The position numbers and the translations under genes were made by a program. From positions 768,001-832,000 of the forward strand of contig OY764159.1 of assembly GCA_963668175.1 (NCBI GenBank): a DNA stretch of 64,000 nucleotides, given 5' to 3'. The stretch is from Syntrophales bacterium (lineage in GTDB: Bacteria > Desulfobacterota > Syntrophia > Syntrophales > PHBD01). Shown here piece by piece: positions 1-64,000 of this stretch (position 1 is its first letter; the number at the start of each line of letters is the position of its first letter). Under the pieces are notes generated by a model. It was not told the DNA's origin. It ran no database searches and saw only the letters and a program-made list of their open reading frames with translations.

Positions 1-126
1 GCCTTCACTTAAAGCCACGATTTCCATACCGACAAGTTCAGGGAGATAGCCCTTCATTACTTCGCGCAGGATTTCGATCGTCACTTCCGGCCGCAGGCGG
101 GGCGATTGTTCCGTGCGGTTTTCCAT
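1..126 (-). CDS. 5' part of a probable PaaI/hotdog-fold thioesterase (runs off the window edge)
   Basis: Minus-strand ATG at 126 with GGAGGGA RBS; reads MENRTEQSPRLRPEVTIEILREVMKGYLPELVGMEIVALSEG, resembling the hotdog thioesterase N-terminus (LGxEIVxxxxG). Confidence 0.55.
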   Translation of the reverse strand, partial: MENRTEQSPRLRPEVTIEILREVMKGYLPELVGMEIVALSEG

Positions 127-253
127 GAATCCCTCCTTATTGGTGATGGGTTGATCAGTCTGCAAGAGCGACACGGGCGGAGCGCAGTAAATTCCGATAG
201 CTTCAAGCGATCTGCACCTTGCTTGTAGCATTCAAGGTATTCCTGCTTCCCTT

Positions 254-1132
254 CTAATCTTTCCGGTTCTCTGCCCAACTCACGATATATTCTGTCGATT
301 TGTCCGGCCTGGCGATGTCCGGTTCCCGGACGGCCCATGCACCCTTCAGTCCCTGTTCCAGCGCCGTCAGCGCAAAATGGCACATGGCGATGCCCATATC
401 CACGCGCTGCAGGTCAGCAAGCTTGAGCAGTTTGAAGGTGAAGCTGCTTTTACCGTATCCCGGGGTGCGCTGGAGGAAGAAGTGCCAGTTGTCCCCTTTT
501 CGGACGATACGCCATGGCTGCTTGTTCGAGGCCGACGGTCCGATGCGCACCATATCGAGAACTGAAGCGTATGCTCCGGCGTCTTGGCGGGTAAGAGGAA
601 CCCCTAATTCCTCCTTGAAGAACAATTCATCCCAGGCCTTCCGATGGTCCGCATCGACCATCCGACGCATCTCGCCCTCCAATTTTCCCCTGCCGGCGAT
701 ATAACCCAGGGATGCCACTGCAGGGATGGACTCGTCCGGCTTCACGCCAATCTTCGCGGCAAACCGGCTCTTTGTAAAAGTCCCCCCCAGCCAGCATGTC
801 CCCAGTCCCAGGTCGGTAGCTTTCAATATAACCTGTTCCATCATGCAGCCGAAATCTTCCAGGTTTTTGTCCGCTTGTGAAACGGCGCCGATGATAAAGC
901 CGGATGCCCCTTTGATGACCCCGTAGGTTCCCAATCCCCTCAAAGAACTGCGGTCCCGCTCCGTTGCCGCCGCAATTTGAAACCGGACCGGCGTACCCAG
1001 GGGACCTTTCGTGAGCGGCGGCAAATAAGTGGCGAGACTTTCCAGGTCGGCGGAAGCAATGGTTTTCTGCTGGTATGTCCGGCAGGAATAACGCCTGCTT
1101 ATGACTTCGGCGACGGGTCTGCTTAAAAGCAT
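254..1132 (-). CDS. Nitroreductase family protein (tandem nitroreductase domains)
   Basis: RRYSCRTY N-terminus, GLGTCWLGG, GPSASNKQPWR and DMGIAMCHF motifs. Confidence 0.9.
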   Translation of the reverse strand: MLLSRPVAEVISRRYSCRTYQQKTIASADLESLATYLPPLTKGPLGTPVRFQIAAATERDRSSLRGLGTYGVIKGASGFIIGAVSQADKNLEDFGCMMEQVILKATDLGLGTCWLGGTFTKSRFAAKIGVKPDESIPAVASLGYIAGRGKLEGEMRRMVDADHRKAWDELFFKEELGVPLTRQDAGAYASVLDMVRIGPSASNKQPWRIVRKGDNWHFFLQRTPGYGKSSFTFKLLKLADLQRVDMGIAMCHFALTALEQGLKGAWAVREPDIARPDKSTEYIVSWAENRKD

Positions 1133-1332
1133 ACATCATCCCCCTGATGATCGGAAGAAGCGCTTTAGGGAAGGGCCCTGTCCTTATTGGTTCCTTCACC
1201 CCGGCTTTATTTTACAGAACCATCATGGCATAGAACAGCAGGATTGTAAATTAACTCCGTATTACAAAGACGTTTATCTTTGCTTCGGCCATATGTTGGT
1301 GTTACCATGATAGAAAAGAACAGGAGGTCCTG

Positions 1333-2430
1333 ATGTCAAACGATGCGCTCTTAAATCCAGTCAAAGTCGGCCGATACGAGCTTCCGAACCGGGTGTTCAT
1401 GGCACCGATGACGAGAAGCCGGGCGGATAATCCCGAAAATATTCCGACGTCCCTGATAGCCGAATACTATACCCAGCGGGCTTCTGCCGGCCTTATGATC
1501 AGCGAGGGCTCGCAGGTCTCGAAGCAGGCCGTCGGTTATATCCATACGCCGGGCATATACAGCCGGGCCCAGGTTGAAGGTTGGAAAACCGTCACCGCGG
1601 CCGTACACGAAAAGAAAGGCCATATCTTCTGCCAGCTTTGGCATTGCGGCCGAGTGTCCCATCCGGATTTTCACGGCGGCGAGCCCCCCGTTGCCCCTTC
1701 GGCGATCAACCCGAACTCGCAGTCCTTTACCCCGGAAGGATTCAAGGATACGGTAACGCCGCGCGCCCTGACCATAGACGAAATTCATGCCATTACGGTC
1801 GACTTCAGGAAAGCGGCGGAGAATACGATCGCTGCCGGCTTCGACGGTGTGGAGATCCATTCGGCGAACGGTTATCTCTTTCATCAGTTTTTCGCCAACT
1901 GTTCCAATATACGCACCGACGAATACGGCGGCAGCCACGAAAACAAGGCCCGTTTCTTCTTCGAAACCCTGGATGCCGTAGGCAAGGCCATAGGATTTGA
2001 CCGCGTGGGCATCCGGCTGAACCCATCGGCCCACAATTTCTTCGGCATCACGATCGACCGGGGCACCATTCCGACCTTCGAGCATATCACCGAGAGACTG
2101 AACGATTACACGGATCTCGCCTATGCGCATTTTGTCGAACCCATGAACCCGGTGGACGACGTACCTTATGCCGTAAAGGATATCGCCCGGCATTTCCGTC
2201 CCCGCTACAAGGGCACCATGGTGATCAACTGCCGTTTTAAGCAGGAAAGCGGCAACAGGGTGCTGGACGAGGGACTCGCCGACGCTGTCGCATTTGGGAA
2301 GGCCTTCATAGCGAACCCGGACCTCGTCGAACGCATCCGCCGGAAGGCGGCATGGGCCAAGTGGGACGACAAGACTTTCTATACGCCGGGCCCCAAGGGT
2401 TATACCGACTATCCTTTCCTCGACGGGTGA
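1333..2430 (+). CDS. Alkene reductase / NADH:flavin oxidoreductase (Old Yellow Enzyme, NemA-like)
   Basis: NRVFMAPMTRSRA, QLWHCGR, GFDGVEIHSANGYL, RTDEYGGS and FYTPGPKGYTDYP motifs; AGGAGG RBS. Confidence 0.95.
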   Translation: MSNDALLNPVKVGRYELPNRVFMAPMTRSRADNPENIPTSLIAEYYTQRASAGLMISEGSQVSKQAVGYIHTPGIYSRAQVEGWKTVTAAVHEKKGHIFCQLWHCGRVSHPDFHGGEPPVAPSAINPNSQSFTPEGFKDTVTPRALTIDEIHAITVDFRKAAENTIAAGFDGVEIHSANGYLFHQFFANCSNIRTDEYGGSHENKARFFFETLDAVGKAIGFDRVGIRLNPSAHNFFGITIDRGTIPTFEHITERLNDYTDLAYAHFVEPMNPVDDVPYAVKDIARHFRPRYKGTMVINCRFKQESGNRVLDEGLADAVAFGKAFIANPDLVERIRRKAAWAKWDDKTFYTPGPKGYTDYPFLDG

Positions 2431-2595
2431 ATGGCGGGATGCGACGCCAATACGGATTACAATTTCCGAAAAGGTAGCGGCGATCTGATCGTCCGATCAT
2501 CTATCTCACGCATTCCGTCGCCGCAGGTGTCGTCTCTAAAAACCGGGCGCGGAACAACGATACCGTTATTCAGGCAAGTGATATTTTGCTTGACT

Positions 2596-2630
2596 TTATT
2601 TGACATACAAAATATACGTATGCCAAATAA
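2596..2630. promoter_or_regulatory. 13-bp imperfect inverted repeat (operator-like) overlapping the promoter of the 2650 gene
   Basis: TTATTTGACATAC-N9-GTATGCCAAATAA; arms match 12/13 and include a TTGACA hexamer. Confidence 0.55.
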
Positions 2631-2649
2631 TATTCCCGGAGGTTTTCCC

Positions 2650-3405
2650 ATGGATGCAGTCGTCGAGGCAATCAGGGTCTTATGCGAACAGAACGGCATT
2701 CCCGTATTCGGCATCGGGGACGCGTCTCTCCTTGAAGCGGCGCCGGAGGGTTATCGGCCGTCCGACAATCTTCCCGGGGCGAAGAGCGTGGTGTGTCTGG
2801 GGATACCCGTGCCGAAAGGGGTCTTATGGCAAAACGGCCGGTCGAACGCCGTCTATGGGAGGACGGCCAATATTTACTACAGAAAGATGGATACCGTGCT
2901 GCTGCAGGCGGCATGCCTCCTGGAAACAACGGGTTCGTCGGCGTTGCCGGTCTTCGGCTGATTCCCCTATGACGTGAAAGGTCCGGGGGACTTTTGGGGT
3001 TATCTCGCTCTGCCGCAGATGGCGGAGGCGGTGGGATTGGGAAAGATCGGCGGGAACGGTCTTCTGTTTAACGCCGTATACGGTCCCCGGCTGATCCTGG
3101 GCGGCATCCTGACGTCGGCCGAACTGCCGGCAGCGGCCTGGCCGAAGCAGGACGAACAGGGCTGCCCGCCGGGCTGTTCCGCCTGCCGGGAGGCATGCCC
3201 GATCGGGGCAATCGATCCGGCAGGCAAGGTCAATCGGGTATCTTGCCTGTTGCATTCCATGGAAAGCCCGATCCTGTCCCATCTGATCAAGTCGAGGGAA
3301 TTCGGTCCTGCCGATATCGAGGGCGTCGTCAACACGGCGGGCATCGACGATCATTCGCTGTATAAATGTACCCGCTGCGTTTCCGCCTGTCCGTATCCTG
3401 GGTGA
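2650..3405 (+). CDS. QueG/reductive-dehalogenase-like 2x[4Fe-4S] protein, probable selenoprotein (Sec at codon 104, TGA 2959-2961)
   Basis: ORFs 2431..2961 and 2974..3405 are in the same frame, separated only by TGA (…LPVFG-U-FPYDVKG…). GGAGG RBS before ATG 2650. Motifs PGAKSVVCLGIP, AEAVGLGKIGGNGLL, YGPRLILGGILT, CPPGCSACREACP and CTRCVSACP. Hairpin downstream of the TGA. Confidence 0.8.
2962..2999 (+). promoter_or_regulatory. Candidate bacterial SECIS element
   Basis: Stem AAAGGTCC(2977-2984)/GGACTTTT(2988-2995) with a GGG apical loop 23 nt after the TGA, plus possible lower pairing CCCC(2964-2967)/GGGG(2996-2999). Confidence 0.6.
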
Positions 3406-3425
3406 AGGAGAAAGGGAGGTTTCCT

Positions 3426-3869
3426 GTGAACAGAGCGTGGCTCGCACCCTGCGGGTTGTATTGCGGGGCCTGTGGCGTCCTGATTGCGGACCGGACGCAT
3501 GACGACATCCTGAAGGGCAAGATGGCCAAGGCCTTCGGGGTCGCCGTCGAAGATATCCGATGCAATGGCTGCATGTCCGGGACGGTGTTCGTCTACTGCC
3601 GGACCTGCGCCGTCCGGAAATGCGCCGTGGAGAAGGGATATGAGGGGTGTTATCGGTGTGACGCCTTTCCCTGCGGGCATATAGAAAATTTCCCAGTCCC
3701 CGAGGGCAAGCGGATCATTCTGCGATCCATACCCGAATGGCGTACCCTGGGAACGGAAAAATGGACGGAAGGGGAAGAGAAACGCTATAGCTGCGCGAAC
3801 TGCGGCGCACCGCTGTTCAGGGGGGCCAGAAAGTGCCGCGCCTGCGAGACTCCCTTCATGGACATATGA
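3426..3869 (+). CDS. DUF3795-type cysteine-rich protein
   Basis: GTG start after GGGAGG; APCGLYCGAC, CNGC, CxxRxC…GCYRCDAFPC and C-terminal CANCG…CRAC zinc-ribbon motifs. Confidence 0.8.
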   Translation: MNRAWLAPCGLYCGACGVLIADRTHDDILKGKMAKAFGVAVEDIRCNGCMSGTVFVYCRTCAVRKCAVEKGYEGCYRCDAFPCGHIENFPVPEGKRIILRSIPEWRTLGTEKWTEGEEKRYSCANCGAPLFRGARKCRACETPFMDI

Positions 3870-3995
3870 GAGGGAGACTGCGGGGCGCTTGCCGATTCTG
3901 ATATCCGTCGTGATCTTTCATCCCGAAGAAAAGCGGCTTCGCCGAACGGCCGTATATTGCCGGCGACAGCCTGAGGGTCGCTCCGGCAGCAGGTC

Positions 3996-4583
3996 CTATT
4001 GATGGTACTTGCGAATGACGGCGGTTATGACCCCGCCCAGGCGGAGTTCCGATCTCGCTTTGATAGGCGGATATTTGGGATTGGCGGCTTCCAGAATGAC
4101 GGTCTCCCCTTTGCGGGTAAAATACTTCATCGTCCATTCCCCATCCACGTCGGCGACGACGACATCGCCGCTCTTGGGTTCCCGCTCCCTGTCCACGATG
4201 ACCAAGTCGCCTTCCCTGATGCCCTCTCCGATCATGGAGTCCCCGGTGACCTTCAGGATATAAGAGGTTCCCGGTTTGGTCATCAGATAGTCCTCAAGGA
4301 CGAGGACATCCCTCAGTTCTTCCTCGGCGGGGGAGGGAAATCCGGCGGCGACGTTACCCACGACGGGGAGGCCCCCAAAGGAACCCGAAGGGATCAGGAA
4401 CCCTTTTTTGTCCTTGGCAAGGAAGCCGTTGGCCAGGAGCTTCCTGACCCAGAACTGAACAGCGCTTTTGGAGCGTACGTCCAGAAGTTCCATCATCTCC
4501 GTATAGGTTGGCATCCGTTTGCGGTCGTGAAAGAAGGCCGCTATCGCCTTCGCGACGGTCTGAATGGTACGTTTCTCGTTCAT
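3996..4583 (-). CDS. LexA/UmuD-like repressor (N-terminal HTH plus S24 autopeptidase)
   Basis: HTH-like region MPTYTEMMELLDVRSKSAV; cleavage site VAAGFPSP; catalytic Ser in GDSM and Lys in WTMK. The start is placed at ATG 4583 because the upstream TTG at 4619 coincides with the -35 box. Confidence 0.9.
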   Translation of the reverse strand: MNEKRTIQTVAKAIAAFFHDRKRMPTYTEMMELLDVRSKSAVQFWVRKLLANGFLAKDKKGFLIPSGSFGGLPVVGNVAAGFPSPAEEELRDVLVLEDYLMTKPGTSYILKVTGDSMIGEGIREGDLVIVDREREPKSGDVVVADVDGEWTMKYFTRKGETVILEAANPKYPPIKARSELRLGGVITAVIRKYHQ

Positions 4584-4590
4584 GGAGGGT

Positions 4591-4619
4591 ATGTTATAGG
4601 ACGAACGTTCTATTGTCAA
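4591..4619 (-). promoter_or_regulatory. Sigma70 promoter of the LexA-like gene with a palindromic operator in the spacer
   Basis: Minus strand TTGACA-N17-TAACAT; the inverted repeat ATAGAAC-GTTC-GTCCTAT (4596-4613) fills the spacer. Confidence 0.7.
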
Positions 4620-4655
4620 GGGGTAAAATCGGGGTATTTTAGCCGCCGGCGGGAA

Positions 4656-5561
4656 TCAGCTCCGGGGAGGTTTCAGAGCACGGACCACCTCTCTTGCCAC
4701 ACCGAGCAGATTATGGAGAACGAGGGAACGATTGTCGGCCAACCAGGCCATCTTGAGGACCGTTACGGCATCCCCGGCAATCGTCCGGAAGACCACCCCT
4801 TCGATCCGGGAGCGCTGCATGGAGGCAGGCATGATGGCCAGGCCGATTCCCGCGGCCACCAGACCGACGATCGTGTGAAACTGCGATGCCTCCAAGACGA
4901 CGTTGGGGCTGAAACCCTCCTGCTGGCAGAGGGCGATGATATGATCGAAGAAGCCGGGACCCCGCTGTCGCGGAATCATGATAAAGGGCTCCCGGGCGAG
5001 CAGGCGGAGCGGTAGGGGGTTTTCTCCCCGAAGGGCATGATTTCCAGGCATCGCCACCATCAGAGGTTCCCGAAAGATGGCTTCCGCGGCAATGCCTTCA
5101 TGCTCGATGCCTTGCGGCGGCCGGAGGAAGCCCACCTGTAATCTCCCGTCCTGGATGGCCTCAAGCTGCTGGCTCGTATTCATTTCCGTCAACGTAATCT
5201 CGACATCAGGAAAACGGCGGCGGAATTCCCGGATGACCTGGGGCAGCACGCTGTAATTGGCGGAGCCGATGAAACCCATCGCCAGCTGTCCAATCTCTCC
5301 CTTGTCGGCACGAATGGTCCTGTGCACGGCGTCTTCCGACATGGCCAGTATGCGCCGGGCCTCGGCCAGGAAGACCTGCCCCGCCGGGGTGAGTTCCACG
5401 CGCCGCTTGGTCCTGTTGAAAAGCCGGACGCCGATCTCTGCTTCCAGTTGCCTGATCTGCTGGCTCAGGGGCGGCTGGGAGATATTCAGTCTCTTTGCCG
5501 CCCGGCTGAAATGCAATTCCTCGGCAACGGCAATGAAGTAGTGTAGATGTCTCAGCTCCAT
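4656..5561 (-). CDS. LysR-family transcriptional regulator
   Basis: MELRHLHYFIAVAEELHFSRAAKRLNISQPPLSQQIRQLE HTH; divergent from the ptb-buk operon. Confidence 0.95.
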   Translation of the reverse strand: MELRHLHYFIAVAEELHFSRAAKRLNISQPPLSQQIRQLEAEIGVRLFNRTKRRVELTPAGQVFLAEARRILAMSEDAVHRTIRADKGEIGQLAMGFIGSANYSVLPQVIREFRRRFPDVEITLTEMNTSQQLEAIQDGRLQVGFLRPPQGIEHEGIAAEAIFREPLMVAMPGNHALRGENPLPLRLLAREPFIMIPRQRGPGFFDHIIALCQQEGFSPNVVLEASQFHTIVGLVAAGIGLAIMPASMQRSRIEGVVFRTIAGDAVTVLKMAWLADNRSLVLHNLLGVAREVVRALKPPRS

Positions 5562-5698
5562 AAATTCTTAAAACATATCAAATTTAGATAAATAATATAT
5601 TTTTGATTTCAGAGAAAGTATATTACCGTTCCGCATAAGTCAACGGTTAAATGAGACGTCATCTTTTACAGGATAAGCCTAGGAGAGGGGGATTGGCG

Positions 5699-6619
5699 AT
5701 GATCAGGTCGTTGAGCGATTTTGCCAGACTGGCAAAGGAAAAAGGACCGAAGAGAATGGCCGTGCTTGCTCCCGAGGACGAGGAGTTCATGCTGGCGGTC
5801 AAGAAGAGTCGGGACCTGGGCTACATTGAGCCCGTCCTTATCGGCAACGACGGGAAGATCGCCGATGTGGCGGCGGCCGTCGCTTTCGATACAACCCCAT
5901 TTCAGAAAATTTCCGGAGGCGGGCACCAGTCCATTTCCGATCTCGGAATCCGGATGCTCTTTTCCGGCGAGGCGCCTATTGCCGGCAAGGGACAGATTCC
6001 CACCTCCTACATCTACCGCTCCATCATCCGTGAGGAGGCGAAGGCCGTCTCGGGCATGACGGTGAGCGTCGTTACCTTCTGGGAAATCCCCGGGATCGAT
6101 CACCTGGTCGTCTTCACCGATACGGGTGTGAACATCAAGCCCGATCTCAAAGCCAAAGGCGAAATCATCAAGAACGCGGTCTTTGTTTACCATCTCCTCG
6201 GTTATCCTAAGCCGAAGATCGCCGTTCTGTCGGGCCAGCGCGATGTCGGCGGCGAGCTTGCCTCATACGCGGATTTCAAGGCACTTAAAGATGCTGCAGC
6301 AGCAGGAGAATTTGGTTCCTGCGAGATCGTGGCGGCGACTTCGTTCACCGATATCTTCCTCGGTGGGCGGGAAAGACGGGTCGATTACGGCCGGATCAGT
6401 GGCGAAGAGATGCCCCACATCCTCCTCGTACCTTGTCTGGATACGGGCAACATCATCTGCAAGCTCGACTTCTTTCTCGATGTGAACAGGAGCTCCCTGG
6501 TCGCAACTTCCCGGGGGCCGGTCTGTATCCCCGCCCGGTCCGATTTCAGCGACAGCATTGTACAGCAGATCGCCATGTGCGTCGTCCTGGCCGATCGCAT
6601 GGAAAAGGAGGTCAAGTAA
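5699..6619 (+). CDS. Phosphate acyltransferase (Ptb/Pta family), divergent copy A
   Basis: DTGVNIKPD, KNAV…LGYPKPKIAVL, ILLVPCLDTGNIICK and PARSD motifs; AGGAGAGG upstream. Confidence 0.8.
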   Translation: MIRSLSDFARLAKEKGPKRMAVLAPEDEEFMLAVKKSRDLGYIEPVLIGNDGKIADVAAAVAFDTTPFQKISGGGHQSISDLGIRMLFSGEAPIAGKGQIPTSYIYRSIIREEAKAVSGMTVSVVTFWEIPGIDHLVVFTDTGVNIKPDLKAKGEIIKNAVFVYHLLGYPKPKIAVLSGQRDVGGELASYADFKALKDAAAAGEFGSCEIVAATSFTDIFLGGRERRVDYGRISGEEMPHILLVPCLDTGNIICKLDFFLDVNRSSLVATSRGPVCIPARSDFSDSIVQQIAMCVVLADRMEKEVK

Positions 6620-6620
6620 T

Positions 6621-7538
6621 ATGCTGAATACATTCAGAGATATTATAGACGCGGCCAGGCAGGGCGGGATCAGGAAAATGGTCGTTCCCAGCCCCCTTGC
6701 GGCCGATCTCCCTCCCCTCGCCGAAGCAACAAGTGCCGGGTTGGTTGTTCCCTGCTTCATCGGAGACGGCAAAATCCTGAAGAACCTGCTCAAAGATTCA
6801 AGGCTGGCGGCGGGAAGCTATGAACTGATCGAAGAGAAAGATTCCGCAAAGGTTCTGACACGGGCGATGGCTGCCGCCCGCGACGATGCCGGCGATATCC
6901 TCATGCAGGGCGGCATTCCTGCCGGGGAATTTCTGGATGCCGTCCGCGACAAGGAAGATGGCTTGGTGCCGAAAGGCGGAATCATGAGTTATGTTTCCGT
7001 TTTTCCTCTTCTGAAGAGAGAGAAGCTCATTCTCGTAACGGACACGCTGATTAACAACAATCCAACCCTGGTGGAAAAACAGCAGATCCTCAACAATGCC
7101 CTGAAACTGGCCGATATTCTGGGCTTCGAGACGCCGAAGACGGCCGTCCTCGCCGCCATCGAGCAGGTGAATCCCGGCATTCCCTCAACGCTGGATGCCG
7201 CTGTCCTTTCCAAGATGGGGGAACGGCGCCAGTTCGGGAAGGCCGTCGTGGAAGGGCCGCTTGATATCGACTGCGCCTTGAGCCAGACGGCGGCGGAAAG
7301 AAAGGGACTGCGCAGCGCCGTGACCGGCAACGTCGATATTTATCTGGTCCCTGAAGTCGACACGGGTCTTCTGCTGGCCGAGGCTCTCGTCTTTTTCGGC
7401 GGGATGAAGACCGCCGGCGCAGTTATGGGAACGGCCAAACCCGTCATCATGAACCTCCCTATCGTAGCCGCCGAAAACCGGATCGTGGAAATCGCCCTGG
7501 CGTGCCTGCGGGGCGGGAAAGGAGACCGGCATGGGTGA
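6621..7538 (+). CDS. Phosphate butyryltransferase-like protein, copy B
   Basis: PKTAVLAAIEQVNP, TLDAAVLSKM, VEGPLDIDCALS and GNVDIYLVP motifs; AAGGAGG RBS. Confidence 0.85.
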   Translation: MLNTFRDIIDAARQGGIRKMVVPSPLAADLPPLAEATSAGLVVPCFIGDGKILKNLLKDSRLAAGSYELIEEKDSAKVLTRAMAAARDDAGDILMQGGIPAGEFLDAVRDKEDGLVPKGGIMSYVSVFPLLKREKLILVTDTLINNNPTLVEKQQILNNALKLADILGFETPKTAVLAAIEQVNPGIPSTLDAAVLSKMGERRQFGKAVVEGPLDIDCALSQTAAERKGLRSAVTGNVDIYLVPEVDTGLLLAEALVFFGGMKTAGAVMGTAKPVIMNLPIVAAENRIVEIALACLRGGKGDRHG

Positions 7539-8613
7539 AGAATATCGCCTGCTCGTCATCAATGTGGGATCGACCTCGACCAAAGTCGCCTATTTCCGGG
7601 GCAAGGAAGCCGCAGCCCAGGAGAATATCCGTTATCGTGCCGAGGACCTGGCGGGATTTTCTTCCCTGGAAGAACAGCTGCCGCGCCGCAAGGAAGACGT
7701 GCTGAACTTTCTTGCCGGCCATGGGGTCGGTCCCGAGGAGATGGACATCGTCGTCAGTCGCGGCGGGCTGGGTATGCCCGCGCCGGCCGGGGCCTATCGC
7801 ATCGACGACGTCATGTGCCGGGACCTGCTGGAAGGCAAGTACGGGAAACACCCTTCGGCGCTGGGGCCGGCCATGGCGAGGGAGTTCTCGAAAAAATTCG
7901 GCATGCCGGCCATTGTGATCGATCCCCCGAGCACCGACGAATTCGGGCCCCTGGCCAGATTTTCCGGTATCTCTGAAATTGAGCGTCAAAGCGCCTTTCA
8001 CGCCCTCAATCAGAAGATGGCGGCCAGAAAATGCGCCGCCGCCCAGGGGAAGAAATATGAAGAGATGAATCTGATCGTCGCCCATCTCGGCGGCGGCGTC
8101 ACTATCGGCGCCCATGAGCGGGGACGCGTCATCGACTCCACGCACGGACTTATGGAAGGGCCGTTCACACCGGAAAGGGCCGGTACGCTGCCGACGCTCG
8201 CCCTCTTAGAGCTGGCCTCTTCGGGAAAGCTGGATAAGAAAGGGCTTCAGGGCAGGCTGGTGGGACAAGGGGGGCTGGCGGCCTACCTGGGAGTGACGGA
8301 TGCCCAGAGTGTGGAAGCCATGGTCAGGAACGGCGACACGAAAGCAAAGCTCGTTTTTGAGGCGATGGCCTATCAGATTGCCAAAGACATCGGTGCTATG
8401 GCCGTCGTCCTGATGGGACGCGTGGACGGGATCGTCATCACCGGCGGATTGGCCCACTCCGGGATGCTTACGGACTGGGTCAAAGAGAGAGTGGCCTTTC
8501 TGGCCCCCGTCTTTGTGTATCCCGGAGAAGATGAGATGGTGGCGCTGGCCGAAGGCGGCATCAGGGTCCTGCAGAAACAGGAGGAGGTCAAGACATACGG
8601 ACACGAGCGATGA
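7531..8613 (+). CDS. buk: Butyrate (short/branched-chain fatty acid) kinase
   Basis: INVGSTSTK, SRGG, FHALNQK, AHLGGG, GPFTPERAG, TGGLAHS and YPGEDEM motifs. Confidence 0.92.
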   Translation: MGEEYRLLVINVGSTSTKVAYFRGKEAAAQENIRYRAEDLAGFSSLEEQLPRRKEDVLNFLAGHGVGPEEMDIVVSRGGLGMPAPAGAYRIDDVMCRDLLEGKYGKHPSALGPAMAREFSKKFGMPAIVIDPPSTDEFGPLARFSGISEIERQSAFHALNQKMAARKCAAAQGKKYEEMNLIVAHLGGGVTIGAHERGRVIDSTHGLMEGPFTPERAGTLPTLALLELASSGKLDKKGLQGRLVGQGGLAAYLGVTDAQSVEAMVRNGDTKAKLVFEAMAYQIAKDIGAMAVVLMGRVDGIVITGGLAHSGMLTDWVKERVAFLAPVFVYPGEDEMVALAEGGIRVLQKQEEVKTYGHER

Positions 8614-8627
8614 TTTAAAGGAGATCT

Positions 8628-9776
8628 ATGGATTTCGCATGGACGGAGGAACAGGAACTTATCCGCAGGAACATGCGGGAATTTGCGTTGCAGCATGTGG
8701 AGGGCATCGCCGCGGAGATTGACGACAATGGCCGCCATCCTGTCGAGCTTTTCCGGAAACTGGGGGCAGGCGGCTGGATGGGCATTCCGATCCCGCGGGA
8801 ATACGGCGGCGCCGGCGCCGATTTCATGACCCATGCCATCGCCGTGGAGGAGATCTCCCGTTCCTGCTCGTCCACCGGCTTCACACTGTCCTTTCATGCC
8901 GGCATTATCGGCACGTCGCTCTTACATTACGGGAACGAAGAACAGAAGAAAAGATACCTGGTGTCCCTCGCCAAAGGAGAAAGCCTGGGGGCCTTTTCTC
9001 TGACGGAACCGGGGGCCGGAACGGATGTCATGGCCGTCGCCGCGACGGCTGTCCGTGAAGGCGACGATTATTTCATCAACGGGACGAAGACTTTCGTCTC
9101 CAACGGCCCTATTGCCGATATGTATATCGTCTTCGCCTGGACCGACAGAACGGCCGGCAAGAACGGCATGAGCGCCTTCATCGTTCCGCGTGACATCGCG
9201 GGCCTGAAGCCGGGAGAGCATTTCCGTAAGATGGGGCTCCGTGCGTCGCAAACGTCGGATGTTGTCCTGAATCAGTGCCGCATCCCGGAAGAGAATAGAC
9301 TCGGCAAGGAAGGTGAAGGGCTCGCCATCGCCATGAGGGGGTTCGACCATGGGAGAATCGGGATTGCCGCCCAGGCCACGGGGCTTCTTCAGGCGGCGTT
9401 CGACGAAGCGGTCATGTATTCCCGGGAACGGGTCCAGTTCGGCAAGCCGATTGCCCGCCAGCAGGCCATTGCCTGGATGATTGCCGACATGGCGACAGAC
9501 CTCTCCGCCGCCCGGCAACTGACCTACTATGCCGCCTGGTTGAAGGACAACAATCGTCCTTTCGGCAAGGAGGCCGCCATGGCCAAGCTTTTTGCCACGG
9601 AGGCGGCCGTCAGGAACACCGTTAAGGCCGTCCAGATTCACGGCGGCTACGGTTATATCAAGGGCGCCAAGGTGGAACGCCTCATGAGGGACGCCAAGAT
9701 CGCGGAGATATACGAAGGCACCTCGGAAGCCCAAAGAATGGTCATCTCCGGCAGCGTGATCAAAGAGAGACATTAA
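8628..9776 (+). CDS. Acyl-CoA dehydrogenase (butyryl-CoA dehydrogenase-like)
   Basis: FSLTEPGAGTD, INGTKTFVSNG, RVQFGKPI, QIHGGYGY and EIYEGTSE motifs. Confidence 0.95.
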   Translation: MDFAWTEEQELIRRNMREFALQHVEGIAAEIDDNGRHPVELFRKLGAGGWMGIPIPREYGGAGADFMTHAIAVEEISRSCSSTGFTLSFHAGIIGTSLLHYGNEEQKKRYLVSLAKGESLGAFSLTEPGAGTDVMAVAATAVREGDDYFINGTKTFVSNGPIADMYIVFAWTDRTAGKNGMSAFIVPRDIAGLKPGEHFRKMGLRASQTSDVVLNQCRIPEENRLGKEGEGLAIAMRGFDHGRIGIAAQATGLLQAAFDEAVMYSRERVQFGKPIARQQAIAWMIADMATDLSAARQLTYYAAWLKDNNRPFGKEAAMAKLFATEAAVRNTVKAVQIHGGYGYIKGAKVERLMRDAKIAEIYEGTSEAQRMVISGSVIKERH

Positions 9777-9993
9777 ATGCCGTTTAATCCGGCCGGAGGA
9801 GGCGCTATCTCCTTTCCTTGAGAGATGCCGCCGTGGCACAGCAACCGGAACGACGGGGCATTGCGTCTTAGTGTTTTCTGAGATTGCGCGTTGTTCAGTG
9901 CATCCCGCCCGAGTGAACGAATCGTTTGCTCACAGCCTTATCGACAACACCATCTATTACCGCCGTCGCGTATATCTGTCTGACAATTAATAT

Positions 9994-10022
9994 TTGACTT
10001 GTTCGGGCAATCGGAATACAAT
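9994..10022 (+). promoter_or_regulatory. Sigma70-type promoter of the PilZ gene
   Basis: TTGACT-N17-TACAAT about 60 nt upstream of ATG 10082. Confidence 0.6.
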
Positions 10023-10081
10023 GTAATACACATGTGCGCCTTCGGGGGGAAGCTTAATAAGCTGCGGGGGAGGTATATCGT

Positions 10082-10735
10082 ATGGAGAGAAGGGAAAACG
10101 TCAGGCCGGGCGATTCCGTCCAGGTCATCCTTGAACAGGGCGCGGACGATCACGTGAAAAAAGGCACCGTCTATGAGGTGGACGGCAGCAGAATCCTTCT
10201 GTCCCAGACGTCGCCGCCCCTGTCGGATGTCCATCGCGGCCTGCATGCCCGGGTATCCTTTCTGGCCCGGGGCAGGAATGGATCCGAGCAGCGGGCCTTT
10301 ACGGCCACCATCGCGGATCTTCTGCCCCGGTATGAGATATCCTCGTCCCAGACAGTTCCTGCCGTCGTTCTGGAGCAGCTGACGAGTTCCCGACCCTTCA
10401 ACCGCAGGACGTTTGTCCGCGTCAAACCCGTTCGGAAGAGCGGTCTCGCCGCTATATCCGGCACGAGCAAGTTGACCGTTATCGATATCTCTCTGGTTGG
10501 GGCCAGGCTCTCCGCCGCCGAGAAGCCCGGCATGGAAACGCACGACAAGGTCTCCATAAAGTTTATCTTTGACACCCGGTGGTTCGATGTGGATGCCACT
10601 GTCGTGAAGGTTATCGCGAGGGCCGGGTTGCATTACGTTTCCGTCCAGTTTGCCCCCGGTCAGAAGGAGTTTGAGCATCAACTGGGGAAGAAGTTGCTTA
10701 TGATCCAGCGGGAGCAGCTGGCCCGGGATTGGTGA
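10082..10735 (+). CDS. PilZ-domain (c-di-GMP-binding) protein
   Basis: RTFVR (RxxxR) and DISLVG (DxSxxG) motifs; paralogue of 46881..47579. Confidence 0.85.
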   Translation: MERRENVRPGDSVQVILEQGADDHVKKGTVYEVDGSRILLSQTSPPLSDVHRGLHARVSFLARGRNGSEQRAFTATIADLLPRYEISSSQTVPAVVLEQLTSSRPFNRRTFVRVKPVRKSGLAAISGTSKLTVIDISLVGARLSAAEKPGMETHDKVSIKFIFDTRWFDVDATVVKVIARAGLHYVSVQFAPGQKEFEHQLGKKLLMIQREQLARDW

Positions 10736-10795
10736 GAGCCGCGAAGAAAGGCCGCCGGTTGCGTTCGGCAGCGGATACTGCCGGTCCGGGGTATT

Positions 10796-12130
10796 CTATC
10801 CGTCTATGCCGAAGACCTTCCTGGCGATTCCCCGTGCGGCGAGAATGCCCGAGATACCCGCGCCAACGATGCCCCGGCTCTTGCCCGTTCCGTCGCCGGC
10901 GACGAAAATGCCATCCACGTTGGTTTCCATGTTCCCGTTTGTGGGAAAGCGCGTGTCGAAGAACTTAATCTCCGGTGCATAGAGCAATGTTGAGGGATGA
11001 AGGATACCGGGGACAACCTTGTCAAGTTTCTTCAGGGATTCCCAGAGATTGTCGATGATGCGTGCCGGCATGCCGAGGGTGATGTCACCCGGGACGGCGC
11101 CGTACGTGGCCTTGCAGAAATCGAAGTGCCGAGTTGTGCTGTCGAACGTCTCCCTTGAACTTCTCCTCCCTTCCCGGAAATCGCCCACTCGCTGTACGAT
11201 GGGCGTACCACTGCCGAGAAGGGAAAATTGCCGGGCGATCATCTGCCCGAACTCGGTCGTGTCGGAGAGGGGTTTGGTGAGGGCTACCGTGTTGATGAGG
11301 GCGAAGTTCGTATTGTTTGTCCGGCGATGATGCAGGGCATCGCCGTTGATCAGTTTGAAGCTGCCGTAGTTTTCGACGCGCACCCGTCCGCCCGGATTGG
11401 TACAGAAAGTCCGGACCCGGTCGTTGTGACAGGACGTTGTGAATATGAATTTCGGATCGTAGACGATATCGGTTACAGCGTCGAACAACTTACGGTTGAG
11501 TTCCAGACGGATGCCTACATCGATGGGGCCGAAGACATGGTTCACGCCGAGCCGGTCGGCTGCATCCCGAAACCAGTAGGAGCCGCTCCTCCCCGGTGCG
11601 ACAAGAAGGGTCCTGCCGAAGCAGGCGGACTTTCTCCCGTCGCGGCGGATGGCGATGCGGCACCGTTCCGGGCTGGATTTCGCGATGTCGAGAACTTCCG
11701 TTCCCAGCAGGAAGACTGTCTTTTTAAGGAGGCCGCGCAGGTATTCAACAGCCTGTTTGCCGTAATCCGTCCCCCAATGCCACTGTTCCGGAGCGATAAA
11801 TTCGACGCCGTACTCGCGGGCCATGGCCTGCAACACGTCGATGCCTCCGTGGTCCGTTACGGTGACCTGGCGGCAGCGGGGAAAACCTGTGAAGACGGTC
11901 TTGATTTCTTCAATCAGGTCTTGAGCGGATTCGCGATCGAGGCCAAGCTCTTTCAAGTCGATGCCTATCCGGTAATCGAAATTGAGCTTGCCGTCGTTTA
12001 GGAGACCGCCGGCAGGGTAGGGGAGCCGGTCGATGACGGCGATACGGTCAAGGCCCAGGCGCTCAAGCCAGATGGCGGCGAAGAGACCCGCCGGCCCGGA
12101 TCCTATAATGACGACATTGAAGGCATTCAT
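10796..12130 (-). CDS. FAD-dependent oxidoreductase (uncharacterised NAD(FAD)-utilising dehydrogenase family)
   Basis: IIGSGPAGLFAA Rossmann motif; DGKL, VAPGRSGS, VRTFCTNPGG, TNFAL, PEIKF and FVAGDGTG motifs. Confidence 0.88.
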   Translation of the reverse strand: MNAFNVVIIGSGPAGLFAAIWLERLGLDRIAVIDRLPYPAGGLLNDGKLNFDYRIGIDLKELGLDRESAQDLIEEIKTVFTGFPRCRQVTVTDHGGIDVLQAMAREYGVEFIAPEQWHWGTDYGKQAVEYLRGLLKKTVFLLGTEVLDIAKSSPERCRIAIRRDGRKSACFGRTLLVAPGRSGSYWFRDAADRLGVNHVFGPIDVGIRLELNRKLFDAVTDIVYDPKFIFTTSCHNDRVRTFCTNPGGRVRVENYGSFKLINGDALHHRRTNNTNFALINTVALTKPLSDTTEFGQMIARQFSLLGSGTPIVQRVGDFREGRRSSRETFDSTTRHFDFCKATYGAVPGDITLGMPARIIDNLWESLKKLDKVVPGILHPSTLLYAPEIKFFDTRFPTNGNMETNVDGIFVAGDGTGKSRGIVGAGISGILAARGIARKVFGIDG

Positions 12131-12376
12131 TGAGAAACACTATCATATTAAAAGCATATGGTGCAACCGATCTGTGGCATAACGGTCGTTTAAAGGCTTG
12201 AGCGTATTCCGGCAGCCGCGCCGAAAAAGGCGCAATGATCCACCGATGGAAAATCGTTACGAGATTTCCGTAGAAAATCCTGACCATGCTGTGGAAAAAG
12301 TACTACGAAAGCAACATGAGCGGTTAAAAGAGAACGTTCTGCCGGCCCGTACAGGCCGCTTTTCGGTCGGACGCCT

Positions 12377-12487
12377 TTAGGCGTGTCCCAGCCAGTAGAC
12401 GATAAGCATGCTGGCGCTGGCACATACGATAAAGGCAACGAAGAAATACTTCATGAATTGCGGTACTTGATCTGTAGAATCCTTCAT
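12377..12487 (-). CDS. Small single-pass membrane protein (36 aa)
   Basis: MKDSTDQVPQFMKYFFVAFIVCASASMLIVYWLGHA*, preceded by AAGGA RBS; below the ORF-track length cut-off. Confidence 0.45.
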   Translation of the reverse strand: MKDSTDQVPQFMKYFFVAFIVCASASMLIVYWLGHA

Positions 12488-13108
12488 GGCGAATCCTTTC
12501 GGGTGAGACGGGTTCCTTCGTGTGACAAGGGCATCAAAAAATAACCGGATGGCTCCGGAGCAGCCCTGACCGTGATGTTGCGAGTCCTAAAAAAGATTGG
12601 GTCTCGTGTCAATATGTACATCCTATATACGGGCGGAAGACTCGTGGTTTTTTCCAAGAAATAAATGCGGTTGCGGCTGGAAATATTTTTTTTACGACGA
12701 TGGAAAGGGGAAACCGTAAACAAGATTGGTTCAGTTAAAAGAGTGAATAATATAAGCTAATAACATTTAATATTATAGTATATTGCTTATTTATTAATTC
12801 TATTTGTGAGTTTCTTTGCATTTAACCTTCCAATATACAGAGCATTTTGATTATCCGGAAAGACGGGATGGGCTGCTTGCCCTGCATGCATTGGCTTTCG
12901 GCCAGTGCCATCTTCACCGGGTCCATAGATTGCCGCTTTGCCGGTGCAGCGTCTTATCTTGTACGCCCCTTATCGAACAAAAACAGTGGCCGACCGGCGG
13001 TCAGGCGGACACAGGGAAAAACGAGGCTTGTTCGTATGCCCTGCTCCTGGTCTTGATTATGCGATGATGCCTCTGTTCGTCCAAATGCATCCTGCATCCT
13101 GTCTTGCC

Positions 13109-13741
13109 TCAACCAAGCAAGACCTGGATAACGCTCTCAATGGCCCATTTGAAAAGGAAGATGACAGGCTGGAGGATGCCAAGGGCGTATAGGCCGATGA
13201 TGATAAAGAAACCGTAAGGCTCCAATCGGCCCATGGTCCGCTGCAATCCCTGTCCCGCAAAACCCATGAGGATCTTTGAGCCGTCCAGAGGCGGTATGGG
13301 GATCAGGTTAAAAGACGCCAGCATGACGTTGATCAGAAACAAGAAGTATAATGCTATATCCAGAGGTGTGTCCGAAACCGGTGCCAGGAGTTTGATAAAC
13401 AGCGCGGCCAGGAAAGCGACAATCAAATTGGCCACGATTCCCGCGGCCGAAACCAGGATGAGGCCCTTGCGCTGGTCGTGCAGATTGTAGAAATTGACGG
13501 GAACGGGCTTGGCCCAGCCGAAGCCGAAAATAAAGAGCATGACCGTGCCGATCGGATCGAGATGATTGATGGGATTCAAGGTGAGACGACCGGCCCACTT
13601 GGCGGTGGGGTCGCCCATCCGGTAGGCCACCCAGCCGTGAGCCAATTCATGGAGAATGATGGAGTAGAGCAGCGGTATAACCAGTAAAACGAATGTCAGC
13701 GGGTCGCTGAGCAACAAGCCAAGGAGTCCCCAATGTTCCAT
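13109..13741 (-). CDS. Site-2 protease (peptidase M50)
   Basis: HELAH zinc motif, GDPT, GWAKPVP and FNLIPIPPLDG motifs. Confidence 0.95.
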   Translation of the reverse strand: MEHWGLLGLLLSDPLTFVLLVIPLLYSIILHELAHGWVAYRMGDPTAKWAGRLTLNPINHLDPIGTVMLFIFGFGWAKPVPVNFYNLHDQRKGLILVSAAGIVANLIVAFLAALFIKLLAPVSDTPLDIALYFLFLINVMLASFNLIPIPPLDGSKILMGFAGQGLQRTMGRLEPYGFFIIIGLYALGILQPVIFLFKWAIESVIQVLLG

Positions 13742-13998
13742 ATCGACAGCCTTTCAACACCTATATTGATAAACTGTTGATAATTTTAACAGCTTTTCCG
13801 GGAAGGCACAACAGACGAATGGCGGCACGTATCTCGTAAACCGCGCAAGGGTACAGCCGCCTATACCGATCACACTTGCAAATTAGTGAAATGTATGTTT
13901 TGTAGCGATTCTTGGAAGAAAGTGCATGACAGAGTGAACTCAAACGTTTTTTGAACTGCCGTAAGAATGATGGCAGACTGCCGGAAGGAATCCGTCTC

Positions 13999-14094
13999 AT
14001 GACCCGCACCATTGTCGCCGTTCTTGCCGGTCTCATTCTGGGTATGTTTACGGCCTATCTCTTAAGTCCTTTTCTGATCAATCTCCTGAGATAA
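13999..14094 (+). CDS. Small hydrophobic peptide (31 aa)
   Basis: MTRTIVAVLAGLILGMFTAYLLSPFLINLLR*, with GGAAGGA upstream. Confidence 0.4.
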   Translation: MTRTIVAVLAGLILGMFTAYLLSPFLINLLR

Positions 14095-14271
14095 CGGACT
14101 CAAGATCATCCGGAGCATTCCCTCAAGCTCATTTCGTTCAATCCGCCTTGAACATTTCTTTCAAAAAACCCTCGGGAACAGAAAAAATTCGAGAAGAACA
14201 CCTTTGATGGTTATGTCTATTTATGAGTTATATTGAGAATGTACAAGATATAAGCGGGGCGCCGGCGCCTC

Positions 14272-14287
14272 TGGCACGCCTTTTGAT
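14272..14287 (+). promoter_or_regulatory. Possible sigma54 (-24/-12) promoter
   Basis: TGGCACG-CCTT-TTGAT versus consensus TGGCACG-N4-TTGC(A/T), with a C>A deviation at -12; AT-rich region upstream. Confidence 0.5.
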
Positions 14288-14333
14288 ATACCTAAAGTAA
14301 AAGGGATAATAAATCCAAAGGAGGATACAGATA

Positions 14334-14609
14334 ATGAAAAAGAGAATTCAGACCTTGTTGGTTTCGGTGTTCGTCGTCCTGACAACGGCTACTTTCGGAT
14401 ACGCGGAATTTTCCGCAACGGGCGCGGGGAGCTTCCCCTTCTTCCAGCTCGGGTGCCTCATCGTCGGCGGCATGACGATCATCTCCCTCAAACACAAATA
14501 TGAAAAAATGTACACCAACGAAGCGGTCGGCGCCTTCGCCCTGTACGCGGTCCTCGTCGCCCTCTTCACGAACCCCGTCATCGACGCCCTGAGGAGCCTG
14601 GTCGGTTAA
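14334..14609 (+). CDS. Hypothetical membrane protein (91 aa)
   Basis: Strong AAGGAGGA RBS; signal-like N-terminus plus two hydrophobic segments. Confidence 0.75.
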   Translation: MKKRIQTLLVSVFVVLTTATFGYAEFSATGAGSFPFFQLGCLIVGGMTIISLKHKYEKMYTNEAVGAFALYAVLVALFTNPVIDALRSLVG

Positions 14610-14643
14610 GACGCTATCATAGAATACTTCAGGAAAGGAGGAC

Positions 14644-14880
14644 ATGATCATGGGAACGGCCAGCAAGAATATACAGACTATCGGAAACTTAAGAAAAGTT
14701 CTTTCGGTCAGCGCGTGGGGATTCTCGATCGTGATCGTCTCCTTTCTCTTCCTCTATATCGGCCTGAAGCTGGACGAGTGGCTGGGAACGGCCCCGAACT
14801 TCATGTTCGGTCTCTTCTTCCTGGCCCTGGTTACGACGATCGGCAGGATGTATCAGGATGTGTGGCGTAAAAAAGACTGA
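14644..14880 (+). CDS. AtpZ/AtpI-family (ATPase gene 1-like) small membrane protein
   Basis: GFSIVIVSFLFLYIGLKLDEWLGTAPNFMFGLFFLA fits the GxxLDxxxGTxPxF pattern; AAGGAGGA RBS. Confidence 0.8.
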   Translation: MIMGTASKNIQTIGNLRKVLSVSAWGFSIVIVSFLFLYIGLKLDEWLGTAPNFMFGLFFLALVTTIGRMYQDVWRKKD

Positions 14881-14943
14881 AGGACGGTTCGCATAGAGCG
14901 ACATAGACGGTGTCCGTTCTTCCTGACTTATCAGAGCAAATTG

Positions 14944-14980
14944 GCCCCTTTCACTCGTAGTGAAAGGGGCTTTTTCTTTT
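14944..14980 (+). terminator. Rho-independent terminator
   Basis: GCCCCTTTCACT-CGT-AGTGAAAGGGGC followed by TTTTTCTTTT, between convergent genes. Confidence 0.9.
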
Positions 14981-14996
14981 ACACCGGTTACCGTTG

Positions 14997-16385
14997 TTAG
15001 ACTATGCGGGTGAGGACGGCGCCGAAGAATCCGTCCATATTGTGCCGGTGGGGATAAGTCCGGAAGAAACCGTCCGGGCCGATGAAGTCCTTAACGGCGG
15101 GATCGGGATCCCTCCCGCTCAGGGCGAATTCTTTGTGGGCAGAAAGAAAAGTCTTTATGACGTCCTCATTTTCTTGGGACATGACGGAGCAGGTGCTGTA
15201 GACGAGGCGGCCGCCGATTTTAAGGAATGCGGCACCATGCCGAAGAATTCCGCCTTGAAGATCGGCGGTTTCTTTCAAATCATCCGGCCGGATGCGCCAT
15301 TTGATTTCCGGATTTCGCCTCAGGGTTCCAAGGCCGGAACAGGGAACATCCGCCATGACCAGATCAAAGCGTTCCTGTAGGTCCTCCTCCCGCATTTGGG
15401 CGGCATCGGCAGCGAGTGTCCGGATGATGGTGGCTCCCATGCCGGCCGCCGTATCCGTCAGGACGGCGAGTTTCGCGGGACTGATATCCACGGCGAGAAT
15501 TTGTCCCCGGTTTTGCATCAGAGTGGCCAGATGGGTCGCTTTGCCGCCGGAGCCGGCGCAAAGGTCGAGGACGTCTTCGCCGGGCATCGGCGAGGCCAGC
15601 CTGGAGATGAGCTGGGAGGCCTCTTCCTGGATTCGGATCAGTCCACCTTGGACAGCTGAGAGGGATTTGAGCGTTGTTCCGGACTTGCCGAAAACGAGGC
15701 CGTCGGGAGAAAAGGGTGCAGCATCCGCCGTGGCGCCGTCGGCGTTGAGAATGGCCATTGCAGAGTCCCGGTCCGTTTTTAAGGTGTTTATACGGGCCGT
15801 CAAAGGCGGCGTCCGGTTGTTGGCGGCGCACAGGGCGCCTGTCTCGTCGATACCGAATTCGGCGATCCAGCGTTCGACAAGCCACAGCGGATGAGAATGG
15901 AGAATCGACAGATAAAGGGCCGGTTCAACGGCCGGATCGGGGTAGGGAAGGCTTTCCCTGCGGCGTAAAAAGTTGCGCAGAATCGCATTCACAAGGGAAG
16001 CAGCCGCGAGCCGATCCTTTTTCGCCAGTTTTACAGCCTCGTCGACGGCGGCGAAGGCGGGGATGCGGTCCGTATAGACGATCTGATACAGGGCCGTCCT
16101 TAAGATATTCCTGACAACGGTGTCCAGGGACGACGATCTGCCCGGGTGCTGAAATTGCCCGATGATCCAGTCGAGATGGCCTTTCATCCGGAGGGTCCCG
16201 TAAACGAGTTCCGTGACGAGGTGGCGATCCGGGGCGAGAGGGAAGGCGTCACCGGAAAGGCCGACGTCGAGAAGCGGTTCCGCAAAAGCGTCCGTATCCT
16301 CGATCCTGTTCAGGATTGTCACGGCCAGTCCCCTGGGGGTCTTGGCGGCCCGTAAAGATGCCTGTTTGCGTTTGCTGGAGTCCAT
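14997..16385 (-). CDS. rsmB: 16S rRNA m5C967 methyltransferase RsmB/Sun
   Basis: NusB-like N-terminus; VLDLCAGSGGK, DVPCSGLGTLRRNPE, LVYSTCS and DGFF motifs; downstream of fmt. Confidence 0.93.
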   Translation of the reverse strand: MDSSKRKQASLRAAKTPRGLAVTILNRIEDTDAFAEPLLDVGLSGDAFPLAPDRHLVTELVYGTLRMKGHLDWIIGQFQHPGRSSSLDTVVRNILRTALYQIVYTDRIPAFAAVDEAVKLAKKDRLAAASLVNAILRNFLRRRESLPYPDPAVEPALYLSILHSHPLWLVERWIAEFGIDETGALCAANNRTPPLTARINTLKTDRDSAMAILNADGATADAAPFSPDGLVFGKSGTTLKSLSAVQGGLIRIQEEASQLISRLASPMPGEDVLDLCAGSGGKATHLATLMQNRGQILAVDISPAKLAVLTDTAAGMGATIIRTLAADAAQMREEDLQERFDLVMADVPCSGLGTLRRNPEIKWRIRPDDLKETADLQGGILRHGAAFLKIGGRLVYSTCSVMSQENEDVIKTFLSAHKEFALSGRDPDPAVKDFIGPDGFFRTYPHRHNMDGFFGAVLTRIV

Positions 16386-16433
16386 GATGTTCTGCCGGGA
16401 TGTCGGGAAGCTGCTTTGCAGATACCGTATTTG

Positions 16434-16892
16434 TCAGGGGTTTTCGAAGAAATCGGTTTTGGAGCGCTTTCTGTAGACGAGGCCGGAAAAGACGGCGACG
16501 ACTTCACCCGATTCTTCCGTAATGTGAATTTCGTATGAGGCGATCTTGGGATTGGCCGACACTTCCCTGGCTTCGGCATAGATGGTCGGCCCCGTAGCGG
16601 CCTTGATGTAGGATATCGAGGCGTTGATAGCGACGGCGGGCTGCCCGTGGGAATTGGACGCCGCAGCGAACGCCAGGTCGGCCAGGGAAAAGACGGCCGC
16701 GCCGTGGGGTATCGAAAGCCCGTTGAGATGATGGTCCTGCAGGCGAAGCGAAGCCTTTGCGTAGCCTGTATCCACTTCCAGAAGCTCGATGCCGACATGC
16801 CGGGCAAAAGCGTCTTTCTGAAAGCTGCGCTTGATGCTCTCAGGTGTAATGCGTCCCTTAATCTCTTGCCGCTTTTCCTCAGTCTTTTGCAT
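16434..16892 (-). CDS. PaaI-family thioesterase
   Basis: DAFARHVGIELLEV, HLNGLSIPHGAAVFSLADLAFAAASNSHG motifs. Confidence 0.9.
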   Translation of the reverse strand: MQKTEEKRQEIKGRITPESIKRSFQKDAFARHVGIELLEVDTGYAKASLRLQDHHLNGLSIPHGAAVFSLADLAFAAASNSHGQPAVAINASISYIKAATGPTIYAEAREVSANPKIASYEIHITEESGEVVAVFSGLVYRKRSKTDFFENP

Positions 16893-16893
16893 G

Positions 16894-17838
16894 TCAGCCC
16901 AACTTTTCCGATGCGATCCGGTAGCCTCTCAGGAAATCCTGGATCGGCATCCGCTTTTTGTTTTCCATCTGAATATCCTGCAGGTAAACCCGTCCGTCAC
17001 GAACGACCACCGGCAGGCCGTTGCGGTCCGGTTTGCCCAGCGATCCCGGTTCGAGATCCTGCGCCGCGCCTCCATCGAAGCAGGCGGAAAAGACCTTCAG
17101 CTGCTTGCCGTCGAGAACCGTGCAGGCGCATGGCGACGGCGCCAGGCCCCGGATGAGATTGACGATATCGGCGCCTGCATTCTCCCAGTGGATCACGGTG
17201 TCCGCCTGCTTGATCCGGGGAGCGAACGTGGCCGCCGAATGGTCCTGCCGCTTCCTTTCGCACCGGCCCTGAGCGATGTCTTCGATGGTCCTGAGAAGAA
17301 GTTCTGCGCCCTGCCGCGCCAGACGGTCGTGGAGTCCGCCGTAATTCTCGTCGGGTCCGATGTCCGTCTCCTCCTGGCGGAGGATGTCTCCGGAATCGAC
17401 GCCCTCGTCCATCCGCATGATCGTCACCCCGGTTTTCGTTTCGCCCCGGATCAGGGCCCAGTTGATGGGGGCCGCGCCCCGGTACTTCGGCAGGAGTGAC
17501 GGGTGAACGTTGATGCAGCCTGAAGGCGGTCCCTCGATGATCTCCTTGGGCAGGATCTGGCCGAAGGCGACGAGAACCACAAGATCCGGCGCTGCCGACC
17601 GGAAATAGTCGAGGAATTCTTCGTTGCGGACCCGTCGAAGTTCCGGCTGATGGACCGTCAGTCCGGATTGCTCGGCCAGAACCTTGACCGGCGGCGGCGT
17701 GAAATGCCTGCCCCGGCCTTTCGGACGATCGGGCTGTGTTACGACAGCGATCAACGGATAGTCGTTTTTGATCAGGATATCCAGGGAGGGAACGGCGAAT
17801 TCCGGCGTTCCCATGAAGAGGATTTTGGGTTTATTCAT
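16894..17838 (-). CDS. fmt: Methionyl-tRNA formyltransferase
   Basis: FMGTPEFA, VTQPDRPKGRG, INVHPSLLPKYRGAAPI and DSGD motifs. Confidence 0.97.
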   Translation of the reverse strand: MNKPKILFMGTPEFAVPSLDILIKNDYPLIAVVTQPDRPKGRGRHFTPPPVKVLAEQSGLTVHQPELRRVRNEEFLDYFRSAAPDLVVLVAFGQILPKEIIEGPPSGCINVHPSLLPKYRGAAPINWALIRGETKTGVTIMRMDEGVDSGDILRQEETDIGPDENYGGLHDRLARQGAELLLRTIEDIAQGRCERKRQDHSAATFAPRIKQADTVIHWENAGADIVNLIRGLAPSPCACTVLDGKQLKVFSACFDGGAAQDLEPGSLGKPDRNGLPVVVRDGRVYLQDIQMENKKRMPIQDFLRGYRIASEKLG

Positions 17839-17850
17839 GGGGTCTACCTT

Positions 17851-18357
17851 TCATTTGGCGAAGATCATGTCGAGGAGCCTGTCCAGGGAACGGCAAGGAT
17901 AGCAGAGGATGATGCCGTTCTTGTCGATAAGAAGAGAGGTCGGGATTCCGTAGACGCCATACTTTTCCGCGACCCGGCCGTCTTCGTCGAGGAGGGTCCG
18001 GTAGGGAAGCTCGTGCCTGTCGGCGAATGTTCGCACCCGATCCTCAGGTTCCATGATGTCGACATTGATGATTTGCAGACCTTTTGTATAGTAGATTGCA
18101 TAGATCTCTTTGAAATAGGGGATCTCCCGGCGGCACGAAGGGCACCATGTGGCGCTGAAGATCACGAGCACGGGATTTCCCTGGAGGCTGCTTAATTTGA
18201 CGCTTTTGCCCGAGAGGTCCTTGAGGGTGAAATCCGGCGCCTTGGCATTTTGGACGGCCTTGCTTGAACCCTGCGGTGTGGTACTGTCTTGCCCGCACGA
18301 AAGAAAGCAAACGAGTGCCAGCACCGACATGGCAAGTCGCAATATTTTACCCGGCAT
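17851..18357 (-). CDS. TlpA/ResA-like thioredoxin lipoprotein
   Basis: Lipobox FLSC; APDFTLKDLSG, ATWCPSC and GIPT motifs; start at ATG 18357 after AAGGA. Confidence 0.9.
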   Translation of the reverse strand: MPGKILRLAMSVLALVCFLSCGQDSTTPQGSSKAVQNAKAPDFTLKDLSGKSVKLSSLQGNPVLVIFSATWCPSCRREIPYFKEIYAIYYTKGLQIINVDIMEPEDRVRTFADRHELPYRTLLDEDGRVAEKYGVYGIPTSLLIDKNGIILCYPCRSLDRLLDMIFAK

Positions 18358-18374
18358 GATACTGATATCCTTTC

Positions 18375-19088
18375 TTAAAGCCATAAAGAGCCGGCCACGA
18401 TGAGATAGTATTCCCCGGCTCCGATCATGATCCAGCCGAATATCCGGTTGATTTTCGTCATCCATAGCCCTGACCGGGGCATGGTGGCGAGGATTCCGGC
18501 GAATGTTCCCAGGATGATGAGCAGCGTGCCCATCCCGAAAGCGAAGACGAAAAGCAGCCCCATACCGAAAACGATATTCTGCTTTGTCGCGACATACCCT
18601 AGAAGGACGGCTAGCACCGGCGCCGTGCAGGGGCCTACAATCAGACCGGAAGCCGCACCGATGAGAAAACTGCTGATGATACCCTCCGTCTTTTTCTTGG
18701 GTTGCAGGCGCGAGACAATGCCCGGCGTCCGGATGCCCAGCGTGAAAACGCCCAGCATGGACAGCCCCATGATGATGCAGAGGTTGGCGATCCCGAAGTA
18801 GATCCAGGGGTTTGTCTGGAATTGGCCGAAGAGTTTCCCCGAAAGCGCAGCCACGGCACCGAGGACCGTATAGGTCAGGGCCATACCCGTGACGTAGATA
18901 AGGGTCAGGAGAAACGTCTTGATTTTCGATTTACTGCCCCGGGCGCCGATGAAGGCGATGGTGATGGGGATGACCGGGTAGACGCAGGGGGTTAAGCTCG
19001 TAAGGATCCCTGCCCCATAGACGACCAGGAAGGCCAGAAGCGATGAGCCTTGCAGGTATTGAGAAAAGTTTTGGGTGATAGCGTCCAT
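18375..19088 (-). CDS. CcdA/DsbD-beta thiol:disulfide interchange membrane protein
   Basis: SLTPCVYPVIP and GPCTAP redox cysteines; multiple transmembrane helices. Confidence 0.92.
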   Translation of the reverse strand: MDAITQNFSQYLQGSSLLAFLVVYGAGILTSLTPCVYPVIPITIAFIGARGSKSKIKTFLLTLIYVTGMALTYTVLGAVAALSGKLFGQFQTNPWIYFGIANLCIIMGLSMLGVFTLGIRTPGIVSRLQPKKKTEGIISSFLIGAASGLIVGPCTAPVLAVLLGYVATKQNIVFGMGLLFVFAFGMGTLLIILGTFAGILATMPRSGLWMTKINRIFGWIMIGAGEYYLIVAGSLWL

Positions 19089-19272
19089 ATATTCACATTG
19101 TCCGTTCGGGTCGCTTTTTGCTTAGTAGCATAAATCGTTTAAAAAGCAACGCGAAAGAAGAACTTAGGCCTCCCGTACTGTTATACGCAGGGCGTTTTCA
19201 ATCAGATTCGGGCGATGCAGTTGCGGCAAGCGATTGGACAAAGGCTTCCGGAGGAGGTTCTTTTCTTGTTTT

Positions 19273-21846
19273 TCAGCGGCCAAGCCCCATGATCCTGTAA
19301 ATGGCCTTGATGTCGAGACCGGCACGGACGACTTCGGCCAGCCGATCGAGGGCCGGCTCCAGGTCATAGGCGGCGACGATCTTTCCCAGGGGCGGCAGGG
19401 CGCGCCTCATCCGCAGCCGATCGACGAACCACCTTCTGAATGCGTCCGCATCGAAAAGCCCGTGCAAATAGGTTCCCCAGACGAGGCCGCTTTTCGATCT
19501 GATGCCCAGGACCCGTCCGTCGTCCGCGGTTACGGTGGCGGGAAGACAGGAACCGTCCGTCAGACCATGATGGATTTCGTAGCCCTGGAGGACGAGTCCC
19601 GATTCATGATGCACGGCGGAGATGCGTTTAAGGGTCTTATCGATCGCTAGAATTGTGGATACAGGCAGCAGGCCGAGTCCCCGCATGGTCTTGCCGCGGG
19701 ACTCGATGCCGTGCGGATCGGCGATCTCCCGGCCGAGGATTTGAAATCCCCCGCAGACGCCGACGATTTCCGCATGTCCCCCGGCAGCAAGAGATGAGAG
19801 TTGTGCCGCCAGGCCGCTTGCCGTCAGGTACTCCACATCGCCGATGACGTTCTTGCTTCCGGGCAGAATAACGGCATCGGGATGGCCCAATTCTTTCTGC
19901 GAGCGGACGATCCGGAGGAAGACGTCCGGCTCTGCGCGGAGGGCGTCGAAATCCGTGAAGTTCGAGATATGGGGCAGGTCGATCAAGGCGATCTCCACAC
20001 GGTCATTCCGTTCCGGGCGATGGTCGTTCTTGGCGTTTTTGAAGGTCACCGAATCCTCCTCCGGGAGGCCGAGATCCTTAAGATAGGGAACGACACCGAA
20101 CGTGGGCCTTTCCGTATGCCGTGTCGTATAATCTATGGCTTCGGCCAATAGGGACTGGTCGCCCCGGAAACGGTTGATGACGAATCCCGCCGTGAGCCGC
20201 CGTTCCCATTCCTCCAGAAGCTCCATGGTCCCGACAAACGAGGCGAAGACCCCACCCCGGTCGATATCGCCGACGATGATGACAGGCGAAGCGGCATAGC
20301 GCGCCATGTGCATATTCACCATGTCGTGGCCCTTCAGGTTGATTTCCGCAGGGCTTCCTGCCCCTTCCAGGACCATCACGTCATGCTCGGAAGCCAGGGC
20401 GTCGTAAGCCTCCTTCACCCTGGCGAAGGCTTCCTGCTTGTAACGGATGTACTGGGTGACATCCATGTTGGCAAGAGGCCTGCCCAGGACGATGACCTGG
20501 GAACCCGTATCGCTGCTTGGTTTTAAGAGGACAGGATTCATCCGTACGTCGGGTTCCAGCCGGCAGGCCTGGGCCTGAACAACCTGGGCGCGGCCCATTT
20601 CGCCCCCGTCACGGGTGACGAAGGAGTTCAGGGACATGTTTTGGGCCTTGAACGGGGCGACATCGTAGCCGTCCTGGAGCAATATCCGGCAGAAGGCGGC
20701 GGCAAGGACGCTTTTTCCCGCGTTGGAGCTCGTTCCCTGGAACATGATTGCCGGTTTCCGCCGCTTGACGGCGGCCCTGGGCGGCGTCCTGAAAGCGGTG
20801 CAAAGGGCGTCGCAAAGCCGTTCGTTTTCGTCCTCCGCCCGCACGGCGATGCGGAAATAGCGGTCGTCAAGCCCGGCGAAGTTCCCGCAGAGACGGATGG
20901 CGATGCCGTGCGGGAGAAGCTTCTTCGCGAGCAGCGGTCCGTCCAAATCCTTCCGCTCGATCCGGATGAGGAGGAAATTCGCTTCGCCCGGGTATACCTT
21001 AAGGCCGGGAATGGCTTGCAGCTCTCGTACAAGCAAAGCGCGGCAGCGCGCCACATAGTCCCTCGTGCGAGCGGCGTAATCGCTGTCACGCAAGGCTTGT
21101 TCCCCTACAAGCTGGGCCGGCTGGTTGACCGACCACGGCGGCATCACGGCCTTGATCCGCGAGACCAGGGAACGGTCCGCAAAAGCAAGCCCGAGTCGGA
21201 GGCCTGGAATGGCATAGAATTTGGTGAGGGAAAAGAGAACGATGACGTTGGGCGGGCGGTCGTTTCTGAGGCTTTTGAAATCGGCAACGAAATCTCCGAA
21301 GGCCTCGTCGACGACAAAGACCGATTCTTTTTTTTCCCGGGCCAAACGCCTTACGGCATCGGCATCGCAGGTCAGACCGGTGGGGTTATTGGGATGGCCG
21401 AGAAAAACGATGTCGTCTCTTGTCAGTTCCGCTTCCAGTTCCGCCATCTCCGGCAGAAAGCCGTTTTCTGCTTTGAGGAGGATATGCTTCACCGTGAGTC
21501 CCGCAAGGGAAGATGCGACGGTATAATCGGCATAGGCCGGGACGGGGACGACGGCCCTCTTCGATTTCAGCGCCCGGGGAAGCCAATAGAGGATGTCGGT
21601 CGATCCGTTGCCGACGATCGTCTCATCCGTGGGGATACCGTAACGGGCTTCGACGGCATCATAGAGCCCTGTGTAGTTTGGATCGGGATAGTGGACCAGG
21701 GACCCGAGCGAGGCGCTGATCAGGGGCCGTAACCAGCCGGGCGGGCCCAGGGGATTGATGTTGGCGGAAAAGTCGATGATGTCGGAGGCGGGAAGCCCCG
21801 CCGCCTTGGCAATCTCCCGGATGTTGCCGCCGTGAATGTTGTTCAT
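19273..21846 (-). CDS. cobQ: Fused L-threonine-O-3-phosphate decarboxylase (CobD) / cobyric acid synthase (CobQ)
   Basis: N-half: [35 protein letters not shown]-half: [46 protein letters not shown] and GTYLHG. Confidence 0.95.
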
Positions 21847-22164
21847 GGCTGTCTCGTCCCGTTCGGATTATGGCTCATGCAAAGCAATTCGCTGCCGCTG
21901 CATTGATGGATGTCCGTGGCCTGGTCGCTGACGGCGAGCCCTGCCGCTATAGGCGTATTGCGAATAACGTCTTGCGGTTCATGACGTCGGGAGCCGGCCA
22001 TTCATAGCGATGAAAAAACGCGTGTCAATGTCACAATGCGGTTTATACCGTCTCTGTTCCGGATGGGTTCCTGAGGGGGATGGTCGACCGATAGGCGGTC
22101 AATCGGGAATTGAATGTAAAAAATGAAAATGCGGTCCCGTAGAAGGCCCTCCCTCGAGGAATGC

Positions 22165-22310
22165 GGACGGACTGGTCTTCCGGCTTCGGGCACCCTACTT
22201 GCCCGCCTTCCCGCCGCACCTCGGGTGCCGCAGTGGCTCAATCGGGCTTTCGTTCCCTTCACGGCTGCGGGGCAGCGGGGGCTTTCAACCCCTCTTCCTC
22301 ACATCCATCC
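22165..22310 (-). ncRNA. Cobalamin (AdoCbl) riboswitch
   Basis: Minus strand: GGATGGAT…AGGAAGAGGGGTTGAAAGCCCCCGCTGCCCCGCAGCCGTGA…GCCACTG…GGGAAGG…AAGCCGGAAGACCA-GTCCGTCC. It contains the B12-box elements, has pairing ends and lies upstream of cobD-cobQ. Confidence 0.88.
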
Positions 22311-22365
22311 TTATTCTTTTCCTATATCCAAGGCCATAGGAGATGTCAATGGATAATCTTCCAAG

Positions 22366-23793
22366 TTAGAATGCCAGAAGCCCGGTCATCATTCTCGCCG
22401 ATTCGGTCCTGGCGGCGGCATCGACGACGGCCCGGGTGACATTCTTCCGGACTGCCGGGTTGAAGATGCTCGGGATGATATACTCCTCCATGAGTTCTTC
22501 GGGTGCGACGCTGTCGGCAATCGCCCCGGCGGCGGCCAGGAGCATGTCCTTGTTGATATCGTGGGCGTGGCAGTCGAGAACGCCCCGAAAGAGGCCGGGA
22601 AAGCAGAGGACGTTGTTGATCTGGTTGTGGTAGTCCGATCTGCCCGTGGCCATTACCCGGACGTAGCGCTGGGCCTCCTCCGGCATGACTTCCGGTACGG
22701 GATTCGCCATGGCGAAGACGATAGGGCCTTTCGCCATGGTTTTGATCTGTTTTGCGTGGAGCACGTTACCCTGCGAGACGCCGAGAAAGACGTCGGCCCC
22801 TTGAATGGCCTTCGCCAGGGTTCCCTTGATTCCTTCCCGGTTGGTCAGGTCGGCGATCTCCTCCTTCCAGGGATTCATGTTTTCCTGCCGTCCCTTGTAG
22901 ACGATGCCGGTCCGATCGCAGCCGACGATCTGCGTGGCACCTGCCGCGATGAGCAGCTTAATGGACGCGATACCGGCCGCCCCGAGGCCGTTCACGACGA
23001 TCTTCACCTCCCGGATGTCCTTACCTGTCACTTTCAGTGCGTTAATGAGTCCGGCGAGAATGACGACGGCCGTGCCGTGCTGGTCGTCGTGGAAAACGGG
23101 GATGTCGAGTTCGTCCTTGAGGCGTCTTTCGATTTCAAAACATCGCGGTGCCGAAATATCTTCCAGATTGATTCCTCCGAATCCCGGTGATACCCATTTG
23201 ACGGCGCTGATGATCTCCTCGGGATCTTTCGTGTTGAGGCAAAGCGGGAAGGCATCGACGCCGCCGAAGGCCTTGAAAAGCATGGCTTTTCCTTCCATGA
23301 CGGGCAGGGCTGCCCGGGGGCCGATATCGCCGAGGCCGAGGACCGCCGTTCCGTCGGTCACGACGGCGACGGTGTTCTTCTTGATGGTAAGTTCGTACAC
23401 CCGGTCGGGATGCTCATGGATGGCGGATGAAACCCTGGCCACGCCGGGTGTATAAGCCATGGACAGGTCGTCTTTGTTTTTCAGAGGAAACTTGCCGTTG
23501 ATCTCGATCTTGCCGCCCAGATGGGCCGTGAAAGTCCGGTCCGTAACACTGATGATTTTCGCGTCTTTGACTTCCCTGACCGCATCGAGGATGCGCTGCA
23601 GCATGTCGCTGTCGGTCCCGTTGACCACGATCTCGCGGACGATGGAGTCGTCCTTGAATCCGGAAATATCGACTGAACCGATGTTGCCTCCCGCCTTGCC
23701 GATGGCGGAAACGACCCTGGCGAGTCTTCCCGGTTTGTTCAAGATCTCCATGCGGATCGTGATGCTGTAACTGGGGGTTGTCGTCTTGATCAT
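22366..23793 (-). CDS. NAD(P)-dependent malic enzyme with N-terminal ACT domain
   Basis: ACT-like NKPGRLARVVSAIG; YTPGVA, TDGTAVLGLGDIG, MEGK, INLEDISAPRCF, FHDDQHGTA and NQINN motifs; GGAGGAGG RBS before ATG 23793. Confidence 0.95.
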   Translation of the reverse strand: MIKTTTPSYSITIRMEILNKPGRLARVVSAIGKAGGNIGSVDISGFKDDSIVREIVVNGTDSDMLQRILDAVREVKDAKIISVTDRTFTAHLGGKIEINGKFPLKNKDDLSMAYTPGVARVSSAIHEHPDRVYELTIKKNTVAVVTDGTAVLGLGDIGPRAALPVMEGKAMLFKAFGGVDAFPLCLNTKDPEEIISAVKWVSPGFGGINLEDISAPRCFEIERRLKDELDIPVFHDDQHGTAVVILAGLINALKVTGKDIREVKIVVNGLGAAGIASIKLLIAAGATQIVGCDRTGIVYKGRQENMNPWKEEIADLTNREGIKGTLAKAIQGADVFLGVSQGNVLHAKQIKTMAKGPIVFAMANPVPEVMPEEAQRYVRVMATGRSDYHNQINNVLCFPGLFRGVLDCHAHDINKDMLLAAAGAIADSVAPEELMEEYIIPSIFNPAVRKNVTRAVVDAAARTESARMMTGLLAF

Positions 23794-24006
23794 GGTCCCT
23801 CCTCCCGGGTGGTCGTCCTGTTGCCGGACGTCAAAGGGTTGCATTGAAGGATGCGACGTATCGATGATCGGATAGAGAATAGCAGAGGGCCGTGGGTATT
23901 GCAACGGAAAGAGCGGCGGCGTGAGGCAATGATCTGTTGACGCCCCGTATTTATCTATGATAACAAACCAAATATCGTAAACACATGTACGAACCGGGGG
24001 GACAGG

Positions 24007-24780
24007 ATGATCGCATATCGAACCATAAGGGGCGTGAAGATCGCGTGCTGGCTGAGCAGCGAACCGTGGGATGCCGCGAGGAAACACATTGTCTTCATTC
24101 ACGGTTCCGGCGGCGACCATACGGTCTGGAACCGCCAGTTTGCCGCCCTGAAGGACCGGTGGAACGTCACGGCGGTGGAACTGCCGGGCCATGGCCGTTC
24201 GGAAGGCCCAGGCGAACAGGACATGCCGGCCTACGTGGAGTGGGTCCGCGAGATAATGGAGGCCTTTGCCGTCACCAAGCCTGTTCTGGCCGGCCATTCG
24301 CTGGGGGCGGCCATCGCGCTTTCTTTTGCCCTGAAATATCCGGGGCTCATTTCGGGCATTATTCCTTTAGGGGGCGGCGCCAAAATGCCCGTCAACCAGG
24401 CTATCCTGGATGGCCTCAAGACGAATCCCGCCTCCGTCGTGGACATGATCGTCAAGTTTTCCCTCATCAAGGATAACAGGGAAAAGATCGGCGGACCGCT
24501 CCGGGAAAGTCTCCTGAAAGGCGATACGGCCATCCTTTACAAGGACCTTGTCGCCTGCAACGGTCTGGACCTTGCGAAAGAACTTGGCCGCATTGCCGTT
24601 CCTGCCCTTGTCGTTTGCGGCAGCGACGACAAGATGACGCCGCCGGATTTTTCCCGCTTCCTCGCCGACCATATTCCGGGAGCGCGCCTGGCTTTAATCG
24701 AGAAGGCCGGGCATTTCGCCATGCTTGAAAATCCTGAGGCCTTCAACCAAGTAGTAGAAGAGTTCTCATCGCGTATTTAA
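24007..24780 (+). CDS. Alpha/beta hydrolase
   Basis: FIHGSGG, ELPGHG, GHSLGA nucleophile elbow, DDKMTP and AGH motifs. Confidence 0.93.
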   Translation: MIAYRTIRGVKIACWLSSEPWDAARKHIVFIHGSGGDHTVWNRQFAALKDRWNVTAVELPGHGRSEGPGEQDMPAYVEWVREIMEAFAVTKPVLAGHSLGAAIALSFALKYPGLISGIIPLGGGAKMPVNQAILDGLKTNPASVVDMIVKFSLIKDNREKIGGPLRESLLKGDTAILYKDLVACNGLDLAKELGRIAVPALVVCGSDDKMTPPDFSRFLADHIPGARLALIEKAGHFAMLENPEAFNQVVEEFSSRI

Positions 24781-24856
24781 ATGCAGCGGCCGGCGGCTTA
24801 AGGATAACAGACCGCCGGAGGCATCGGACCTATAAAAGCCTTAGACGGGAGTCGTC

Positions 24857-25153
24857 ATGTTTGTCATGGGAAATCTGATCGAAGCAGTAGCCAAGATCAT
24901 CGATATCGGACTGAATCTCTATTTATGGATCATCGTCATCCGGGCGGTGATATCCTGGGTGAATCCCGATCCGTACAATGCCATCGTCGTCTTTCTGTAC
25001 CGGGTGACGGAACCGGTCCTGAGACCTATCCGCAGACGGCTGCCCACGGGCATGGGGATCGATTTTTCGCCGGTGGTCGTCATCCTGGTCATCGTTTTTC
25101 TCCAGGTTTTTCTGGTGAAGACCTTGCTTCAGCTGGCATACCAGTTCCGGTAG
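24857..25153 (+). CDS. YggT-family membrane protein
   Basis: SWVNPDPYN, TEPVLRPIRR and IDFSP motifs. Confidence 0.93.
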   Translation: MFVMGNLIEAVAKIIDIGLNLYLWIIVIRAVISWVNPDPYNAIVVFLYRVTEPVLRPIRRRLPTGMGIDFSPVVVILVIVFLQVFLVKTLLQLAYQFR

Positions 25154-25159
25154 ACCGAC

Positions 25160-25453
25160 ATGCTTATAACCCGGGAAACCTCAGAAGGCGTCGTTTTTCT
25201 CGTCAAGGTGCTGCCCCGGTCGTCGCGCTGCGAATTCACCGGAGTTCAGGAAGGCGCCCTGAAACTCAAAATTACGTCGCCGCCCGTCGAAGGCAGGGCC
25301 AATGAGGAATGCCTGGCCTTTCTCTGCTCCGCCCTGGGCGTGAAAAGGAACCAGGGAACGATTATCAAGGGTCACAAAGCCAGGACCAAGACCGTTCTCG
25401 TTAAAGGTTTGGCGTCAAAGGATGTCGAAGCCCTGATCCGTTCCGGGACGTGA
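25160..25453 (+). CDS. DUF167/YggU-family protein
   Basis: VLPRSSR, PPVEGRAN and GHKARTK motifs; follows yggT. Confidence 0.9.
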   Translation: MLITRETSEGVVFLVKVLPRSSRCEFTGVQEGALKLKITSPPVEGRANEECLAFLCSALGVKRNQGTIIKGHKARTKTVLVKGLASKDVEALIRSGT

Positions 25454-25717
25454 ACCCGGGAGGGACTTATCTTGCCAGCCTGCGTGTCAATCATAAACCG
25501 CCGTCACCGTCATATGGGATAAGGCCGGAGGATGTATGATGTCCGTCCCCGGGGTGTCGTTCGGGGAGAATGCCGGAAGCGTCGACGGCCGTCGAAAAGC
25601 GACTCGTATGCCTTTAATCAAGTGATTACGGATAGATCGGATAAAAAAATTGACTTCGTACGACTAAAGTGCTAGGGAAATTTTCCTTCCGGGGAATCCG
25701 GACAAAAGAGGTGATTC

Positions 25718-27004
25718 ATGCTGGACATTAAATTCCTGAGACAGAACATCGAGCTTGTTCGGACGAAGCTCAAGGAACGCGGCCAGGAGATCGACCTTGA
25801 CCAGTTTGTCGCCTTGGATGCCAAACGACGGGATATCCTTCAGGATGTCGAGGGGCTGCGCAATGAGCGCAACACGGTGTCCAAGGAAGTCGGGGAGCGG
25901 AAAAAGAAGAAGCTCGATGCCGCGGATCTGATCGCGCGTATGGCGGAAGTCTCAACCCGGATCAAAGAACTCGACGAAACGTTGAAAGAGACGGACGACG
26001 CCCTGCAGGGCATCGTCATGACGATTCCGAACATGCCTCACGAATCGGTGGTGTTCGGCAGGGGCTCGGAAGACAATCCCGTCATCCGCTACTGGGGCGA
26101 GAAACCGAAATTCGCGTTTGCGCCGAAACCGCATTGGGAGATCGGCGAAGACCTCAATATCCTCGATTTCGCCCGGGGGGCCAAGATCACCGGCGCCCGG
26201 TTCACCCTCTACCGGGGAGCAGGGGCGGCCATGGAGAGGGCCATCATCAATTTCATGCTCGATCTCCACACCTCCGTTCACGGATACACGGAGATTCTCC
26301 CGCCCTTTATGGCGAACAGCGCCAGTATGACGGGCACGGGGCAGCTTCCCAAATTCGCGGAAGACCTCTTTAAAGTCGACAAGACGGATTATTATCTGAT
26401 CCCGACAGCAGAAGTGCCGGTGACCAATATCCACCGGGACGAGATTCTGAACGAGCAGGACCTGCCCGTCTATTACGTCGCCTATTCGCCCTGTTTCCGC
26501 TCCGAGGCGGGTTCTTACGGGAAGGACACCCGGGGCCTGATCCGGCAGCACCAGTTCAACAAGGTGGAAATGGTTAAATTTGCAACGCCCGAGACATCCT
26601 ATGACGAACTTGAGAAGTTGACGCTTAACGCCGAAGAGGTCCTCAAGCGGCTGAATATTCCTTTCCGTACGGTCAGCCTCTGTTCCGCGGACCTGGGATT
26701 TTCGTCTGCCAAGACCTACGATGTGGAAGCGTGGCTGCCCGGGCAGGATACCTATCGGGAGATATCGTCGTGCAGCAACTTTGAGGATTTCCAGTCGCGC
26801 CGTGCCGCGATCCGGTTCCGGAGAGCCGAAAGCGGCCGGGTGGAATTCGCCCACACGCTGAACGGTTCCGGTCTGGCCGTGGGCAGGACACTGGTTGCCG
26901 TTCTGGAAAACTACCAGCAGACGGACGGGAGCGTTGTGGTTCCGGAGGCTCTGCGGCCGTACATGCGGGGATTGGAAAGAATAACGTCTTCAAAGCGGGA
27001 CTGA
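25718..27004 (+). CDS. serS: Serine--tRNA ligase
   Basis: [52 protein letters not shown] and HTLNGSGLA motifs. Confidence 0.98.
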
Positions 27005-27013
27005 CAGATTCAT

Positions 27014-27099
27014 GGAGGGATGGCCGAGTGGTCGAAGGCGGCGGTCTTGAAAACCGTTAACCGAAAGGTTCGCGGGTTCGAATCCTGCTCCCTCCGCCA
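27014..27099 (+). tRNA. tRNA-Ser (anticodon TGA)
   Basis: GGAGGGA acceptor stem, GCGGT-CTTGAAA-ACCGT anticodon arm, long variable arm, GGTTCGAATCC, encoded CCA. Confidence 0.95.
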
Positions 27100-27178
27100 G
27101 GAAATGAGGGGGACAGGCTTTCGGTATAAGGCCGGCGTTCTTTCTGCAACCTGTCCCTTAACGGTATTATAGATGAAC

Positions 27179-27272
27179 GGAGAGATGGCTGAGTGGCCGA
27201 AAGCGATCGCCTGCTAAGCGATTGTACGCCCCATAAGGTGTACCGCGGGTTCGAATCCCGCTCTCTCCGCCA
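27179..27272 (+). tRNA. tRNA-Ser (anticodon GCT)
   Basis: GGAGAGA acceptor stem, ATCGC-CTGCTAA-GCGAT anticodon arm, long variable arm, GGTTCGAATCC, encoded CCA. Confidence 0.95.
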
Positions 27273-27335
27273 GTCTTTTCCTCCCCTCTTCCTTTCGTAT
27301 TTTCCCCGTCGGGTGATTTTGCCGCAGACACGCAA

Positions 27336-27809
27336 TCACTTCTCCGGCTTGCCGCAGGCCAGTTTTTCCACACTGCCCCAGAGATTTCCCGGCGGAATGT
27401 AAAACCAGGAAGGCCTGGATTCGTCGGCCGTGTGAATGGTCCCTTCGGACTTGTTCAGGTAGACGAACTTGAGAAAACGGATGCTGTCCGTGCTGCAGTT
27501 GAATTCGCACAGGATTTCGATATACTTGAACCCCCGCCCGCCCTTGCTGACGCTTTCCAGGTAATCGTTGACAATCGTGAGATACCTGCTTTTCGCCGAC
27601 GGAGCGATACGGACCCATATGGTTGTCGTTGTCTCCGAAGGATGGGAAATGCGGCCCGTGTCGGCAAAGAGGCCGTCGCGGTATTTGGTGAATCCCGTCA
27701 GGCGCCATGGCCCGGATGCCCCTTCGACAAGGGTCGGTCCCATTAGCACTAGCAGGAGGACCGGAACCGACGTTGCTATCAACCACGATCTGACTGACGT
27801 CTTCCCCAT
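27336..27809 (-). CDS. Exported hypothetical protein (surface-adhesin-E-like)
   Basis: Signal peptide; W…D…IWV…EFNC…W..IPPG pattern with terminal Cys; GGAAAGGA RBS. Confidence 0.6.
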   Translation of the reverse strand: MGKTSVRSWLIATSVPVLLLVLMGPTLVEGASGPWRLTGFTKYRDGLFADTGRISHPSETTTTIWVRIAPSAKSRYLTIVNDYLESVSKGGRGFKYIEILCEFNCSTDSIRFLKFVYLNKSEGTIHTADESRPSWFYIPPGNLWGSVEKLACGKPEK

Positions 27810-27866
27810 GATTGAAAATCCTTTCCGATGAATTCGATGCCGATCGTCTTCGGGAAGTCCGGGGAG

Positions 27867-28370
27867 TCAGGCCGGGGCGGACTGTTGCCTGAGGGCTGCC
27901 AGTTCTTCCTTGGTACGGACCAGTTCCTGGCTTGTCTCTCGCAGACGATGGGCCAGGACTTCGGCCAGAATGAGGTAAAAGACGGCGCTGAAGGCCACCT
28001 TGTCGTCGGGATTCATGGTGGCGATGAAAGAGATGTCCGTCACCAGGCAGGTCGTTTCCGTGATGGCCCGGATGGAAGCCGAGCGCGCCGTCCCGTCGAT
28101 GATGCACATCTCGCCGAAAATTTCGCCGACGCGCTGCAGTTCCTGGAGCCTTTCGCCCTGCTTCTCCACGGCGACGCTTCCCGAAATGAGGAAATAAACG
28201 CGGTCGTCGAAGCTGCCTTCCTGCATGATGATCCTGCCCGGTTCGTAATTCTCGACGTGGCTGTATTTGAGGATCTTGAAGATGTCCTTCTTCTCGAAGA
28301 ATTTGAAAACGGGCAGCTCCTTGAGCTTCCGCAACAATTCCTGATTCATGATCTCTAAGGCGGATTCCAT
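27867..28370 (-). CDS. Cyclic-nucleotide-binding domain protein
   Basis: IMQEG, YFLISGSV and GEIFGEMCIIDGTARSASIRA phosphate-binding cassette; no HTH. Confidence 0.9.
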   Translation of the reverse strand: MESALEIMNQELLRKLKELPVFKFFEKKDIFKILKYSHVENYEPGRIIMQEGSFDDRVYFLISGSVAVEKQGERLQELQRVGEIFGEMCIIDGTARSASIRAITETTCLVTDISFIATMNPDDKVAFSAVFYLILAEVLAHRLRETSQELVRTKEELAALRQQSAPA

Positions 28371-28712
28371 TGCTATCCTCGTGAATGGTTCGGTTAGGCT
28401 GGCGGGGCCAAGACCCGCCGATCATGTTCCCCGTCCGGATCGACAGGACAGTGCCGGCAGCGCCGAAAGCTGCAATAGGCGGCTTGGCCGCCGACTTTTG
28501 TTCCGGTATTTTACCATAACCGATGGATGTCCGCTATCGCAAACAGCGTGGTAGGTGCAATGCCGTGAGTGCATGCCTTCGGAAAATGGATTGTTCGCAG
28601 AGGTCGATTATGATAGAGCTTACGGCAGTTATTCGCGAGGCCGGCCGGGAAATGCCTGTATAGATAGATGCGATAGCACGGCCGTGGATCCTGTCACATC
28701 CTTCTGGACCGT

Positions 28713-30608
28713 ATGGGGAAAAGGAATAAGAAAGATAACAGGCTGGAGCCGACCCGTTCCGAAATCGGCGGCGCGAGGAACAACTGGACGGCTTACGCCC
28801 TGCTCTTTATCGCTCTGGCCGGGGGCCTGGCGTATGCGAATACCCTGGATGCGCCCCTTATCTTTTCCGACCGCATCAACATCGAAAGCAATCTGTCCCT
28901 GCGGAACCTGAAGACCGCCTTCAGCGTTCCGGCCGATTCCGGCCTGGCGGGAAGACCGTTCGTCAATTTCACCTTCGCCGTCAATTACGCCCTGGGCGGC
29001 GGGAAGGTCGCCGGATATCGCCTGGTCAATATTTTGATCCATATCCTGGGCGCTTTCACCCTCTTCGGCATCGTCCGGCGGACGCTCCTGACGGAGCCCC
29101 TGCGCGACGATTACGGCCGCGGGGCCGCATATCTCGCTTTTGCCGCTGCCGTGATCTGGGTACTGCATCCCATCCAGACGCAGGCGGTCACGTATCTCAG
29201 CCAGCGATGCGAATCGCTGATGGGGCTCCTGTTCCTGCTGACCTTCTATTGCGCCGTGCGCGGTTTTCAGGCGGACGCCTCTTCCCGTTGGTATCTGGCT
29301 TCCGTGGTTTTCTTCATCATGGGCATCGGTTCCAAGGAAGTGATCGCCGCCGCGCCGCCGCTGATTCTGCTTTATGAAATCCTCTTCATGAGGCGTGCTT
29401 TCCGGGATGTTGTCCGGCGATCATGGCCCCTGTATGCCGGTTTCTTCGTCGGCCTGATCGTCCTTGTCTTTCTCGTGGCGACTGCGGCCAGCGCCGTGCA
29501 CAACCAGGGTCTCAGGGAAGGTTCAGCAACGCTCTTTCAATACTGGGGGACACAGAGTATCGTCCTTCTGCATTATGTAAGGCTGATCGTCTGGCCCGCC
29601 GGCTTCTGTTTCGATTACGGCTGGCCGCCGGCTTCCGCAGGCGAGGTCATTCTCCCGGCTGCGGTCATATTGCTTGCAATCGCGGCTTCCGTGTGGGCTG
29701 CCTGGAGGCGGCGTCCCATCGGCTATTTGGGCCTGTGGTTTTTTGTCATTGCCGCCCCGTCATCCCTGGCCCCGCTACTCGATGCGGCGAACGAATACCG
29801 CATGTATCTGTCTTCGGCGGCGCCGGTCGTCCTGACCGTGCTCGCCTGTTATCGTTGGGGACGCAAGCTGGATGTCTATCCCGGCGGTCCCTTGGAAAAC
29901 CATGCCGCGCTTCTTTCAAGGATTGGGCTGACGGTTGTCCTTGTTGTCGCCTTCGTTCTCGGTGCATTGACCTACCAGCGGAACAGCGTTTATCGCACCG
30001 AGGAAGGCCTCTGGAAGGACACCGTCGGCAAAGCGCCTGCCAACAGCCGCGCCCATCTCAACCTTGCCATCGTCTACGATCACTCAGGACGGACAACGGC
30101 TGCCATAGACGAATACGAGTCGGCGTTGAAACTGAAACCGGGCGATGTGACGGCCCATGCCGACCTGGGGTATGCGCTGGCGCGCTCCGGACGGGTTCGG
30201 GACGGTATTGCCCACCTGAGAAGGGCTTTGGAACTAAGGCCCGATTATGCGGAGGCCCATGCGAACCTCGGGATTGCCCTCTTTGAACTGGGGCAAAGGC
30301 AGGAAGCTATGGAGCATTTCAAGAAGGCCGTTGCGCTCAAGCCGGATCGGGCTTCGTCCTATCTGAATCTGGGGATGGCCTGCCTGAGGTCGGAACGGCC
30401 CGGGGATGCCATTGTCTATCTGAAACAGGCGGTGGCGTTGCAGCCGGGCAATGCGGAGGCCCATGCCAACCTAGGCCTGGCCCTGGATAAGATCGGCAGG
30501 AGCGAAGAGGCCGGGAAGTCCCTGGAGGAGGCTCTCCGTTTGCAGCCGGGTAGCGCTCTGGCCCGACAGATTGAGGAATATATCCGAAACAGGAACAGCA
30601 GAAAATAG
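28713..30608 (+). CDS. TMTC-like multi-pass membrane protein (GT-C fold) with C-terminal TPR repeats
   Basis: GRPFVNFTFAVNY, NILIH, LHPIQTQAVTYLSQR, SKE and EYRMYL motifs, then several AHxNLG TPR repeats. Confidence 0.85.
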   Translation: MGKRNKKDNRLEPTRSEIGGARNNWTAYALLFIALAGGLAYANTLDAPLIFSDRINIESNLSLRNLKTAFSVPADSGLAGRPFVNFTFAVNYALGGGKVAGYRLVNILIHILGAFTLFGIVRRTLLTEPLRDDYGRGAAYLAFAAAVIWVLHPIQTQAVTYLSQRCESLMGLLFLLTFYCAVRGFQADASSRWYLASVVFFIMGIGSKEVIAAAPPLILLYEILFMRRAFRDVVRRSWPLYAGFFVGLIVLVFLVATAASAVHNQGLREGSATLFQYWGTQSIVLLHYVRLIVWPAGFCFDYGWPPASAGEVILPAAVILLAIAASVWAAWRRRPIGYLGLWFFVIAAPSSLAPLLDAANEYRMYLSSAAPVVLTVLACYRWGRKLDVYPGGPLENHAALLSRIGLTVVLVVAFVLGALTYQRNSVYRTEEGLWKDTVGKAPANSRAHLNLAIVYDHSGRTTAAIDEYESALKLKPGDVTAHADLGYALARSGRVRDGIAHLRRALELRPDYAEAHANLGIALFELGQRQEAMEHFKKAVALKPDRASSYLNLGMACLRSERPGDAIVYLKQAVALQPGNAEAHANLGLALDKIGRSEEAGKSLEEALRLQPGSALARQIEEYIRNRNSRK

Positions 30609-30717
30609 CCGACCGTTGCGTTTGCCGGCCAAACGATGCCGCCGGAAGTAATTGGCGGATGCGGAAAACGACATGCCGCAATGGGCACTTGTCTTCCGGA
30701 CAGTACCGGCGTTGCCT

Positions 30718-32529
30718 TCACTTCGTTCCCTGGAAAGCCCCCGTGACGCGGTAAACACTTCCGTCATCCTTCACGTTCCAGATACCGCCGACTGCTTGTG
30801 CACTCGCTCCGTAGAAGGCGCCCTGATTTATCCCGGTGAGGACACCTGAGCCGCCGTTAATGGACACGTTGGCGGAATTAATGGTGAAGGTGTTACCGGT
30901 AATGGTCCCTTGCCCATTCGCGATGCCGGCGCTTTTCCCGCCTCCGGCGGTGGAAATCTGGAGGTTGTTAATGGATCCCGATCCCCCCGAAAAAGTCACA
31001 TCAGTCTGGAAGGTGCCGGTCATGTTCTGGCTTTGCAGGCCGCTCGATTGCCAGACCATGGTGCCGTAGGCATTTCCGCGGTAAGTGCCGGATATTGTAG
31101 CCGGCATCGTCTGGGTTTTGTCGCCCCAGATATAGTAGCCCGTCGTGTTGAAGCTGTATTGCTGGCCGTTGACCTGGAAGGCGGTCGGCTGCGTCCAGGT
31201 TCCCCATTCCGTGTAGGCATTGTAGCCCAGTTCGGCCATTTGGAGGGCCTGGCCTGTGGGCGAGGCGGAATAGGGCGGGTCGGAGTATGCCGTCATCGTC
31301 TTGCTGGCCCCGTTGATCGTCAAGGTTTTCGAACCGCTGACCGCCGTGGCGGTGGTCGAGAAATCCTGGAGGGCGGAGCTAGTCAGTGTGGTCGAGTAGT
31401 CCCAGAGGGAGCAGGACGAGTTATACCAGGAGAGCTGGCCGGAGAAGAAGCCGAAGTGCGTCGAGGGGCGCTGGCCACCTCCGTTAGTCTGCGCTCCTAC
31501 TCCTTGGACAATTGGTGTTATATCCCGCGGCATTGTTAACTGCACTAATTGAATTTCCGGGTGCGACTGCAACGGCAGCGGTGGCTGTGGAGACGGCGTC
31601 AGCGGCATTGAAGCCTGCACACCCGGCACGCCGGTGTCCTCGAGGAACCGGTTCATGATATTCGCCGGTGCGAGAGTCGGGGTGGTCGGCTGGGCGCCTG
31701 CCGCAACAGTCGTCATCTGCCCCGGAGACAATTGGATGATCTGCGGCGGTGCCCCGGAAGAAGGTGGTGCTGTTGGGCTGGTAAATACCGTGCCGCTAAA
31801 GCTGATGACCGTCGTTTGACCGTTTATACTATAAAAGTTCGCCCCCCCCCCTTGTGTTTCCGACAGTATATACGTCGCCAGGTGGCGGAACCCGCCGTCG
31901 GGGGCATTATCGGCCACCAAAACAGGGAGCGAGGCCGCGGGTTTTCCCGCCGGTTTGCTTGCCGGGTTTCCCTCCAGCTCGGCGACCTCCACGCCCCACT
32001 TCGTCCCGCGGACGCCGCTGACGGCCGTCGGCGTTTCCACCGTCATGGAGGTGCTCCGGTATCTGAATAGCCGCATGGCATAGAACATGGCCTTGCCTTT
32101 CAGCATGGAAAAGACCGTGGTCTTGGTCTGAGCCTGAGGATTCGCCTCGATCGTCTTGAGGCCCAGGCGGGTGTTTTCGCCCATGGTGACGACATCCTGG
32201 CCGTTCATCTGAAAACGGCACTTCGAGCCCTTGAGCGTGAAGACAATGTCCTTTTCGAAGAGCCTGTCCCCGGGGGCGGCGTAATAGGCCTGGTTCGTGC
32301 CGTCACGGGCGACGATGACGTATCCGATGACGGTCTGGATCATCCCGGCATCCTTGGCGCCGGGGCCGACGTAATAGTCTTTGACGTCTTCGCCTTTAAA
32401 CTCCGCGGGCAGCAGATTGGCCGGCGCCTTGCTCCGGGCGGGCGCGGCCCACCCCGGCATGGCGGAAAGAATCAGCCCCCAGACGATAAGCAGGGCGGCG
32501 ATGCATCGTAACGATCGGTAACTTGTCAT
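30718..32529 (-). CDS. Secreted FecR-domain protein with Pro-rich linker and C-terminal TbpB/HupA-like beta-barrel (putative T11SS cargo)
   Basis: Signal peptide ending GWA-A; FecR motif ETPTAVSGVRGT; C-terminus TYRGNAYG…GAFYGASAQAVGG…VTGAFQGTK. Confidence 0.75.
   Translation of the reverse strand: MTSYRSLRCIAALLIVWGLILSAMPGWAAPARSKAPANLLPAEFKGEDVKDYYVGPGAKDAGMIQTVIGYVIVARDGTNQAYYAAPGDRLFEKDIVFTLKGSKCRFQMNGQDVVTMGENTRLGLKTIEANPQAQTKTTVFSMLKGKAMFYAMRLFRYRSTSMTVETPTAVSGVRGTKWGVEVAELEGNPASKPAGKPAASLPVLVADNAPDGGFRHLATYILSETQGGGANFYSINGQTTVISFSGTVFTSPTAPPSSGAPPQIIQLSPGQMTTVAAGAQPTTPTLAPANIMNRFLEDTGVPGVQASMPLTPSPQPPLPLQSHPEIQLVQLTMPRDITPIVQGVGAQTNGGGQRPSTHFGFFSGQLSWYNSSCSLWDYSTTLTSSALQDFSTTATAVSGSKTLTINGASKTMTAYSDPPYSASPTGQALQMAELGYNAYTEWGTWTQPTAFQVNGQQYSFNTTGYYIWGDKTQTMPATISGTYRGNAYGTMVWQSSGLQSQNMTGTFQTDVTFSGGSGSINNLQISTAGGGKSAGIANGQGTITGNTFTINSANVSINGGSGVLTGINQGAFYGASAQAVGGIWNVKDDGSVYRVTGAFQGTK
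31842..31851. repeat. C10/G10 homopolymer tract inside the CDS
   Basis: Ten consecutive C on the + strand (encodes QGGGA on the - strand). Confidence 0.9.
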
Positions 32530-32605
32530 GACAATCCCCTTTTTCAAATGTCGATCCTGACGAGAAGCAGCTTGTCGTCTGCTTCAAACACCTCTTTATT
32601 GAAAC

Positions 32606-33598
32606 TCAACGGCCCTTCGGCATCTGATACGTCTGCGGCAGTTGAGGAACCTGTTGGGTCGGAGATTCCTTCTGAAAATCCCTCTGCTGTTGAATGATAT
32701 TGGTCGTTTCCCGCGGCACCGTGGGCTGCAAAGCGCCGCCTTCCAATGACGGAGGCAACGACGCGCCGCCGGCACCCGTATCGTTAAAGAACTGATTCAT
32801 CGTGCCCGGCGGTATCGGGAATGTCGTTCCCAGCCCGCGGCCGTCGGCCGTCACGCCCTGTCCCGCGGTCAGGGTGATCGTCTGTCCTGTTACGATGGAA
32901 TTCACGTAGACCGATCCCTCGAATGTATAAACGTTGGTCGCAAAATTGGGATTGGACTGCAGGGCCAGATGCATGAATCCGCCCGTAATCGAGTTATCGG
33001 CCACCAGTAAAGGCAGGGAAGCTGCGGGCTTTCCTGCGAGTTCGACGACTTCCACGCCCCACTTCGTTCCGCGGACGCCGCTGACAGACGTCGGCGTCTC
33101 CACCTCCATGGAAGCGTTCCGGTATCTGAAAAGACGCATGGCGTAGAACATGGCCTTACCCCGAAGCATGGAGAAGACGGTCTTCTTGGATTGCGTCTGG
33201 CGGTTCTCCTCGGTTGTCTTGAGGCCCAGCCGACCATTTTCGCCCATGGTGACGACATCCTGGCCGTTGAGCTGGAAGCGGCACTTCGAATCCTTGAGTG
33301 TGAAGACGATATCCTTCTCAAAGAGCCTGTCTCCCGGGGCGGCATAGTAGGCCCTGGTCATACCCTCTTTCGCAACGATGACGCAGCCGGTGACGGTCTG
33401 GATCACGCCGGCATCCTTGGCTCCAGTGCCATTGTAGTAATCTTTAACGTCCATCCCTTTAAGCTCGGCGGGCAGCAGACCGGCGGGCGCCTTGCTTCGG
33501 GCGGGTGCGGCGGAAACGGCCGCCGCGGCGAGCAAAATCAAACCGCATGCGGCAAGGAGCCGGAAGATATATCGAAAATGTATGCTTCCCGGAGGCAT
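32606..33598 (-). CDS. Secreted FecR-domain protein (paralogue of the 30718 gene, lacking the C-terminal barrel)
   Basis: Signal peptide; APARSKAPAxLLPAExKGxDVKDYY…ETPTSVSGVRGTKWGVEV is nearly identical to the neighbour; Gln/Pro-rich tail. Confidence 0.8.
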   Translation of the reverse strand: MPPGSIHFRYIFRLLAACGLILLAAAAVSAAPARSKAPAGLLPAELKGMDVKDYYNGTGAKDAGVIQTVTGCVIVAKEGMTRAYYAAPGDRLFEKDIVFTLKDSKCRFQLNGQDVVTMGENGRLGLKTTEENRQTQSKKTVFSMLRGKAMFYAMRLFRYRNASMEVETPTSVSGVRGTKWGVEVVELAGKPAASLPLLVADNSITGGFMHLALQSNPNFATNVYTFEGSVYVNSIVTGQTITLTAGQGVTADGRGLGTTFPIPPGTMNQFFNDTGAGGASLPPSLEGGALQPTVPRETTNIIQQQRDFQKESPTQQVPQLPQTYQMPKGR

Positions 33599-33622
33599 AT
33601 AGCTTCCCTTATCCGATCCCGA

Positions 33623-35188
33623 TCAGAAATAGGCCCCGACGCTTAATGTGTAAGTCCGTTTGTCGAAGGCGTAGATGCTTGTGTTGGAATCGTTCTGAAT
33701 GTAGTTAAAGGCGAAGGACGCGAAAAAATGCTCCAGGAAATTCTGGCTCACCACCGCTGTGTAGACGTTCTTCTGGTCGTAACGCCAGTTGCTGTACAGG
33801 GGGGCCTTGTCCTTGTAATCCTTGTAGTCCCGCTGAAATTTGAAGAATGCTTCCGTCTTCGTCGGAAATCTCATGAAATAGGAGACGGCATAGTAGTGGT
33901 CGTCGTAGCAGTTGATCCTCGCATCGGCATCGGACACGGCAAGTCCGCCTGTGAAGGAGAGGATATGCTGGCGGTTGAAAAGGTAGATATTGGGGTTGAA
34001 TTCCCAGCGCCGGGTCTGGTTGTCGAACTGATTTTCGTCGTTCCAGGACATGGAGTCCTGGCTCCATCTCGGGGCATAGGTCTCCCGTGAGTAAATGAAC
34101 GTCCCTTTCAGGCTGAAGTACTGCCCGAAAAAGTATTCGGCGCTGGGATCGATGTGGCCTATGTACGAGAGTTTCGTCAGGCTGTTGTCCTGGGCCAGTG
34201 TGGCGTTGGTTTTTGCCCATTCCGAAGGCGTCAGGTAGCCCTGATTCATGTTGTCGCGCTGGGTGGAGGTCATGCTCGACAACGCCGCGTTGCCGAAGTA
34301 CTGGATCGAGTAGCCGATAGGGACTTTGACGATAAAGTTACGCCCGACCCACCAGGGACCGGTTGTGGCATCGAGCAGGGCGTAGTTGAACTGGGAATAT
34401 TTGCTGTAGAGGATGCTGTAATAGGTCAGGTCCGTGTTCCATGCCGGACCGAGCTGCCTTTCCCCGAAACTGTAAAGAATATTGCCGCCGAGATTGGTGA
34501 CATACCCCGTATCGCCCTGCTTTGCCGCCGATTGGGAGAGCGTTAATGTTCCGCCGTTGACGTTGACCAGACGGCTGTCCGGTCCCGCGCTGACGTTATC
34601 GTCCCACTGGACGCCGAAGGAGGCGCGGACGGACCAGCGAAGCTTCCTGGTGGCCGCGTCCATGGCGGCCGTAAGTCTCTCGATATTGGCCGTAACTTCC
34701 GCGGGAGGCTGCGAAGCCTTGACTGTTTCCAGCTCTTTCCTGGCTTCCTTGTATTTTCCCAGTTGGAAATAGACGGCCGCGAGTTCCAGCCTGACCCGGT
34801 GCAGCTGCGGGTCGATGGCGAGCATCTGTTCGAATTTCTTGATCGCGAGATTCAGGTTGCCGGTGTTCATGGCGCTCGTACCGATCCACCACATGATATC
34901 CATCGTTTCAACCTTGGAAGCGATTTCGTTGAATATGGGCAGGGCCTCGCCGTATCGGCCGTCGTAGTAAAGGAGAAGCGCTTCGGACAGCTTGTTGTCC
35001 AGGGCGTCGAGCTCCCGGGGCGATATTTCCTTCGCTTTGCCCGGTTTCACCTGACCCTGTTTGGCGTGGCCGAAGTCAGACCCCGAATCGGCCGGAGGTG
35101 TATCCGCAGCCGCTGCCGTGAAGCTGATGCAGATGAGAGCAATAAGAGAATATAGGATAAACTGGAATTTTGATCGGGTTTTCATCAT
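33623..35188 (-). CDS. Slam/DUF560-like outer-membrane protein (TPR plus beta-barrel)
   Basis: Signal peptide; TPRs including RVRLELAAVYFQLG…PPAEVTANI; barrel start GVQWDDNVSAGP; aromatic-rich strands; C-terminal YTLSVGAYF. Confidence 0.75.
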   Translation of the reverse strand: MMKTRSKFQFILYSLIALICISFTAAAADTPPADSGSDFGHAKQGQVKPGKAKEISPRELDALDNKLSEALLLYYDGRYGEALPIFNEIASKVETMDIMWWIGTSAMNTGNLNLAIKKFEQMLAIDPQLHRVRLELAAVYFQLGKYKEARKELETVKASQPPAEVTANIERLTAAMDAATRKLRWSVRASFGVQWDDNVSAGPDSRLVNVNGGTLTLSQSAAKQGDTGYVTNLGGNILYSFGERQLGPAWNTDLTYYSILYSKYSQFNYALLDATTGPWWVGRNFIVKVPIGYSIQYFGNAALSSMTSTQRDNMNQGYLTPSEWAKTNATLAQDNSLTKLSYIGHIDPSAEYFFGQYFSLKGTFIYSRETYAPRWSQDSMSWNDENQFDNQTRRWEFNPNIYLFNRQHILSFTGGLAVSDADARINCYDDHYYAVSYFMRFPTKTEAFFKFQRDYKDYKDKAPLYSNWRYDQKNVYTAVVSQNFLEHFFASFAFNYIQNDSNTSIYAFDKRTYTLSVGAYF

Positions 35189-35576
35189 CACATCCCTCAT
35201 GGCGGATCATTCCTGATTAGGATCGACTAATATGGGTAAAATATTGGTCCATTTCTATAGGCGTGTCAGATATTGTTTGTCAAGGGAAAAACATAAAGCA
35301 TTCTTATGTATACAATAACTGATATGACTTACATACCTCATTTGGTGCCTCCTGGAAATCGTTTATAGGATTGGAATGGAACGATTGTTTTCAAGGAGGG
35401 CACTCTCGCGGATTCTCGCCATTCTGTATGACTAATTGAATTCCTGCGAACTTGAAAAATTTAAAATAACTTGACAGTCATAAGTGCAAGAGGATAAAAA
35501 ATGATGTAATGCCTGCGGCATAACGACGGTTTACGATCCATTTTTTAAAAGTATGACCGAAGATTGAGGTATCCAG

Positions 35577-35930
35577 ATGGTGGAAGAGAAGAGAAAGCGA
35601 ACCCGCGTACCCGTCCATGTCCATGTTTCCGTGTCGTTACAAGAAAAATGGATAGACGTGGAGGCCGAGAATATCAGCCTGACAGGGATTCTCTGCACGG
35701 CAGACGCCCGTTTTCGGATGGGGGATGCCTGCCAGGTCAGAATCAGACTGAATCCGGATGTCATCATCAATTTAGACGGCAACATCCTTCGCTCCGACCG
35801 GGATCATACGGCGATCAGCTTTGTTTCCATGGATGAAGATAGTTTCTACCATTTGAAGAAGCTGCTCCAGTACAACCTGACCAATTCCGACCGCATTGAC
35901 GACGAACTGTCGGACCCGGCGTTCGGATGA
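35577..35930 (+). CDS. Single-domain PilZ protein
   Basis: EKRKRTRV (RxxxR) and NISLTG motifs. Confidence 0.9.
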   Translation: MVEEKRKRTRVPVHVHVSVSLQEKWIDVEAENISLTGILCTADARFRMGDACQVRIRLNPDVIINLDGNILRSDRDHTAISFVSMDEDSFYHLKKLLQYNLTNSDRIDDELSDPAFG

Positions 35931-36044
35931 TTTCTTACTGTCGGCTGAAGGCATTTCGCCTATATTGAAGACAGCGGCGGCGATGCAGGCCGCAACAGAG
36001 GGGTGCGGATTGCCGCCAAACGCCGCAGCGAGAGGAGAATTTTT

Positions 36045-36632
36045 ATGAAAACAGATACTTCCGTTGATATGACGTGCCGGTGTTTTACCAAACCGGGCAA
36101 GAAGAATACAGGCGACGTATTGGCCTTGGCGGCCAAGCGCGCCCGGGAACTAGCCATCGGTAAAATCCTGATCGCCACGTGCAGCGGCAAAACGGCCCTG
36201 GCGGCTGCGAAGATATTCGGCGCCGATGCCCGGATCATTGCCGTAACGCATGTCACGGGATTTACGAAACCCAACGTGCAGGAATTGGATGATAAAACCC
36301 GCACCCAGTTGGAGAAACAGGGTATAAAGGTCCTGACCTGCCAGCATGCCTTCGGCGGAGTCGGCCGGGGGATAAGAAAAAAGCTCGGCACGTACCAGGT
36401 GGATGAAATCATGGCATTCACGCTGCGCACGTTCGGTCAGGGTACCAAGGTGGCGGTCGAGGTGGCTTTGATGGCTGCCGATGCGGGCCTGGTCCGGACC
36501 GATGAAGACATTATCGCCATCGGCGGAACGGGAGAGGGGGCGGATGCGGCTCTGGTGATCAAGCCCGCCAATACCGCCGATGTCTTTGATCTCAAGGTCA
36601 GGGAAATCATCTGTAAGCCGTCCTCTTTCTGA
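36045..36632 (+). CDS. Pyruvate-kinase C-terminal alpha/beta-domain-like conserved protein
   Basis: FxKPGKKNT, VTHVTGF, TLRTFGQGTKVAVEVALMAADAG, IAIGGTGEGAD and EIICKP motifs; GAGGAG RBS. Confidence 0.8.
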   Translation: MKTDTSVDMTCRCFTKPGKKNTGDVLALAAKRARELAIGKILIATCSGKTALAAAKIFGADARIIAVTHVTGFTKPNVQELDDKTRTQLEKQGIKVLTCQHAFGGVGRGIRKKLGTYQVDEIMAFTLRTFGQGTKVAVEVALMAADAGLVRTDEDIIAIGGTGEGADAALVIKPANTADVFDLKVREIICKPSSF

Positions 36633-36689
36633 GACGGCTGGACGATAGCTCGAATCACGACAATCTCAATACGGGTTTAAGGAGACGGT

Positions 36690-38390
36690 ATGATGAAGAG
36701 ATCTTGCATGGTGCTGTTGGGATCCATTCTCGTATGGGCCGGCCCGGTCCTGGCCGGTAATGTTACAGTCACAGGCGACATGGGATCGGCGATCCGTTAT
36801 GAGTTGCAGGAGCAGGTAACCGCAGGGGACGGAATGAAAAAACTCGTTCTGAGCTTCGTCGTCCCCCAAACCTACGAGTCGCCCACGTATCACCAGAAGA
36901 TTTCCGATTTTAACCTGACCTTCAGGCCCAGTCCTCAGGACCGCAAGGAGAACCTGGACGAACGGGGCAACCGGGTCGTCGTTGCCACCTGGGACGATCC
37001 GCCGGCGTCCGTCGATGTCCGGCTGTCCTGTAATGCGGCCAATACGACCAATCTCAAAGTCCTGGAGACGCGGACGCCTTTTCCACTCACCGACGTGGAT
37101 CCGAAAGTGAGTGTTTTTCTGCGGCCGACCGATCAAGTTCAGGTCAACCATCCCCGCATCAGGGAGCTTGCCGCCCAGCTGACGTCCGGTGTCAAGACCG
37201 AGTTCGATGCCGTCCAGCGGGTCATATCCTGGGTCGTCGATCATGTCCGATACGTAACACCGCCGCAGCAATACGATGCCGTCTACTCCCTGGAATCCGG
37301 TAAAGGCAACTGCCAGAACTATTCGCATCTGAGCGCCGCATTGCTTCGCTCCGTGGGTATTCCCGTCCGTATCATCAACGGCGTCACCCTGGACCGGTCC
37401 TACGATGTCAAATGGCAGAAGGGCGTCATGACGTTCAAAATGGGCAAAGGACGGCATTCCTGGATCGAGGTCTGGTTCCCCGATCTCGGATGGGTTCCCT
37501 TCGATCCCCAAAATACGGTCCTCTTCGTATCCAACCGCTTCATCCGTATCGAGGTCGGGATGGACAACAACGAAACCAAGAACGACGGGTTGATGCGCTG
37601 GTCCCAGGCGGCGACCGCCCGCCAGAGGCCGTCGCTCCAGGAAGGCATCGACGCTTCGTTCGTCAGCGATTCGGTGTCGATCAACGGCAAGCGCGAATCC
37701 TACGGTCCCAAGAATATCCTGCTGAGTCCCGCCGTCAAGGCCGAATTCAAACAGATCGAATTGAAGCCGCCTCCGCCTCCGCCCGTCATTTCGCCGGAAG
37801 AAAAACTGAAGCTGCGGTTCGACAAGGCATTTTTGTACGGCAATCTCGATTTTCCGGTGGACATCGATTTTGCGTTTCCCCGGGCAACCAAGAAATCTGG
37901 GAAGAACCAATTTGAAATGGCGAAAAATTTCCTGGTGGAAACGGCTGAATTCGTGACCCACAAGGGGATTCAGTATGCCCAGGTGGTCGTCCTGCAGAAG
38001 CCCGTCAAACTGCAGAAAATCGGTCTCGCCCTCCACCGTTTCGGCGGCGACGGCCAGATCTGGCTGGATCTTTACAAGGACAACCAGGGAATGCCGGGGG
38101 ATTTGATCGGCAAGAGCAATTTTAAGTTTTTGGAGGAATTGTCCCTGAAGCCGGGATACCGGTGGACGGACTTCGATTTCGGCAGGGAGAACGTGGTGCT
38201 GATGCCCGGGTCCTACTGGATCGCGCTGGGTTATACCGGAGACCCCGTCATCAACTGGTTCTACACGTACGGCAAGCCCGTCGGCCCGGTCGACGGTACT
38301 CGTTACAAGCGGGAATTCGAAGACCAGGAATGGAGCAACGCCCTGAGCTTTGAATTCAACTACCGGGTGATCGGCCAGACCACGAAATGA
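36690..38390 (+). CDS. Exported transglutaminase-like domain protein
   Basis: Signal peptide; intact Cys-His-Asp triad GNCQNYS / HSWIEV / FDP. Confidence 0.88.
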   Translation: MMKRSCMVLLGSILVWAGPVLAGNVTVTGDMGSAIRYELQEQVTAGDGMKKLVLSFVVPQTYESPTYHQKISDFNLTFRPSPQDRKENLDERGNRVVVATWDDPPASVDVRLSCNAANTTNLKVLETRTPFPLTDVDPKVSVFLRPTDQVQVNHPRIRELAAQLTSGVKTEFDAVQRVISWVVDHVRYVTPPQQYDAVYSLESGKGNCQNYSHLSAALLRSVGIPVRIINGVTLDRSYDVKWQKGVMTFKMGKGRHSWIEVWFPDLGWVPFDPQNTVLFVSNRFIRIEVGMDNNETKNDGLMRWSQAATARQRPSLQEGIDASFVSDSVSINGKRESYGPKNILLSPAVKAEFKQIELKPPPPPPVISPEEKLKLRFDKAFLYGNLDFPVDIDFAFPRATKKSGKNQFEMAKNFLVETAEFVTHKGIQYAQVVVLQKPVKLQKIGLALHRFGGDGQIWLDLYKDNQGMPGDLIGKSNFKFLEELSLKPGYRWTDFDFGRENVVLMPGSYWIALGYTGDPVINWFYTYGKPVGPVDGTRYKREFEDQEWSNALSFEFNYRVIGQTTK

Positions 38391-38470
38391 AATTCAGGTT
38401 TCCGCCTGAGGCCTGAAGAAAGTCGCGGTCGTAAAGTCATCATTTGTCCGTCCTGCGAGGATGCGGCGCT

Positions 38471-38713
38471 ATGAGCGAGGAGAACTGGGAAGTCGTCTTC
38501 ACGGCGGCGGGTATGGCGCAGGCCTCCATCGTCCAGGGGAGGCTGGAGACCGAGGGCATCCCTGTTCAACTTGACTTCGAATCGGCAGGCCGGATCTTCG
38601 CGATTACCGTTGACGGTCTGGGTGAAGTCCGTGTCATGGTGCCGCACGATCTGGCGCAGACCGCCCGGGATATTCTGGCCGCGTCTTATGACGATGCCGA
38701 CGAGCCGGCCTAG
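38471..38713 (+). CDS. DUF2007-type small protein
   Basis: WEVVFTA…ASIVQGRLETEGIP…GEVRVMVP…ARDIL pattern. Confidence 0.8.
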   Translation: MSEENWEVVFTAAGMAQASIVQGRLETEGIPVQLDFESAGRIFAITVDGLGEVRVMVPHDLAQTARDILAASYDDADEPA

Positions 38714-39717
38714 AACAGGCCCTCCAGCGTCGTTCCGCAGCGCGGACAGGCCGCTCCCTGCAACTCGTTTCTTAAAATCTGATACCCCAGACGTCTGATC
38801 AGTTCCTGTCCGCAATGGGCGCAGGCCGTATTCTCCCCCTGGTCGCCCGGGACATTGCCGCTGTAAACGTATTTCAAACCGCTCCTCCTGCCGATTTCCA
38901 CGGCCCGGTGGATGATGTCTATCCCAGTCGGAGATTTGTCCGTCATCCTGTAGCGGGGATGAAAGCGGCTGATGTGCCAGGGGATGTCCGTCCCCAGGTT
39001 GCTGATGAAACCGGCAATCTGCTCGAGTTCCCCGTCCGTGTCGTTCAGGCCGGGGATGAGGAGGGTCGTGATCTCGATCCAGACGCCATGCCTCTTCATC
39101 CAGGTCAGGCTGTCCAAAACGGGCTGCAGACGCGCCCCGCAATGCTCCCTGTAGAATGCATCGCTGAAGGATTTCAGATCGACATTGGCCGCATCAAGAC
39201 AAGACCCCATGGTTTCGAGTGTTTGCTCCGTCATGTAGCCGTTGGTCACAAAGACGTTCTTGAGTCCCCGGCTGTGTGCAATCTTGCCGATATCATACGC
39301 GTATTCGAAATAGATGGTCGGTTCGGTATAGGTGTAGGCGATAGTCGCGGAACGGGATTGAACGGCCCTTTCCACGACGGTTTCCGGTTCCGTGGCCTTG
39401 CCGTAAATGTCTCCTGTTTCCCGCGGAAGCTGCGAGATTTCATGATTTTGACAGAATGTACAGCGGAAATTGCAGCCCATGGCAGCGATGGAATAGGATC
39501 GCGATCCCGGATAAAGGTGAAAGAGCGGTTTTTTTTCTATGGGGTCGACGTTCTCTGCGATAAGAGCCCCATAGACCAGGGAATAGAGCGTACCTCCCTG
39601 GTTTTCGCGGACGCCGCAAACACCGCGTTTTGAAGGCGATACACGGCAACGGTGGGCACATAATACGCATTCCGCCTTTTGGTCCGCCGCTCTGGTGTAA
39701 AGCATGGCCTCTTTCAT
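38710..39717 (-). CDS. AmmeMemoRadiSam-system radical SAM enzyme
   Basis: CVLCAHRC, GVCGVREN, DPIEKKPLFH, GCNFRCTFCQNHEISQ, YTYTEP and YVYSGN motifs. Confidence 0.92.
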   Translation of the reverse strand: MKEAMLYTRAADQKAECVLCAHRCRVSPSKRGVCGVRENQGGTLYSLVYGALIAENVDPIEKKPLFHLYPGSRSYSIAAMGCNFRCTFCQNHEISQLPRETGDIYGKATEPETVVERAVQSRSATIAYTYTEPTIYFEYAYDIGKIAHSRGLKNVFVTNGYMTEQTLETMGSCLDAANVDLKSFSDAFYREHCGARLQPVLDSLTWMKRHGVWIEITTLLIPGLNDTDGELEQIAGFISNLGTDIPWHISRFHPRYRMTDKSPTGIDIIHRAVEIGRRSGLKYVYSGNVPGDQGENTACAHCGQELIRRLGYQILRNELQGAACPRCGTTLEGLF

Positions 39718-40487
39718 TTGATCACCCTGACGGCCCCCTGAACGGGCATGTGGCCCTTGGGCTCCATTTGAAAAGGCATCCGGACGTGCTCCTGAATGGT
39801 TCTATAGGAAAATGTGACCGGGAATGACAGGCCGAGAAATGCCCCGAAGGGGTTTTTAATGACGGGGATGGATTCTTCCAGGGTTGTTGAAAACCGGTAC
39901 CAGCCCAGGGGAAAGAAGATCACGCTCCCCCAATGGATGCGAGCCCCCCGCAATTTCTGCCTGATCATCCGGGTCAATTCGAAAATCGAGAAGAAACGGG
40001 CCTCGTTATAGATGGAATCCCTAGACTTGCCGGAAAGACGCCGTTGAACAGCGACGAGCGAATATTTGTTCAAGACGCCAAGGAAAACCCTTCCCCGGCA
40101 CACCCTGATCGCTTCGGAAACCGCTCTGTCGGGATTGGAAGTGAACTCCAGCGAAGTCATCAGCGTGACAATGTCGAACTCGTTGTCCGAGAAAGGAATG
40201 TCCTCGGCGCTGCCTACGCGCAGATCGGCGCTGGGTCCCAGCTTCTGCCTGGCGATGTCGATCATGTAAGGGGATGGATCGATGCCGGTCACCTGGCATC
40301 CCTTGGCGTGATAAAGGAAGAGGTGATCGCCCGTACCGCAGCCCACGTCAAGAAGCCGTTCTCCGGCCCTCGGGGAAAGCAGGTCAAGGATCAGGTTCTT
40401 CTCCCGGGCGTCGATATAAAGCCCCGTCGGCGTCTGTAGCCACCGATCATAGGCCCTGGCCATATCTTCGTCGAAGACAACCGGCAT
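39714..40487 (-). CDS. Class I SAM-dependent methyltransferase
   Basis: LLDVGCGTG, GIDPS and AEDIPFSDNEFD motifs. Confidence 0.92.
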   Translation of the reverse strand: MPVVFDEDMARAYDRWLQTPTGLYIDAREKNLILDLLSPRAGERLLDVGCGTGDHLFLYHAKGCQVTGIDPSPYMIDIARQKLGPSADLRVGSAEDIPFSDNEFDIVTLMTSLEFTSNPDRAVSEAIRVCRGRVFLGVLNKYSLVAVQRRLSGKSRDSIYNEARFFSIFELTRMIRQKLRGARIHWGSVIFFPLGWYRFSTTLEESIPVIKNPFGAFLGLSFPVTFSYRTIQEHVRMPFQMEPKGHMPVQGAVRVIK

Positions 40488-40511
40488 ATGGGTATCGTCC
40501 GAGTGTTGTGT

Positions 40512-41504
40512 TCAGCCGCCGATGGCGGACATCTCCTTCAGGCATTTCCTGGTACGGCCATGTTCGCCCGTTATGTCGTGGCGCAGCGGTTTCGAATCCA
40601 GCGTCACTTTGATGAGCCGCTGCAATTCGCGGTCGCTGCAGCCGGCCCGTATGGATTCTTTCAGGTTTGTCTCGTCGTCGGACAGAAGACAAGCCCGCAG
40701 ATGCCCGTCGGCCGTCAGACGAAGGCGATTGCAGGAAATGCAGAAGTGGTGGCTTACCGGGCTGATAAAACCGATAATGCCGGCGCCGCCGGCCGGGCGG
40801 AAAAGTGACGCCGGTCCGCCTTTGCCGCCGTTGTTGTCCTGTAAAGCGGTCAACGGGAAATTCTTTTCAATCCGGGCCTTGACGATGTCGTTGGACAGGT
40901 ATCTACCGTCATTGTGGACATAAGATGAACCCAGGGGCATCAATTCTATAAAGCGGATATGATAAGGTTTTGCATGGGCGAGGCGTGCGAACTCGATCAC
41001 TTCGTCGTCGTTGAATCCCTTTACCACGACGAAATTGATCTTGATCGGGGCCATCCCGAGGGTATGAACGGCTTCAATGCCACGCAGAACGTCCTGCAAG
41101 TTGCCTCCTCTGGTAATGGATGCGTACTTTTCCGGCTGCAGAGAATCGAGGCTGATGTTGATCCTTTTCATGCCTGCCCTGGAGAGGCTTTCGGCATAAT
41201 GATGCAGCAAGATTCCGTTGGTTGTCAGACTGATGTCGTCCAGTCCCTCGATGGAATGCAGGGAGCGGAAAAAATCGACGATGCCGCGTCTTACCAGGGG
41301 CTCTCCGCCGGTGATTCGGACTTTGGTAATACCCATTTTCGCCGATTCTTTAATGATCCTCAATATCTCTTCGTAGCGCAGGATATCGGCATGGCCCAGC
41401 AACGACAGACCTTCCTTTGGCATGCAGTACACGCAGCGTAGATTACAGCGGTCCGTGACGGACACCCGAAGATAATTGATCAAGCGATTGTGCGAGTCGA
41501 TCAT
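40512..41504 (-). CDS. moaA: GTP 3',8-cyclase MoaA
   Basis: YLRVSVTDRCNLRCVYC, TGGEPLVR, FCISCNRLRLTADG and C-terminal MSAIGG. Confidence 0.97.
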   Translation of the reverse strand: MIDSHNRLINYLRVSVTDRCNLRCVYCMPKEGLSLLGHADILRYEEILRIIKESAKMGITKVRITGGEPLVRRGIVDFFRSLHSIEGLDDISLTTNGILLHHYAESLSRAGMKRINISLDSLQPEKYASITRGGNLQDVLRGIEAVHTLGMAPIKINFVVVKGFNDDEVIEFARLAHAKPYHIRFIELMPLGSSYVHNDGRYLSNDIVKARIEKNFPLTALQDNNGGKGGPASLFRPAGGAGIIGFISPVSHHFCISCNRLRLTADGHLRACLLSDDETNLKESIRAGCSDRELQRLIKVTLDSKPLRHDITGEHGRTRKCLKEMSAIGG

Positions 41505-41694
41505 AAGTACTACGTCATCCTTATCTAAATTTTCTAACATACTTAAGCGGGCAAGACAAGCCATGATCACAAGGCGTATGTATTACAAATAATGAAATAA
41601 TGTTTTACTTGACAATTGGCTGATATAATTGTAGTAATATCTTCAGATTCATTAATGGCACAGGTTCATGATTGTTTTTATGAAGGAGGATAAG

Positions 41695-42567
41695 ATGATG
41701 ACCAACGGAATACGCAGGATACACGTTTTCTTTTTGTTCCTATCGATCATGGCCGTGACCGGTCTTTTATCCGTGACCGGATGCGGGGCTCCTCAATTCA
41801 AATCCCCCCTGTTTCAGCATAGCGACTATTCAACGTGGGGTCCGAATGCCATGACCTGGAACGGCAGGGATCTCGTCCTGGCGGATCGCGATATGATTAT
41901 GGATATCAATTTCATCGAAACGGAGAATTACTTACAACCGGATAAGGTTGACGAAAGGGAAGGATACTACCGTTTCGGGAGAGATCCTATGGCTATTGCG
42001 ACCATTGCCAATCTGAACATAGGCGGTCTTGCCTGGGAAGGGGAGTCTGCGAAGAGGGGATATTTATGGGTACTCGATACCAACAGCCGGCAGCTTTACA
42101 GGTTGAACACCAATTACGAAGTCCTGTTGCAGCTGCCTGCCCCGGGTGAATCCCCCCGCGGATTGGCCTATGACGGGGTCAACCTCTGGATAGCCGACGT
42201 GAAGGATTCCAAGATATACAAGATTTCCCCTGCCGACGGGTCCGTTCTGTCAGAGTATAACTCTCCCATCAAAACGCCGTCGGGTCTTGCCTGGGATTGT
42301 TCGGGATTATGGATTGTCGGGATGGATACCTGCAAACCGGTTACCAGTACGTGTTATGCCTCGAAACTGGTGCGGCTCGATATTGATACCGGTCGGGTCG
42401 CTGTGGATGCCGCGCTGCCGTGGCAGGTCACAAGGCCGACGGCCATCGCCTGGGTGGACGGTATCCTGTGGGTGGCGGACAGCAATCTGAACCGGGTATT
42501 CCAACTGCCCGCTACGGGACGGCCATCCCAGGATGGGACGGTTTACCTTTCTGCGGCGAAGAAATAG
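41695..42567 (+). CDS. Lipoprotein with beta-propeller repeats
   Basis: Lipobox VTGC; repeated PxGLA(W/Y)DG..LW(I/V)AD units; AAGGAGGA RBS before ATG 41695. Confidence 0.75.
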   Translation: MMTNGIRRIHVFFLFLSIMAVTGLLSVTGCGAPQFKSPLFQHSDYSTWGPNAMTWNGRDLVLADRDMIMDINFIETENYLQPDKVDEREGYYRFGRDPMAIATIANLNIGGLAWEGESAKRGYLWVLDTNSRQLYRLNTNYEVLLQLPAPGESPRGLAYDGVNLWIADVKDSKIYKISPADGSVLSEYNSPIKTPSGLAWDCSGLWIVGMDTCKPVTSTCYASKLVRLDIDTGRVAVDAALPWQVTRPTAIAWVDGILWVADSNLNRVFQLPATGRPSQDGTVYLSAAKK

Positions 42568-42703
42568 CCGTCTTCTCTTTAACAAGAGAGTCGACTTATA
42601 GAAATCGGTGCAGTCCTGAGATGATAAATGGAGGTTGTCCTGCTGTCTGCATATCCGCAGCAGGAAACCTCCATTTTCCGTTTTCCGCTTCGGGGTTTAT
42701 GCC

Positions 42704-42732
42704 TTGACAATCAAACGTCCTTTTCCTATACT
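42704..42732 (+). promoter_or_regulatory. Sigma70 promoter of pilT
   Basis: TTGACA-N17-TATACT. Confidence 0.7.
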
Positions 42733-42826
42733 CCGCCGCAGAGTAGGACAAGCTATTGCATCAGGCGTTTCCTCGAACGTTGTGCTCAAGATCAATACGG
42801 TGTGATTACAATCAAGGAGGAATCAT

Positions 42827-43909
42827 ATGGCGAAAATAGACGCCTTTTTTGAACTCATGAACAAGGAGGGCGCCTCGGATCTTCATCTGGTCACGGGACA
42901 GCAGCCGGCGCTCAGGGTGCGCGGAGAGATTGAGCGTATCAAGTACAATGTCCTGGAAAACGATGAACTCAAAGCCATGCTCTACGAGATCACTCCCGAG
43001 TATAAGATCAAGTTATTCGAAGAGACCGGCGATATCGATTTTGCCTATGAAATCCCCGGGCTCGCCCGATACCGGGCCAACTTCTTCCAGCAGAAATACG
43101 GCGTTGGCGCGGTTTTCAGGGAAATCCCGAGCAAAATCATGACGACCGAACAATTGGGCCTTCCGCCGGTCATCGCGAAACTGGCCACCCTTCCCCGGGG
43201 CCTGGTGCTGATTACGGGGCCCACGGGAAGCGGCAAATCGACGACGCTGGCGGCTATTATCGACGAAGCCAACCGCCTGCGCCGCGACCATATCATCACA
43301 ATCGAAGACCCCATCGAGTTCGTCCATCAGAGCCAGAGCTGCATCGTCAATCACCGGGAAGTCGGTTACCATACGAAATCGTTTTCCGCGGCCCTGCGCG
43401 GCGCCCTGCGCGAAGACCCCGACATCATTCTCGTTGGCGAAATGAGAGACCTGGAGACCATTTCCCTGGCCATCGAAGCGGCGTCGACGGGGCATCTTGT
43501 CTTCGGAACGCTGCATACGACCAGCGCCGCCAAGACGGTCGACCGCGTCATCGAAGTCTTCCCGTCCACGGAACAAGCGCAGATCAGATCGACTCTGGCG
43601 GACGGCATCCGGGCCGTCGTCGCCCAGGTGCTCTTCAAGCGTGCCGACAAGAAAGGCCGATGCGCCGCTCTAGAGATCCTGATTGCGAATTCGGCCGTCC
43701 GCAATCTTATCCGGGAATCGAAAACATTCCAACTCCCCTCCATGATCCAAACAGGGAAAAAATACGGCATGCAGCTTCTCGACGACGCCATCATGGAGCT
43801 TGTCAACAAGGGCTGGATCAGCCCGGACGACGCCTATCTCAAATGCAACGACAAGGCGCGATTCCGCTCGCTTCTGCGGACGCCGCCTGCGGACTTCACC
43901 GAAGTGTAA
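42827..43909 (+). CDS. pilT: Type IV pilus retraction ATPase PilT
   Basis: ASDLHL, GPTGSGKSTT, TIEDPIE, LREDPDIILVGEMRD, GHLVFGTLHT and AVRNLIRE motifs. Confidence 0.95.
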   Translation: MAKIDAFFELMNKEGASDLHLVTGQQPALRVRGEIERIKYNVLENDELKAMLYEITPEYKIKLFEETGDIDFAYEIPGLARYRANFFQQKYGVGAVFREIPSKIMTTEQLGLPPVIAKLATLPRGLVLITGPTGSGKSTTLAAIIDEANRLRRDHIITIEDPIEFVHQSQSCIVNHREVGYHTKSFSAALRGALREDPDIILVGEMRDLETISLAIEAASTGHLVFGTLHTTSAAKTVDRVIEVFPSTEQAQIRSTLADGIRAVVAQVLFKRADKKGRCAALEILIANSAVRNLIRESKTFQLPSMIQTGKKYGMQLLDDAIMELVNKGWISPDDAYLKCNDKARFRSLLRTPPADFTEV

Positions 43910-43963
43910 GAACTCGACGCGCGTTAAAAGGGAACGAAAGACCGGGAAGAAAGGTGTGACGCA

Positions 43964-45142
43964 ATGAGAAAGCAGGAAATCGATTATATCCTGACCAAGA
44001 TGCTTGATTCCGCCGAAAATGTCTCCGATCTGAATATTACGGTCGGGAAGCCGTTTCAAGTGGAGGCATCGGGCGTTTTGCTTCCCGTTATGATGGACCC
44101 TCCTGTCGAGGCCCTGACTCCGATGCAGACCGAGACATTTGCCCTGAACCTGATCAACCAGGACCGGCGTCTTACCCATAACCTGCTGACGGAGGGGTCG
44201 TGCGACTCTTCCTACGAACTGCCCGGCAAGGCCCGCTTCCGCGTGAACATCTTTTCCCAGCGAGGCCGGTACTCAGTCGTCTTAAGGAAGCTCGAAACGA
44301 AGATTCCCACCTGTGAAGAACTCCATTTGCCGGAGGCCTTCAAGAAAATTTCCCAGGAAAAAAACGGTATCGTCCTGGTGACCGGTGCGACGGGAAGCGG
44401 CAAATCCACATCGCTTGCCGCTATTCTAAACGATATCAACGAACAGAAATCGCTCCATATCATCACCCTGGAGGACCCCGTCGAATATTCGCATCCCCAG
44501 AAAAAGAGCACCTTCAATCAGCGGGAACTGGGCATCGATTTCGACACCTTCGCTTCGGGACTGCGTGCCGCCCTGAGACAGGCCCCCAAGGTCATTCTCG
44601 TCGGCGAAATGAGGGACCGGGAAACCGTTGAAATAGCGCTCTCGGCTGCAGAAACGGGGCATTTGGTGATGAGCACCCTTCATACCGTCGATGCCGGGCA
44701 GACCATCAATCGCGTACTGGGCATGTTCGCCACGGAAGAGGAAAAGCAGATCCGCATCCGCCTGGCCGACACCATTCGCTGGATTGTGTGCCAGAGGCTT
44801 CTCCCCAAGGAAGGAGGCGGAAGGGTTGCGGCCTTCGAAATCATGAGCACGAGCCTCCGCGTCAAGGATTCGATCCTGAACGGCGAATCGGAAGGAAAGA
44901 CGTTCTACGACATTATTCAGGCCGGAAAGGCCTTCGGCATGGTGACGTTCGACGATTTCATTGTCGAATTGTATAAGAACGGCCAGATCAGTGAAGATAC
45001 GGCCAAGGCTTATGCCTCGAACAAGAGCGCTGTCAGCCGCGGGATCGATTTTGTCCGCAGTTCCCGGGGCGAGAAGACAACGGACCTGGGCAAGTTGGAG
45101 GTCGACAAAGGTTATGGAAAGCCGAAATCTACACCCTGGTAA
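43964..45142 (+). CDS. PilT/PilU-family ATPase
   Basis: GATGSGKST, TLEDPVE, LRQAPKVILVGEMRD and GHLVMSTLHT motifs; lacks AIRNLIRE. Confidence 0.92.
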   Translation: MRKQEIDYILTKMLDSAENVSDLNITVGKPFQVEASGVLLPVMMDPPVEALTPMQTETFALNLINQDRRLTHNLLTEGSCDSSYELPGKARFRVNIFSQRGRYSVVLRKLETKIPTCEELHLPEAFKKISQEKNGIVLVTGATGSGKSTSLAAILNDINEQKSLHIITLEDPVEYSHPQKKSTFNQRELGIDFDTFASGLRAALRQAPKVILVGEMRDRETVEIALSAAETGHLVMSTLHTVDAGQTINRVLGMFATEEEKQIRIRLADTIRWIVCQRLLPKEGGGRVAAFEIMSTSLRVKDSILNGESEGKTFYDIIQAGKAFGMVTFDDFIVELYKNGQISEDTAKAYASNKSAVSRGIDFVRSSRGEKTTDLGKLEVDKGYGKPKSTPW

Positions 45143-45225
45143 CGTGAAATCTCCAAAGCGAAGAGAGTCTCTCCGACGCAAGACCCGGCAGGGGGATTGA
45201 CACAACAGAAAAGACAGGAGCAGCA

Positions 45226-45747
45226 ATGGCAGAAGACGACTTTTTCAGTGCCGTGGAATCAGATCATTACGATGCCTCGGACCGGCCGTTCGATTTTGTC
45301 GGTATAGGCGACGAAACAGCGCTGGTTTGCGAATCCGATCCGGCCGCCCGGGAGAAGATCAGATCAAGTCTGGCGGGGATGGGTTACCAGATTACGGAGC
45401 CCCCGACGGCGAAAGATGCCATCAGGAATATGCGATTTCATGTCTATGACCTGATTGTTATGAATGACGCGTTCAACACGGAGGAAGACGGGAAATCGGG
45501 TGCCGCAGCGATACTTCACTATCTGGCCAACCTGGAGATGAGTGTGAGAAGAAAAATCTTTATCGTCCTCATCAGCGAGAAACATCGCACCATGGACAAC
45601 ATGGCGGCCTTCAACAAAAGCGTCAACCTGATTCTCAATCCCAAAAACATGGACGATTTCGGAACCATCATCAAGCGCGGACTTGAAGACAATACCGCCT
45701 TCTACCATGTATTCAAAGATACGCAGAAACAAATGGGGCGACTCTAG
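45226..45747 (+). CDS. Hypothetical protein with receiver-like fold
   Basis: ALVCE…YDLIVMND…IFIVLIS pattern; AGGAG RBS; follows the pilT pair. Confidence 0.7.
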   Translation: MAEDDFFSAVESDHYDASDRPFDFVGIGDETALVCESDPAAREKIRSSLAGMGYQITEPPTAKDAIRNMRFHVYDLIVMNDAFNTEEDGKSGAAAILHYLANLEMSVRRKIFIVLISEKHRTMDNMAAFNKSVNLILNPKNMDDFGTIIKRGLEDNTAFYHVFKDTQKQMGRL

Positions 45748-45834
45748 CCCCAAAATGACATCGCAACAGCCGGCAGCCTTCTTTGCCCGGATGCTTTCCC
45801 CTTGAGATTATACGATCGTTGGAAGGATGCCTGT

Positions 45835-46794
45835 CTAAGGCAAGCGGCCGGGTTCGGAAAGGATGCGGGCCGCTTCATCGAACAGTCCCGCCGCACGGCA
45901 TGATTCGGCCATGTGCAGCCGATAAATGACATTGCCGGGATCCCTGGCGACGGCTTTTCCAAAGGCTTCCGTCGCTTCCCGGTGGCGGCCCGCCTTGGCG
46001 AGACTGTTTCCCAGACGGTTCAGGTAAGCTCCGGCGGAAAGGGGATCCAAAAGCACGGCCTGATCATAAGCAATCAATGCTTCTTCAATCTTAGCCTGCT
46101 TGATCAGGGAATCGCCCCAGGCGCATTTGTACAAGGGGTCATCGGGGCGAGATGCTGTACACTCCGCGTACGCCTTCTCGGCCAGGTCATAGTAGCCCGA
46201 ATCCATAAGCCTGTTGGCCATTCTGAATAAGAATGACGCTTGCCCGGACGGCTCGATCTCCACTGCGCGCCTGTAGGCTGTCTCTCCTTCGGCCGTCTGT
46301 CCCACGGCAATCAGGGCGTCTCCTAAAAGACTGGAGAAGACCGAATCGTCCGGCTCCATCCCCGTCATCTTCCTGTATACAGCGGCCGCTTGCCCGTATT
46401 GGCCGCCTTTCATATAGGCGGAGCCAAGTTCCGTGAGAAGGGCGATGTCCTCCGGCTGGACTGCCACGGCCCTTTCGCAGATGTCGATCAGGTTGTCGAA
46501 TTGGGCAAGCATCGTGTAAATGCGGACCAATTCGTCGAAAGCAAATCCCGTGAACACCCTGAGCTTCAGCTCTTTTTCCAGAAGAAGCGAAAAATATTCG
46601 ACGGCCTTCGCCATGTCGCCGCTGTCGTGATAAGCCCACGCCAGGGCCAGAAGAAAGGAATCTTCGCCGGGATGACGCTCGGCCAGTTTGCGGTAAATGG
46701 CGATGGCCTGGTCGTAGTGCTTCTGTCGCAGAAGTTCTTCGGCCAGGTCTCTTTCGCGCTCCAGGTCGTTGTCGTTCATCTGTTCAGCCTTCAT
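45835..46794 (-). CDS. Tetratricopeptide repeat protein
   Basis: Repeated LG/LA…A…Y..A…P TPR units throughout. Confidence 0.88.
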   Translation of the reverse strand: MKAEQMNDNDLERERDLAEELLRQKHYDQAIAIYRKLAERHPGEDSFLLALAWAYHDSGDMAKAVEYFSLLLEKELKLRVFTGFAFDELVRIYTMLAQFDNLIDICERAVAVQPEDIALLTELGSAYMKGGQYGQAAAVYRKMTGMEPDDSVFSSLLGDALIAVGQTAEGETAYRRAVEIEPSGQASFLFRMANRLMDSGYYDLAEKAYAECTASRPDDPLYKCAWGDSLIKQAKIEEALIAYDQAVLLDPLSAGAYLNRLGNSLAKAGRHREATEAFGKAVARDPGNVIYRLHMAESCRAAGLFDEAARILSEPGRLP

Positions 46795-46880
46795 CAGACG
46801 GCGAGGTGCCTTTGATTGTTTGCAGATTCATTCCTCCTAGGGCCTTCGACGGAGAAGCGCGGCCGTGAAAAATCGCCGCT

Positions 46881-47579
46881 TCAGATGCGGCCGGCGGAGA
46901 TCATCTGCCTTTCCATCATCAGGATCTTTTTCCCCAGGTAATGTTCAAATTCCCGCTGATCGGGTTCGAATTGGACCGAGTAAAACTGAATACGGGTTGT
47001 ACCCGTATCAAGATGCGACCAGCTGCGGACAACCTTTGCCTTCACTTCGAAACGGTCACCGTCAAACACGAAGACGACGTCTATCTGATCGCCCCGCTTG
47101 GCCAGTGAAGAAGAAACATGGGAGAATTTTGCTCCGCCGAGGGAAAGATCGATCAGGTTCAATTTCTCCGGGCCGAACAGGACCGTAATGTTTTCCCCCA
47201 CCACGGGCTTGACCCTGTAGAACATGCGGAGGTTGACTTCCTTCAGATCCGTCAGCTGTTCCAGGATGATAGCCGGGGCCGTCAACGTGGAGGACATCGG
47301 ATATTCGTTCATCATATCGGTGATGACGACGGACGCGGCAAATCGCGCCGGCCTCGTCTTCACCTTGGTCAGAATGGAAAGCTGCATTCGTCTGCCGATA
47401 TGAGAACGCAGAAGAGGCGGAGAGGTCTGCGACACGATGAGCTTGCTGTCTTCAATATCGTAAACCATCGATTTCATGACTCTTGACGCCGTCATGACAA
47501 AATCCACTTCAAACATCATGCTGATGGAATGGCCCGGCTTGATTACCATAGGGACCCTGTCAAACCTCTTCTTTGCCAT
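46881..47579 (-). CDS. PilZ-domain protein
   Basis: RMFYR and DLSLGG motifs; shares SQTSPPL, SVQF and EFEHxLGKK with 10082..10735. Confidence 0.85.
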   Translation of the reverse strand: MAKKRFDRVPMVIKPGHSISMMFEVDFVMTASRVMKSMVYDIEDSKLIVSQTSPPLLRSHIGRRMQLSILTKVKTRPARFAASVVITDMMNEYPMSSTLTAPAIILEQLTDLKEVNLRMFYRVKPVVGENITVLFGPEKLNLIDLSLGGAKFSHVSSSLAKRGDQIDVVFVFDGDRFEVKAKVVRSWSHLDTGTTRIQFYSVQFEPDQREFEHYLGKKILMMERQMISAGRI

Positions 47580-47801
47580 ACTTCGGCTGGATTATCTACA
47601 GCATTGACTTATATAACTAATCTCCGATAATCGTCAATTACATTTATTTGTCGCCCGGACATAGGTTCACACCCTTTTTTATGATACAATCAAATCAGAT
47701 GTTTGCAAGTGCAGAGCGGGATGAAGCCGATGGGTGTCATTTCCGTGACTTTCGGCTGAAGTAAAGTGTGATTGTTCGCAAGAAACGTCGTGCGGTCTTC
47801 C

Positions 47802-48707
47802 ATGCAACAGGTTATTGAAGCGCGGGATCTGGTAAAAAAATTCGGTGAGTTTACGGCTGTAGATCGTGTCTCTTTCAACCTCTTTCAGGGTGAGTGTCTC
47901 GGTATTCTGGGCCCCAACGGAGCGGGGAAGACATCGACCATCAGGATGATCTATGGCCTGTCGCCTGTTACGGCGGGAAGCCTTCGGGTCTTCGGTCTTG
48001 AAATATCCGAGCATGCCCGGCAGATCAAGAGCAGGATCGGTGTTTGCCAGCAGGAGAATAATCTCGACCCGGAATTGACGGTTCGTCAAAATCTGGAGGT
48101 CTTCGCACGGTATTTTAATATCCCCGCCAAAACAGCAGCTGAACGGGCGGATCATCTGCTCAAATTCATGCTCCTCGATCACAAGGAACGCGCAGCCTCG
48201 GCCGAATTGTCGGGCGGCATGATGCGCCGCCTCGTGGTTGCGAGAGCCCTGATCAACCAGCCCCAGTTGCTTATCCTGGATGAGCCAACGACGGGTCTCG
48301 ATCCCCAATCGAGACAGCAGGTTTGGGGAAGGATCGAAGAATTGAAGCGGCAGGGCCTGTCGGTACTCCTGACGACCCATTACATGGAAGAGGCGTCCCG
48401 GTTGTGCGATCGGGTGATTATCATGGACCAGGGGCGTATTCTCGTGGAGGGGATTCCCCGGGAGTTGATCAAGGCCCATGCCGGCCGTAATATCATCGAA
48501 ATCAGCCATCCGGAACCTTCCTTAACGGATTATGTGAAATCCGAGAATCTTCCCTTCGAGGACCTGGGGGACCGCCTGATCATTCAGGGGAATAACGATC
48601 ATTACCGCGAGATTTGCCGCATGTATCCCGATTCCGGATGTCTTATGAGGATGGCGACGCTCGAAGACGTGTTTCTCAAATTGACGGGAAGGGACCTCCG
48701 GGAATGA
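47802..48707 (+). CDS. ABC-2 exporter ATP-binding subunit (NodI-like)
   Basis: GPNGAGKT, LSGGM, ILDEPTTGLDP and TTHYMEEA motifs. Confidence 0.93.
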   Translation: MQQVIEARDLVKKFGEFTAVDRVSFNLFQGECLGILGPNGAGKTSTIRMIYGLSPVTAGSLRVFGLEISEHARQIKSRIGVCQQENNLDPELTVRQNLEVFARYFNIPAKTAAERADHLLKFMLLDHKERAASAELSGGMMRRLVVARALINQPQLLILDEPTTGLDPQSRQQVWGRIEELKRQGLSVLLTTHYMEEASRLCDRVIIMDQGRILVEGIPRELIKAHAGRNIIEISHPEPSLTDYVKSENLPFEDLGDRLIIQGNNDHYREICRMYPDSGCLMRMATLEDVFLKLTGRDLRE

Positions 48708-48716
48708 AGAACAGGC

Positions 48717-49538
48717 ATGACGGATAGGACCGAGCATCTTTTGATAGACGGGAGGCTTATGACAGGACATATCTCCCGCCGCTTCTGGCGGGTTTGGCAA
48801 AGGAATTTCATGGTCTATCAAAGAAACTGGCTGGTGAATTTTATCCCGCCTCTTCTGGAGCCTCTCCTTTACCTGATGGCGTTCGGTGTGGGATTGAACC
48901 GCCTGATCGGGGATATCGATTATCGGGGGATGCGCTTATCTTACGCGGCTTTCATTGCTCCCGGGCTTCTGGCCGTCAATATGATGAACAACGCTTTTTT
49001 CGAAAATACGTATGGATCTTTTGTCCGGATGTATTATCAGAAAACCTTCGACGCCATGATGGCCACGCCGCTCAATCTGCCGGAAATCATCACGGGGGAG
49101 ATTATCTGGGGGGCCACGAAATCCGTAATCGCCACGTCTATTATGATCGGCGTGATCAGCCTGTTCGGATTCGTACATTACCCGACCGGACTTCTGGTTA
49201 TCCCGCTTTCATTTTTAGGTGGAATGGTTTTCGGTTCGCTGGGGATGTATTTCACGGGGACGGTTCAGAACATCGAGATATTCAATCTGCCCATTTTTCT
49301 TTTCATCACCCCGATGTTCCTATTCAGCGGCACGTTCTTTCCCCTGGAGACACTGCCATCATGGGCCCAGACGGTTTCCGCCGTGTTGCCGCTGACCCAC
49401 CTGGCCCATCTCTGCCGTTGCTTCTGTCTCGGTATCTACGACGATCGGGTGATTGGGGGTATGATCTTTATCCTGATTTTTATCCTGGTCTTCTTTCCTT
49501 TGGCCGTCACCAGGATGCGCCGCCGCCTTATCAGGTAG
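48717..49538 (+). CDS. ABC-2 exporter permease (NodJ-like)
   Basis: VWQRN, EPLLYLMAFG, FIAPGL and PMFLFSGTFFPL motifs; the real start may be ATG 48759. Confidence 0.92.
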   Translation: MTDRTEHLLIDGRLMTGHISRRFWRVWQRNFMVYQRNWLVNFIPPLLEPLLYLMAFGVGLNRLIGDIDYRGMRLSYAAFIAPGLLAVNMMNNAFFENTYGSFVRMYYQKTFDAMMATPLNLPEIITGEIIWGATKSVIATSIMIGVISLFGFVHYPTGLLVIPLSFLGGMVFGSLGMYFTGTVQNIEIFNLPIFLFITPMFLFSGTFFPLETLPSWAQTVSAVLPLTHLAHLCRCFCLGIYDDRVIGGMIFILIFILVFFPLAVTRMRRRLIR

Positions 49539-49560
49539 GCGGCCTTGCTTTCGTGTCTTG

Positions 49561-50871
49561 CTACTTGGAAGATTCGATGTACTGGACGATCTTCTCGGCG
49601 ATGGTCTTGACGACGTATTCGAACTTAGCCGGGTCCTTTTCCAAGAGCGTCATCCTGAAGCCCGGCAGCGCCGTGGAGAACGAAGAAAGCGGCACAACGC
49701 AGATTCCCGTTGACCCCAGGAGGTAATAGACGAAACGTTTGTCGAAATCGATGTTGCCGGCGATCAGTTTTTCGATGTACTCCTTGACATCGTCGTGCTC
49801 GATGGGAAGCGTCTGCCGGCTGTTCAGCACGGCTTCGTTGAAGACGGCCGTCATGTAGAAGGCGCCGTTGGTCCGGTTAACCGTCAGCCAGGGCACATCC
49901 TTCAGGATGTTGTAGGCGATGTTGGACAGTCTTTCGTAGTTTTGCCTCCGTTCCGTCAGGTAATTCTGGTATTCGGGATGTTCCATGATCTTGGGGATGG
50001 CGGTCTGGGGCAGCGTCGTTGAACATACCTCCGACATCTTCTGATTGAGGATTGTGTTGATATAACGCCGAAACTGCTCGTCCTTGTCGGCGTTGTAAAC
50101 CTCTATCCAGCCGCAACGGGAACCCGGCCAGGGGAATTCCTTGGAAATACCTTTCATGCTGACAGCCGGGACATCCTCGACAACGTCGGACAATGGCGAT
50201 GTCTTCTTGCCGTTGTAAATGATGTTGTGATAGGTTTCATCAAAGATGAGAAAGAGGTCGTATTCCTTGGCGATCTTGACGATCTGGCGCAGCGTGTCTG
50301 TCGGGTAAACAAAACCGGTCGGATTGTCCGGATTGATGACGAGAATACCGACTATGGCCTGATGGCTCTTGACCTTCTGCTCCAGTTCGCGCATGTTGGG
50401 ATACCATTTGCTGTATGGATCCATCCGATACGTATTGGCCGGGAATGAGGCGTGCAGCACCTCCGCCAGGAAATGGGTCGAATAGGTCGGTTCCGGAAGT
50501 ATAATACGTGCGTCGATCTGAATAGCGCTATAGGATCGGGCAATGGCATCCCCCAGCCCGTTGAAGAAAATGATGTCTTCAGGACTGATTTGGACGTGGC
50601 CCCGCTGATTGACCTTATTGGCGAGATATTCCCGGGTCGCATTCATGCCTTTCGTCGGCGAATACGCAAAGGACATATCGTCCCTGATGATTTCGATGAT
50701 GACTTCCTTCATCCAGTCGGGGATCTTCTCGCCCTTCTGCACCGGATCACCGATATTTTCCCAGTGGACCTCAACCCCATATTCCTTGAGTTTGTTGGCC
50801 ACATTGACGATGTTGCGTATCTCGTACGTCAATCCGCTGCCGCCTTTACAAATATTGAATCTCATATCCAT
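49561..50871 (-). CDS. PLP-dependent aminotransferase class I/II
   Basis: LTYEIR, NIGDP, INPDNPTG, FDETY and ISKEFPWPGSRCGW motifs. Confidence 0.93.
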   Translation of the reverse strand: MDMRFNICKGGSGLTYEIRNIVNVANKLKEYGVEVHWENIGDPVQKGEKIPDWMKEVIIEIIRDDMSFAYSPTKGMNATREYLANKVNQRGHVQISPEDIIFFNGLGDAIARSYSAIQIDARIILPEPTYSTHFLAEVLHASFPANTYRMDPYSKWYPNMRELEQKVKSHQAIVGILVINPDNPTGFVYPTDTLRQIVKIAKEYDLFLIFDETYHNIIYNGKKTSPLSDVVEDVPAVSMKGISKEFPWPGSRCGWIEVYNADKDEQFRRYINTILNQKMSEVCSTTLPQTAIPKIMEHPEYQNYLTERRQNYERLSNIAYNILKDVPWLTVNRTNGAFYMTAVFNEAVLNSRQTLPIEHDDVKEYIEKLIAGNIDFDKRFVYYLLGSTGICVVPLSSFSTALPGFRMTLLEKDPAKFEYVVKTIAEKIVQYIESSK

Positions 50872-51065
50872 TCCCTTCGGGTTAAATCAAGCGCGTTGAA
50901 AAAGTGCATATTACATCTTTTAAGAATTATCCACAAAATTCTCATCTTCCGGCGATCTCCGGTCCAAATCGGAAACGGGCCATATTTTTCTGGATTTGAA
51001 AGCATATTTCCCTTAAAATTACGACAATCAAAATCGACGGGTTTGCGCCCGGAAGTGAGGATTGA

Positions 51066-51374
51066 ATGCAGAAAGCAGGTAGATTTTTCTTGACGGTCAC
51101 GGCGGCCCTCCTCCTGACGACAGGTATTGGAGATTTGGCATGGGCGGCCGAGCGTGAGATCCGGCTGACCGTGCCCGAGTGCGCCACCTGAGGCGGGCGG
51201 TCCAGGATAGGTACTATCCTGAAAAGAACGCCGGGTGTTATAAAATACGAAATTCCCGGAGACAACAAGGTGCTTGTTACCTTTAACGATGAAAAGACCA
51301 AAGCGGAGGATATCGTCAGGAGTCTGACCAGGGGCGGCGCAACGGTCAGGGGAAACCCGGAATATGTAAAATAA
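51066..51374 (+). CDS. Secreted heavy-metal-associated (HMA/MerP-like) protein, probable selenoprotein with CxxU motif (TGA 51189-51191, codon 42)
   Basis: MQKAGRFFLTVTAALLLTTGIGDLAWA-AEREIRLTVPEC-A-T-U-GGRSRIGTILKRTPGVIKYEIPGDNKVLVTFNDEKTKAEDIVRSLTRGGATVRGNPEYVK*. GAGGA RBS; perfect hairpin 11 nt after the TGA. Absent from the ORF track. Confidence 0.82.
51203..51221 (+). promoter_or_regulatory. Candidate bacterial SECIS element
   Basis: CAGGATAG-GTA-CTATCCTG, a perfect 8-bp stem with a G-first loop, starting 11 nt after the TGA. Confidence 0.75.
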
Positions 51375-51443
51375 ATAGGATGTGCATGGCTTCAATAAGC
51401 TTTGCACGCCCGGGACGGAACCATCGTTACAGATGAAGTGAAC

Positions 51444-52634
51444 TCACTTGCGCTCCTTCTCGTCCGATATGAGACGATCCATCCGAAAGTGCAGGAGCAT
51501 GTCGATGAAAGAGGCCGTACGGAGCGGATTTTCGTTCATGGCATACAGCCTGTCCGTCTGAAGAGATGGTGATGGCCCCGGAAAATCCAGCGTCCAGGCG
51601 GAAATCTTCTCCAGCATCCGGTGAAGATCGGGACTGACCGATTCCCCCGACCGGATAGGCAGTATCTTAAATCCGGCAGCGGCCGTTTCTACCTCCGCGA
51701 CCCGTCCTTCATTCTTTCTCCTCCGGGTTTTTCTCTCATAACGGCCCATTTGCCCCGATAAATCTTCATTCGCTTCGCGAACCCGGACATAATAGCCCGT
51801 TCGAAGTACGATAGGGCCTGCCGGGCTCGAAGATGCGATTGTTGTATCTTCGGGGACTTGGAAGAGAACCAGATAGCTTCCCTTGTCGCGGGATTCCTTC
51901 GCGAGCGTATCCCAGGGAATGGTAAGCTCTCGCACAGTACGGGATAATTTCAGATTCCGGTCCCAACGGACGGCGATGGCCTGAAAGTGCAGGCGGTCCT
52001 TCATGGCGGCGAATGTCCGGGCAAAGGCATAATCCGTATGAAAATCGGGCAGGAAGAAACGGACATCCGCTGAGTGAACGAGAAAAATAACACGGCATTT
52101 CACACCCATATCCACACGCGCCGCCAGCTCCAGGAGATGCTTCCTCCCGCGTTCCGTGACCGCGTCGGGGAACATGGCGAGTTGTCTGCCGAAGAGGGTG
52201 CAGGATTTCACTTCGATGAGGATCTTCTCGCGTCCTTTCTGCACGAGCAGATCGAACCTGCTCTTTCCCTGCTTCACTTCCGTTCCGATGACGCGCGCAC
52301 CCTCGAGGCCTTTGATTCTGTCCCGTTCGATAAGGGCTCTCACGATGTCGTTGGCCTTCTGGGTATGGAGGAGGATGATCCGTCCCTCCTTTTCCACGGC
52401 CACGGCGGTAAAAAACGTTTTTCTTTCGGGAGCATCCGTATTTTTAACGAGGGCGATGGGTTGTTCCGGCAACAGCAGTTCCCAAAGACGACCAGGGTTG
52501 GGCAAGTGCGCTGTCACCTTCTTGCCTTGAAGGCGGCATTCAACGATGAAACGGTTGGGACGGGAGAGAAATTCACCCCAGCGGACATTGCTGAATAGCG
52601 GTACGGAGAATGGATCGTCATGCTGGTGCTCCAT
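51444..52634 (-). CDS. sfsA: DNA/RNA nuclease SfsA fused to a degenerate DUF123/GIY-YIG-like C-terminal domain
   Basis: RPNRF, HLPNPGRL, SRFD, IEVKSCTL and FPDAVTERGRKHL motifs; C-terminal KGSYLVL…GYYV region. Confidence 0.85.
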   Translation of the reverse strand: MEHQHDDPFSVPLFSNVRWGEFLSRPNRFIVECRLQGKKVTAHLPNPGRLWELLLPEQPIALVKNTDAPERKTFFTAVAVEKEGRIILLHTQKANDIVRALIERDRIKGLEGARVIGTEVKQGKSRFDLLVQKGREKILIEVKSCTLFGRQLAMFPDAVTERGRKHLLELAARVDMGVKCRVIFLVHSADVRFFLPDFHTDYAFARTFAAMKDRLHFQAIAVRWDRNLKLSRTVRELTIPWDTLAKESRDKGSYLVLFQVPEDTTIASSSPAGPIVLRTGYYVRVREANEDLSGQMGRYERKTRRRKNEGRVAEVETAAAGFKILPIRSGESVSPDLHRMLEKISAWTLDFPGPSPSLQTDRLYAMNENPLRTASFIDMLLHFRMDRLISDEKERK

Positions 52635-52817
52635 AGAGGTTACAATCGCTCCCAAGTATTAATGCTGCTTGCATTTTAGGCGATGTGTCGATACATTGCC
52701 ATAAAAAACGACAGGAAGGGATTTCGACGAACATGCGCCGATACCTCCGAAGAGGTTGGTTGAAAGTTAGTATGCAGAGGGAAAACGGACGATTCATCTT
52801 CCCGGATGTAAGCGGCC

Positions 52818-54002
52818 ATGCGCTATCCTGAACTGATTCTGAAACGAGAGCGGGAGCGCTCCCTGCAAAAGGGGCATCCTTGGCTCTTTTCCGGCGCTAT
52901 CGCCCGCGTGAACGGGCATCCCCGGCCGGGAGATATCGTTTCCGCCGTGACGCACTCGGGAGAGCCGGTAGGACTCGGCTTTTACAATCCGGCTACCGAT
53001 ATCTCTTTTCGCTTGTTGACCGCCCGGGTGTCGGAGACCATCGACGACCGTTTCTGGGAGGACAGGATACGTTCCGCCTTCAACTTACGGCAGCGGGTTG
53101 TCCCGCCTGAGACGACGGCTTATCGTTTGATCAATGCGGAGGGGGACGGTATGCCGGGCCTGATTGTCGATCGCTACGATCGTTGCCTGGTCGTTTCGCT
53201 GGCTACGGCCGGCGTGGAAAAGTACCGTTCGGAGATCGTAGGCGGTTTGATACGGGTAATTTCGCCCGGGACGATCTATGAAAGAAGCGAAAGCAAGGCG
53301 AGGCAACTGGAAGGGTTGTCGGAGCGGAAAGGACTTATCTACGGAGAGGAACCTCCCGGCTTCATCGAGATCGTGGAAAACGGCCTGACCTTCGCGGTCG
53401 ATGTCGTCGCGGGGCAAAAGACGGGTTTTTTTCTCGATCAGCGAAAGAACCGCGAATGCATCGAAAAAGTGAGCAAAGGGACGAAGGTGCTCAACTGCTT
53501 TTCCTACACCGGGGCCTTCTCGGTCTATGCCGTCCGCGGCGGCGCGGAGAGAGTGACTTCCGTCGATGTTTCCGCCCCGGCCTGCGACATGGCGAGGGAC
53601 AACCTTACCCGCAACGGTTTCCCGCCGGACCGGCATCCCGTCGTTCAGGCCGATGTCTTTTCCTATCTGAGGGAGACCGAGGAGACATTCGACCTGATTA
53701 TCCTCGATCCCCCGGCCTTTGCCAAATCGAAAAAGGATGTGCCCCGGTCCGCACGCGGTTACAAGGACATCAACCTCCAGGCCGCCCGCAGGCTTTCTCC
53801 CGGGGGCCTGCTGGCTACCTTCTCCTGCTCCAACTATATCGGCGAGGAACTTTTTGAGAAGATCGTTGCCGGGGCCGTTCTGGATGCCGGCAAAGAAGCC
53901 AGGCTGATCGAAAGACTGGGACCCGGGGGGGACCATCCCGTCAATTTGGCGCATCCCGAAGGTCGCTATCTCAAGGGACTGCTGCTCGGTATCTCGGGGT
54001 GA
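52818..54002 (+). CDS. RlmI-like 23S rRNA m5C1962 methyltransferase
   Basis: GHPWLFSGAI, EGDGMPGLIVDRY, GQKTGFFLDQR, LNCFSYTG, DPPAF and EGRYLK motifs. Confidence 0.93.
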   Translation: MRYPELILKRERERSLQKGHPWLFSGAIARVNGHPRPGDIVSAVTHSGEPVGLGFYNPATDISFRLLTARVSETIDDRFWEDRIRSAFNLRQRVVPPETTAYRLINAEGDGMPGLIVDRYDRCLVVSLATAGVEKYRSEIVGGLIRVISPGTIYERSESKARQLEGLSERKGLIYGEEPPGFIEIVENGLTFAVDVVAGQKTGFFLDQRKNRECIEKVSKGTKVLNCFSYTGAFSVYAVRGGAERVTSVDVSAPACDMARDNLTRNGFPPDRHPVVQADVFSYLRETEETFDLIILDPPAFAKSKKDVPRSARGYKDINLQAARRLSPGGLLATFSCSNYIGEELFEKIVAGAVLDAGKEARLIERLGPGGDHPVNLAHPEGRYLKGLLLGISG

Positions 54003-54122
54003 ATTACCGATCGCGCCGTCATCTGCATTCGGCATTTAAGGGTATGCTATGAAGATATCAGCCGGAAGAAAAGAAATCGCCGGTTTGGATTCCAAGTCTA
54101 TGTCAGGGCGGAGCATCGCAGC

Positions 54123-55202
54123 ATGACCATTCTTGACCGTTATGTGACCAAAGAGTTTTTGAGGCTTTTGGTCCTGATTCTCATGACCCTGATCCTGCTT
54201 TCCCTGCTTGTCGATTTCTTCGGTAAAATCAGGATGTTTCTTTCCAACCATGCGACGTTTGCCCAGATGGCGTCCTATTTTCTCTGGGAAATCCCCCTTT
54301 TTGTCTCCCTGACCCTTCCGGCTTCCGTCCTTCTGGCATCGCTCATCACATTCGCATCCTTCTCGCGATCCAATGAAATCATCGCCATGAAGGCCAACGG
54401 CATAAGTCTCTACAGGACATCGCTGCCCGTCATCGTTATTTCGGCCTTTATCTGCATCATTACGTTTTTCGTAAGCGAGTTCCTGACCCCTTATGGTATC
54501 GATAAATCCGAATATATCAGGCTTGTGGATGTTCAAAAGCAGACCGACAAGGGAACCTTCAAACAGAACCAGATCTGGTACAGGGGACATTCGGCCATCT
54601 ATAACTTCAGGTTTTTTGACCCGGAAAGGAATATCCTCAAAGGGATTACCATTTTTTATCTCAATTCCTCTTTCCATCTGACGTCGAGGCTTGACGCCGA
54701 GTGGGCCGAATGGCGGGATGGGGCATGGGTCGGCCACAATCTCCTGATCACGACCTTCAAGTCGGAAACCTTCCCCGGTCTCGAATGGGTCAAGCAGAAA
54801 CCCCTGGCGATTCCCGAGCAGCCGTCGGATTTCAAAGTGGTCCAAAAAGACTCGGAGAAAATGAATTATCTGGAACTCCGCCGCTATATCAACAAGATGC
54901 GGGAGGAAGGGTACGATACGGCCCGTTACCAGGTCGATATGTATGGCCGGACGGCTTTCCCCTTCATCACCTTAATTCTTGTATTTATCGGTATCTCTTT
55001 TTCCCTGAGATTAGGCCGTAGCGGAGGCGTAACCCGAAGTATCGGTTTAGGAATCGTCATCGGGTTTTCGTACTGGCTTGTTCATGCCTTCTCTTTGTCG
55101 CTCGGCCGCTCCGGATCGCTGCCCCCGATCCTGTCTGCCTGGATGGCCAACATTCTTTTTATGGCTGCTGCGGCCTATATGTTTTACCATGTCGAGACCT
55201 GA
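54123..55202 (+). CDS. lptG: LPS export ABC permease LptG
   Basis: MTILDRY, SNEIIAMKANGIS, periplasmic beta-jellyroll region and LPPILSAWMAN. Confidence 0.88.
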   Translation: MTILDRYVTKEFLRLLVLILMTLILLSLLVDFFGKIRMFLSNHATFAQMASYFLWEIPLFVSLTLPASVLLASLITFASFSRSNEIIAMKANGISLYRTSLPVIVISAFICIITFFVSEFLTPYGIDKSEYIRLVDVQKQTDKGTFKQNQIWYRGHSAIYNFRFFDPERNILKGITIFYLNSSFHLTSRLDAEWAEWRDGAWVGHNLLITTFKSETFPGLEWVKQKPLAIPEQPSDFKVVQKDSEKMNYLELRRYINKMREEGYDTARYQVDMYGRTAFPFITLILVFIGISFSLRLGRSGGVTRSIGLGIVIGFSYWLVHAFSLSLGRSGSLPPILSAWMANILFMAAAAYMFYHVET

Positions 55203-55316
55203 AACACCGTATGATACGATCGCAATCCCCTTCCATGGCGGCGGAGAAATCATTTGCCCGAAGAACTTGATTCATGTATATGTCCACGTTTGGCTCAAGA
55301 GGAGCGATAGAGCGAG

Positions 55317-56201
55317 ATGGAACCGTCGTCCACCGTGATCATGATTGTGAGGATAGCCCATCTCATCCCTGCCGCGGTCAGGAAAGGGATGTTCAAGGCG
55401 GTATGCCGTCTTTTTTATTACATATCGGCAAAGCACAGGATGATTACCCTCTTCAATCTTAAATGCGCCTTTCCGGACAAGGACTTGCGTGAGCTGGAGG
55501 CTATCGCCAAGGGCGTCTACCGGAATCTGGGCATCGTTGCGGCCGAATTCTTCGACCTCCCTTATCTGAACAGTCAGAATATCAGGGACATCGTCGAGGT
55601 TGAAGGATTAGAAAACTATCAACGTGCGCTTGCCAAGAATAAAGGTATTCTGACCTTCGGGGGACATTTCGGCAACTGGGAATTGAGCGCCGTGGCCTTC
55701 TCACTTTATGCCAGGCCCATTGTCGTCATTTACCGGCCCCTGGACAGCCCGATTCTGGATGCGTTGGTCAGGTATGTGCGCTCTTCGACGGGTAATATCC
55801 CGTTGGCGACGGCTCATGCCATGAGGCCGATGATTCGGCATTTGAAGAAAAATGATATGATCGGTCTTCTGGTCGATCAGAATGTGGCCTGGCAGGAGGG
55901 CGTTTTCGTCGATTATTTCGGCCGGCCCGCCTGCACGACCGATGGTTTGGCGCTCCTGGCCATGCATACGGGGGCCGCCGTTCTTCCCTCTTATCTCGTC
56001 AGGATGGAGAACGGCCGGTACCGGCTGGTATTTGAGGAGGAACTGCAGCTCGTTCGTACGGGCGACCGAAGTGCCGATGCGAGGATCAACACGCAGATGA
56101 TCACGAAGAAGATCGAGGATATCGTTCGTCGATACCCCGATCAATGGCTCTGGATCCATCAGCGTTGGAAGACGAAAGCCTGTCAAGCCCGGTGGCAGTA
56201 A
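55317..56201 (+). CDS. Lipid A late acyltransferase (LpxL/HtrB family)
   Basis: GHFGNWE, LVDQ, VDYFG and YPDQWLWIHQRWK motifs. Confidence 0.92.
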   Translation: MEPSSTVIMIVRIAHLIPAAVRKGMFKAVCRLFYYISAKHRMITLFNLKCAFPDKDLRELEAIAKGVYRNLGIVAAEFFDLPYLNSQNIRDIVEVEGLENYQRALAKNKGILTFGGHFGNWELSAVAFSLYARPIVVIYRPLDSPILDALVRYVRSSTGNIPLATAHAMRPMIRHLKKNDMIGLLVDQNVAWQEGVFVDYFGRPACTTDGLALLAMHTGAAVLPSYLVRMENGRYRLVFEEELQLVRTGDRSADARINTQMITKKIEDIVRRYPDQWLWIHQRWKTKACQARWQ

Positions 56202-56239
56202 CAGAGCTTACATATGGATTGCTGAACAGCCTATAATAT

Positions 56240-57331
56240 ATGGATCAATCAATAAAGTTGAAAGTAAGAGCCGCGAAGGCCATTCCCTTCGAACGGGTCG
56301 AGCGCCTCCTGATCAGGGGCACGAACTGGATCGGCGACGCCGTCATGACCATGCCGGCCATTGCCGCCATCAGAAAATCGTTCCCCCGGGCCAGGATTTC
56401 CATCCTCGTCAAGCCCTGGGTTGCCGAACTATTCTATATCAATCCCGATGTCGACGAGGTCGTTATTTTCGAAGATCCCGGACGCCATTCCGGACCCACG
56501 GGGAAATTCAGACTCTCCATGGAACTTCGGGAAAGGCGTTTCGATGCGGCCATCCTGCTGCAGAATGCCATCGAAGCGGCCATTATTGCCGGACTGGCCG
56601 GTATCCCCATCCGCGCCGGTTACAATTCGGATGTCCGGGGAATGCTTCTGACCCACTCGGTACGGCGTACGCCGGCCATCTTCAAGGTCCACCAGGTCGA
56701 CTATTACCTGGAGATGGTCAAAGCGCTGGGTTGTCAGTCGGCGGGGCGCACCCTCGATCTTCGTCCCTCGGAAGAATACAGAAAGTTGGCAGATGAGGTT
56801 CTAGCACCGTTCGGATTCGACAAGGAACGGTTTCTGGTCGGCCTGGCCCCGGGGGCCACTTACGGGCCGGCGAAAAAGTGGTTCCCGGAACGTTTTGCCG
56901 CGGTTGCCGATCATGTCATGGATCATTACCCGGCACAGGTCGTCCTGTTCGGAAGCGCCGCGGACAGGGACTCCCTCGGCGCGGTAGCCGCGAACGCCCA
57001 TCATCCATTGATCGATCTGGCCGGGAAGACAAGCCTCAAGGAGGCGATCGGGCTGATTTCCCGCTGCCGTCTCTTTGTGTCAAACGATTCGGGACTTATG
57101 CATATCGCCGGGGCACTCGACATCCCTACCCTCGCCATTTTCGGGTCCACGAATCCCGTAACGACATCCCCCGTGGGCAGCAGGTCCGTAGTCATCCGGA
57201 AAGATGTATCGTGCAGCCCCTGTCTGAAGGTTTCCTGCCCGACGGATTTCCGCTGCATGAGCCTCATCAAGACCGACGAAATATGCCGCGCCGCGGATGA
57301 TATGCTGCGGTTGCCCCCCGGTGGCGAGTGA
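56240..57331 (+). CDS. waaF: LPS heptosyltransferase II
   Basis: NWIGDAVM, PGATYGPAKKW, SNDSGLMH and IFGST motifs. Confidence 0.93.
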   Translation: MDQSIKLKVRAAKAIPFERVERLLIRGTNWIGDAVMTMPAIAAIRKSFPRARISILVKPWVAELFYINPDVDEVVIFEDPGRHSGPTGKFRLSMELRERRFDAAILLQNAIEAAIIAGLAGIPIRAGYNSDVRGMLLTHSVRRTPAIFKVHQVDYYLEMVKALGCQSAGRTLDLRPSEEYRKLADEVLAPFGFDKERFLVGLAPGATYGPAKKWFPERFAAVADHVMDHYPAQVVLFGSAADRDSLGAVAANAHHPLIDLAGKTSLKEAIGLISRCRLFVSNDSGLMHIAGALDIPTLAIFGSTNPVTTSPVGSRSVVIRKDVSCSPCLKVSCPTDFRCMSLIKTDEICRAADDMLRLPPGGE

Positions 57332-57338
57332 AAACGAG

Positions 57339-57908
57339 ATGAAAAAGCATTCAGCCGTTTTTTTCGACCGTGACGGGACCATCAACGAGGAAGTGGGTTA
57401 TTTGTCCAGCCTCGACCAACTGGCCATCTATCCCGTGTCTTACGAGGCCGTGCGCCGCGTCAACGAAGCGGGCATGAAGGCCGTTGTCATCACGAACCAG
57501 TCCGGCGTAGCCAGGGGGTTCTTTCCGGAGGCGTTCCTGGATGTGCTTCATCGCCGCATGCGGGAGCTCCTGGCCGAAGAGGGGGCCTTCATCGACGGCT
57601 TTTACTACTGTCCCCATCATCCGACCGAAGGAAGCGATACGTACCGTCGAAAGTGCAACTGCCGAAAACCGGAGATAGGCATGCTGACGGCGGCGGCACA
57701 GGAACTGGATATCGATCTTGAGCGGTCTTATCTCATCGGAGACCATGCTTCGGACATGGAGGCGGCCAGGCGGGCGTCCGCCAAAGGTATTATGGTCCGG
57801 ACCGGCCACGGCGAGGTTGAGATCGTGAAGGCCGGTCATTTGGCGAATTTCATCGCCGCCGACGTTCTCGAAGCCGTCCAGTGGATCATGAGGGATAGAG
57901 CAAAGTGA
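57339..57908 (+). CDS. gmhB: D-glycero-D-manno-heptose 1,7-bisphosphate phosphatase
   Basis: FDRDGTIN, TNQSGVARG, YCPHH, CNCRKP and IGD motifs. Confidence 0.93.
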   Translation: MKKHSAVFFDRDGTINEEVGYLSSLDQLAIYPVSYEAVRRVNEAGMKAVVITNQSGVARGFFPEAFLDVLHRRMRELLAEEGAFIDGFYYCPHHPTEGSDTYRRKCNCRKPEIGMLTAAAQELDIDLERSYLIGDHASDMEAARRASAKGIMVRTGHGEVEIVKAGHLANFIAADVLEAVQWIMRDRAK

Positions 57909-58936
57909 ATATCCTGGTCGTTAAATTAAGCGCCATCGGGGACGTGATCCACACGCTGCCCTCCGTCGCCTGCCTGCGACGACGATATCCGGATGCCCAT
58001 ATCACCTGGATCATCGAGGAGGCTGCCGCCGATCTCATCCGAAATCATCCCCATGTGGACAGGGTTATCGTTTCTTCGCGCAAACGGTGGCTGCGGGAGA
58101 TCAGACAAGGGAACATCAGGAAGCCCTTCCGCGAAGCGAACGCGATGCTGCATCTCTTACAGGATAGGACTTATGACCTGGTCATCGATTTTCACGGCCT
58201 TTTCAAGAGCGCCGTTTTCGTTTTTCTGAGCCGGGGCAGGCGAAAGCTCGGATACGACAGCATGCAGGAACTGAGCGGACTTTTCCTGAACGAAAAGATT
58301 CCCGAAGACATGAACAAGCATGCCGTCGACCGTTATCTCGACTTCCTCCGCTATCTGGGGGTCGAAGACCCGACGCCCGAATTCTTGATTCCCTACGCTG
58401 ATGAGAACAGGCGGAAGATCGACCGTCTCTTGGACACAAACGGGATCGACCGGCAACGTCCCCTGGTGGCCGTGAGCCCCGTAGCATTGTGGGATACGAA
58501 GCTCTGGCAGGAAGAGAAGTTCGCCGAACTCGCCGACAGGATAGCCGGTGAGTTGAACTGTCAGGTTGTTCTGACGGGACAGGACAGGATTATCCTTGAT
58601 CGCATCGGAGCGCTCGCGAAACGCCCGCCGGTCAATTTGGGGGGGATGACCACCCTCAGGGATCTTGCCTGTTTATATCAGAAGGCCTCGGTCCTCGTGA
58701 CGACCGATTCGGGTCCCATGCACCTGGCGGCGGCGGTGCAAACGCCGGTCGTGGCCCTTTTCGGTCCGACCGACCCCGGACGAACGGGACCTTACGGAAC
58801 GGGGCATAAAGTTCTCACCGCACCACTGCCGTGCCGACCCTGTTTCAAGAAGACCTGCGACACCCAGGCGTGCATGCGGGAGATATCGGTCGCCGATGTC
58901 TTTGACGCCGTCCGAGAAAAAATCTATGGGTTGTAG
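57905..58936 (+). CDS. Glycosyltransferase family 9 (heptosyltransferase I-like)
   Basis: ILVVKLSAIGDVIH, DFHGLFKS, DSGPMHLAAA and LFGPT motifs. Confidence 0.9.
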   Translation: MNILVVKLSAIGDVIHTLPSVACLRRRYPDAHITWIIEEAAADLIRNHPHVDRVIVSSRKRWLREIRQGNIRKPFREANAMLHLLQDRTYDLVIDFHGLFKSAVFVFLSRGRRKLGYDSMQELSGLFLNEKIPEDMNKHAVDRYLDFLRYLGVEDPTPEFLIPYADENRRKIDRLLDTNGIDRQRPLVAVSPVALWDTKLWQEEKFAELADRIAGELNCQVVLTGQDRIILDRIGALAKRPPVNLGGMTTLRDLACLYQKASVLVTTDSGPMHLAAAVQTPVVALFGPTDPGRTGPYGTGHKVLTAPLPCRPCFKKTCDTQACMREISVADVFDAVREKIYGL

Positions 58937-58976
58937 AAGAGCTGTGATATGAATAGGCCGAGGAGGGTAAATATCT

Positions 58977-59147
58977 ATGACCATCAGCGAGGATTTTCTG
59001 GCGATCCTGGCATGTCCGAAATGCAAGGGCGATATCCATTTAAACGATAGCAAGGACGGTCTCATCTGCGACAACTGCCGGCTTCTTTATGAAATAAAAG
59101 ACGACATACCGATCATGCTGATCAGCGAGGCCAGGAAGCTGGACTGA
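58977..59147 (+). CDS. Trm112/YcaR-family small protein
   Basis: MTISEDFLAILACPKCKG…LICDNCRLLYEIKDDIPIMLISEARKLD*; GAGGAGG RBS; below the ORF-track cut-off. Confidence 0.92.
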   Translation: MTISEDFLAILACPKCKGDIHLNDSKDGLICDNCRLLYEIKDDIPIMLISEARKLD

Positions 59148-59195
59148 ACCGATGCCGTCTGTCGGCATATTCCCCGGGAAGAGAAAGCCGCCTTC

Positions 59196-60956
59196 ATGTC
59201 AAGCAAAACCGGAAAATGGTATCAGAATCGACTTAGTGTAGCTATACTTGTTCTAGGGGCGATCCTGATAGGGTACGTGAGCTTTACTTTTATCAAGGGG
59301 TTCCTGTCCCTTTCGGGTCTGCAGGAGACGCTCCTTGAGCAGGCCAAGAACGAGACGCAAAGGCGTTCGGTAACCTTGAGTGCCTTTTTTGCGGAACGCA
59401 AGGCCGACATGGAAGGCCTGGCGGCTTCCACGGAGATTGTTGCCCTTCTCGAACAGCGGGCAACGGCATCGGCGAAAGGGCAGTCGGTCTCTCTCCGGAC
59501 AATCCCGGTAAATCACCTGTTTACGGAAATTCTGAACAAGAAGAAGATAGGCGGCAATCCCATTTACACAAAGATCGCCTTTCTTGACGAAGCGAACAAC
59601 ACCCTGGTTGAAGGGACGTCGGTCAAGCATTTTACAGAGACCAAGAACGAATTCAAGCCGCAAGCCGTTCCGGTTGCCGCACCGGATGTGACATTCCATA
59701 TTGCGGGGCGTAAGGACGTACAGATCGCCAGGCCCTGTTTCAGACAAAATGTCTATCTGGGGCAGATCGTGGCCTGGATGAGGGCCGACATCATCTATGA
59801 CTACCTCCTGAAAGACCAGCAGGACAAGAAACAGAAGATCTTCATGGTTACGGAAGGCAGGGAGATTTTAAGGGGAGGTGCCGCAGACCTCTATATCCCG
59901 GGACTCCCGGACCTGACCCATATAGAAAACGCCAAACCTTTTGAATACGACGCCGTCATGGGCGATGACGTACAGAGAAAAACCTTCGCGATCAAGTTCC
60001 CGATTAAGGATACGCCGCTGTCCCTCATCACGTTTGTGGCCGCCATCGAAGCCTATGGTCCGCTTTCGTCGTGGCACGTCCTTATCTGGATCATCGTCCT
60101 CGTGTTTTTGATCTTCGGAGGATCCATATTCATCCTGTCCCTCAAGAGCAGGTTAAAGGATGCCGTTCAGAGGGAAAAAATACTGGAGGAGAAGAACAAT
60201 CAGCTTGCAGTTGAAATTGAAAGACGAACGGATTTCTTGTCGACGCTTGCCCATGAACTGAGGACGCCTCTCTCGTCGGTTCTGATCTTTTCCGAAAACG
60301 TCTCCCGAAAACTGGACGAAGCGATTTTTCCCCAGGTGAACCGCGAAGACGAAAACACCAAGAAGACCGTCGGCCGCATCCAGGATAATCTGAAAATCAT
60401 GGTATCCGAAGGCCGGAGGCTGGCCGCGCTCATCAGCAATATTCTCGACATCGCTAAGATGGAAGCCGGCAAGATGGATTGGTCCGTCGGTCCTGTCTCC
60501 TTGAAAGAGGTTGTCCGGCAGGCCGCCCTGTCCACCGCTTCAATGTTCGAGCAGAAGGGTATCCGGTTCGTAGAGGAAATAGAAGAGCCGCTGCCGGATA
60601 TTCAGGGTGACAGGGACCGTCTGATCCAGGCCGTGATCAACCTGTTGTCCAATGCAGTTAAGTTTACGGAGCAGGGGACGGTAACCTGCCGGGTCGTAAA
60701 ACGGGCGAACGATATTCTGATCAGCGTTATCGATACGGGCATCGGAATCGAAAAGAAAGACCAGGAAAAAATATTCGAAAAATTCAGACAGGCCAACGGC
60801 AATGCCGGCAATAAGTGGAAGGGAACAGGACTGGGGCTTCCGATCTCCAAGCAGATCATCGAACGGCACGGCGGACGCATTTGGGTGGAGAGTGAACCTG
60901 CTGCCGGAAGCACCTTTGCGTTTACGCTTCCGGTCAAGCCGCCGAGCGGGTCTTAG
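59196..60956 (+). CDS. Membrane sensor histidine kinase
   Basis: Two transmembrane segments; H-box AHELRTPL, N-box NLLSNAVKFT, DTGIGI and GTGLGL motifs. Confidence 0.95.
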   Translation: MSSKTGKWYQNRLSVAILVLGAILIGYVSFTFIKGFLSLSGLQETLLEQAKNETQRRSVTLSAFFAERKADMEGLAASTEIVALLEQRATASAKGQSVSLRTIPVNHLFTEILNKKKIGGNPIYTKIAFLDEANNTLVEGTSVKHFTETKNEFKPQAVPVAAPDVTFHIAGRKDVQIARPCFRQNVYLGQIVAWMRADIIYDYLLKDQQDKKQKIFMVTEGREILRGGAADLYIPGLPDLTHIENAKPFEYDAVMGDDVQRKTFAIKFPIKDTPLSLITFVAAIEAYGPLSSWHVLIWIIVLVFLIFGGSIFILSLKSRLKDAVQREKILEEKNNQLAVEIERRTDFLSTLAHELRTPLSSVLIFSENVSRKLDEAIFPQVNREDENTKKTVGRIQDNLKIMVSEGRRLAALISNILDIAKMEAGKMDWSVGPVSLKEVVRQAALSTASMFEQKGIRFVEEIEEPLPDIQGDRDRLIQAVINLLSNAVKFTEQGTVTCRVVKRANDILISVIDTGIGIEKKDQEKIFEKFRQANGNAGNKWKGTGLGLPISKQIIERHGGRIWVESEPAAGSTFAFTLPVKPPSGS

Positions 60957-60977
60957 GCGAGAGACGACAGGGGTTCT

Positions 60978-61451
60978 ATGGCAGAGGATAGCAGACTTGT
61001 CCCCATCCTCAGGGAGGGGATCGAAGTCATTAAGATGGTATTCTTCAAGAAGATGCAGGCGCATCTTGCGGAAAAATATCCCGAGCGGGATACCCGGTTC
61101 ATCAATCGACTGACAGGGGCCGTGACCAACAGCCTTTTCGGCGCCTGCAACCGGGAAGAGCCCTTCTTCTCCTTCGCCAGGGACCACGCCGGCCTCATCG
61201 ACGAGGAAATGAGAAACATCGCCGCCGGGCTTGGGGAGATGAAAATTCCGCTCACCGATGCCCTCCGGATTCAGTTTCTCTGCGATTCACTGGACGGCAT
61301 AGACAGTTCCCAGGCCCTGGCGCAGGCGAAGGACATCGGGGTCTTGATCGAGGAGCGGACCACGCCCATGCCGGATCAATTCATGAATCTCGCCCGTCGT
61401 CTGGGAGAGGCCTTAAATATGATCCGGCAGGTCAAAATCGGTTCCGCCTGA
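60978..61451 (+). CDS. Conserved hypothetical protein
   Basis: 157-aa ORF with typical codon usage, directly after the kinase. Confidence 0.7.
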   Translation: MAEDSRLVPILREGIEVIKMVFFKKMQAHLAEKYPERDTRFINRLTGAVTNSLFGACNREEPFFSFARDHAGLIDEEMRNIAAGLGEMKIPLTDALRIQFLCDSLDGIDSSQALAQAKDIGVLIEERTTPMPDQFMNLARRLGEALNMIRQVKIGSA

Positions 61452-61516
61452 CCGGCGAAAGGCCGCATCCGAATGAAAACGCCGCAATGTATTTAACAAG
61501 CGGCATCATGCTGTAT

Positions 61517-61552
61517 AAAAAGCCCCCTGAATACAAGATTCAGGGGGCTTTT
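61517..61552. terminator. Bidirectional rho-independent terminator
   Basis: AAAAGCCCCCTGAAT-ACAAG-ATTCAGGGGGCTTTT between convergent genes, downstream of groEL. Confidence 0.9.
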
Positions 61553-61590
61553 CCGTATACAAAAAGGGTTTTGCAGACGCTTACGCGTTC

Positions 61591-63252
<1,662 letters not shown>

Positions 63253-63256
63253 TTAA

Positions 63257-63547
63257 TTATTTCTCGATTACGCCAAGAATGTCATCTTCCCTCATGATGA
63301 GATACTCTTTCCCGTCTATCTTGACTTCCGTGCCGGCATACTTGCTGAACAAAATCCTGTCCCCGGCCTTCACGTCCAGCTTCAGCACGGCTCCGTTTTC
63401 GGTGACCTTGCCCTTGCCGACGGCCTTGACCTTGCCTTCCATGGGCTTCTCTTTTGCCGAGTCGGGAATGATGATCCCCCCTTTGGTCTTCTCCTCTTCT
63501 TCCAGACGTTCAACAATCACTCTGTCCTGCAACGGTCTTATTTTCAT
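63257..63547 (-). CDS. groS: Co-chaperonin GroES
   Basis: [23 protein letters not shown] and FSKYAGTEV motifs. Confidence 0.99.
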
Positions 63548-63879
63548 ACGAAACCTCTCCTTTCCTCATTATTATATTTCTCGTGCATCGTATTGACGTT
63601 TTTAGGGCTAATCCTTCGATATAATTTGCTTTAGAGTGCTAATCTTCTGCAAGTGCCGGGATAAGCGGGTTATCCCCCAATGAAGACGCGCATAAATTAA
63701 ACACTTTTTTCCTTGTGTCAAGATCGTTAAGACATTTTTTTAGGGCGAAAACACGTCGATTTCCCCTTCCGCTCCGATTGGCGGATAAAGGGAAGGTGCG
63801 GCTGCCGTTGTTCCGGTATGTCCGGAAAAAAATAAGGACTACTGCGAATTCGGGGTGATGTCAAGGCCCGTCTTGAGGA

Positions 63880-64000
63880 TCAATCCTTTCCGGCGACATC
63901 CCATCCTGTGCCCAAGGCCTTGTAGAGGTTCACCAGCGCGCGGAAGAGAGCGGCCCTGGTCTGGGTATAGGCGAGCTGCACATTGAAAAGATTGCGCTCC
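63880..64000 (-). CDS. 3' end of a NodT/OprM-type efflux outer-membrane protein (partial)
   Basis: …ERNLFNVQLAYTQTRAALFRALVNLYKALGTGWDVAGKD* matches the LYKALGGGW C-terminal motif. Confidence 0.85.
   Translation of the reverse strand, partial: ERNLFNVQLAYTQTRAALFRALVNLYKALGTGWDVAGKD

Follow-up and report, generated by a model that had tools for sequence, protein, structure and literature searches.

The locus described here raises the question of whether a TGA in the middle of a conserved reading frame ends a gene or encodes selenocysteine (Sec). It lies near the start of the window, which is the whole stretch of 64,000 nucleotides of Syntrophales DNA that was analysed. Read with translation table 11, it falls apart into an ORF that stops at 2961 and a second one of 143 aa beginning at GTG 2974, and the public products of this genome are separate proteins of 103 and 122 amino acids derived from the split gene. 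A RefSeq entry labels a 103-aa N-terminal half "hypothetical protein". The preliminary description of this DNA had joined the two ORFs through the single TGA at 2959-2961 into one protein of 251 residues, had found no ribosome-binding site before the second half and had expected annotation pipelines to miss the gene; all three statements were borne out. The results favour, with a probability of roughly 85%, the reading of 2650-3405 as one 251-residue selenoprotein, a minimal corrinoid enzyme of the QueG/RdhA superfamily with Sec in an active-site loop.

The reading frame and the reliability of the sequence

Direct reading of the sequence gave one frame from the ATG at 2650 to the TGA at 3405, with 251 residues and a single internal TGA. 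The features of the gene are the following:

2638 to 2642, forward strand: Shine-Dalgarno-like GGAGG, 7 nt 5' of the ATG, from direct reading
2650 to 3405, forward strand: 251-residue coding sequence for a short Fe-S protein of QueG/RdhA-like type, codon 104 being the predicted Sec
2959 to 2961, forward strand: UGA predicted to be read as Sec (U104) in the context LPVFG-U-FPYD, from the Cys column and the recurrent TGA
2977 to 2995, forward strand: bacterial SECIS-like hairpin of class A, with stem AAAGGUCC, loop GGG and stem GGACUUUU
3403 to 3405: terminal TGA of the coding sequence

The bases preceding GTG 2974, cggctgattcccctatgac, contain no Shine-Dalgarno-like run on direct reading. The codon at this position is GUC or AUA in most of the other Sec forms, so the GTG is not a conserved start.

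The sequence itself was compared with Logan re-assemblies. Runs X1 and X3 reproduced positions 2600-3450, the TGA included, with 0 differences at word depths of 33 and 60; both runs represent one sample, which is probably the source of the genome itself, and these re-assemblies are therefore not independent of it. Run X5 spans positions 2600-2862 only, and the raw reads of run X14 gave nothing that aligned to the region. Five database proteins are N-terminal halves ending exactly at ...PVFG or ...PIFG, with identities of 95, 92, 84, 83 and 50%, and C-terminal halves matching them were also found among short database proteins. The TGA codon is not reassigned in this genome, since the gene's own terminator is a TGA, which is also the stop in homologues.

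Selenocysteine and cysteine at residue 104

Searches with the joined protein recovered 105 homologues of about 250 amino acids. In a 38-row alignment (A1), the column of residue 104 was occupied by Cys in all 37 of the other sequences. The codon was read in 101 loci and was TGA in 36 of them (35 besides the window's gene), TGC in 37 and TGT in 28. A close orthologue (E<1e-60) was present in 8 of the 401 sampled genomes of the phylum, with TGA in two (the window's genome and G148) and TGT or TGC in the other six.

A degenerate DNA pattern, A-x-P-[VI]-[FY]-G-TGA-[FY]-P-[FY], was scanned over 185,579 species genomes. It matched 21 places, 13 of which were true homologues with an in-register TGA, while the remaining eight were chance matches, about the number expected. 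All 13 genomic Sec forms came from MAGs labelled Deltaproteobacteria or Thermodesulfobacteriota, assigned to Desulfobacteraceae, Desulfobacula, Syntrophaceae and Desulfomonilaceae. A metagenome scan (12-row alignment A2) showed the TGA in 21 of the best 80 of 209 relatives. Two of the 13 genomic Sec forms are damaged. In L044 the frame is lost four codons past the UGA and resumes about 80 nt further on, with residues 105-123 duplicated. In L057 the frame shifts near residue 205. The two broken copies may have arisen when assembly joined Sec and Cys strains into chimeras, or they may reflect genuine decay of the gene.

Outside the family the residue varies. Among distant paralogues, 22 rows cover this column, with Tyr in nine of them, Phe in four, Thr and Ser in three each, and Ala, Arg and Cys in one each, a variety that would be expected of a subfamily-specific catalytic position. 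One paralogous subfamily of other genomes (L022-L031 and L043; 29-36% identity) has S-Y-A-P in place of G-C/U-F-P, with Tyr at the Sec position.

Downstream of the UGA, the hairpin listed above is composed of a stem at 2977-2984, a GGG loop at 2985-2987 and a stem at 2988-2995, the loop beginning 23 nt past the UGA. The fold of this one sequence alone was not better than chance when compared with shuffles, with a z of -0.35 over 62 nt and of -1.97 over 90 nt, and the significance of the hairpin can thus come only from the comparison of homologues. Folding was compared over 39 nt, from positions 10 to 48 after the U of the UGA. The mean energy was -10.7 kcal/mol in the Sec forms (n=33 distinct) and -4.6 kcal/mol in the Cys forms (n=58 distinct), with a Mann-Whitney p of 4e-13 for sequences that are not phylogenetically independent. 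At about 15-35 nt past the UGA, every Sec form carries a hairpin that is rich in G+C and has a G-rich loop; three classes of it are conserved in 32 distinct sequences. Each of the three hairpin registers goes with its own peptide version of one surface turn:

class A: R/K-G-P/R-G-D, 14 sequences, the window's among them
class B: L-G-K-G-D, 12 sequences
class C: A/P-G-W-G-D, 6 sequences

Since the hairpins occupy three distinct registers, the idea of one consensus SECIS structure common to every Sec form was dropped. The loops of all classes open with G and start 19-24 nt past the UGA. Bacterial SECIS elements, in the rule used by bSECISearch, are stem-loops with a G in the apical loop located 16-37 nt after the UGA, and the loop positions found here agree with this rule. 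The class-A pair 20-36, which is G-C in the other 13 sequences, is A-U in the window; this change is compensatory, and its 3' base falls at the third, synonymous position of a Phe codon. Pair 26-30 occurs as either C-G or G-C. Class B has an invariant stem of seven pairs, even at synonymous sites, and varies in the third base of the loop. Five Cys forms (L069, L075, L099, L107 and L131) still have a stable class-A hairpin, with energies down to -14.1 kcal/mol; these are probably fossil SECIS elements left by recent Sec-to-Cys conversions. A search of positions 2400-3500 against Rfam at E<=10 detected no SECIS or other relevant family.

The window's genome encodes the machinery for Sec: selA (606 bits), selB (387 bits), selD (391 bits) and a tRNA-Sec with anticodon tca (77 bits). 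The selD gene (G000:C1:4129230-4130159, L012) itself has one in-frame TGA, which makes its product a Sec-containing selenophosphate synthetase and a second selenoprotein of this genome. Elsewhere, selA was present in four of five other genomes with Sec forms and in five of five with Cys forms, which makes the machinery permissive and not discriminating. The Sec-form genome in which selA was not found is G148 (99% complete, 390 contigs), where selB and tRNA-Sec are present. Two sub-threshold matches to the tRNA-Sec model (about 40 bits) were also observed in the window, at 27014-27095 and 27179-27268; presumably they are long-arm tRNAs such as those for Leu or Ser. The G-loop hairpin claimed in the preliminary description was thus recovered, with support from the contrast between homologues, and its proposed checks on the homologue column, the Sec machinery and a possible assembly error all agreed with a selenoprotein.

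These results bear on two other explanations of the TGA. It could be a true stop, leaving either a pseudogene or a split pair made of the 103-aa protein and a piece restarting at GTG 2974 or ATG 3019. The two ORFs of table 11, the 103- and 122-aa public products and the damage in two genomic Sec forms are in line with such a stop, which is nevertheless very improbable: in a tree of 92 proteins the Sec and Cys forms are interleaved and at least eight changes are needed, five of them forced by well-supported branches, and the TGA has been kept at one column through all of these switches. Moreover, median dN/dS values of 0.16 for the N-terminal half and 0.10 for the C-terminal half (72 non-independent pairs of Sec forms) show that both are under purifying selection. 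The lack of a Shine-Dalgarno sequence before 2974, where the codon is not a conserved start, the hairpin specific to the TGA forms and the predicted position of the TGA, inside one compact domain and within its active-site loop, also stand against a true stop.

An error of sequencing or assembly, or a read-through that inserts Trp, Cys or Gly, is barely credible. TGA is reassigned in other lineages, and one of the chance pattern matches fell in a Gracilibacteria MAG, but the re-assemblies reproduced the codon, even if probably from the same sample, and in relatives that are 83-95% identical the protein ends at this very residue. The use of TGA as terminator by this gene and its homologues and the full Sec machinery point in the same direction. 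The UGA at 2959-2961 is thus very probably decoded as Sec, a prediction made from comparison of sequences.

As for novelty, the clusters of a Cys homologue (P0002) are labelled only "hypothetical / 4Fe-4S / epoxyqueuosine reductase family". An exhaustive search, with clustering at 50% identity, gave 20 clusters at E<=1e-30; with the limit relaxed to E<=1e-10 the number rose to 224. Further 103-aa halves are among the clusters. No family of QueG, RdhA or Fer4_16 type appears among the 119 prokaryotic selenoprotein families in Table 1 of PMC13188914 (2026), and term searches of a 2022 selenoprotein review gave no QueG/RdhA-type family. Full-text searches of the literature yielded no description of a QueG/RdhA-like family with Sec. 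The product is almost certainly a genuine selenoprotein that had gone unrecognised, and it represents a Sec/Cys family that is new to an otherwise known superfamily of enzymes.

Fold of the protein and position of residue 104

The AlphaFold model of the protein had a pLDDT of 86.5 and a pTM of 0.85. Residues 1-252 of the model superposed on residues 3-252 of QueG, that is, over the whole length, and VIA-align gave a Z of 18.6 and an rmsd of 3.0 over 204 aligned residues with QueG of B. subtilis and S. thermophilus (5d08/5d0a). The Foldseek match to QueG had an E of 4e-9 and the PDB profile match an E of 5e-14. Lower VIA-align Z values were obtained with PceA and NpRdhA (15-16), the B12 chaperones CblC and CblD (10-11) and the FMN nitroreductases (6-8). 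From these structural matches, the protein is composed of a cobalamin module and a ferredoxin domain only. The order of the two, first a cobalamin module of nitroreductase-like type and then a two-[4Fe-4S] ferredoxin domain, is that of the class III corrinoid/Fe-S superfamily. The features of the protein, given by their codons, are:

2875 to 2880, forward strand: Tyr76-Tyr77, with Tyr76 aligned by hhalign to the Tyr of the QueG DYH motif
2968 to 3003, forward strand: residues 107-118, a predicted 12-residue beta-hairpin insertion relative to QueG, from the hhalign gap and DSSP strands 107-111 and 114-117
3163 to 3198, forward strand: first Fe-S motif, C172-x3-C176-x2-C179-x3-C183-P, invariant in A1 and aligned to the QueG/PceA cluster motif
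3244 to 3246, forward strand: Cys199, lone cluster ligand between the motifs, invariant in A1
3367 to 3390, forward strand: second Fe-S motif, C240-x2-C243-x3-C247-P, nearly invariant in A1

The eight cluster cysteines are C172, C176, C179, C183, C199, C240, C243 and C247; for Cys199, the cluster-ligand pattern of QueG described in sections of PMC4646009 served as comparison. Apart from these ligands, the cysteine positions conserved in A1 are Cys49 (at least 90%) and residue 104 (100%).

A fold of QueG/reductive dehalogenase type had been claimed from the sequence, and Foldseek, VIA-align and the eight Fe-S cysteines support it. The protein is, however, neither QueG nor RdhA proper, as its scores were far below the cut-offs of both families: 32.2 bits against 200 for TIGR00276 (QueG) and 15.9 bits against 160.35 for TIGR02486 (RdhA). 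Pfam gave only Fer4 matches, all of them sub-threshold; PF27538 is assigned in precomputed annotation to several of the homologues, and NCBIfam release 20 contains no model for this Sec/Cys family. The best TIGR00276 match in the window's genome is another gene (128 bits), and among 121 genomes sampled from the phylum, 10 had a true QueG. The window's genome also contains at least five further QueG/RdhA-like paralogues, with ORFs of 276-667 aa, all of them below the QueG cut-off (G000:C1:2424128-2424805, which is L145, together with L146-L148 and L150). Some relatives, among them P0141, P0143, P0155 and P0163, are about 750-800 aa long with two or three matched stretches, and look like tandem fusions of the two-domain module.

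The place of residue 104 was analysed with hhalign, in which the 105-row profile of the family was compared with ten bona fide QueG sequences in local, global and low-MAC modes. The probabilities were 99.1-99.7 and the placement was the same in the three modes. I75-Y76-Y77 fell opposite D-Y-H of QueG, where Tyr alone matches, and F102-G103-U104-F105-P106 fell on V-D-T-G-P, with G103 on the Asp and U104 on the Thr. Y76 and Y77 are at least 90% conserved in A2. According to parts of PMC4646009 and PMC5175355, the Tyr of the QueG DYH motif corresponds to Tyr246 of PceA, above the corrin, and the QueG Asp to Asn272 of PceA, and the QueG Tyr and general-acid Asp are both directed at the region of the fifth ligand of cobalt; the D-Y-H motif and the catalytic Asp are described as strictly conserved in QueG (sections of PMC4646009). 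By alignment, the conserved Tyr of the family is placed above the corrin. For Sec104, the profile alignment, rather than coordinates, gives about an even chance of a location in the catalytic loop. The pLDDT is only about 70 around residues 101-120. In the mRNA, the SECIS hairpin coincides in part with the codons of KGPGD, the tip of the insertion.

A HMMER local alignment equated D114 with Asp130 of QueG. Preference was given to the hhalign result, which also aligns the conserved Tyr, leaves residues 107-118 as a complete insertion and puts the variable KGxGD turn, whose codons form the SECIS loop, at a solvent-exposed tip.

The matches of the fold also bear on whether a corrinoid is involved. 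The protein could be a selenoprotein without being a corrinoid enzyme, its module binding another cofactor or none, and Sec104 and Cys49 would then form a redox pair fed by the two [4Fe-4S] clusters, in the manner of ferredoxin:disulfide-reductase-type chemistry. The conservation of Cys49, which is not a cluster ligand, is consistent with such a pair; most selenoproteins are thiol-type oxidoreductases (as stated in part of PMC13188914), and the FMN nitroreductases have the same module. The alternative is nonetheless unlikely, since the best matches of structure and sequence were, by a wide margin, QueG, PceA and NpRdhA, followed by CblC and CblD, the GxGxxGKNxL core of QueG/RdhA is conserved in the window's protein, and Cys49 aligns with Ser/Ala in a buried strand of QueG. 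Dependence on a corrinoid is thus somewhat favoured.

Genomic context, proposed mechanism and comparison with known systems

The genes closest to the selenoprotein gene are the following:

254 to 1132, reverse strand: TM1586-type nitroreductase
1333 to 2430: OYE flavoreductase
3426 to 3869, forward strand: DUF3795 Cys-rich protein with a GTG start 20 nt past the stop (Pfam PF12675, 65 bits)

The DUF3795 gene is probably co-transcribed with the selenoprotein gene. A LexA-like S24 peptidase and a LysR regulator are further neighbours in the window. None of these five genes recurs beside the homologues in the other loci examined. A MarR-family regulator directly adjoins the homologue in 13 of the 20 loci examined. 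A second recurrent neighbour, seen in six loci, is an Fe-S protein that contains a TrmB-like HTH. The frequent MarR neighbour suggests an inducible response to xenobiotics or electrophiles.

Between the OYE and selenoprotein genes lies a leader of 219 nt (2431-2649) with a terminator-like hairpin at 2570-2593 and repeated TTGAC words. In a relative (P0111, 83% identity) the ORF is over-extended and takes in this same leader DNA (IFCLTLFDIQNI), which indicates that the non-coding leader is conserved. It may hold an operator, and a promoter scan found no sigma-70-like site.

In the proposed mechanism, SelB and Sec-tRNA(Sec) would decode the UGA at 2959-2961 under the direction of the mRNA hairpin at 2977-2995. 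The product would be a minimal, cytoplasmic class III corrinoid protein with neither the tRNA-binding domain nor a TAT signal. Sec104, Cys in most relatives, would be located in the loop that bears the general-acid Asp in QueG and Asn272 in PceA, adjoining Tyr76. Electrons would pass from a low-potential donor through the two [4Fe-4S] clusters to a base-off corrinoid, and the selenol or thiol at 104, together with Tyr76, could act as proton donor or nucleophile toward a substrate held over the cobalt. The reaction would be the two-electron reduction of a small-molecule substrate by an inducible reductase. A position of Sec directly above the upper face of the cobalt, with a catalytic role in which the selenol donates a proton or the selenium bonds transiently to Co or to the substrate, is a tentative and rather doubtful extension of this scheme.

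If this extension holds, the family would contain a selenium-cobalt active site without earlier description, in a widespread, MarR-linked group of reductases hosted by sulfate-reducing and syntrophic Deltaproteobacteria, and the repeated Sec-to-Cys switches and fossil SECIS hairpins would record the ongoing tuning of that site. The finding adds one family to the inventory of prokaryotic selenoproteins and gives the first indication of selenium use in the QueG/RdhA corrinoid superfamily. Mis-annotation, as pairs of short hypothetical proteins or, for the Cys forms, as "epoxyqueuosine reductase", hides the enzyme from metabolic reconstructions of Desulfobacterota. The predicted presence of Sec in the loop of the catalytic acid of QueG would mark a chemically active residue and could serve as a handle in the search for the substrate. 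Furthermore, the three SECIS registers and the probable fossil hairpins of the Cys forms provide a clean case for the study of Sec/Cys interconversion.

Among known systems, QueG (TIGR00276; 5d08, 5d6s) shares with the window's protein the GxGxxGKN core, the two [4Fe-4S] motifs and, by alignment, the Tyr above the corrin. QueG, whose homologues span 300-470 aa, carries a C-terminal HEAT-like tRNA-binding domain, whereas the window's protein ends at about residue 252 of QueG and has no such domain. The DYH of QueG is replaced by NIYYR and its catalytic Asp-Thr by G-U; the window's protein has the extra 12-residue hairpin and lacks an N-terminal insert of roughly 22 residues found in QueG. The Asp, His and Arg141 of QueG and the partner residues of PceA are not conserved in the window's family.

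The reductive dehalogenases (PceA, 4uqu; NpRdhA, 4ras) have the same cobalamin module and ferredoxin domain, with the Z of 15-16 given above, a profile E of 8e-11 to 8q4h and a GPR motif in common with the window's protein. In Dehalococcoides, MarR-type regulators adjoin rdhA genes. The window's protein is, however, about 200 residues shorter, and its N-terminus, MDAVVEAIR, shows on reading of the sequence no RR motif and no visible twin-arginine leader. No RdhB-like or membrane-anchor gene was found among the recurrent neighbours.

FdhA, the [NiFeSe] hydrogenase and HgcA/HgcB differ from the window's protein in fold and family, but likewise have a Sec/Cys pair at a catalytic site beside a metal cofactor (Table 1 of PMC13188914). 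As described in part of the same source, they also carry a SECIS element within the coding sequence, just 3' of the UGA, and are strongly represented in Deltaproteobacteria.
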